From the NCBI RefSeq assembly GCF_001194135.2, contig NC_068981.1:109623170-109669580 (forward strand): 46,411 nt of DNA, in the 5' to 3' direction. The position numbers and the translations under genes are program-made. The notes beneath the pieces were generated by a model, which worked only from the letters and a program-made list of their open reading frames with translations, ran no database searches and had not been told where the DNA came from. This DNA is from Octopus bimaculoides (lineage: Eukaryota). Below are positions 1 through 46,411 of this stretch, in pieces; position 1 is the stretch's first letter, and each line of letters starts with the position of its first letter.

Positions 1-116
1 AGTAAACTAGGAGAGATAACACAAGCCAGGTGTTTACCACAGGAAAGCACTCAATAATTGGCGGCTATCTGAAGTTGTTTAAAGAAGAAAATCAGGAAGC
101 TTTACTTCCGTCTTAG

Positions 117-118
<2 letters not shown>

Positions 119-148
<30 letters not shown>
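119..148. repeat. (AT)n microsatellite
   Basis: Pure AT run directly before a SINE head. Confidence 0.95.
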
Positions 149-150
<2 letters not shown>

Positions 151-468
151 CGCAGGAGTTACTGTGTGGAAAGAAGTTTGCGTAGCACCTTGGCCAAGTG
201 CCTTCTGCTATAGCCTCTGGCCGACCAAAGCCTAGTGAATGGATTTGGTAGACGGAAACTGAAAGAATGCCGTCGTGTATATGTAATATGTGTGTGTGTG
301 TGTGTGTATCCCACTATCGCTTGACAACTGGTGTTGGTGTGTTTACCTTAACAGTTTGGCATAGAATAAGTACCAAGCTTCAAACAAAGTACTGGGGTCG
401 ATTCATTTGTCAAAAAATTATTCAGGGCGTTTCTCCAGCATCACCACAGACTGAAACAAGTAAAAGTT
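149..468 (+). mobile_element. SINE family A copy (tRNA-like head, internal (TG)n)
   Basis: ggcgcaggag...accttggccaagtg...ggatttggtagacggaaactgaaaga...gaaacaagtaaaag is shared with the copies at 8236, 32543, 34607 and 45363. Confidence 0.8.
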
Positions 469-478
469 AAAAGATATA

Positions 479-1463
479 TTGTGTCATCCCATAAATAATG
501 CGGCTTTTTCAATTGCATGAACTAAAAGTTAGAGTGGGGACGGGATAGAGTACCAGCATCATCTTGCTATAAAAACAGGTAGTAATTTTACCTTATACTT
601 TTAGTGCAAGTTTTGAAGAGTGCAGTTCGATTTTAACTGTTATTTTTCAATGGAAGTGACAAAGAAGCATATTCGGCATATTTTGCTTTATGAGTTCAGT
701 AAAGGCAACAACATAAAGTAAAATGTGAGGAATATTAATGCAGTATATGGGGATCGGACAATAAGTGTAAGCCAGTGTCAACGGTGATTCCAGTAATTCT
801 GAACCGGAATCTACAGCCTGGAAGATGAGGCTCATCCTGGAAGATCTGTAGAGCTCAAAGAGGATGTCCTGCAAACCCTGATGGAACAAAATCCCATCAT
901 AACTGTTGAGGAACTAGCAGAGAAGCTTGGATTTGGTCATCCAACCATTCATCAACACCTGTGTGCCATTGAAAAAGTCAGCAAATTGGGTCATTGGGTT
1001 CCTCACAAACTTTCCAAGTCTAATTGTATGCAGAGAGTGAATGTATGCTCTCCTTTGCTGTCACGTTTCACCAATGAACCTTTTTTGGACTGAATAGTGA
1101 CTGATGACAAGAAATGGGTTCTCTATAAAAATGTCAAACGCCTAAGACAGTTGGTAGGGAAAGGAGAAACCCCGGCACCCCAGGCTAAAGAAAGTCTTCA
1201 TGCATGTAAGGTGTTATTTGTTTGGTGGGATATGAAAGGTTTAGTCCACTTTGAACTTTTAAACCCAAACCAAACGATAACAAAGGAGATCTACTGTGAG
1301 CAGCTTGAGTGCTAGAAGAAAAACGACCATCTTTGGTTTGAAGATGAAAGACAATCTTCCATCAGGATAATGCCCGGCCACATACAGTGAAGATGACATT
1401 TCAAAGGCTGTGCCTCACCCACCAGATTCGCCAGACATTGCCCCATCTGATTATCATTTATTC
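479..1463 (+). mobile_element. Mariner transposon (DD34D family), 3'-truncated, inactivated
   Basis: TA followed by a TIR (ttgtgtcatcccataaataatgc) like that of the copy at 29348. Motifs WVPHKL, VTDDKKW, HQDNARPH and PDIAPSDYHLF are broken by stops and frameshifts. Confidence 0.93.
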
Positions 1464-1533
1464 TTTGAAATGAATAAATGTCTCTCTTGGGAAAGTCTGA
1501 CATGTACCCTGTACATATACACATGCATATATA

Positions 1534-2720
1534 CAGTGGGGGGAAATAAATATTCGTACTTGTCAAAATTATTTATTTAATTTGCATAAACTAAGAATAT
1601 GCAAAAGAAACTAATAAATTATAGTAACTAAGGAATTTATATTCAATTATAAATATTTAGGGGTGAAAAAAGTATTTGTACAGAACATAAATAACCGATA
1701 ATTCTGATTTAATACTTCGTAGCATAGCCATTATTCAGTTCCACTTCAACCAATATCTTCTAGTTGTTCTTAATCAATGACTCGCATCTATCTTTAGGAA
1801 TTTTTTCCCATTCTTCTTGACAAATTTTCTTCAAATCTGGAATGCATGTTGGGGCTATTGAATGAATTTTAATTTTCAAATAACGCCACAAATTTTCAAT
1901 GAGGTTCAAGTCAGGTGACTGGCTTGGCCATTCTAATAATTTTATATTGTGATCGACAATCCATTTTTTGGTAGACTTCGCCGTGTGCTTAGGGTCATTA
2001 TCTTGTTGTAAAACCTGCCTTTCACAAAGCTGGAGCTTTTCTACAGAGTCCCATAAATTATTGTTCAAAATATTTTAGTACAACTCTGCATTCATTCTAT
2101 CATCTATCACATGTAAATTGCCAGTGCCATTTGCAGAGAAACACCCCCACACAAGGATGTTGCTACCTCCAAACTTTACGGTAGGAATTGTGTTTTTCGG
2201 CGAATAGGTGGTACCATCTTTCCTCCAAACATGGCTATGCGAATTTCATCCAAACAATTCAATTTTCAACTCGTCTGTCCATAGAACATTTTCCCAGAAT
2301 GTATCAGATTTATCTTTATGTTCATAAACAAATTTTAAGCGGTCATCTCTATGCCTTTTAGTCAACAGCAGAGTTTTTCTAGAAGAGCATGACTTCAGTT
2401 CATTCCTATGAAGTTCATTGCTGATTGTTCATAGTGTAACACTAGTTCCTGAAGATCTAGGGGAAATCTTGCATGGTGCACCAGATCTTATTCTGTTTTC
2501 AACAGTTCCCAATTTTTTATATCTTTGAATAAATAAAGATATGGCAGAAAATGGAATACAGTGTCTCTGATATTTTCCTGTAACTTTTACCTGCTTTCCA
2601 CTGTTCAATAATAAGTTTTTCACTGAATTTGTGAGTTCTTTACTTTTTTGCCATTATTATGACACTACTTTATGTTGTCTCAGTGCTGAATGAAAAAGCT
2701 AGCATTTTGACACTTAAAAG
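1534..2720 (-). mobile_element. Tc1-like transposon (DD34E), degraded; only one TIR seen
   Basis: TA-cagtggggggaaataaatattcgtac end at 1534. Minus-strand motifs [19 protein letters not shown] and QQDNDPKHT...WPSQSPDLNLIENLW. The 2720 boundary is approximate. Confidence 0.9.
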
Positions 2721-3121
2721 ATACAAGTTACCCATTTTATCCACATGTATTAAAATTCCTTCTTTTTTCTTAAGCTCCTTCATTAGGGAGTTTAGTTTCT
2801 GGATTTTTTGCGTGGAATCAACTACCCTGGCCTCCTAATACGCTACAAAACTCTTTTTGTGGTCCGAGAAATGAGGGTGGGTGTGGTGTTGCCTCGGAAA
2901 TTTTACCCATTTATATTGTGTAATTCACCGACAAATTGTCACCTACCTCTTTGTTTCTTTGTTATTAAATAAATGGATTCTGAACAAAACACTTCTTTCC
3001 ACAGCGAAAAATAAAAACAAAACTCTTTTGCACCCAAAGTAATATGTGTGTGAGAGAGGATGAACGATTTAAAATAAATATATTTTAATTGATATAACCT
3101 CCAGCCATGGGGAAATAGCAG

Positions 3122-3700
3122 AATACCATTCAAGTCTTTAATCTTTTATATAGATTTATAGGCATAGGCATGGCTGCATGATTAAAAAGTTCCCTTTGGA
3201 ATCAAATGGTTCATTCTTACTATATGGGCACTGTTGGCTGCAAGGAGTCCAATGCCTTGTTAGTGAAACTGGTAGATGGAAACTTAAGAAGCCCAACATT
3301 TGTGGGCTTCTTCACATATTCACACAAGTCTGTACATTTCTGTATTCTAGTATTGACATTGCATATATTTAAGAGATAAGAAATAATGTACATAATTCCT
3401 TTATTTCTTATCTCTTAAATATATGCAATGTCAATACTAGAATACAGAAATGTACAGACTTGTGTGAATATGTGAAGAAGCCCACAAATGTTGGGCTTCT
3501 TAAGTTTCCATCTACCAGTTTCACTAACAAGGCATTGGACTGGACTCCTTGCAGCTATATTATATGACACCAGCCAACAGTGCCCATATAGTAAGAATGA
3601 ACCATTTGATTCCAAAAGGAACTTTTTAATCATGCAGCCATGCCTATGCCTATAAATCTATATAAAAGATTGAAGACTTGACAGCCTAGTGAATGGTATT
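3122..3700. repeat. Long near-perfect inverted repeat (arms about 3131-3386 and 3401-3680, 14-nt spacer)
   Basis: The right arm is the reverse complement of the left, apart from two substitutions that I noticed and insertions of 5 and 19 nt. It explains the mirror ORFs 3178-3372(+) and 3415-3633(-). Confidence 0.95.
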
Positions 3701-3839
3701 TTATTGCCCATTGGAGATTGGCATATATTGTTGAGGAGAAACTGAAAACTACATAAAATTGGTTATAGCAGTTTTATGTTTTGAAAGGATTTATCAACTA
3801 ATCCATTTGTTTAATATCTGTTCTTTGTTTTGTTTCCAG

Positions 3840-3962
3840 GATGATGATCGTAGGCAGTTTACATTAAGTACCTTTGGTTTTCTCAAAGGAGGAACTCTTA
3901 CAGTAAATGTAACAAAATTCTCTTTCATTAAAGAAAGTAGTCACAAGCTTGATGAATCATCT
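3840..3962 (+). CDS. GPR107: GPR107 exon (DDDRRQFTLSTFGFLKGGTLTVNV...DESS), phase 0/0
   Basis: ttccag acceptor and gtaagt donor; 123 nt; resembles the N-terminal TFGF region of GPR107. Confidence 0.92.
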
Positions 3963-4199
3963 GTAAGTAAATAATCTGTCATTGACATTTTTTTTAACTA
4001 TGGCAGTTATATCTAATTTCTAAACTAAATAAACAGTAGTTAGTGATAGAAAGGGTAACCATCTTCATTTGTATATAAATTTCTAAATTGCGAAAAATGT
4101 CATATCTTGTCTGTTCAAGATTGAAAGTGTATTATCTGACATAAAAGTGTCAAGATGTTATTTGAATATGTTCAGAATATTACCAATCTTTATTTTACT

Positions 4200-5300
4200 G
4201 TTCTAAACTTTGTAGCCTAAAGAGATTACTACTTATGTAGAATATAATATTGTTGTCACTATCACAGATGCAAAATGGAGTTTTTAGCATTGCCATGAAA
4301 AACTGCCTGAAAAGTTCAGGTGCAACAACACATCTTTGCTTGCTACTGTTGGAGACAAGTGTCCACAGAGCAGACATTGTTCCACATGGAGGGAGCTGAT
4401 GAATGTAATTGTTCCATCATGGAGGGAGCTGATGAATGTAATAATTTCACTTGATATATCCAACTCAGAGAATACTATCCAAAGCACCACTCTAGAGGAA
4501 GAATCAAATACTTAGTTCATATCAACAAACACTACATGTAGGTCCTTCTTGCGTTTCTTGATTTTTACCCTGGATCTGACAGACTAAAAATCACGTCTAT
4601 ATATCATATTGCCTCTGTAGGTTGGCAGTGTCCACAAGATAAGTATTGATTCCTTGAAGGTTGGGATGTACCAAGATTTACAATCAAAGGAGACTTAAGA
4701 TACTTTCTTGTACATTTATATGAAGAAAGCATCATTAAATCATTGTATGATAATATTCACTATGTCACTGTAACTCTGTGAGATGTATTGCTACAATCCT
4801 GATCCAGTGCATTTCAGCCAAGAGTCTGTACTGTCATCATTCTTTGATGATAGCTTGCACATATTTGTTTTAGGGCTAATGTCTGATGTCATAAATTGAC
4901 AGCTGTAATGTTAACAGATGGTCTATGTTCTTGCAATAGAGTTTTCTCATATCAAGACTCCAGGAGACTCTCTGAAGTTCATGGCTATTAAAAATGCTCC
5001 TTGCATGTGAACAGAGTTGCTACATGCAATTCAGTCCTTATGAGAACTGTACAATTTAGAGTACACTCATTATAGAAGGATTATTGTCAGTGAACCAGTT
5101 ACAAAGATTGCAATATTGAAACCTGGTAATCCCAATGTGTGTATAAAGCACGCCTCTCCGGTGAGATTTCATACACATTCACAGTCATCTTCAATTTAAA
5201 GTCTGAAGTCTGATTCTTAGATTTCTTATAACTCTCTAATATTAAAGTTACCATGGAGTAAAAATTTGAAAGATAGACCAACAGTTGGAGTAGAAATACT
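4200..5300 (-). mobile_element. Highly degraded non-LTR retrotransposon RT remnant
   Basis: The minus strand near 4510-4570 reads KKDLHVVFVDMN*VFDS, an RT motif. Boundaries are approximate. Confidence 0.5.
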
Positions 5301-5633
5301 CCTTGTTAACTATTAAGTTATTGACTGTGAATGCATAGCTAGTAATAAAAATGACATACAAGTTCATAGTTTAAAAACAATGAGACATTAGGTAAACATT
5401 CCACTTGAGAGGAAGGAATTCTAGGTTCTTTGTAATGTTGCTCCTTAAGTTAAAGCTAACACCACAAAAGCATTCAGTTCACAGGTATGAGGCAGTCTCA
5501 TCTTTGTGCGAAACCATATCTATGGAGGTATCACTAAATAGTTGAATAGTTAGTTCACATATCTTGTAATTGGACTAACTACAAATGCATGGTCATAGAG
5601 ATGTGAGTGTGCAAATTGTTTAATATAATATAT

Positions 5634-5848
5634 GCCAGTACTGCCTGACTAGCCCTTGTGCTGGTGGCATGTAAAAGCACCCACTACACTCTCGGAGTGG
5701 TTGGCATTAGGAATGGCATCCAGCTGTAGAAACTATGTCAGATCAGATTGGAGCCTGGTGCAGCCATCTGGTTCACCAGTCCTCAGTTAAATCATCCAAC
5801 CCATGCTAGCATGGAAAGCAGACGTTAAATGATGATGATGATGATGAT
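5634..5848 (+). mobile_element. Short repeat family B (shares its 3' tail with the RTE LINE; ends in (GAT)n)
   Basis: aagcacccactacactctcggagtggttggcattagg...catccagctgtagaaac...aacccatgctagcatgg...gacgttaaatgatgatgat is also seen at about 27430-27597, 34320-34495, 44590-44745 and 44880-45064. Confidence 0.8.
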
Positions 5849-5902
5849 TTAGTATACATATATTTTGCTATTGAATTATTTCATTTTTGCTTTGGTTTAC
5901 AG

Positions 5903-5953
5903 TTTGGATTTACACTTGACAAAAGTGGGAATACTGGAATGTCTACATATTTG
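5903..5953 (+). CDS. GPR107: GPR107 exon (FGFTLDKSGNTGMSTYL), phase 0/0
   Basis: ttacag acceptor and gtatgt donor; 51 nt; resembles GFSLD...SSYL. Confidence 0.9.
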
Positions 5954-7763
5954 GTATGTACTTTTTCTTATGAGATATATAGTATTCAGAATAATAATCT
6001 CAATTTGATTTTTCTTTTATTGAATATTTCAGCTTATAAATTTGTGTTAGCAAGAAAATCAGTTGTTGTTAAGCAGATAATTTGATATTTAAATTAATGT
6101 CATGGTAGTCTGAGAGTCTGTACCTGTAAAAAAAATTTCTATTTTATTACAATTATGTTTTTTCAAGGATTCTAGTATTGTAAACTGAACTGGAAATTGT
6201 TATAAAGGTAATTCCTGTAATTTCTCATACTTAATACTAAAAGGTTCCATATAAAAAAATTAATAAGAATTTATTTTCAAATTTTTTTTTTATATATATA
6301 TTTACCTAAACTATGTTAGCAAAATGGAACTATTTTGGTGAAGTCCAGATGGTTTATTTTATATATTTTTTTATATCTGTGTATACACATGTAATACAGT
6401 TAACATGTCCTTTGCATTCATCAGCAGGTATAGCTGGCATGAAACTCCAAAGGAGTCTTTGTGGGCTAAAAAGAATTGCCATTGTTTGCCACTGGTTAGT
6501 GATCAACCTGAAATAAAAGGAATATATTATACTTTGGGCCTTGTATCATCATTAGCAGTGGTTGCTTTGTCATTGTCTCCCCTCAATGTTCATTTGAATT
6601 AAATGTCTATCCTATATACTTCAGATATATTTCACTCTAACTAATTATTAATCCCTCTCTATTCTCATTGTCATGCTACTTCTTCACATTACTTTACAAT
6701 GTACTTAAATATTCATTCGCATCAAGTACCTGTTTTTATCTATTGACTTTTTTTTACTTGTTCCATATATCAAGCTTACATTGCACATCCAGTAAATCAT
6801 ATATTTGTACCACAGTAGACCTTTCCTTTAACTGTTGGTCAGTTTACACATCCTTGAGTTCACAAGTGTCAGGGAGTCTCAATGAAAGAATTAACAAATA
6901 GTTGAATGATTGTAGCTGTGTTTTTGTTGTTAATTACACAGCATGCAGATATTTCATGACACTAATGTTTGACTCATGTACCATATCCCCTCATATACAA
7001 AGGGAATCCTTTCTTAAATATAATTATTATTGTGCTTTGTTTAGCACAATAGTAACTATGCAGTCTATAACTAATAAGGTCATACATATAAGAATGCTGA
7101 CTGAAGCAGTGTTTATTCAGCCTTATTAGGATGCCATAATATACTTCCATTTCTCAGGTGCTTGTAATTAATACCAAAACTATACTTATATCCAGTCTTG
7201 TTTTACTGTTCTCCAGCTTCATAAGAAGTTTTCATCAAGTTGAGCTGCTTGACAACTGACTAGATTCATAGGTTTGAATCTTGCTAAAGTTGTCTTGTAT
7301 TTGTAAATGTAGATTCTTTCATTTGACTGAGTTTACGTTTTAGAAAAGGACATGCTATCACAAAGAAAAACTTCATGTTTTTACTTGTCACAACTTCTAT
7401 TATTTTGATAATGTTTTACAGAAATATTTCATTTCAACAGAAAGTAAAAGGTAACTTTTGCTGTATTGTACAAATAAGTGTAGTTTAGAGTGTATGGTAA
7501 CTGTGATACCAAAGATATTGCTGCATAAATATTTTAGTTCTATAGCTTCTACTTTTGAAGGAGATTTCTTCTTCTCTAATACTAATTATCTTGATTTTAG
7601 CATTGTAAAGAGCTGTAAATTCTTCACTGTCAAATTTGATCTTTTTCCATAATTTTACTTATAGTATTGTATTTATTTTTGGTTAATATAACTTGATATT
7701 CAAGATTGTATTGTTTACTAATTGATCATATCTTAAGTATAATTTCTTTTTTCTTCGTGGCAG

Positions 7764-7861
7764 GAAAGCATGCAGGAAAAGTGTATCCTGTCCAAAAAGG
7801 ATTCTGATGATACTGATTCTGTCTCATTAATATTTTTCCGTATGAATTTTAAGGATGAAGT
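7764..7861 (+). CDS. GPR107: GPR107 exon (ESMQEKCILSKK...FRMNFKDE), phase 0/2
   Basis: ggcag acceptor and gtaagt donor; 98 nt; CIL motif; phase fits the next exon. Confidence 0.87.
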
Positions 7862-7912
7862 GTAAGTGCTCATCTTAAGATTTCACTGCTTATTTTCATT
7901 GCACATGTCTAA

Positions 7913-8086
7913 CCCTTTAGAATTTAAATTGGCCAGATTTGGCCTTTCACACCTACCCTACAATGCCATTCTAAGAAAAAACTATCACATGACTGAAATC
8001 TCGAAGCAACAAGATAATGCATGACATTCAAAACAATGTGATTAAATAAGCATTATATTTGACAAAGTAATCTGAATGCTAAAGAG
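7913..8086 (-). mobile_element. piggyBac-type MITE (degenerate TTAA ends), inverted relative to the copy at 8795
   Basis: Ends are ctaa-ccctttag ... ctaaagag-ttaa; the reverse complement aligns with 8795-9000. Confidence 0.75.
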
Positions 8087-8235
8087 TTAAATGTTGGCTT
8101 TTATATTTAAATCAGTGTACCTCAAGTAAGATTTTATGCCAGTATACTTGAGTAATGTCTAACTGCTATTACTCTGCCTGTTTAATAAGTACTAATATGA
8201 AATGAGAAATTGATTTCTGATTAAATAAAGATATA

Positions 8236-8605
8236 GGTGCAGGTGTGGCTCTGGTAAGAAGCTTGCTTCCCACTCATACAGTTTTGGGTTTAGTCCCACT
8301 ATATGGCACCTTGAGCAAGTCACTTCAAACTATAGCCCTGGGCCAACCAAAGCCTTGTGAGTGGATTTGTTAGACAGGTACTGAAAGAAATGTGTGTGTG
8401 TGTGTGTGTGTATTTATCATTCACTACTACCTGACAACCAGTGTTAATTTGTTTATGTCCTCATAACTTAGTGGTTCAGCTAAGAATAGACTAATAGAAT
8501 AAGAAATTAGCATAAAATTAAGTGCTGGGATTGATTTGTTCAATTCAGCCCTTTAAGGCATTGCCTCTGTATGGCCTCAGTCAAGTGACTAAAACAAGCA
8601 AAAGA
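8236..8605 (+). mobile_element. SINE family A copy
   Basis: ggtgcaggtgtggctctggtaagaagcttgcttccc...ggcaccttgagcaagt...(TG)n...gactaaaacaagcaaaaga. Confidence 0.82.
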
Positions 8606-8794
8606 TAAAAGCTATGTTTGTAGTGTTCAGTAGATGTATGCAGTGTTGTATGGTCCAGAGAAATGGTTCATTGTTTTTCAATGGTACTTAATGTAGAAGT
8701 AAACATAAATGAATTGCTTGTTATTATATAAAAAAAAATCTTTTCATGGATTCTTATTTTGAATGTTTGTAATTCCAAGGTTAGTATACTTTAA

Positions 8795-9000
8795 CCCTTT
8801 AGCACTCAGATTTCCCTGTCAAATGTAATGCTTATTTATTCACATTGATTTGAATTAGTCATGTATTACCTTGTAGCTTTGAGGTTTTGATGAGGTAGCT
8901 GTTAATTTTTAGAACTATATTGTAGGGTAAATGTGAGAGACCAGATCTGGCCAGTTTGAAGGTTATTTTGGCTGGATATGGCCAGCGTAATTCTAAAGGG
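8795..9000 (+). mobile_element. piggyBac-type MITE with TTAA target-site duplication
   Basis: TTAA-ccctttag ... ctaaaggg-TTAA; 206 bp; non-coding. Strand is only relative to the other copy. Confidence 0.82.
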
Positions 9001-9662
9001 TTAAAATAGTAGTTCTCAAAGCTGTAGTATATGATGTACTGTAAGGGATGTTTAGGTGTGTTAAGGCTTTAGAAAATCCATACTAATGATTGAACAGCTT
9101 GTTATTCCTGAATTTGTTATGTGCAAGTGTGATTAATAAAATAAGATAAGCAATTTTGTTCTATATTATTTACTAAGTTTTAGACTTTCCATGCTAAATG
9201 TTAGTAATTGTTTATTTACTCTTCATTACACCATAAAATCATAAAGATTAACAACTACTGATTTAAAGTTATTGATCTTTAAGGAAAACCATACAAATAG
9301 TAAATGCTAGATATATTGAGGTGACCTCATTTTTAGATTTTGTTGAAACTTACCTTCAGTCAACATGTTGTTTCAGTATTTTCACTGATAATATAACATA
9401 TGTTTAGTTTCTTTATTGATTCAATATTTGAATTACAAAGAAGTTTTCTTACATCAGCATTTTTTTAGTTTATACTTTTCTAAAATATTCACTGAAATCT
9501 TTGGAATTTTTCCCCCTCAAATTGTCTCTCAAGAGGCAGAGTTGGGAATCCTAAAGCTCAGCATGTTATTTGAATAGCCTATTTTTTAGAATCCTGTTAA
9601 TAATAAAAAGATACTAATATATTATAGTCTATTTCATTGTTCATTATTTCACTTTGTTAAAA

Positions 9663-9880
9663 CAGTGAGCTGGCGGAGTCATTAGTACAATCGGTTCAAA
9701 TGCTTAACAACATTTCTTCTGGCTCTTTACATTATGACTTCAAATGCTGCTAAAGTCAACTTTGTGTTTCATTCTTTTAGACTTGATAAAATAAGCACTA
9801 TTCAAGTACTGGAAGTTAATGTAATCGACTACCCACTCCCCTTAAAATTGCTAACTTTGTGTCAGAATTTGAAACAATTG
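9663..9880 (+). mobile_element. SINE family C copy (tRNA-like head)
   Basis: gtgagctggcggagtcattagtac...gataaaataagcact...gtaatcgact...cagaatttgaaacaat; a reverse copy lies at about 21734-21870. Confidence 0.65.
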
Positions 9881-9929
9881 TTTCACTTTGTTTTAAATAC
9901 ATCTTTATGTATCTATTTCTTTTTTTCAG

Positions 9930-10314
9930 TTTGCACGTGGACCGGAAAGGGAAAGATTTAAGTCGTTTAATGATATCTACTCTGGATAAAAAGACTTTCA
10001 TCTCTCGGCATAAACTATTTCGACGTGATTCTGATGACCAGGTGAAAAAACATGTGGCAAGTGACAGTTTCTTGTTGCCCAGATTTCAAAGGGCTGCCTT
10101 GAAGCCTGAAGCAAATAATTCTTTGCCCTTAAATAATTCCTTGGTCAATACTACAGTAAAAGAACTCTCAAAGCCTGTTTCAAATTCAACTTCAACCAAT
10201 AACACTCTTCCTTCAGCTAGTAAAGAACACAAAATATCTACAGCAGGACCCACTGATGGAATAGTGCAAGATGTTATTAAGCTAAAGAAAGTCAATGGAT
10301 ATTATACAGCTTAT
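9930..10314 (+). CDS. GPR107: GPR107 exon, Ser/Thr/Asn-rich luminal linker (LHVDRKGKDL...NGYYTAY), phase 2/0
   Basis: ttttttcag acceptor and gtaagg donor; 385 nt; lies inside ORF 9859-10362; phases fit both neighbours. Confidence 0.87.
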
Positions 10315-10862
10315 GTAAGGTTTAATTTTCTTCTGTTTTGTCCTGCTTTCGTTCTAACATAATAAACTTTAATGCATTTATTTGATATATTCTATATGCC
10401 AAACATTTCTGCTAATATCATTTTATGCAACTTGAAATTTTGTTGTGTTGTTTGAATTATTACTGGAAATGAAATTATTAAAAATTTAAATTGTAGGCTG
10501 AGTTCCTCTAAATTCTAGTTTGTGTTTGATAATGTACTGAAATTGTCAGAGAAAATCTACACAGATAAGTGGTTTTGAAAAGCGGTCTGTACTGTATCAA
10601 TAACTAAAATATCAATATTTTCAGAATTTTAAGATACATTAACAATCATATTAAATAGCAAAGTTTTGAGTCATGTTTGGTTGTACTGAGTCCCCATATT
10701 AAAAATATTGACTTATGTGGACTTGCTAATTAAGACAGCTATGATTTTAGATTTATATTGGACTGATCTACAATTTTTTATGCCAAAACTTGGGCTATAT
10801 TGAAAAACTTTTTTTGCATATCATTGATATTAATATTTTGAAGTTATTGTTTTTAAATTCAG

Positions 10863-10964
10863 TTCCTTGTTTCTGTAAAGAAAGATAATGAAGAGGGCCT
10901 GTACAATTTGTTCTTTCACAACTGTATTAATTACAAGGGAGCAAATTCAGCTGTTAATTTATCT
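10863..10964 (+). CDS. GPR107: GPR107 exon (FLVSVKKDNEEGLYNLFFHNC...NLS), phase 0/0
   Basis: ttcag acceptor and gtaagt donor; 102 nt; EGLYNLFFHNC motif. Confidence 0.92.
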
Positions 10965-11489
10965 GTAAGTGTAATTTATATTCCTATGTATTTGAGTAAT
11001 ATTTAATAAACTGGCTTTTTCTCAGCACCAAAACCTTTTTTAATGTGTTGCTAGCATGAAATGAAAAACTGCTTTTTGATTAGAAATTAAGTGATATGTC
11101 TGTAGTGTTGAATATATGTATGTAGTGTTCAGTGGTTCAATGTGCTTCAGAAAGTCATATAGAAGTAAAATAATTGTTTGTATTATGATGAAAAAAAAAA
11201 TTTTACCTATGGAGATCTATCTAGTTGTATCAAATGAGGAGAGGTAGGATTTCATTTTATCTGAAGTTTTATGACAATGTAAAAAAAATTCTTGTTGTTA
11301 TTTTTTATTATTGTTCACTCAGAGATCAGCCTGAATGAATAGAGCTATGATCAAAGATATGACACCTCCAGTCTTGTCTCATGCATTGTGTGTCTAAGAC
11401 AACATTGTCCTAAGATGTAGTTGAGGAACAATATATTAAAAACTGACAATAGCACACAAATCTTCTAATTATGAGAAGAACGAAGTGTT

Positions 11490-11925
11490 GAAATGTTATT
11501 ACAAGAGGCTGCTGAATGTGGAAAATGTGTGGATGGGAAAAGGAACTACACCATGTATGCCCAACAAAAGGGACCAGCTATTGAAGTTGACAGTTATATG
11601 GTCAAAATAGTCGTTAAAGATATGAAGAGAAATGCAGCTGGTCTATCAGGAAGATTAAGGTACTGAAAATATCTTGTGAAGTAAGGCTCAAACTAGCCAC
11701 TTGCATAATCAACCAGAAAATACAAAGAGTTGTCATACCCAATGCCTGGTATAGCAGTATAGCCATCAGCTGTTACAATGGCAAAGGATATATTCTGGAA
11801 TAAAAGCAACTACAGAGATATCAAACCAGGTTATGAAAGTGATGGAGAGAGTATCAGCATAATTAATTAGGAAGTGAACCAGCTTAGATGAGGCACAGTT
11901 TGGATTTGTAACAAGGTATTCCTAA
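11490..11925 (+). mobile_element. RTE LINE RT fragment
   Basis: Degenerate VIPNAWYSSIAISCYNGKG and SNYRDIK, homologous to the 25990-26110 region. Confidence 0.65.
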
Positions 11926-12272
11926 AACTTGTTGGTTTCCATTCTTTATTGTTTTTGTCAAATATTTGCTCAAAGCTGCAACAAATACAGTTAGATAAAA
12001 ATTTAGAATTTTCTTATGGTTTCATTCCTAATTCAGAAGTTTGAATTGAAAATGTCTTGACTTGTCATGCTTTATTAAATGAAAAAGAGCAGATAATAGA
12101 AAAAGTGTTGTACGGTGCACAATTAACTAGAAACTGATGAGTTCAGTAATTTAATGTTGTGATTAAAATTAAACGTTTTGAAGCCAGAATGGAATAAATA
12201 CTTAGTGTTTTTTTAAACTTGTTTCATTTTTATAACACTTCAATATTTTGATTATTTTTCATTATTTTTCAG

Positions 12273-12406
12273 TTAATTCTTGTAGAAGATAACAATGGAA
12301 ATTATCTTTCTGCTGGTGATATGCCTTTACCAATGCTTAATTTTGTTTGTAGCTTTGCATTTTTCTTGACTGGATGTGCCTGGCTTTTTGTGCTCCAACG
12401 CTCAAG
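12273..12406 (+). CDS. GPR107: GPR107 exon (NYLSAGDMPLP, TM1), phase 0/2
   Basis: ttttcag acceptor and gtaaga donor; 134 nt; YLSAG-x-x-PLP motif. Confidence 0.93.
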
Positions 12407-12559
12407 GTAAGAAGAATTTTGTTTTTCCATATACTTTATTTGATTTGAAATCTCTTTTGCACATGAGTTCCTTTTTATATACTACTATTACTTTGGAAAC
12501 ATTCTCATTCCCCCAAAAGACAATTGCTTTGACCTGTCACTCTCACTTCCAATACTTAA

Positions 12560-14720
12560 TGATGACAACAACAAGCTAATGGGGGACCTTAATGTGGTTG
12601 CTCCTCCTGCAAGAAATAACTAGTACACCTTCACTAGTTCATTTTCCCTAAAACCAGATCTACTGGACATCTGCTCTCCTATGTCACTCACCAGCTGTCT
12701 CTCATCCTTAAGCAATTCTGTGAAACAATGTTGTTATACTTGATATTAGTAAAGCATTTGATCATGCCTCGCAAGCAAATCTCTAAGCTAAACCACTTGC
12801 TAATTAGCTCCATCCATCTCCCATCTTTTGGATCAGTGTTTTCCTGATTGCACTATTGTAGATGGAACTTTCTCTGATCCCTTGCTCTTTTTCAACTCTG
12901 CTGAACTACAAAGTTTGGTTTTCTTATCCACACACTTTCAATGATGTTCTTGTCATCAACAACTGCCTCTCATTCCTTTCTAACCTTCCATACACACGCC
13001 TTCTCCACCTTATACTAAATCTGACTCCACAAACAGAGACTTTCAACAGCATGAAGTTAAACTCTACATATCAAAGAAACAATATTGTAGCGCACCGCTG
13101 AACATGAATTGAATGAGCCAGAACCCTCAAGGTCAACACAAATGCTAGACCTCACCATCACTGAGGATTTCTCCTGATGAACACACATCATCAACATAGT
13201 AAAGATTGCATCACAAACACTGATTTTCTTCTTCAGAGTTAAAATACTTCAGCTCCTAACAGTTATTAATTCTATACAAAGCTCACTTGATATTCACTCT
13301 AGAGTTCAGCGCCTTTATTTTTGGATAGTCATGACCAGTTCATTCTTTGCTTCGTGTGGCCAGAGGTAGAGTGCCCCCTGAAATTGACGAGATATGGCTG
13401 GTGGCAGCTATCCTCTATCATACAGAGGAAGATAGAGAAGTTTTAAAAATGTCGAAGTCTACGGAGGTGAACTGATGGGAACATGAGCTAGAAGTAATGG
13501 TCCATATAGACCTGCCAGACCTTCATAAGATTGTGGAAGAGCTGGTTTTACCTGACGCGACCAGATTAAGGATTGTTGTGGAGGGTAGACCTCCGATATG
13601 TTTTGAGTGTGAAGTAAGAGGACACATGCAGGCCAAGTGTCCCCAGAAACATGAGGAGAAAATAGAGAAACAATTTATGGTGGAAGAAAGAAAGAAAAGT
13701 AACGTAGAATCTCTACCTAAAAAGAAAAGAAAGCCGGAGGAAAATAAGAATGAACGCAAAGACCGGAACCTTCAACTAGTAAGGAGGAGGAAAGACGGAA
13801 GAAGAGACTTGAAAGTGAGAAGGAGGAACAAACAGAGACAGAAATACTAGCAACAGAGGTAGAGAGTGAGGTGATACAGCCGAGAAAGCCACCGAAGGGG
13901 AAACACGAAAGAATGATGGTTTGTTATGGAAAGAGTGTGGAAATAGAAAAGAGAATTTCCAAAATGAAAAGGATCAAGTTGGCCGACAAGGAGGAGAATT
14001 GTAATGAGAAAGCGGTGTTGCTGGAAGATGAGAGAGCAGGAAGGTTGAGAGAAATATTCGGAGACAGGATAGAAATAACAGCACTCCGATTTAGATACGA
14101 CGAATTGCCATTGGTGATAGCATTCAAGGATTTAATGGAGTTTATGGTATGACATTGCGAACACGATACAAACTGGAAAATAATTACTTATTTTAAAAAC
14201 AGTAAAATGGAACTTCCTACTTTGGTGGGTAGGTAAGCCATTACATTCTCATTATTTTCATATTCATATTCATTCGCTATATGTTTTTATATACCCCATG
14301 TATTGTTTGGTCTGTCCTTGTGGTGTCCCCTCTTTATAAAGGCCATGTGCCTAAATAAAAGAAATAAGTTCATTCTTTGCTTGGGTATAGTGTGAAATCC
14401 TTTCATAAAAACCTTGCTCTTCCTATTAGGACATCTCTTACAACAGGCTTCTGCCCCTCAGAATTAGCTGCTATTGTGCCACTTCTACTCTGGCCCTTCC
14501 AACTTACTTGTCTTGACAACTACAATATTTCATTCCAAAGCATTTGTACTGCACTAACCCTATTCAAAGTTCTTCCTCTTCTCATCGTTGACCTGCAATT
14601 CCTTCTCTGCCCATTTTTTTTGCAGTTGTTCAAAAGGAAGATAAATCATGTTAATCTCACTGATCTTGGAGGATCTTCAATGGCTGTGGGCACATCTTCT
14701 TCTGGGCCAAACCAATAACA
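12560..14720 (+). mobile_element. Old CR1/Jockey-like LINE RT remnant, interrupted by the 13353-14366 insertion
   Basis: RSTGHLLSYVTH and LDISKAFDH near 12660-12770; a 3' portion (GFCPSELAAIVP) resumes after 14383. Clade assignment is tentative. Confidence 0.65.
13353..14366 (+). mobile_element. Retroposed, 5'-truncated ORF1/gag-like element with a CCHC zinc knuckle and 16-bp TSD
   Basis: TSD AGTTCATTCTTTGCTT at 13337-13352 and 14367-14382. Encodes CFECEVRGHMQAKC (CX2CX4HX4C) and ends in AATAAA plus an A-rich tail. No RT or endonuclease is visible inside. Confidence 0.85.
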
Positions 14721-14908
14721 AAACTTAAAATAAAATTAAATTTGATACATATTATCATTTAGTTTATAATGATATTCCTAAATTATTTGTTTAATTGAAA
14801 ATAATTTCAATTCCCATTAAGTAGATACAATTATTATTCTTTAGTGATTTTAAAATAACTATTCCAGTTAGAATTTCTATTGATTGTTATTCTCAATTTC
14901 TTTTGCAG

Positions 14909-14984
14909 TGAAGATGTGTACAAAATGCATTATTTAATGCTTGGAGTTGTTTATGTGAAAAGCATTTCCTGTTTATTTCATGCT
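14909..14984 (+). CDS. GPR107: GPR107 exon (EDVYKMHYLM...KSISCLFHA, TM2), phase 2/0
   Basis: ttttgcag acceptor and gtaagt donor; 76 nt. Confidence 0.92.
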
Positions 14985-15500
14985 GTAAGTTTATCTATGA
15001 GGCTTTTATGATTAAAAAAAAAGAGGATCTCTGTAGTTGTGAGTTCATCAACTTTTCCTATTTTACAGTAATTAATTTTTTGGAACTATAAAGTCACAAA
15101 GATGTTCAATCAACTCAGTTTCCTGCCCCTGAATTGACATATAAGTGGCTGAGTATCCTACAGACATATGTAATTTAATTCATACACAGAATCAGTGTGA
15201 CACAGTCTGTGACAAGGCTTTATCTCTTAAATTATATGCACAATCTTTCGAATAGGCTTCTATTGCCTAGTTTCACTCACAAGTATGAGCCAATCCAAGA
15301 TGCCACATAGTAGGATCAAATCCAAGATCTTGCTGCTGCAAAGAGAAAATCTTAATCATTAGGCCACATGGCACCTACTCTTATATTGTAAACAGTTCCC
15401 TTTTTTCCTAAAGACTATTATCGTTATAGATTAATAATTAGTAGAATTAACTCACTGTTCAGTTTCCAAAATAATTGTGTTTTTTTGTTTTTTGTTTTAG

Positions 15501-15574
15501 ATAAACTTTCATTTTATACAGACCAAGGGTATACATGAAGAAGCTTGGGCCATATTATATTACATTGTCTATTT
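15501..15574 (+). CDS. GPR107: GPR107 exon (INFHFIQTKGIHEEAWAILYYIVY), phase 0/2
   Basis: ttttag acceptor and gtaagt donor; 74 nt; E-x-WA-xx-YYI motif. Confidence 0.92.
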
Positions 15575-15946
15575 GTAAGTAATTTTCACAACAATTTGCA
15601 TCAGACATATTGTATCTTAAGCAGTTCCAGTATTGTAAAGCTCAAAACAATGCCTTAATAGTATTCAAGATATTTAGAAACTATTTGATGATAAGGACTT
15701 CATAAATAATAGGCTTGTAACAATGGAATTACATTTGTGTATGTGTTAGATTTCTTCATTGAGATGTTTTATTCTGACTGGTGCTGTGATTCCTATAAAT
15801 TACACAGAGGGGAACAATTTTGAACATAATTTCTGTTGAGTTTGTTTTTTCGCATGATTTAGAGTAAAATTGGCTTACCGATTTCAAAATTACAGTCAAT
15901 TTTCTTCTATCATGTCAAGTTTTTTTCCTGCAGCTTACTCTCTAAA

Positions 15947-16014
15947 TAAGCACAATTGTATTGTTCGTCCAGCTGCTTTTTAAGCACAATTGTATTGTTT
16001 GGTCAGCTGCTTTT
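15947..16014. repeat. 34-bp tandem duplication
   Basis: taagcacaattgtattgtt(cgtc/tggt)cagctgctttt occurs twice. Confidence 0.9.
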
Positions 16015-16283
16015 ATTATTTTATTGATAATACTGTGGAACATTTTTGAAAAATTTTAATTGTCCTGCTTTTTTACAATTAGTCCTACCTAATTTGAAGT
16101 GTATTGGGTTCAGAAATTCCCTCAGAAATATTCTATCATGTCAAGTTTTTCATTAAGCAGGAATTCACTTTTTACCAAAAATTATCAATTTTGCCATTAA
16201 ATGCAAAACTGAAATGTAAGAAACTAACACAAACCAAATAGTAATTTTTTTTGTTTAACAAATATATTATGCAAAATGTTTAA

Positions 16284-16498
16284 CCCATTAAGTCCCACTG
16301 TCCTATAAATAGGACACTAAATAAGAACATTAAATAAGCTATATTACATTGTCTCAGTGTCCTATTTATAGGACACCGAGTATTTCCATTTCTACTTGAA
16401 GTAAAGGAGTTTTAATAATTATTTTTTTCATTTTTACCTATTTTCAATCCAATTTTTCAGTAATATTCAGAAATTTAAGTACTCTGGGACTTAATGGG
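16284..16498. mobile_element. piggyBac-type MITE (TTAA TSD, 14-bp TIR cccattaagtccca)
   Basis: TTAA at 16280-16283 and 16499-16502; perfect TIR; contains internal palindromes. Confidence 0.88.
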
Positions 16499-16559
16499 TT
16501 AATTACACATCTTAGGATAGATATTCCTGTCAAACTGGTGCTTCATCTACTCGAGGAGT

Positions 16560-16990
16560 GAACCTTCTCTTTACTGTTTTGTGTGAATAATTTGCATCAC
16601 GACAGTCTCTTTTCAGAGACCAGCAGTAGTCAGCCATCATGTTTGTATTCTACCTGCTTTGATATCTAGTTTTCATGGTCTTGATTCTTGGTGGAATCTT
16701 CCTCCTTGGTCATCACTTATTGCACTATGATTTTCAGGGAAGTAGTCCAGGTGACTGCAGGAAATGCACTTTTACACTCATAATGCAGTCCACTGATCAA
16801 AAACTGGTTAACAGGGTCTGCGCAAGTTCTTCATAACTTGACAACTTTCTGTTTCCTAGGAAATCAGACACAACTGCAGCAAAGTATTCCATGCTTTTTT
16901 TAATGCCAGACATGGTCTCCAAAACTGCTTGTCCTGCAATAGCCACCTAACCTGTGGCCCATCAAACACACCAACCTTAATTTTCTCTCA
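16560..16990 (-). mobile_element. DNA transposase remnant, probably CMC/Chapaev3-type
   Basis: The minus strand reads KIKVGVFDGPQVR, LGNRKLSSYEEL, MSVKVHFL, FPENHSAISDDQGGRFHQ and MMADYCW, with frameshifts. The superfamily name comes from recall of these motifs. Confidence 0.72.
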
Positions 16991-17677
16991 AGACAAAGCT
17001 GGAAACTTTCTGCTTAAGTATATGAAATAGTCACTGTTTCAGTATTTCAACAGATACTTTACACACTGTATGGGGTGCTCAAGCTTTGTTTTGATCACCC
17101 AGTTTTTATTTTGTTTCACTGCTTAGGTAAAGTGCAACATCCACAAATATAGCAGAAGACATTAGAGCTATTTTTGCATTTTCTTCTCTCACAATTGGCT
17201 ATATTTCTGAAATACAAAACTTATATTCAAGCTAGTTGTCACCTTGGAAAAGCATTTTCAGAATTGTCAGTTAATTAAAACATTAAGGTTGCATTCAACA
17301 TACCACTTTTCATAAGAAATAGTTAAAGGTTCAACAAAATGTGTTTCATCTGGTTTGTACAAAGAACATTTCTATCATCATGACTGAAAATAGTGGAAGT
17401 TGATCAAGTTTGATGCTTTTTATTCACTGAAGATACTTGAATCACGACTTTTGTAGTTGCATTAACTTTAAATGATATTGAAAAACTGTTTTCAAAGTTA
17501 TGTCATTAGTCTGCATTTGGATGAAGCTGAATCTGTCCTTTGAGTTTACGAGAAATCTTGATGATATAGAGCAAAATGGATTTCATTTTTGAAATCAACA
17601 CCCCCAAATTACTAGGAAACACCAGACAACAAAAACCATGTTCCCCAGTGTTATTTATCTCAATTCATGCCATTAGC

Positions 17678-17870
17678 TTATTACCTCAGTTTTAGTGAAG
17701 GTGGTGGTATTGTTTACAGTCGTGTTTGTTTGTTTGTGGACAAGATATCTCAAGAACTGCTGGATGGATTTGGATGAAACTTTCAGGAATGTTTGGTCTT
17801 GTGACTGGCACGAACTGATTAGATATTGGTACCGAACAAGGATTCTAGATTATTTGTTATATTTACTTTA
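17678..17870 (+). mobile_element. Helentron-associated (HINE/DINE-like) non-autonomous element, 5' part; matching 3' end at about 20250-20310
   Basis: ttattacctc...gtgtttgtttgtttgt...gatatctcaagaactgctggatggatttggatgaaactttcagga and the distal ctttggtggaggtttgtgctctctgagtgctc resemble these elements. Recognition only. Confidence 0.45.
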
Positions 17871-18059
17871 CATGATTACAATCTTATGTTGACTTTCAAG
17901 TCTTTCTCAATTATCTTCCTTTAGGCTCTTTAAAAAGTTTTATTTTTGTTTCTCTATCATTAATTTTATTTACGTCTCTATTTTATTAATGGATAAAGAA
18001 ATCAAACTACATGAAAAAACGGCAGCAAAACCGTTCAGAAATTAAATAACATGCATTCA

Positions 18060-19305
18060 TCACTCCACTCTCACCACCTTCATCCACTACAAACACACAG
18101 ACTCACACTCATACCTCAACTTCTCCTCCTCCCTCCCTAAACACACCAAGCTTTCTGTCCCCTATTCCTAATTCCTCCATCTACGTAGGTTCTGCAGTGA
18201 TGACAATGACTTTGAGACTCAGTCTCAACTCATGGCTCACCACTTCATCCTACATGGATGTCCCTTCACCACTATCCACACCGCCCTTGCCAGAGCACCT
18301 TCCATGGACTGTGCATCTGCTCTCTTCCCCACACCTGCCCCACCATCTACCCTCNNNNNNNNNNNNNNNNNNNNNNNNNNNNNNNNNNNNNNNNNNNNNN
18401 NNNNNNNNNNNNNNNNNNNNNNNNNNNNNNNNNNNNNNNNNNNNNNNNNNNNNNNNNNNNNNNNNNNNNNNNNNNNNNNNNNNNNNNNNNNNNNNNNNNN
18501 NNNNNNNNNNNNNNNNNNNNNNNNNNNNNNNNNNNNNNNNNNNNNNNNNNNNNNNNNNNNNNNNNNNNNNNNNNNNNNNNNNNNNNNNNNNNNNNNNNNN
18601 NNNNNNNNNNNNNNNNNNNNNNNNNNNNNNNNNNNNNNNNNNNNNNNNNNNNNNNNNNNNNNNNNNNNNNNNNNNNNNNNNNNNNNNNNNNNNNNNNNNN
18701 NNNNNNNNNNNNNNNNNNNNNNNNNNNNNNNNNNNNNNNNNNNNNNNNNNNNNNNNNNNNNNNNNNNNNNNNNCTATCATATCACCGACTCCTTCACCTG
18801 CATGTCTACCAATGTCATCTACTGCATCTTCTGCACTTTCTGCCCTTCTCTATACATTAGGCAAACGGGACACTGCTTGGCTGACCAGTTCGCGGAACAC
18901 CTCTGAAACATCCGACTCAGCAATGACACCCTGGTCTTGCACCATTTCTGCTTTACTGGTCACTCTTTGCAACACCTGTTTGTGTTTGGATTGTCCTTGC
19001 ACAGGGGCCATCTGGACTCCCGTCTTCGCCCTGAACAGGGATTAATCTTCTCTCTTCGCTTCTTTGCGCCACATGGGCTCAATTCTCCTTCCCTCTTCGT
19101 CTACCCCCTCCTCCTCCTACCCACCTCTCCTCCGATTCCTACTTCTCTTCAGTCCTACTCTTCTCTCTTCTCTTCACTCCTACCCACCTTCTCCTTCATC
19201 GTCACCCCTCCCTCGTAACCCCACCCCTACACAATTCAACCCACCTCCCCATCCATTCCATCCCACCCCACCCAATCTCTTACACCCACTCCCACATACC
19301 CCGCC
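18060..19305 (+). mobile_element. Penelope-like retroelement (RT C-terminus plus GIY-YIG endonuclease), degraded and gapped
   Basis: HYKHTDSHSYLNFSSSLPKHTKLSVPYS*FLHLRRFCSDD; DSFTCMSTNVIYCIFCTFCPSLYIRQTGHCLADQFAEHL; EQGLIFSLRFFAPHGLN. Confidence 0.88.
18355..18773. other. Assembly gap (N run)
   Basis: 419 N. Confidence 1.
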
Positions 19306-20173
19306 NNNNNNNNNNNNNNNNNNNNNNNNNNNNNNNNNNNNNNNNNNNNNNNNNNNNNNNNNNNNNNNNNNNNNNNNNNNNNNNNNNNNNNNNNNNNNNN
19401 NNNNNNNNNNNNNNNNNNNNNNNNNNNNNNNNNNNNNNNNNNNNNNNNNNNNNNNNNNNNNNNNNNNNNNNNNNNNNNNNNNNNNNNNNNNNNNNNNNNN
19501 NNNNNNNNNNNNNNNNNNNNNNNNNNNNNNNNNNNNNNNNNNNNNNNNNNNNNNNNNNNNNNNNNNNNNNNNNNNNNNNNNNNNNNNNNNNNNNNNNNNN
19601 NNNNNNNNNNNNNNNNNNNNNNNNNNNNNNNNNNNNNNNNNNNNNNNNNNNNNNNNNNNNNNNNNNNNNNNNNNNNNNNNNNNNNNNNNNNNNNNNNNNN
19701 NNNNNNNNNNNNNNNNNNNNNNNNNNNNNNNNNNNNNNNNNNNNNNNNNNNNNNNNNNNNNNNNNNNNNNNNNNNNNNNNNNNNNNNNNNNNNNNNNNNN
19801 NNNNNNNNNNNNNNNNNNNNNNNNNNNNNNNNNNNNNNNNNNNNNNNNNNNNNNNNNNNNNNNNNNNNNNNNNNNNNNNNNNNNNNNNNNNNNNNNNNNN
19901 NNNNNNNNNNNNNNNNNNNNNNNNNNNNNNNNNNNNNNNNNNNNNNNNNNNNNNNNNNNNNNNNNNNNNNNNNNNNNNNNNNNNNNNNNNNNNNNNNNNN
20001 NNNNNNNNNNNNNNNNNNNNNNNNNNNNNNNNNNNNNNNNNNNNNNNNNNNNNNNNNNNNNNNNNNNNNNNNNNNNNNNNNNNNNNNNNNNNNNNNNNNN
20101 NNNNNNNNNNNNNNNNNNNNNNNNNNNNNNNNNNNNNNNNNNNNNNNNNNNNNNNNNNNNNNNNNNNNNNNNN
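19306..20173. other. Assembly gap (N run)
   Basis: 868 N. Confidence 1.
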
Positions 20174-21733
20174 NTTTTTAGTATTCTCATTTATGAGAGC
20201 AGTTGAGTTTATTTCAGATATTCTCATTTTAAAAATCGTCTCAAGCTAATCGTTGAGAGAATGTTGGTGTTGCTTTGGTGGAGGTTTGTGCTCTCTGAGT
20301 GCTCTTGCTTGAGTTATTTCTTGCTGCTAATTTTTTTTTTTTAATGTGAATTACTGCTTACCAAAATTATTTTAGGTATCACTATGAATTTTAAAAAATA
20401 TTTAGATGTAATTTCTACTGTACTTGGAGAGCATCCAAAAAGAAACATTTTGATACCTTATTTGTGAAATTTGGATGAATATTTGAGGAAATATGATAAT
20501 CTGAATCGTCAGCAAATGGGTTGAAATCTTGCCTAATTGAATAACTAGCCATATTTGTGTTGTCATATTTTTGAAACTGAAGTGATAATCACCTTCAAGT
20601 TATATGAATTAATAGTGACCATGGGATAGCAGTTGCTTTCTTTTTCAGATTCTTGGAAAGAAATCTTTTTTTGGCAATTTTAAAAATATTTATGTAAAGC
20701 CTATTTTGTTACATGTCACAACTAGTCAATTTCACAGTGTTTTTAGACCTACTTAAATCCAAAAGTACATGCCACAGGGACTTGAGTTTTGGCATATTTG
20801 TAGTAGGTAAGAGTTAAATAAATCTTGAGATTTTGGGATATGACACCATAACAATAAAATTTTAATGGACTATTAAAAATGGCTATAAATGGCAAAGTTT
20901 TGGATCAGATATCTACATAAGTTGAATTTTTTCCATTTTTTTTTTTTTTTAGTACAGTTTTGGAAATAATGGGAGTAAGCTTTTTATGAAAAAAGATTTT
21001 TTGAAAATTTGAAGAAGTTTACTAACTTAGTGAGAGTAATGAATAAAATATTCTCTGTGTGCCAAGCTTGTAAAATAAAGAAGCACATACATAACTTCAT
21101 ATGCAAATCTCTCGAGATAACCAAGTTTGTAGAAGGGTGGGGGGAAAAATGCATTAAGAATTGATACCAGCAGAGCTTGTTCAAGATAGAAAGGATTAGG
21201 AAGAAAGTAAGTAAAGCATGGTGAGTAAAGAATAGTGACAAGTTTCAAGACAATGTTTATCAATGCTACTCCCAGAGATGAATTTGCAGTGGGAGACTTA
21301 TAATACCACCACCACCCCTCCATTTTTGTTTTTTTTTATACAACACTTTGGTTGTTGAAATACACTGCTTTTGTTTAAATTGATTTTGAAAATAACTTTT
21401 CATAATTTTCTGTGGTTGGATGCCCTTCCTAATGCCAGCAGCTTTTCATTATGTACTCGGTGCTTTTTTCGTGCCACCAGCACTAGTGAAGTTGCTATGC
21501 AGCTTGCAAGACTAGGAAACCCAAAGTGGTCTTTATCTTGGATGTATGATTGAGCAGAGTATTAAAAGTGATATGAAACATAGGACAACTTGTAGCGTGT
21601 ATAAGGGGAAGCTGAGAGATATGGTCAATGGAAGTAGTAGGTGTGTGGGATTTGTTTTTTGCCCTTAAGCAATAATGAGAGAAAGAGAGAAGAGGCAAAA
21701 GTGAGCCACAAACTTTCATGAGAGAGACAAAAT

Positions 21734-21870
21734 GTTGGTTTAAAATTTTGGCACAAGGCCAGCAGTTTTGGGGAGGGGCTAGTCAATTACATTGACCCTC
21801 ATTGCTCAACTGGTACTTATTTTATCGACCTTAGCAGAATGTAAGCTCAGAATGTAAAGACAGAAAACAA
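21734..21870 (-). mobile_element. SINE family C copy (partial)
   Basis: ttttggcacaaggccagcag...caactggtacttattttatcgacc is the reverse-orientation counterpart of 9663-9880. Confidence 0.6.
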
Positions 21871-22612
21871 TACCTTGCCAAAACAGGAGGAGTGGGGTAG
21901 ATGTTTTCATGAATCAACTTGATCCCCTGCTGTTCACAGTCCCAGATGAACCTACATATATGTGTGGGTGTGTGTATGATATCCACCTGTCATTTCCTGC
22001 ATTATCTTGCTCTGTAATTAAGTGTGAGTAGAACTGGATACTTTTTCATGATATTGCTTATCCTTCTGTAATCATTCCTCTCTACCCACATTTTATATTG
22101 GTCACTGTCCTAAGCCCCCAAATTATTTCTCTATCACCATACATCTCTCTCTACACTTGCCCAACACTCTTATAACCTGTCTAACTATACATCATCTCCA
22201 CCCTCTTTCATTTCCCCCTTATTACTACTCTGCTGCTCTTCACCCCTTTTCTATACTGTCAGTCATTTCTTCTCCCTTTCCTCAGGTACTGCTGGTTACT
22301 CTGCAATCCTACCCAATTTCTACATTTGTCACCTACTCTTCCCTTTTCTTTACCTTTCCTACTTACTATCATCCCTCAACACTTATTCTTCATTATATTC
22401 ACCCTCTCCCAGCCTCTACCCACTCACACTTATTGTTCTTCTGTCACCAGTCACATCTACTCACCTCATGTCTTAAGGGTGCACTGTCACACCTCATCAC
22501 CACTATTTTTATCTCTTTCTGGTTCCAACCTTTCTTCTATAATGCGAGTAGTTTCTCTTTACAAGAAATGAAGGGTATCCAGTCATAGAAACCATGCCAA
22601 AGCCAGTTTTGA

Positions 22613-23068
<456 letters not shown>

Positions 23069-23248
23069 TAAGAATTTATTTTGTTTTTTGAATTATTCGT
23101 CAGTCTTTTGTTTCAAATTGCAAATAGGAGGAAACACTTTGTTTGCATATGTATGTGTCAGTCTCTCTCTTTTACCTCTATGTCACACATACATCAAATT
23201 ATTTAAACTACAGTTTTTAAGCCTTTCACTATCTTATTATTCTCTTCA

Positions 23249-23460
23249 TACTCAAAGAAATAAAGAAGAGTGCCCTGATATGTTTCACAGTTTGTTGACT
23301 GCCTATGAGAAGACAATCATCCTACTCATTTCTTTGCCCACAAAGAGGACTTAGAATGAATAGCTTTGTGGGTAGAGGAATGCAAAGGTATTTACTTCTC
23401 TGATGAATTTCGAATAAGCTGTAAAACATGTCAGGACAATCTTCTTTATTTTTCTGTGTA
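23249..23460. repeat. Degenerate inverted repeat (arms of about 97 nt, 18-nt loop)
   Basis: Left arm tactcaaagaaataaagaagagtgccctgatatg...gcccacaaag; right arm ctttgtgggt...catgtcaggacaatcttctttatttttctgtgta. Confidence 0.85.
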
Positions 23461-24205
23461 CTAAAATAACAAAATGTACTCACATCTTTCATTTGTTTTT
23501 GGATTTCAGTTGTTTGTAAGTGTTCCACAAAAGGTTGTGTTGCTACGAAGCTTGCTTTGCAGCCATGTGGATGAAACTTATTCCCTTCATTCCTCATATG
23601 TATAACATGTCCATACCAGTGCAGTATTCTCTCCTGTACATTATGATTGTTACTTTTCATGCTCAGTTTTTCTCTTAGTACACTTGATGTATGCTAATAT
23701 CACATATCTTGTGACCCTCTTTAGTACTTAAACAGCATACATTCACCTCTTATTAGAAGAGAGAGAAGGCATTTTGTTGCTAACAGAAGTAATAACTACC
23801 TTGTTTTCCTCACTCTGTCCTTAGTCTGGTTGATAAACTTTTGCAAGACTCACCTCAACTAATGATGTTTCTGGGCAGTTGACTGACTGCTAATTACTCA
23901 TGTAAAACTATTACATATGAAATCTTTTTTCTGTACCATCTTACTTGAGATCCAACTGCAATTGTTTCACACACATATGCATGCATATATATATTGAATT
24001 GATAAAGGAGAAGGAACAGAGAATTTTAATGGAATTTTTCACCTTTTGCTGGTATTTTAATACATGATTTTTTTTTTTTCTTTTGTCACTGTCAATGACA
24101 GTTAAAATTCGAAATTATAAAATTATTTAGAAACTTCTGATAAATTGATATTTTGTATAAGCTAAGATATAAACTAATTTTCACCAATATTGCCTTTGAT
24201 GGTAG

Positions 24206-24337
<132 letters not shown>

Positions 24338-25329
24338 TAAGATTTGTTTTTATTCATTCAGTTTTATTTTTTAAGTCATATTTCCTCACCTGGGCAAAAA
24401 TTACTCCAATGGAAGGTATGTAGCAAAATCTTAAATAAATGTGAATAATTAGCAATGTGTGTAGGGAAGCTACAAGGTGTTAGTGTTTGCAGAAGATTAA
24501 ATACATAGTACCACTAGTTATATGGAAGAACAAAACAACAACAGAAAAAATATACATACATATATGGCACTGGAAATACAAAAGTAATAAACAGGTAGTG
24601 TCTTTAATTGACAAAAAAAAAAAAAAAAAAAAAAAGACTTCAGTCATCTTTGGAAGGTAATGAATAGATCTGTTGTGTTGTGAAATGGCTCACCTGAAAA
24701 ACTGTGTCTAATTGAGAAATGTATGGGTATAGGCCAATGGGACTATCTTCCAGATCTAGTGCCTAGTAGTGGAGAAGAAATTGAAATACTAGTGGAAAGG
24801 AGTACTGATGATGCAGTTGCCTAGGAAAAAGTGAAAGGTAGTGTTAAGTTGAGACTTTATGGCTTCTTTTAGATGATCTATACTGATAGAATTACATTTC
24901 CCATTAATGTCCACAATGAACTATTTTGTTTTTCTGTCAAGTACTCTGTAGGGTTCAGAGTACAAGAGTTGAAATTTTGCTGGTAAGCTTCCATTTCATT
25001 GAGGTCACCAGGTGTAGCAACTAAATAATTGCTAGATATATTAAACGAAGTGATGAAAGATGTGGTTAATAATCAATCAATATCCAACAACAGTGAATTG
25101 GAAAAAAAATGGAAGTTTGTATTGTGAATAAGTGTGTTTACAAAGTAAATTTCATTTGTCTAGTTTCCTTATAGTGGCCTGGCAATAAGTGTATAGGAGG
25201 AGGAAGGTAAAAAGTTCAAAGCTTATGTGGAGGGAGTTTATTAGTGTGTGTTTATGAAACAGTAAAATGCTGTCTGATGCTGACTGAAAGAAGTTACTTA
25301 TTTTCTTTCTCAGAAATTGCTAATATATA

Positions 25330-27597
25330 CCTGGCTCAAATCTGAATTAGGTCACCTTGATAGGAGATGAATCAAGTTTATCTAGTTCCACCACAGTGTA
25401 AACAAATGGATTTTATGTGCACAATTAGAAAACACAACAGTCTACTAAAGGCAACAGACCAAATCTGTAGTTGGAGCAAAGCCTCTACCAGACCATGAGT
25501 GACATGGTGGTGGAACAGTAATGTTGACAGGGCCATAAAAGAGAAGAGATGGGTAAGAGGGAGTAGCAAAGACTCATATCAGAAAGCTAAAAGAGAAGCT
25601 AGACATCCAGTTTATCTAGCTATGGTAGGAGCAGAAAAGAAGAGGTTTGCCAATGTCCTACAGCATGAAGATCAGAGACTTGAAGTGTTCCAGTTTGCTA
25701 GACAGTGTGTTAGAGAGAATTGAGATATTGTGGGAGAGAAGTGTGTGTGAATGGATAATGGTATGCTTGCACTTAATGATGTGGACAAGAAAGAGGAGTG
25801 GAAAAGTTACTATGTAAGACTTGAATGTGGAGAATGAATGAGATAAAGGGAGTCTCAGAGGGACCAGCTATCCTAGTGGACAGCAGCATGGTAGATAAGG
25901 CAAATAAAACATGAAAACTGGGAAAGCCCCTGGTCCATCCATTATCACTGCTGAGATGCTCAAAATGTAGGATATGGGCTAGTCACCCGCACAGTTAATC
26001 AGGTCATTCAGGACGGTGTAATACCTAGTGACTGGCGTAGCAGCATAATTGTTAGCTGCTACAAGGGTAAGGGTGAGGCTTTAGATAGAAGTAATTATAG
26101 AGGCATCAAAGTCCTGGATGAGGTGATGAAAATTATGGACAGAGTTAAAGCCCAATTAATTAGGAGCAGAAGCTAAGAATAAACCAATATACTTTGCATT
26201 CGTTGATCTAGAGAAAGCCTTTGATAGAGTGCCCTGCTGTGTGATATGGTGGGCTCTGAGGAGGTTAGGGGTAGATGAGTGGCTTGTGAAAGCTGTACAG
26301 GCCATGTACAGAGACACCATCAGTAAAGCGAGTTAACCACGAGTACAACAAAGAATTTGGTATACAGGTAGGTGTTCATCAAGCCTCATTCCTCAGTCAA
26401 CTCCTTTTCATTTTTACCCTCTAGGCCATAACAGAGGAATTCACAACTAGCAGCCCCTGGGAACTACTATTTGCTGATGATTTTGCCCTCGTAGCAGAGT
26501 CCATATCAGAGCTAGAAGAAAAATTCTAGGTGTGGAAGCAAAACCTGGAATCTTAAGGTTAACTAAGCAAAGACTAAGGTCTTAGTAAGCAAGAAAACAG
26601 ACAAGCATATACCCCCTTCAGATAGGTGACCCTATTCAATTTGTAGGCAAGAACTCCATTCAGTGTATGCAGTGTAAGCTGTGAACACACAACAGGCACT
26701 GTTGATTAATAGGAAGGTTATCAGTGAAAGTGTTCATCTGTGGAAGATGCACAGGATCCATAAAAACTACAGAGACTTGGGAAATTGAGTCTCTGAAATG
26801 TCCTGGTGGCTTGTTAGAGGTAGTAGATAATTTCTGCTACCTAGGGGACCAAATTAGAAGTGGAAGAGGATGCACAAAGAGTGTAATAACTAAGAATAGG
26901 ATGGAGGAAATTCAAAGAACTTTTACCTCTGTTGGCTACAAAAAGTTTCCCTCTCTTAGTGAAAGGAAAATTGTATGATGCATGTGTACAGACAGCAATT
27001 CTACATGTTAGTGAGACATGGGCCCTGAATGCAGAGGACATGCAAAGGAAGGAGGCTAGTATGCTCCGCTGGGTGTATAATGTAAGTACACATGTTTGAC
27101 AGAGTGCTAGTGTATTGAGAGAGAAGTTAGGCATAAAAGGAATTAGATATAGTGTGCAAAAGAAAAGACCACTGATTTGGTCATATGATGCAGGTGGATG
27201 CCGACAGCTCCACAAAAAAGTGCTGATTTCTCAAAGTAGATGGGACATGTGGAATTGAGAGACCCATGAAAACATGGGATGAGCTCAGGGTGCTGAAACT
27301 TTCAGATGAGATGACAAAAGACTGAGATGCCTGCCACTTTGCTTTACTCAAGAAAACCCGTAATGTCCAGCAGAAGTGTTAAGGCTGCTCTCTCTGATGA
27401 AAAGGATTGGCCTGGAAGAGTCTGGTGCCAGTGTCAGGTAAAAGCACTCAGAACACTCTGTAAAGTGGTTGGCATTAGAAGGGGCATCCAGCTGTAGAAA
27501 CCATGCCAAATTAGACTGGAACCTGGTGCAGCTATCCAGCTTACCAGCTCTGTTCAAACTATCTAACCCATACCAGCATGGAGAACAGACGTTAAAT
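25330..27597 (+). mobile_element. RTE-clade LINE, 5'-truncated and decayed
   Basis: TWWWNSNVDRAIKEKR, KAPGPS, CYKGKGEALDRSNYRGIKVL, LAFVDLEKAFDRVP, WELLFADD, LEVVDNFCYLGD and LYDACVQTAILHVSETW, with many stops and deletions. Ends in the family B tail. Confidence 0.92.
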
Positions 27598-29347
27598 GTA
27601 AAGGTACATCAAAACTCAGGTTTTGATCCTTGGTCACAAATCTATTACATTCCTCCTACAAATATATCTATTACTTTAAAATGCTTTTTGTTATTAAACT
27701 TCTACTCTCAACAGAAAAACTTTGATGAACATTTGAAAGTAGCTTGTGTTGGAAATAACATTTGACAATCGTGTATGAGACATACAAGTGGGAGTTTGTG
27801 AAATCCTTGTAGCTGCTTGTTTAAAATAAAATATATTTGAAATATTTATAACCATAATAAATCATAGCTCAATATATAGTTTTCACCAGGGAAGTTTTTT
27901 TCAAACAAATGAGATTTTGCTTGTTAAGCATCTATTTTGCAATTGAATTATTGTAGCATGTAGACAGGTTCCATCTTCAACCAACAACCACAGCTTGTTT
28001 ATTCAGAAAACATTTTCATACTTTAAATTCCTGTTTCAGCATGAGGTCTGACGTTTTTCTATTATTAATGTAGTATTTGTTTTTGTATCATTTACATATC
28101 CTTCAATTTCCCATTCTTGCTGCTTTTGTATCTGTGAACTCCATCACAAACTCCACAGGTAGAAAAAATGTATGGTAATATTAAGCTTTAGTAGAATGAA
28201 TTCAAAAGAACGTTTATGCTGTGTATACAATCATAAAATCAAATCATTATCAATGATAAATGAAGCAATAAATTTAAAAAAGCATTTCAAATTAACAGCT
28301 GACATTAGAAATCAAAGGGAGATAATTTACTTTACAATGTGATTGAAACTGATCAGTGAAGCATATTTCATAAATAGAGGGTTGATTTTTATGATCGTAA
28401 ATAGCAAAAGCTCATTTTCAAATTCACTCCACTAAACCTTGATATTGCCAAAGCTTCATCTTCTAGTAAGCTCTTCTCTTTTTGAACAAATGAAAATACT
28501 TGTTCATATATCTAATTTGACAATATCTGAATAGAGACTGAGTAAATTGTTAGTAAAACTAATTCATATAAAAAAGAAATACTTCACCGGGTACAATATA
28601 ATTAAGAATAAGAAAATAGAAAATATCAATATTGAGAGAAAAATAAGATAGGAAAACACATAGGATATGTATCTACATTAGGTAGAGGGGAAACCATAGG
28701 GGTGAGTAGTTACAGAAAGGGTTTTTGAATTCATTCTTTCTCCATATACTTTCACTTCATATATAAATAAAAATAGTTTTATTAATATTAGGCTGATATG
28801 TATGGGATATGACATAAAATGTGAATGATATTGAAATAAAATTCTATTTTAATGAAAGGGAAAAGTTGGTTGCAGATGGGTACAACAAATGTTGACTTCA
28901 TTCTTTCCCAGTTAAACATTACAAGTTTGAATGAACTTTCTTGATGAAAAGTATTCAAATATTGCTGAATGTGTTCAGCTTGGTGGATGAGAGTATCACC
29001 GTTCACTCTTCCATTTTAGGCTTCCCTGTGTTTTATGTATAGTTTTGAAAAACTTGACTTTGACATAAATGTTGTTTATGAGATAAAGCAATGAGATGTA
29101 AGGGTATCAGTGCTTTTATCCCCAAGTGATAGGAGAAATACATAATAATTAACTTTAATTAGATTTGAACCTTCATTCTATGTTTCACAATACAAATGAT
29201 GGGGAGAAAAAAAATTTCATTTCCATAAATACAATATAGAATATTAAATTTTAGTTAAATTCACATATTCAATATATGCTTTATATTGAACAATAAATAA
29301 TTAAATTTAAACTCCACGCTTCATTAAAACAAATACGACTTATAATA

Positions 29348-30538
29348 TTGGGTCATTCCATAAATAATGCTGTTTTTTCAATTGCATGAGCTAAAGTCAG
29401 AGGGGTATGGGATAAGAGAGCAATTCGATTGTTATTTTTTCAAAGCTATAATGGAAGTGACAAAGGAGCATTTTCGGCATATTTTGCTTTATAAGTTCAA
29501 TAAAGACAACAACGCAACAGAAAGTGCAAGGAATATTAATGCAGTATATGGGGATTGGACAATAAGCGTAAGCCAGTGTCAATGGTGCTTCTAGAAATTC
29601 CGAGCCAGAAACTACAGGCTGGAAGATGAGGCTCATCCTGGAAGATCTGTAGAGCTCGACGAGAACGTCCTGCAAACCCTGGTGGAACAAAATCCCATCA
29701 TAACTGTTGAGGAACTAGCAGAGAAGCTTAGATTTGGTCATCCAACCATTCATCAACACCTGTGTGCCATTGAAAAAGTCAGCAAATTGGGTCAATAGGT
29801 TCCTCACAAACTTTCCAAGTATAATTGCGCACAGAGAGTGAATGTGTGCTCTTTTTTACTGTAACCTTTTTTCGCGAATGAACCTTTTTTGGACTGAGTA
29901 GTGACTGGTGACGAAAAATGACTTCTCTATAAAAATGTCAAGCAGTGGGTAGGAAAAGGAGAAAAACTGGCAACCCAGGCTAAAGAAGGTCTTCACTCAC
30001 GTAAGGTGTTGTTATCTGTTTGGTGGGATATGAAAAGCCGAGTTCACTTTTAAACCTAAACCAAATGATAACAAAGGAGATCTACTGTGAATAGCTTGAG
30101 TGGCTTAAGTTAGCACTAGAAGAAAAACGACCATCTGATTTGAAGATGAAAGGCATTCTTCCATCAGGATAATACTCAGCCACATACAGCAGGGATGACA
30201 TTCCAAAGGTTGGAGCAGTTTGAATGGGAAATGATGCCCCACCCACCATATTTGCTGGACATTGCCCCATCTGATTATCATTTATTCCGCAGTCTTCAAA
30301 ATCATTTGGACGGAAAAAATATGAATTTTGTAGATGAAGTCAGAACAATACTAGAGGAGTATTCTTCATCACAGACAAGTGAATTTTGGAAGAGGGGCCT
30401 TGCAAGAGTACCAGATAGATGGAAAAGTATTGTAGAAAGAAGGGAGAGTATATTTTAGATTTAAAAAAACTTTCTTTATCTTAATTTTGAAAAATAAAAG
30501 AAGTATAAAAAAACTGCATTATTTATGGGATGACCCAG
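29348..30538 (+). mobile_element. Mariner transposon, near full length (1191 bp), both TIRs and TA TSD, transposase inactivated
   Basis: TA-ttgggtcattccataaataatgc ... gcattatttatgggatgacccag-TA; motifs VTGDEK, HQDN, HPPYLLDIAPSDYHLFRSLQNHL; same family as 479-1463. Confidence 0.95.
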
Positions 30539-30621
30539 TAGATGGAAAGCTGTAAGAAAGAGGAAAATGACGTGTAAATCATACAAAGAAATCAAAGTTT
30601 CAAATTTTATTTGTTCTGCAG

Positions 30622-30715
30622 GTCAATACGACATTTACAAGATGCTTCACAGACTGATGGCAAAGCAGTTATATCTCTCAATAAGTTAAAATTATTTAGA
30701 CAGTTTTATATTTTG
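30622..30715 (+). CDS. GPR107: GPR107 exon (SIRHLQDASQTDGKAVISLNKLKLFRQFYIL), phase 2/0
   Basis: ctgcag acceptor and gtaagt donor; 94 nt. Confidence 0.95.
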
Positions 30716-31129
30716 GTAAGTATTAATTTCTCACCTTTTAAGTTATCATGCCACTTAGTGTTCATTCACTATACACCTCTGTATCTCTCAAGTCTGGCAA
30801 TATTTCTCAGAATAGACTTTACTAATGAGGTCTGATAAGATTAAAACATGACCAAGGTTGTCACTGTTTTGCCCAACATCAGATTTATTCCATATTGTAT
30901 TCTATATATATCTGCCCCTCTCCCATTTCTTTTGGTTGGAAAATAGGAGTGTATAGTAAAATACAACTTTGTGTTTCAACTGTATATTTGAAGAAACTAA
31001 ATTATCACTTTCATGTTCATTTTACTATGCTTGGAGGTGTCTTGTCTGTGACAGTAACTAACCACTTGTTGTGACTCTTTGTTATCTCCTTAGTGAGGTT
31101 TTGCCTTTTCAGATCAATTTTCAACACTT

Positions 31130-31520
31130 TTTTCTATGTCTTCCTCTTCTGCAGGTTTCTTTCACTTGGATTTCTTGGCACTTCTTTATCCAACTGTTAT
31201 CATCTATACCCATAACTGTATCAGCACAGTCTGTTCTCTAGCACACTACACTTGATTCCTCTTATACTCAACTTTTCTCTCAGCTCATTTGTGCTCTCAT
31301 TTATATGCACTTTACCCATCCAGCTGCATATGCTTGTCTCATTCACACATTCACCATATTCAATGCCTGTGTTTTGCCAGCTTGCATTGTTGTCAATAGA
31401 GACTCTTGAACTTTTCCCACCATTTTCACATTGGCTACTGTTGCATTTGAAACCCCATTCTCCATTGCTAATTATGTCATCTAGATAACAAAAGCTATAA
31501 ACTACTTTTAAGGAGACCTC
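31130..31520 (-). mobile_element. RTE LINE 3' fragment
   Basis: The minus strand reads FCYLDDIISNG and LREKLSIRGIKCSVLENRLC, homologous to 26830-27200. Confidence 0.7.
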
Positions 31521-31981
31521 TGAACATTTGTAAGAGTTTATTTCATGAGTACTTTTTATCATTTATACTTGTTTTATATATCCTTTACTTGAAAAACAAA
31601 GGTTAGTAAAAGGAAAGGTATTTGGTTGCAAAACAGTGCCCTGATAATATATTCATCTATCTGATGTTAGCATAGAAAAACAGACATAAAAAACAAATTA
31701 AATGCTGTGTGTGTGTTTACAACTGTGTATTTGCTACATAGTAAGACCTCCTCTGTTAGTTTGGCTCTGATCTCACTACAGTTGATGTTTATCATATCAG
31801 AATTCCTGCTCCCTCCTTTTCTGCATATCAAGCATGACTGTTTCCCAGATAATATCCAAGACATGTCTTCTTTATTGCAACAAATTAATCCTATCTTTTT
31901 ACATATAACATTTTTTGTTTCTTTTTGTCTATTGTAGAACAAATGAAACTGAAATTGTTATTACATTTTCTAATATTTCAG

Positions 31982-32029
31982 ATTGTCTGCTATATTTATT
32001 TTACTAGAATAATTGTCTATTTACTAAAG
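31982..32029 (+). CDS. GPR107: GPR107 exon (IVCYIYFTRIIVYLLK), phase 0/0
   Basis: atttcag acceptor and gtaagt donor; 48 nt. Confidence 0.94.
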
Positions 32030-32542
32030 GTAAGTCCATTTTTTTTTTATGTGCATGAGTTGGGTAAATATGGAGTTTGAATCATTTGTATTTTTGTGAA
32101 CTTTAAACATATTTTGTAGGTCAGTGTTCATTGAAGTATATATTTGTCTCTCATAAAATAACTGAAACCTATTTTCAACTAACTAAGATTTAGTTTGAAT
32201 TGTTAACCTAAGAAAGAGAAGGTGTTCCTTACTCTCATATGCTCTCCACCACTAGAAGATTGTATGAGGTTCTAGAATATTCTCTAACTACATGTCTGAA
32301 TTGAGTTTTTGCAGAAAAACAAACTTTAATAAAGTATCTCTCTCTGCAGTTGTTGGTCAGTTTTGTTCTGAAAGTATTACTTATTTACACACTGAGGTGT
32401 GTATTGGTGATATTTTTAAGGAAAAAAGCAACATCCATATTTTTCATGAACTAAACTATAATTTATATACTGCCTCAAATAGTCTTTACTTAAAGATACC
32501 TCAAAATTGGTAAGAACAAAGCACAAAATAATGATCTATTAT

Positions 32543-32735
32543 TACTCTTTTACTTGTTTCAGTCATTTGACTGTGGCCATGCTGGAGCACTGCTTTTAGT
32601 TGAGCAAATTGACCCCAAGACTTATTCTTTGTAAGCCTCAGTCTCTTTTGCCGAACTGCGAGGTTACGGGAACGTAAACACACCAGCATCGGTTATCAAG
32701 TGATGTTGGGGGGACAAACAGACACGCTAACATAT

Positions 32736-32790
<55 letters not shown>

Positions 32791-32928
32791 GCTTCTTTCA
32801 GTTTCTGTCTATCAAATCCACTCACAAAGCTATAGTAGAAGACACTTGCCCATGGTGCCATGCAGTGGGACTGAACCCGGAACCATGTGGTTCATTCAAG
32901 CTACTTACCACACAGCTACTCCTACGCC
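32543..32928 (-). mobile_element. SINE family A copy with internal (AT)n
   Basis: Reverse complement of the family A head (ccacacagctactcctacgcc) and tail (cttttacttgtttcagtc). Confidence 0.85.
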
Positions 32929-33337
32929 TATTGTTGTGCAGTAAGAATATTCAGTGTTTATATGCTTCGTACTATAAGATTATTAAAATTATTTTAATAT
33001 TTTCACCTTTTACCAAGGTTATTTATTTAGTGGATGCCTTTATATGTATCTTTTTATATTCCAGCAAATTGTACTTTTTTCTTTCATTAAAAAAAAATCA
33101 AAAAACAAACCCTCATTAAAATGTTTTGTGAACAACAGATCCTACTTTAAACTGCACAGTATATTGTTGCACTTTTGATTGTTTTTCCTTGTCATTTTAT
33201 GAAGGTGTATGTGTGTAGTATCTAATGGAGGTTGTTGTTTGTCTAACAGACTGGTCTCTAAAAGATATTAGATTCTGTTAAATTGTTTGAAGAACTTATT
33301 TCAATATTGATATCTTGTTTATATTTTTGAATTACAG

Positions 33338-33498
33338 ATTACAGTACCATTTAAGTATGAGTGGTTGGATCCTATGTTTAAAGAAATGGCAACATTTATC
33401 TTTTTCATAGTGACGGGCTATAAATTCCGTCCAGCCTCTGATAATCCTTACTTGCAAGTTCCTCAAGACAGTGATGAAGAGATAGAAATGGAGGAAGT
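33338..33498 (+). CDS. GPR107: GPR107 exon (ITVPFKYEWL...GYKFRPASDNPYLQVPQDSDEEIEMEE), phase 0/2
   Basis: attacag acceptor and gtaagt donor; 161 nt; contains TM7 and the FRPASDNPY motif. Confidence 0.95.
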
Positions 33499-33699
33499 GT
33501 AAGTTAAAGTCCATTCCTTTCTGAATATTAGAGCAATAGTTATTGCTTTGCTCAACAGTATCAGTAGCTATTAGATACTAAGCTTGTCACCCATTTTTTC
33601 ATGCTCTTTTTCTCCATTTTAGCATCCCAACAACTTTCCCTACCTTCATATCCTTAATTTTGCTTTCAACAGTATAGCTATCTATTTCAATAGTTGGTC

Positions 33700-34495
33700 C
33701 TTCTGGTTTACTATAAAGTGTACCTGGTGCAAGCTATTGACACATGAAAGGTGCAGCAGTATCAGCGGAAAGTTAACAGAAAAAGTAGACGTTATGTGTG
33801 GCAGATGTGTAGGTACAATAAACACTAGGAATGTACAGAAAATAGACTTCTTCATAAGAATGGGCTGGGCAAGGTTCAGAGAGCATCTATCTTTGTTGGT
33901 AACAAATGGCCTCTCCCTGCAGGGCAGATTGTATGATGCTTGTGTACAAACAGCCATGTGACATAGAGTTAAACATGGGCTGTGACTGCAGAGGATATGC
34001 AAAGGCTTGAAAGAAATGAAGCCAGCGCATGTTCTGCTGGATGAGCAATGTTAATGTGCATGTAGGACAGAATGTAAATGTTTTAAGGGAAAAATTGGGT
34101 ATAAGTGGCATCAGATGTAATGTGCAAGAGAGGAGACTGTTGGTATTGGTCGTGTGATGTGAATGGATGAGGACAGCTGTGTAAAGAAGGAAATATGTGG
34201 CAGGGGTACACCCAGGAAGATGTGGGATAAGGTGGTGAAATATGATCTTTGGTTGTTGAGCCTCATTGGAGGTGCAGACAAGTGATCAAGTCTTCTGGCA
34301 ATTTGCTGTGAAATTTGGGCCAGTGCTGATGACATGTAAAATACACCCAATACACTCTGTAAAGTGGTTGACATTAGGAAGGGTATGTAGCAGTAAAAAC
34401 CAAACTAAAACAGATGACTGGAACCTAATGCAACTCTCTGGTCGAACCATTTAACCCATGCCAGTATGGAAAACGGATGTTAAATGATGATGATA
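33700..34495 (+). mobile_element. RTE LINE 3' fragment ending in the family B tail
   Basis: THERCSSISGKL, MGWARFREHLSLL and LQGRLYDACVQTAM; ends gttaaatgatgatgat. Confidence 0.82.
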
Positions 34496-34606
34496 AAGTA
34501 ATTCCTCTTCCATTATTTTCATTCAGTAACCTTTTATAGTAACATTTCAAAGCCTCTTTTTCTTAGCATTAGTAAGGGAAAGTGCACCACTATCATTCTC
34601 TCTTTT

Positions 34607-35004
34607 ACTCTTTTACTTGTTTCAGTCATTTGACTGCAGCCATGCTGGAGCACCGCCTTTAGTTGAGCAAATCGACCCCAGGACTTATTCTTTTTGGAAG
34701 CCTAGTACTTATTCTAACCCGCTAAGTTACGGGGACGTAAACACACCACCATCGGTTGTCAAGCGATGTGTGTGTGTGTGTGGGGGGGGGAAACACAGAC
34801 AAACAAACATATACACACACATACATATAGATACATATATATCACGGGCTTCTTTCAGTTTCCGTCTACCAAATCCACTCACAAAGCTTTGGTCAGCCCG
34901 GGGCTATAGTAGAAGAAACTTGCCCAAGGTGCCACGCAGTAGGAATGAACCCGGAACCATGTGGTTGGTAAGCTAGCTACCTACCACACAGCCACTCCTG
35001 CACC
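34607..35004 (-). mobile_element. SINE family A copy, least decayed (retains CpGs)
   Basis: Full head-to-tail match to family A in reverse orientation. Confidence 0.88.
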
Positions 35005-35731
35005 TATACAATTTTCCCCAAAAACATTTTGCTTTGCATTTATGAACACCTTGACACTCTCACAGAACATTATTAAACCTCTTATTTTCAACTTCTCTCC
35101 ATGCTTACATACTTATTGCTTAGCTTCTTTTCTAGCTACCTAGTAATAATACCTTCCTTGTCTTACACTCTTTCCAGATATGTTTCATAGCATTTATGGA
35201 TCTGGATTTTATGTTATTCTACTGCCATGCCAGTTTCCATCCTGCAAGAGCCTTGTTTATGGTTGTCCTAGGGAAATCCCAGTTGTTCACTATTTGTGAT
35301 AAGTCACTATCTCATCCTGTTTTTTGCTGAGTCTACTAGTATTTTTTTTAACCTATGTCTTCCAAATGCTCCTTCTTCAGATTGCTATGTCTGAGCTCTT
35401 ATTCTGTTGCTAGTCATTGGAAAAGGATGTAGTTTTCATCACCAGTTCATTTTGTTTTGTTTGTATGAATGAAGATCAAGTCGTTGATCAGTTTCCTGCA
35501 ATTTAAGTAGCAAATGATTGTTTGAAGCTGAGAACTCAAAAATCATTGATTCCTCCTTATTCCTTATACTATATTCCTATAAGCTAGAGTAGTCATCACA
35601 TAGTCATTTGATGTTGACACAACTGTTATTTCCTAGAGAGTATTTATTGAAACTAAGATTGAACAAGCTGTATTCTTACAAGACTCATTCATTTTTATCT
35701 AACTTGTACTATTTTGATTTATTTTCTACAG

Positions 35732-35849
35732 GTTAACTAAAAATAGTGCTTTGGACAATGTAGTGAAAGTAAGTCGGTCATCAAAAACTCAGGAGACTGA
35801 GCCAAACACTGGTGCTAAGCAGAGAGAGAGCAGTCACGAATACGACTGA
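35732..35849 (+). CDS. GPR107: GPR107 terminal coding exon (LTKNSALDNVVKV...RESSHEYD*)
   Basis: ttctacag acceptor; phase 2 fits the previous exon; TGA stop; AATAAA at 35896-35901. Confidence 0.82.
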
Positions 35850-38099
35850 AGTCAATCAAGACTTCAGTAAGAGTTGAAAAACTGGGGAAACTGTAAATAA
35901 ACCATGGAAAGAACTGGACCTAAATCAATTGTAAATTCTACACATCTTTTAACAATGATATTTAATTATTATTTCCAGGACCAATTTGTTTTGTCAGAGA
36001 TAGACTATGACCACCACCCCTCATGGAACAGTATGGTCAGGTGAAGAACATAGTGATAATGCTGGTTGGGATTATCATATCAAGATTGTTTCAGCAGGTT
36101 TTAATTTATTTGGCTTTAAATGTATGCAGCTGTTATTTATCACTATATGATCAAATTGTTCTTTACTGCATATGCTATTTTCTGCAAAACTAGGTCAACT
36201 TTCACCTGTTAGAATTAAGATTTTTATATAGGTTACAACAGCACTCACAAACAAAAGTTATAGCTAACATTTATCTTAAAATTAGGCTAGTTGATTTGAG
36301 ATTTCAAGGTGGAGTCAATTGTGATTTAAAATCCTATTGCTCATACCTTTAAAGAAGTGAATCCTTTCTTTCCTTTGTTTCAGCCAAAGTAATTCAACTC
36401 TACTTTGATCTTTTATAAGGCATTCTGATTGTATTCTCAATGCATTGGGAGATCATGTCACAATATCATTTTGGCATCATTTGGAAACTTGATGTATTTG
36501 AGATTTTATTCAAGGAAATACAGGCTTTGTTATTAATCATTTTATTCTTGCTTGAAATGTTGCCCCCAAATCATCCTAACAAAAAAGCATTATATCAGTG
36601 AGACAGCGGGTGACTTGTTAGGGTTCTGTGAATGCTCAGCTAAAAAAAAAAAAAATTATAACACAGACTCCATTGCAGTTCTTGAAACCCTTCCTTTTGT
36701 TTCAGTTTCTTATATATATCTATTGTTGTACTAAAAAAAAAAGCAACAAAAATATTTTCATAGTTACCAGTATTTAAGCCACAAAAGAGTTCATAGCTGA
36801 TGAATAATGAAAAAAAAACATTGGTTTATTCAAGATTGTAACTGAAAATTTTGCTCTGAACAATCCTGATGAGTGTTAATATTTTTTTCTTAGAAAACAT
36901 CAAACAAATAATATCTGGGTAAAAGTCGAGCAAACTATCTGAAAAGTGTCCTTTTAAAATTCTATTCCTGAAGGAGGCTTTTAGTAAATAACAATATATA
37001 CATAACTAAAATAAAAAAAAACTCTGAACAAATATTGCTTTGAAAGGAAGAAAAAAGAAATGGTTGTGAGTTTCTCACTTATTACACTCAGTTTTCATTG
37101 CTTGATTTCCTCTCAACTTTTATTCTTTTCAATGTTATATGAAGGGCAAAGATTTTACTTTATAAAACTTACAGCAGAATGTCATTTTCTGTCTAGGGAC
37201 CAATTTTTGTATGAATGAAGCTTTTAAGATGCCTGCACAAACAACTGATATGTATTAATAGGAATGAAACACACTCTTCCTTGTCTTTGCTCATATCCCC
37301 ACACCAAAAGATGAAAACTTATTTTGCAATCAATTACTAAACCAGCACTATTCATAGTGGGGAAAATTGAATTATGTTTGGTTAATGCATCAATCATAGT
37401 TTAATTTGTGTTAATTTCTCAGGTGTAGTTTATTTTTCATGTCAGTCTTTAAAGACCAATTTGTATAATGGTGGGAGAATAAAGTTCATTTAAAAAATCT
37501 CTTGTAACATATGACAATGCTATCTTGAATTGAAAAAAGGAAATGTGATGGTAGATGTCAAAGTCATATTGATATAGCAGGTGAAAGGTGGTGGTTCTTA
37601 AACATTGTATTCTACTGAGAACTCTCTATTGAGCACCAACTGTGATTGTCAAGGTATTGAATAAACTGTGTTTATAAACCATTTGTTTCAAATAAAATCT
37701 TTCATTCCTAATGATTCCAGCAGCAACTAGTCTTCTGTTAACAGCGATATGACTGGTAGTATCAACTATTTTCTTGTTTGGAACTATTTATAACAGTTAT
37801 CCTTTTGGAAATGGCATGTGTCAGTCTTATCAAATTTAACATTGACATTTTGTACAGATTAAATAAAGACCAACGTTGTCTAAACATTCTTTTCTGTCTT
37901 TTCACTTTCCTTGTTCTATTATTGATTTATAATTATCATTTTAAATCAATTCCATAAGATTCAAACTCCAATGAGAAATACAGAACTGGTAGCAACAGAA
38001 TGCAATAGAGCTTCAAAACTTTGCAGACGTCTGTGTAAAAACACAGACAACACAATGAAAGAAATTTGCATACTGGCTGTTGGTGCAAAATGCTTACTT

Positions 38100-38223
38100 G
38101 TGGGGAGATGAGTTGTTTCTATCTCTAGTAGTTGAACGTCCATCATTGATAAAACTAAGGAATGTTGAAATCATGGGATCGGATGGTCTCAGTGCTGGAG
38201 ATGGTGGGGATTTATTGTCCCAC
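38100..38223 (+). ncRNA. Candidate structured RNA hairpin, copy 1 (family unknown)
   Basis: 38100-38130 pairs with 38193-38223 in one register: 18 Watson-Crick pairs, 10 G-U pairs and 3 mismatches. Covaries with copy 2. Confidence 0.6.
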
Positions 38224-38401
38224 TAGCAATATAAACATATGCATTTTTCACCAAACACCAATATGAGTTTCTCTCATGGTATTTACTGCAGTATAGTTTG
38301 TTCTAACAGAACATTCGCACTTAAGTAGGGATAAATATTACTTTTCAGTATTAATACTGCCTCTATTGCTAATATTGTTTAACAAGCTCACTGTATTGCT
38401 G

Positions 38402-38525
38402 GTGGGGAGATGAGTTGCTTCCATCTCTGACGGTCAAGCATCCATCATTGATAAAACTGAGGAAGGTTGAGATCATATGATCTGGTGCTCTCAACGTCAG
38501 AGGTGGCAGGGATTTATCTCCCCAC
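38402..38525 (+). ncRNA. Candidate structured RNA hairpin, copy 2 (family unknown)
   Basis: 38402-38432 pairs with 38495-38525: 25 Watson-Crick pairs, 4 G-U pairs and 2 mismatches. The stem extends 8 more bp outward (tattgctg/tagtaata). Confidence 0.62.
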
Positions 38526-38699
38526 TAGTAATATAAACTAGAGTGCAATTTACAGGTAACTACCACAGTACAGTTTGTACTAACAGAACGTCCATGTTTA
38601 AGTGGAGATAAGCTCTTGGTATTAATAGTGCCTCTGTCGCTAATATTTATTTCTTGAAATACGTTCCACATCACCCTGAACAATTATGGATGAAATACA

Positions 38700-39650
38700 A
38701 CCATCATTTCAAGTATTTGAAACTGCCATGAATTGTATGAAAGCCCAACCCTCTCAAATCCAAATGACGACCTTTTTGAATTACTGAAACATGGGATTAC
38801 CTCTCAAAACCAGGTTTTTCATTCTGATCCTGAAAATATGGGAAGCTTGCTTGGTTTCAAATGAATTTAAAACTGCAACCATTATAACCATCTTCAAGAA
38901 AGGAGATTGAAAATCTTATGGGAATTATCCTGGAATAACATTGCTCTTCATTGTAGAGAAGGGTCTTCCTGAATCCCAATGAGGTTTTTGTGTATCATGG
39001 CTCAACTGACATGATATACAAGACAAAAGCAAAGAACCACAAAAACCATTCTTCTTGTCTATAATCTGGAAAAGGTTTTTGGCAGTGTATCAAGGAAAGC
39101 CAAATTTCCACTAGACAATTAAAATGTTGATATTGGTATTATTTTGATGGTAGACTATTTAACATAGCTAGATTTAGATCTTCACTTTGCTCTTTGTCCC
39201 ATACATCAGGAACTCCAGAAATCAGTCAACAACTTCACCCATGTGTATGTGCTTTGACCTCAGTAAATGTCAAGAAGACCAATCTCCCTGATTTCAACAT
39301 CACCATCTCTGAAATATCTTAGAAGTTTTTTTTCCAATAAATGTATTTTTGAAAGTGGAACACAGATTTGGATCAGTCTATTCAGCGTGTGGAAAACTGT
39401 CAAAATGAGTCTTTAAGAGCAAAGATCTTACCCCCATCCTAAACAGATAGTTTATCTCAACATTATCATTCAATTGTGAAACATGGACATATTGTGAGAA
39501 CATCAAAAGTCTGGAACATTTCTACTAACAGTGGCTTTGTGACGTTTTAAACATCAGATAGCAGACTACATAGCCAACAATGTTGTCTTTGAAAAAGACA
39601 ACAGTCAAAGCATAGAAACCACTATCATGAAACACCAATGATCAGGATAT
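38700..39650 (+). mobile_element. Very old RTE-like LINE RT remnant
   Basis: ATIITIFKKGD*KSYGNYPGITLL and an NLEKVFGSVSR (DLEKAFDSV-like) motif. Boundaries are approximate. Confidence 0.6.
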
Positions 39651-40291
39651 GTGGTGACAATAAAAAGAGTAAGATTTCTTCCTTAGATTTGCTTTGGTGA
39701 ATTAACCACTGCCAAAAGACCACAATGATATCTTTTCTGCTGTTACAAAGATCAGCTAAAGTCAGCTCTCAAAATTGCTTGATTGAGACATGGGAAATTA
39801 AAGTCCAGAGCTGTTCCATCTGGTGTCAGTCTATTACCACCGAAACTGACCTTTTTGAAGTAAGAAGAAAAACATTAGGAATGTAAAATACAGCAATAAT
39901 TACTATACTCTCCTTTAACTCTTCCTTGTCATTTTTATTTTGTTCAGTGTGAGGATTGGCCTTTTCAGTCTTCAGTGTCATTGCTATCAGCAGTGAGGGA
40001 CCATTTAAATTAGGAGTGAATTGAATTTCTCAGATGAGTAACTTTTAAACAATTTCTTACTTAACTTCGATTTTTTGGAGCAACTGACAGGTGAATTAAT
40101 ATGGCTGTTATAAATTCGTAAATAGGTTATGTCTAGCTACTCTGTACTTTGTTAAGTGCAGGGTTATGATGATTAATTTTAAAAAATTAAACTTTAAAAA
40201 GTTAGTAAAATGATTAATTTATTGAATTTCAAAATACATAAATTTGATTTTTTTGTTTTCTTATAAAAGTTCTTACAAAATCTTTTTCATG

Positions 40292-40510
40292 TTATCGTAA
40301 TACTTTTGTTACAAATTCACTAACTAATTTGTAAAAAGCTTGTTCTGGATTTGATGTAAAACCTGTTTGACTTGTGCTGCGTCCAATTGATAGACCAGTA
40401 GGAGAAGTATTGGAAACTGGCTGCTGCTGTTGAGGTTGACTTCCACATGGAGAGACTGGAGTTGTGCCTCCTTTACGAATATGCCGATGCATTGATTGCA
40501 AAAATGTATT
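40292..40510 (-). CDS. NUP188: NUP188 terminal coding exon (NTFLQSMHRHIRKGG...EQAFYKLVSEFVTKVLR*)
   Basis: Poly-T plus gcag acceptor on the - strand; 219 nt to TAA. Resembles the human NUP188 C-terminus as I recall it (STLLSSLSRYFRRG...LIQLVQAFVRHMQR). A - strand AATAAA lies at 40218-40223. Confidence 0.87.
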   Translation of the reverse strand, partial: NTFLQSMHRHIRKGGTTPVSPCGSQPQQQQPVSNTSPTGLSIGRSTSQTGFTSNPEQAFYKLVSEFVTKVLR

Positions 40511-40989
40511 CTGCAAAAAAAAAAAAGTTTACAATTTTTCAATCTTAACATTTCATGCTGTTTACTTAATCTTTTCTCTAGACAGTCTCATCAAAACAAA
40601 ACTGAATCATAGTTACAACAATTGCTACTTTGCACCTCAAACCATGTTGTCAAACACAGAGTGTCCTAAAGAATTGTACTTTACTCACACCATCCAAAGT
40701 GACAAGAAATTATTAGAGAATTGAGTGCAGATCAAACTGCCACAGATCATTCTGATGTAACTTCTACAAATCAATGTGAGTACAATTGAATTCCAGAAGA
40801 GAGGTTTTCCTCACTCCCATTTTCTTTTTATAGTAGAAAATAACACAACTATAGCAAGAAATCAACAAAAGTGTCTCTATTGAGCTACCCAATCCAAATA
40901 AAGCAAGTGCAGTTAGTCTTTATGAAAAACAGAATGCAATTTCATTTTGCTTATTAAATGGATGTTGTAACAAGAATTATTCCTCTGAG

Positions 40990-41910
40990 TTCCATTCACA
41001 AACATTATGTAGTGGTGACTTATCTACTATATTGTTGGTGATGTCCTATTGAAGGAAGCCATACTATTAATGTATGAGTTTGAAACAGGGACATAAAAGT
41101 TGCTAATTGGTACTATGAAGCTCACATCCATGTTGACTGAAGTGCATCTACTAAAGCTGTGAAATATCTATATTCAAACACACAATTCTACAATCTCATT
41201 GGAAAGAGAACAAGAATGAGTTTCTCTTGAGATCAGTGATGCAAATCAGTATGATAAGATCATTAAATATGAAAATTGCAGGGATCATCTGAATCAAATT
41301 GGAAACTTGAATTGCTTAATCAGTAGAAATGTCTTTAGATTCAATCATCACATAATCTTTATCTAAACGTAGAAAATGCTCAATCAATGAAACAAATGGC
41401 TTATTTTGATAAAAATGCAGAAGATCCAGAAGGGAGATACATCTTTTATTGCAATTTTATTTCTTACAATTCTTCATTCCTGCTCCCTGCCTTAGCCTCT
41501 AAATTTATACATGTATTGCACCAACCTTATTGATGATTTTCTAGAACACAGAAAAAAGCAAAACCAATGACCACTGAAAATGCAAGTGAAGCTGCCAATG
41601 ACATCCTGTGTGTACTGGACAACCAGTTGATTCAATATGAGCATTCAACATTTTAATTAATGTTTGCCAGCTGCAGGCCACCAGTAACAAAATGTGCCTG
41701 TTAACCCAGATGAACTAGATCCTTCAGCTGAAGTTTATTACGATGACCACAGAAATATGTTCAACAACAAACAGAAGATTGTTTTTGAGTCAATCAAAAG
41801 TAAAATTGACAACAATGAAGGTGGCCTGATGTCTGAATTGTGCTTGCTGTAGCTCCATCAGGTAATGCAGCTATGCTATTGAAGCTTGGATGGACTACCC
41901 ATTCAGATAA
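40990..41910 (+). mobile_element. Helitron Rep/PIF1-helicase remnant in the last NUP188 intron
   Basis: AHIHVD*SASTKAVKYL (compare AHINVE...SVKYL), FNNKQKIVFESIKSKIDNNEGGL and VLAVAPSGNAAMLLKLGWTTHS (compare LAVASSGIAATLL-x-GGRTAHS). Confidence 0.75.
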
Positions 41911-41926
41911 AATCTACATAAGCCAG

Positions 41927-41968
<42 letters not shown>

Positions 41969-42345
41969 TGAAGATGCAACTGGTCATGATGCTTAGCAAT
42001 TGATGTAGCACAAAGCAATAATAATACAATGGCATCTTGAAGTTTTGAACCTAGCACTTGAAGATGTACATACTGACTAGAAATAAAATACGTAAACACC
42101 CCAGCACCTTCTGTTAATTAGAATAGATTGCCTAACACCAGGTTACATAACAATAGCATTCACAGGTTCAGTTTATTTAAATTCTCTAAATAACCTGTAA
42201 ACTTGATTCAGTGATTTTCTGAAGTGTAGTATTTAGCATAGTAAAACAGTTCAACTGATAGCTTGACCAACAATGGATTTAATTATATTTCTGTAAAAAT
42301 GTTTAGAAAGTCAAAAATTATGAAATCATTTCCATTTTTACTTAC

Positions 42346-42475
42346 AAGGTCAGCTCCAAGCTCCCTTTTAAGAAGTTGTTTGTCTCTAGCAGAAAGAGTT
42401 GGCTCTTTTAGGTATCGACAAGCTTGGGACATAATCAACATTAAAGAATTTTCTAGAACAAACAGTACCAAATAT
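42346..42475 (-). CDS. NUP188: NUP188 exon (YLVLFVLENSLMLIMSQACRYLKEPTLSARDKQLLKRELGADL), phase 2/0
   Basis: ttttacag acceptor and gtaagt donor; 130 nt. Resembles the recalled NUP188 segment MENCFYLLISQAMRYLRDPAVHPRDKQRMKQELSSEL. Confidence 0.9.
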
Positions 42476-42859
42476 CTGTAAAACAAAACATACATTAATA
42501 TGTAATTAGTCATAGCTTTTGTACAGAGCTGTTAGGATAAAGAAATTTTGTGAGAACAAATAGTATAGGTACACAGGCTGAAATATGACTCTAAGAGATT
42601 GTTCCAATTTAGAAACAAAATTTTTTATCTGTTTTATTTTTCTAATATTGGATTCCTCATAAACTAGGAAAAGCTATAACAGGTTTAGTTCAAAACTTTC
42701 TTGGGTTAATTTTTAAAATATTTTAAATGATGTTCAACAAAAATCATGAGCCATGAAGAGAATTTTAATGAGTTTTATGCAGCCCATTCATAAAAATAGT
42801 CTTTTAAATAATATTATGCTGAAATTAAAAATATAGCTTTAAAAATAAATTGAATTTAA

Positions 42860-42967
42860 ACATGTAAATAAACATATAAATGTCCATACCACAATGTTCA
42901 TGCCTTTAAGACAAGCTAGTTGTTTGCAATCATATTCTGCTTAGTTCAGTCCTATTACCTGGTCCCT
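42860..42967. repeat. Direct repeat copy 1 (copy 2 at 44241-44343), flanking the 62-nt NUP188 exon
   Basis: acatgtaaat...aaatgtccataccac(a/g)atgttcatgccttta...gctagttgtttgcaa...ttacctggtccct is present twice, about 1.38 kb apart. Confidence 0.85.
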
Positions 42968-43101
42968 AGAAGGCTTAGCTGGTTCCTTCAGAGAAAAATG
43001 TATCTGAAACAACTGCCATGAACTTTCATTGATCAAATGAGATCTAACTCCATCAGTCGAGACCACAGGTACTTTGGATATTTTTACATGTAAGGATATA
43101 C

Positions 43102-43199
43102 CCAGATTAGGTATATGATAAATTGTAGTGAACAATGAAATAAATACCTGCAAGTATTGATTTCATTGTTCACTTTAACTTATCATGTACCTAATCTGG
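43102..43199. repeat. 98-nt hairpin (46-nt arms, 6-nt loop) in a NUP188 intron
   Basis: 41 of 46 positions are Watson-Crick complementary; the loop is ctgcaa. Confidence 0.9.
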
Positions 43200-43877
43200 A
43201 TGTATGCCAACAAGTAAAAATGGACATTTATAATAGATGAATTTGCATACCAGAAACACCCTTTCTACAAACTGGTGAAACTTAGCATGGTAAAGAAGGT
43301 CATGATTCTAGCTCATACTGCCTTTATGCAATTAACACCTGTGCTATTGTTATAAAGGAATACCAAGATACAGAAATCCATTCAATTCTTCTCTATGGCT
43401 GTGAGACTTTCTCTTTACAGAAGATCTCTATTGCCTCATGATATTTAATAACTAGCATCTTATACAATGTGTCATATACACAAAATACACTGTACATGAT
43501 CTCCAATAATGTATTTCTCTGGAGCAGCTATGATCTAGGCAAGAAGTTACTGTTTCCTTTTTGGTGGCCACAGTTAATGCCTCACACTTTGATTCACTTC
43601 CATATAAACTGTACTATTGCTATCATCCAGACTGTGAAAGGAAGTAGTATAGAGGAATGATAAACTGTGCGTTCTACACTTGTAACATTTCTCAGCCTAA
43701 ATTCTGCTGCTGGCAGTTTTTTTCATCCCCAGATGTTAATAAAAAAAGGGGGAGGATGATCTATATTGGAGTTGATTTAATTAACTATACTTCACTTAAA
43801 TACTTGCAGTTTTGTAAAAATATTAATCTCATGCAAATGAAATTACTGATGAATGTTTGTATATTGCAGTTACTTAC

Positions 43878-43939
43878 TTGGGTATATTGTGATTAATAAA
43901 ATCATTTCCTTTCTGTGGAGAAGAAGCTCTGGGATCAAT
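43878..43939 (-). CDS. NUP188: Probable NUP188 exon (IDPRASSPQKGNDFINHNIP-K), phase 0/2
   Basis: Pyrimidine tract plus aag acceptor and gtaagt donor; 62 nt. Supplies the phase-2 junction (AA|A = Lys) the next exon needs. Sequence is a poorly conserved linker. Confidence 0.7.
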
Positions 43940-45362
43940 CTTTTGACAAAGAGAAAAGCCAAAAATTTATGATTACTTTCTACCATATATATTCTCACAC
44001 ACACACACATAATAAAGTTTATGCCTTAGGGAAATAAGAATTCTGATATTTGGAGCAAAGCCTATTGTTTGGCAATATCAGATGTTTGAAAAATGTACTT
44101 AAGGAGAAAGAACTATGGTTAGAAAAGGTATTAATAAAGGAGTGATTTACAAAAGTAGTGTGTGTAATGGCTGGTAGGATGGGCAGTGATATGAATAGGA
44201 ATATAGCAATGAAGTGCAGGTATAAAATACAGTAGTTTAGACATGTAAATAAAATATATAAATGTCCATACCACGATGTTCATGCCTTTAGCTAGTTGTT
44301 TGCAACCAGATTCCGATTAGTTCAATCTTATTACCTGGTCCCTTGAACTAGTGTCTGCTTCCACAGCCTCAGTTTGATTTATGCTTTTTAAGTGAAATTT
44401 GGTACTCTGAAGCCCCTAGGTATGTATGTGTCTCCCTTCCATACTTTTTTTCTCCAACAATGCCAACTCTTACTCTACCCTTTCACAACTCTAAATTTGT
44501 TCCTCTCATTATTTGTCTAGAATCATTGTAGTCTCTCTCTTCATTTCTCCATCACTTAGAAGGGCCATAGACATTGCAAGTTGACCTTACTAGTACTGAC
44601 CTCACAAATGACTGACCAGTACATACTATAAAGTGATTGGTGGCAGGAATGGTCTCCAGCTGTAGAAACCATGCCAAAGCAGATATTGAGATACTGATCC
44701 ATGCCAGGATGGAAGTCAGATATATAATGATGATGATGATGACATAGACACCCGAGCCTATCTCTCAATCACAGTTTAGCCTCTCAGCACCTGACATAAA
44801 ACCACCTCCCTGTTTCACATACTCTCCACCCCACTTAAGTAAAAGAGCTTTTTCCTGTTCTTTTCATTTCTTGCAAGCTAATACCAGTGGCACAAAAAAA
44901 AAAAAGCACTAAGTACACTCTATAAAGTAGTTGGTGTTAGGAAGGACGTCAAAACATACAAACCATGCCAAAGTTGACATTGGAGCTCAGCATGGCCCTG
45001 CGGCTCATTAGATCCTGAACAAGATGTCCAACCCATACACGCATAGAAAATGTTAAATGCTGCTGATGTGTGCGTTGCATGCCTATTGCCCCCAATGTGT
45101 AGCTGTATGTGTGCATCACTAAAACTCCAGAACTACACAACCAATTTCATTCAAATTATACACATGCCTTACTTAGGGTCCATGTAGTGTCATGGGCCAA
45201 AAAAATTTTCCAGCTTCTGGCCTAACGCAAGCCTGGAGCAATCTCTTATCTCTTACACTATTTCAGTATTATGTGTCAAAAGTGAAACAATAACATCTCT
45301 ATTTATATATACTAGCAGAGATACCCAGCCTTGCTCGGGATTAAAACGGCATAGTTTTTTAG

Positions 45363-45616
45363 TTTTACTTGTTTCAGTCATGTGACTGCGGCCATGTTGG
45401 AGCACCGCCTTCTAATTATTCTATCAGTGCCCTTTTGCCAAACCGCTAAGTTATAGGTATGTAGACACACCAACATCGGATGTGAAGCAATGGTGTAGTT
45501 ACAAACACACACACACACGTGCACACACACACTAATACACACATATATATGACAGTGTTCTTTCAGTTTCCATGTACGAAATCCAGTCACAAGGCTTTGG
45601 TGGGCCAGAGGCTATA
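45363..45616 (-). mobile_element. SINE family A copy, 5'-truncated
   Basis: ttttacttgtttcagtca...(CA)n...cacaaggctttggtgggccagaggctata. Confidence 0.8.
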
Positions 45617-46411
45617 ATGCATATATATATATATATATATATAAATATATCAAGCATAAATTGAAAACAGAACACAAAGGATATCGCAGTACACGTGTTT
45701 CAAGCTTTATAAACAATCTGTCATTACATCAGTATAGGTATATTGTTGATATAAAAGATGGTTTAAAGATATCTTCAGTCGCAAACATTGCTAGTCCCAA
45801 AGATTACATCACAAAAGAAAAAGTACACTTAGTATTACCCATTATAATAGGTTTATCACATCCCTTTAAAAAGGTATATCTGCATAAAGGTTCGTTGGAT
45901 TTCAAAAATCTGCCTGTACTGTACCACAATTCAGCATAGAGTGAATGTTAAATAGATTGGATTGAGTTTATATTTAACTAGCATGTATAATATAGGAGAA
46001 GATGAAAGGTATAAAGTAAAAAAATATAAAAGTAATAGAAGTCAAACTGAGAGTAATAAAAGTAAAAATAAGGATAATAAAGTTTGATACATATTCAATC
46101 AAGATTTAGCAAAATTGGAATAAAGTAACAAAAGAAATAAAACCATAAAGTAGAATAAGAGATAAAGAGATAAAATACTATAGAGTTGAGGACAGGATGC
46201 TGTCTTGGATGGGATTGTAGTGGTCATAAATAATTTCTTAGCTAGACCACGCGTTGAAATATAGATTAAGATTGTAATTTGATAACATTGTGATGAGTGG
46301 TCAGTTTACCCAAACACACCACTAAAAATTCCTAGCTTTATAAACTTATCTATTACATGGGTACATACACTTACTTAGAAGTCATAGTATATGTATATGT
46401 GTGTATAGACA

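Follow-up and report, generated by a model that had tools for sequence, protein, structure and literature searches.

The window, by which we mean the whole 46,411-nt stretch of Octopus bimaculoides DNA that was analysed, holds two convergent neighbouring genes, GPR107 on the + strand and NUP188 on the - strand, with a tandem pair of hairpin-forming units between their 3' ends, an arrangement which agrees with the gene context proposed in the earlier note (Table 1). Ten exon segments of GPR107, from 10857 to 35849, matched a distant orthologous locus (L002, ENA ERZ25069866) by tblastx, and a query of the concatenated exons recovered 1529 GPR107 homologues, the best being 69% identical and originating from gastropods. 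The NUP188 exon corresponds to residues 1646-1682 of 1739 in Xenopus NUP188 (7wkk_B, E = 0.0013) and to residues 1656-1692 of 1749 in human NUP188 (5ijo_J); it was detected by the PDB sequence search, whereas NUP188 went undetected when all the - strand frames of 39400-46411 were searched with Pfam. An ORF at 40292-40516 (- strand), which ends in ...EQAFYKLVSEFVTKVLR and a stop codon and has no PDB match, may be the last NUP188 coding exon.

The hairpins begin 2.25 kb beyond the GPR107 stop codon, and six + strand AATAAA hexamers (35896, 37010, 37478, 37660, 37691 and 37862) lie between the two. As octopus 3' UTRs have a median length of 350-380 nt (PMC9699675) and these hexamers all lie upstream, the hairpins are unlikely to belong to a normal GPR107 3' UTR, which was one of the roles first suggested for them. 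No related hairpin was found downstream of GPR107 in L002, a compact, distant locus and the only one retrieved. Just downstream of its GPR107 gene L002 contains three copies (15424-15484, 17636-17700 and 18099-18161) of an unrelated palindrome of ~61 nt with a perfect centre (GAAAACAAAGACGC.GATCAGCT.CGCGGT / ACCGCG...); these belong to a separate family of palindromic repeats in that other species.

Table 1 Coordinates of the features at the GPR107-NUP188 junction, counted from the first letter of the window.
Feature	Position	Strand	Description
GPR107 last coding segment and stop codon	35805..35849	+	Ends ...RESSHEYD, stop; tblastx against L002
Left outer arm of longer palindrome around hairpin A	38043..38093		Outside the direct-repeat unit
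Unit A	38094-38376	+	136-nt hairpin, then tail
Hairpin A	38094..38229	+	136 nt; fold energy and pair table; 31-bp core with 10 G-U pairs
Conserved 5' arm block GTGGGGAGATGAGTTGYTTCYATCTCT	38100..38126	+	2 differences in 27 nt; copy in B at 38402-38428
Conserved apical block TCCATCATTGATAAAACTRAGGAAKGTTGARATCAT	38139..38174	+	3 differences in 36 nt; copy in B at 38441-38476
Tail A	38230..38376	+	Conserved blocks CAGTAYAGTTTGTWCTAACAGAAC and GTATTAATASTGCCTCTRTYGCTAATATT; direct-repeat families at 75% and 90%
Right outer arm of longer palindrome	38238..38290		Within tail A; 25 nt of the arm missing in tail B
Spacer between units	38377..38395		19 nt; non-homologous to the sequence upstream of A (alignment)
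Unit B	38396-38647	+	136-nt hairpin, then tail
Hairpin B	38396..38531	+	136 nt; better-paired copy; nearly continuous rod of ~53 pairs
Tail B	38532..38647	+	Homology to tail A stops at GCTAATATT (38639-38647)
NUP188 exon ENSLMLIMSQACRYLKEPTLSARDKQLLKRELGADL	42343..42453	-	PDB sequence search

The two units form a direct repeat at an offset of 302 nt, in which 38094-38236 and 38396-38538 are 78% identical over 143 nt without a gap. The 124-nt core reported in the earlier note (38100-38223 and 38402-38525) was found to have exactly 29 differences (76.6% identity) and no indel, its stem of 31 positions (38100-38130 paired with 38193-38223) is bulge-free in our pair table, and UCCAUCAUUGAUAAAACU is unchanged between the copies. 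The G-G (38115/38208) and pyrimidine-pyrimidine (38118/38205) mismatches sit at identical positions in both copies, and the base-by-base table reproduced all counts given in the earlier note. The stem reaches six pairs farther out than first described, to 38094/38229, so that the lower stem of hairpin A comprises 37 positions (38094-38130 paired to 38193-38229), above which 38131-38192 form a second, imperfect stem and a loop; in copy A the six-pair extension includes one A-C (38096/38227) and one T-T. Every mismatch in the 37-pair stem of hairpin B is shared with hairpin A. The 3' arm opposite the conserved 5' block carries 6 differences over the same 27 pairs, and it should be noted that none of the block-conservation figures, including those in Table 1, survive correction for multiple windows. 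The homology downstream of the hairpins, also claimed previously, extends through tails of 116-147 nt with blocks at 75-90% identity, and tail A carries 25 nt and 6 nt which are absent from tail B in the alignment.

Substitutions between the copies have mostly left the stem paired. Within the 31 positions the three double changes previously listed are present (A-T to G-C at 38127/38196, G-C to A-T at 38128/38195 and A-T to G-C at 38130/38193), alongside eight swaps between Watson-Crick and G-U pairs and one change at a position which is unpaired in both copies; the sole broken pair is 38106/38217, an A-G in copy A. Across the 37-pair stem (74 nt) we counted 19 substitutions and 3 broken pairs, against 7-9 expected in a neutral simulation (P = 0.0025 when the transition fraction outside the stem is used and P = 0.036 when it is set to 0.9). 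Single-sided changes kept the pair in 8 out of 10 cases (binomial: P = 0.0034). Covariation by itself was not significant, as 49 of 500 column shuffles of these two sequences reached three double changes; all three are transition/transition changes, and at least three arose in the neutral simulation with a probability of 0.03-0.16. Transitions outnumbered transversions 17:2 in the stems and 33:15 elsewhere, which is a trend only (Fisher: P = 0.12). It should also be noted that several of our P values lie between 0.003 and 0.04 and that all come from one pair of sequences.

The hairpins fold far more stably as + strand than as - strand molecules: hairpin A reached -50.7 kcal/mol (z = -4.8) on the + strand vs -24.7 on the - strand, and hairpin B reached -76.3 kcal/mol (z = -10.5) vs -51.0. 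As the earlier note had counted, the 31-bp cores contain 14 G-U pairs (4 of them in B) and zero A-C; for the inner hairpins the G-U:A-C counts are 14:3 in A and 7:0 in B. Among uncompensated stem transitions, seven form G-U and none form A-C (P = 0.008), and the private changes of copy A are likewise 7 to 0. By comparison, two other palindromes in the window gave nearly the same energy on both strands and balanced G-U:A-C counts (43078-43223: -69.9/-68.0 kcal/mol, 4:4; 3130-3681: -446/-447 kcal/mol, 1:1), and the outer arms of copy A, with a ratio of 1:5, do not share the + strand polarity. Since neither the control palindromes nor these outer arms are polarised to the + strand, a locus-wide bias of mutation or repair fails to explain the pattern; we also rejected a mutational strand bias on the grounds that tail substitutions are symmetric (C>T 8, G>A 8) and that the outer arms are polarised the opposite way.

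Taken together, the retained pairs, the 7:0 polarity and the controls argue for selection on a single-stranded molecule of the + strand. The selection on RNA structure claimed in the earlier note is therefore partly supported: one strand has retained more pairing than chance and neutral decay would allow, which is a stronger argument than covariation, and the covariation between two sequences is not significant on its own. Sequence constraint on the hairpin is weak at best, because its divergence, at 21-30%, is much the same as in the tail (29%) and not clearly lower. The 143 nt of hairpin contain no indel, vs the indels of 25 and 6 nt in the tail. The pairwise Jukes-Cantor distance is ~0.29-0.37, or 0.15-0.18 per lineage, and under the octopus calibration of JC 0.2 at about 56 million years (PMC13282606) this would date the duplication to roughly 40-50 million years per lineage.

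Hairpin A lies within a longer palindrome. Its outer arms (38043-38093 vs 38238-38290) are 73.6% complementary over 53 nt (E = 4e-5; local-alignment shuffle: P = 0.003), and the whole palindromic stretch of 253 nt folds at -82.1 kcal/mol. Terminal inverted repeats of the kind that mark MITE and foldback elements are thus present, with palindromic arms that span ~245 nt at copy A. On its left side the unit starts (38094) within this palindrome, and the right arm is partly deleted in B, so a local tandem duplication fits better than two independent insertions, and the locus is probably palindrome-derived, part of a pre-existing longer palindrome having been duplicated locally in tandem. Palindromes of similar size are common in the window, which makes the raw material ordinary. 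A weak AT-rich self-complementary stretch (37887-37985; 64% over 100 nt, E = 1.5e-5) is also found ~100 nt upstream of the copy A palindrome.

We compared the locus to known RNA families and to further sequence collections. In line with the earlier note, which could match the hairpins to no known family, an Rfam 15 cmscan of 36000-41000 (E ≤ 10), taking in miRNAs, snoRNAs, snRNAs, ribozymes including hammerheads, 7SL, 5S, Y and vault RNAs, returned nothing over 38043-38647. A hammerhead or retrozyme was rejected, since no hammerhead or other ribozyme model matched at E ≤ 10, and so was an H/ACA or C/D snoRNA, as no such model matched and the hairpin exceeds the length of these RNAs. ARAGORN detected no tRNA-like or tmRNA sequence. 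Exact patterns had zero matches in metagenomes (two JGI scans), prokaryotic genomes (GTDB) and viral contigs (IMG/VR). At the protein level, a profile of the - strand frame across the repeat gave no candidate among 5.8 billion proteins, the + strand ORF across the repeat gave one chance match only among 1.84 billion representatives, and exact look-ups of five window ORFs found none on record. These negative results bear on the collections searched and not on the copy number in the host genome. Sequence words of the hairpins occurred in no relevant paper of the literature searched, nor in the supplementary files of the paper on octopus miRNAs, and BLAST found no target-like sequence complementary to the hairpins elsewhere in the 46-kb window.

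In its likely way of working the locus would come closest to hpRNA loci and to MITE-derived miRNA genes, without qualifying for membership of one or the other. MirGeneDB-style rules ask for at least 16 paired positions between arms of ~22 nt, which the 37-position stem with its 2 conserved mismatches provides; they also describe a pre-miRNA of ~55-70 nt with a short loop, and here 62 nt lie apical to the 37-bp stem in a hairpin of 136 nt. These apical 62 nt, the upper part of the hairpin, are themselves paired, and canonical animal pre-miRNAs have a smaller apical region. With 44-53 pairs per copy the structure is longer than expected of a miRNA and shorter than a classical hpRNA. Drosophila hpRNA loci such as hp-CG4068 and hpRNA1, which Okamura and Czech in 2008 and Wen in 2015 are said to have described, are reportedly genomic inverted repeats of which one strand is transcribed, often in tandem; they are lineage-specific and change rapidly in sequence while pairing is kept. 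Our locus resembles them in its inverted repeat, its tandem copies and its pairing kept while sequence diverges. However, classical hpRNA stems span several hundred bp and can pair with the target gene they regulate, whereas the rod here is ~50-55 bp and the window holds no target-like sequence. The human miR-548 family reportedly arose from the palindromic MITE MADE1 (a finding attributed to Piriyapongsa and Jordan, 2007), a ready-made hairpin having become a small-RNA precursor, and the likeness lies in the unequal arms (5' 2/27 vs 3' 6/27 here) and the conserved internal mismatches. MADE1 has many dispersed copies with TA target-site duplications, unlike the two tandem copies in this window, which have no such duplication, a 62-nt apical region and no Rfam miRNA match. 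Foldback and MITE-type elements share the long inverted arms, and similar palindromes occur elsewhere in the window; those are strand-symmetric, whereas this hairpin is polarised to the + strand by 18-25 kcal/mol and is followed by a non-palindromic tail. The locus also resembles IRAlu-type ADAR/Staufen substrates in forming long intramolecular dsRNA on the sense strand, 3' of a coding region. In those substrates, however, the dsRNA forms between two separate repeat copies and pairing is not under selection, whereas here every copy folds back on itself and has retained its pairs.

The reading we lean towards, tentatively and with rather less than even confidence, is a hairpin RNA that derives from a palindrome, was duplicated locally and most probably serves as a precursor of small RNAs. 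A segment of a longer DNA palindrome would have undergone an old local tandem duplication, and since then the inner 136-nt hairpin of both copies would have been kept foldable as + strand RNA. A + strand transcript, produced either by read-through from GPR107 or on its own, would fold into two rods of ~50-55 bp, and these rods would act as long-hairpin RNA, of hpRNA or miRNA-like type, which RNase III enzymes may cut into small RNAs. The best candidate for a guide would be the conserved 5' arm, GUGGGGAGAUGAGUUGYUUCYAUCUCU. While transcription, processing and any target are inferred only, the retained pairing, the polarity, the indel-free hairpin, the two mismatches held in place and the uneven conservation of the arms all suggest a hairpin RNA. 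A more specific version, which we regard as unlikely, would make this a lineage-specific small-RNA gene midway between palindromic repeat and gene, with a two-tier hairpin (a base of ~11 bp followed by two successive duplexes of ~22 bp) transcribed within the convergent GPR107/NUP188 3' region and with products possibly also acting in cis on a NUP188 3' UTR that would extend across it in antisense.

The same strand polarity could have arisen in a different way if the units are adjacent copies of a non-autonomous element that is dispersed and moves through a single-stranded intermediate, the hairpin having been selected in master copies for the propagation of the element and having no host function. 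Candidates are a SINE-like retroposon and an element of Helitron/Helentron type with tandem monomers, and selection on the sense RNA or ssDNA intermediate would leave both polarised G-U pairs and compensatory changes. We consider this the main rival, possible but doubtful. Its prior is high, as around two thirds of the octopus genome consists of repeats, with hundreds of unclassified SINE families, and the 0.15-0.18 per lineage found here falls within octopus repeat expansions at JC 0.065-0.2 (PMC13282606). The window is moreover rich in mobile elements, contains other palindromes, and has a putative degraded LINE-like frame, a motif reading unconfirmed by Pfam or PDB, adjoining unit B. Against this, the locus lacks every defining part of a SINE: a Pol III-type head (tRNA, 5S or 7SL) was absent by ARAGORN and Rfam, an A-rich, simple-repeat or LINE-derived 3' tail was absent, the units ending in ...GCTAATATT, and BLAST found no similarity between the unit tail and the putative LINE 3' region downstream. 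No target-site duplication of at least 5 nt was found within 8 nt of the boundaries at 7 candidate boundary pairs, in a test where ~30% of random positions give one by chance and where decay could have erased a real one. No third copy was found in the 46-kb window by motif searches, relaxed BLAST or an unfiltered covariance model, which picked only unrelated palindromes on both strands equally. Insertion would also leave the unit boundary inside the copy A palindrome unexplained, and decay after insertion should be symmetric, yet the private changes of copy A are 7:0. The palindrome boundary, together with the absence of a target-site duplication, of a tRNA, 5S or 7SL head and of a third copy, suggests a local origin.

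The units could also be a neutral relic, in which an old foldback- or MITE-like palindrome was partly duplicated in tandem and is now decaying, its pattern coming from chance, arm-to-arm conversion or template switching. Palindromes and inverted repeats are common in the window (3130-3681, 43078-43223 and 7926-8091/8790-8957), hairpin and tail evolve at about the same pace, and the three double changes, which are adjacent, could be a single event and do not exceed the shuffle control. Template switching has reportedly been shown to create compensated hairpins (Monttinen and Loytynoja are said to have described this in PNAS in 2022). However, conversion or template switching would be expected to give Watson-Crick pairs and arbitrary replacements, not an all-transition pattern with G-U intermediates, and neither explains the 7:0 polarity. 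With the neutral simulation at P = 0.0025-0.036, and with control palindromes and outer arms of the same locus that are unpolarised or polarised the opposite way, we judge this explanation to be quite unlikely. We judge it very unlikely that the hairpins are a cis-acting dsRNA element of GPR107 transcripts that rarely run this far, by a long 3' UTR or by read-through, serving as an ADAR/Staufen-type platform with no small-RNA processing. They do lie downstream of GPR107 on the same strand and form long, nearly perfect dsRNA, and A-to-I editing in octopus occurs mostly in hairpin-rich introns and 3' UTRs (PMC9699675), but the distance from the stop codon, the six upstream AATAAA hexamers and the short octopus 3' UTRs again stand against it, and generic ADAR substrates require neither conserved blocks nor conserved internal mismatches.

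Should the hairpins prove to be transcribed and processed, they would provide an example, dated by the divergence of the two copies (about 0.15-0.18 substitutions/site/lineage), of a palindromic repeat becoming a hairpin-RNA gene, in a group with a large expansion of new miRNAs and heavy editing of dsRNA (PMC9699675). Should they prove to be dispersed, the finding becomes one of ordinary repeat annotation. The strand-polarity test used here sets G-U-forming against A-C-forming transitions and takes nearby palindromes as its controls. Two copies are enough for it, and applied genome-wide it could tell hairpins selected as RNA from inert palindromes.

The window also contains several other repeats. 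The palindrome at 3130-3681 is 552 nt long and 90% complementary (BLAST), is situated either before GPR107 or in its 5' part and looks like a young foldback-type element. The strand-symmetric palindrome at 43078-43223 (146 nt) lies in a NUP188 intron and is bracketed by an 84% direct repeat ~1.4 kb apart (42842-42971 and 44224-44347); it may be a MITE-like element together with flanking sequence. A mariner-like transposon remnant is present in two copies which are 85% identical (649-1463 and 29345-30287) and have ORFs that include MEQNPIITVEELAEKLGFGHPTIHQHL..., and positions 1760-2068 (- strand) hold a fragment of a Tc1-like transposase. Directly after unit B and in the same orientation, 38700-40000 (+) carries degraded frames with motifs resembling the reverse transcriptase and C-terminal region of a LINE (IFKKGD..YGNYPGITLL, ESQ.GF, NLEKVFGSVSR and CETWT), for which Pfam and PDB searches gave no confirmation of a LINE reverse-transcriptase remnant. 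Two assembly gaps (runs of N at 18355-18773 and 19306-20174) are flanked by C/T-rich, proline-codon-like low-complexity sequence. A GPR107 intron holds inverted arms of ~166 nt (7926-8091 and 8790-8957) which are 79% identical and ~700 nt apart, and this inverted repeat folds somewhat more strongly on the + strand (-339 vs -306 kcal/mol).
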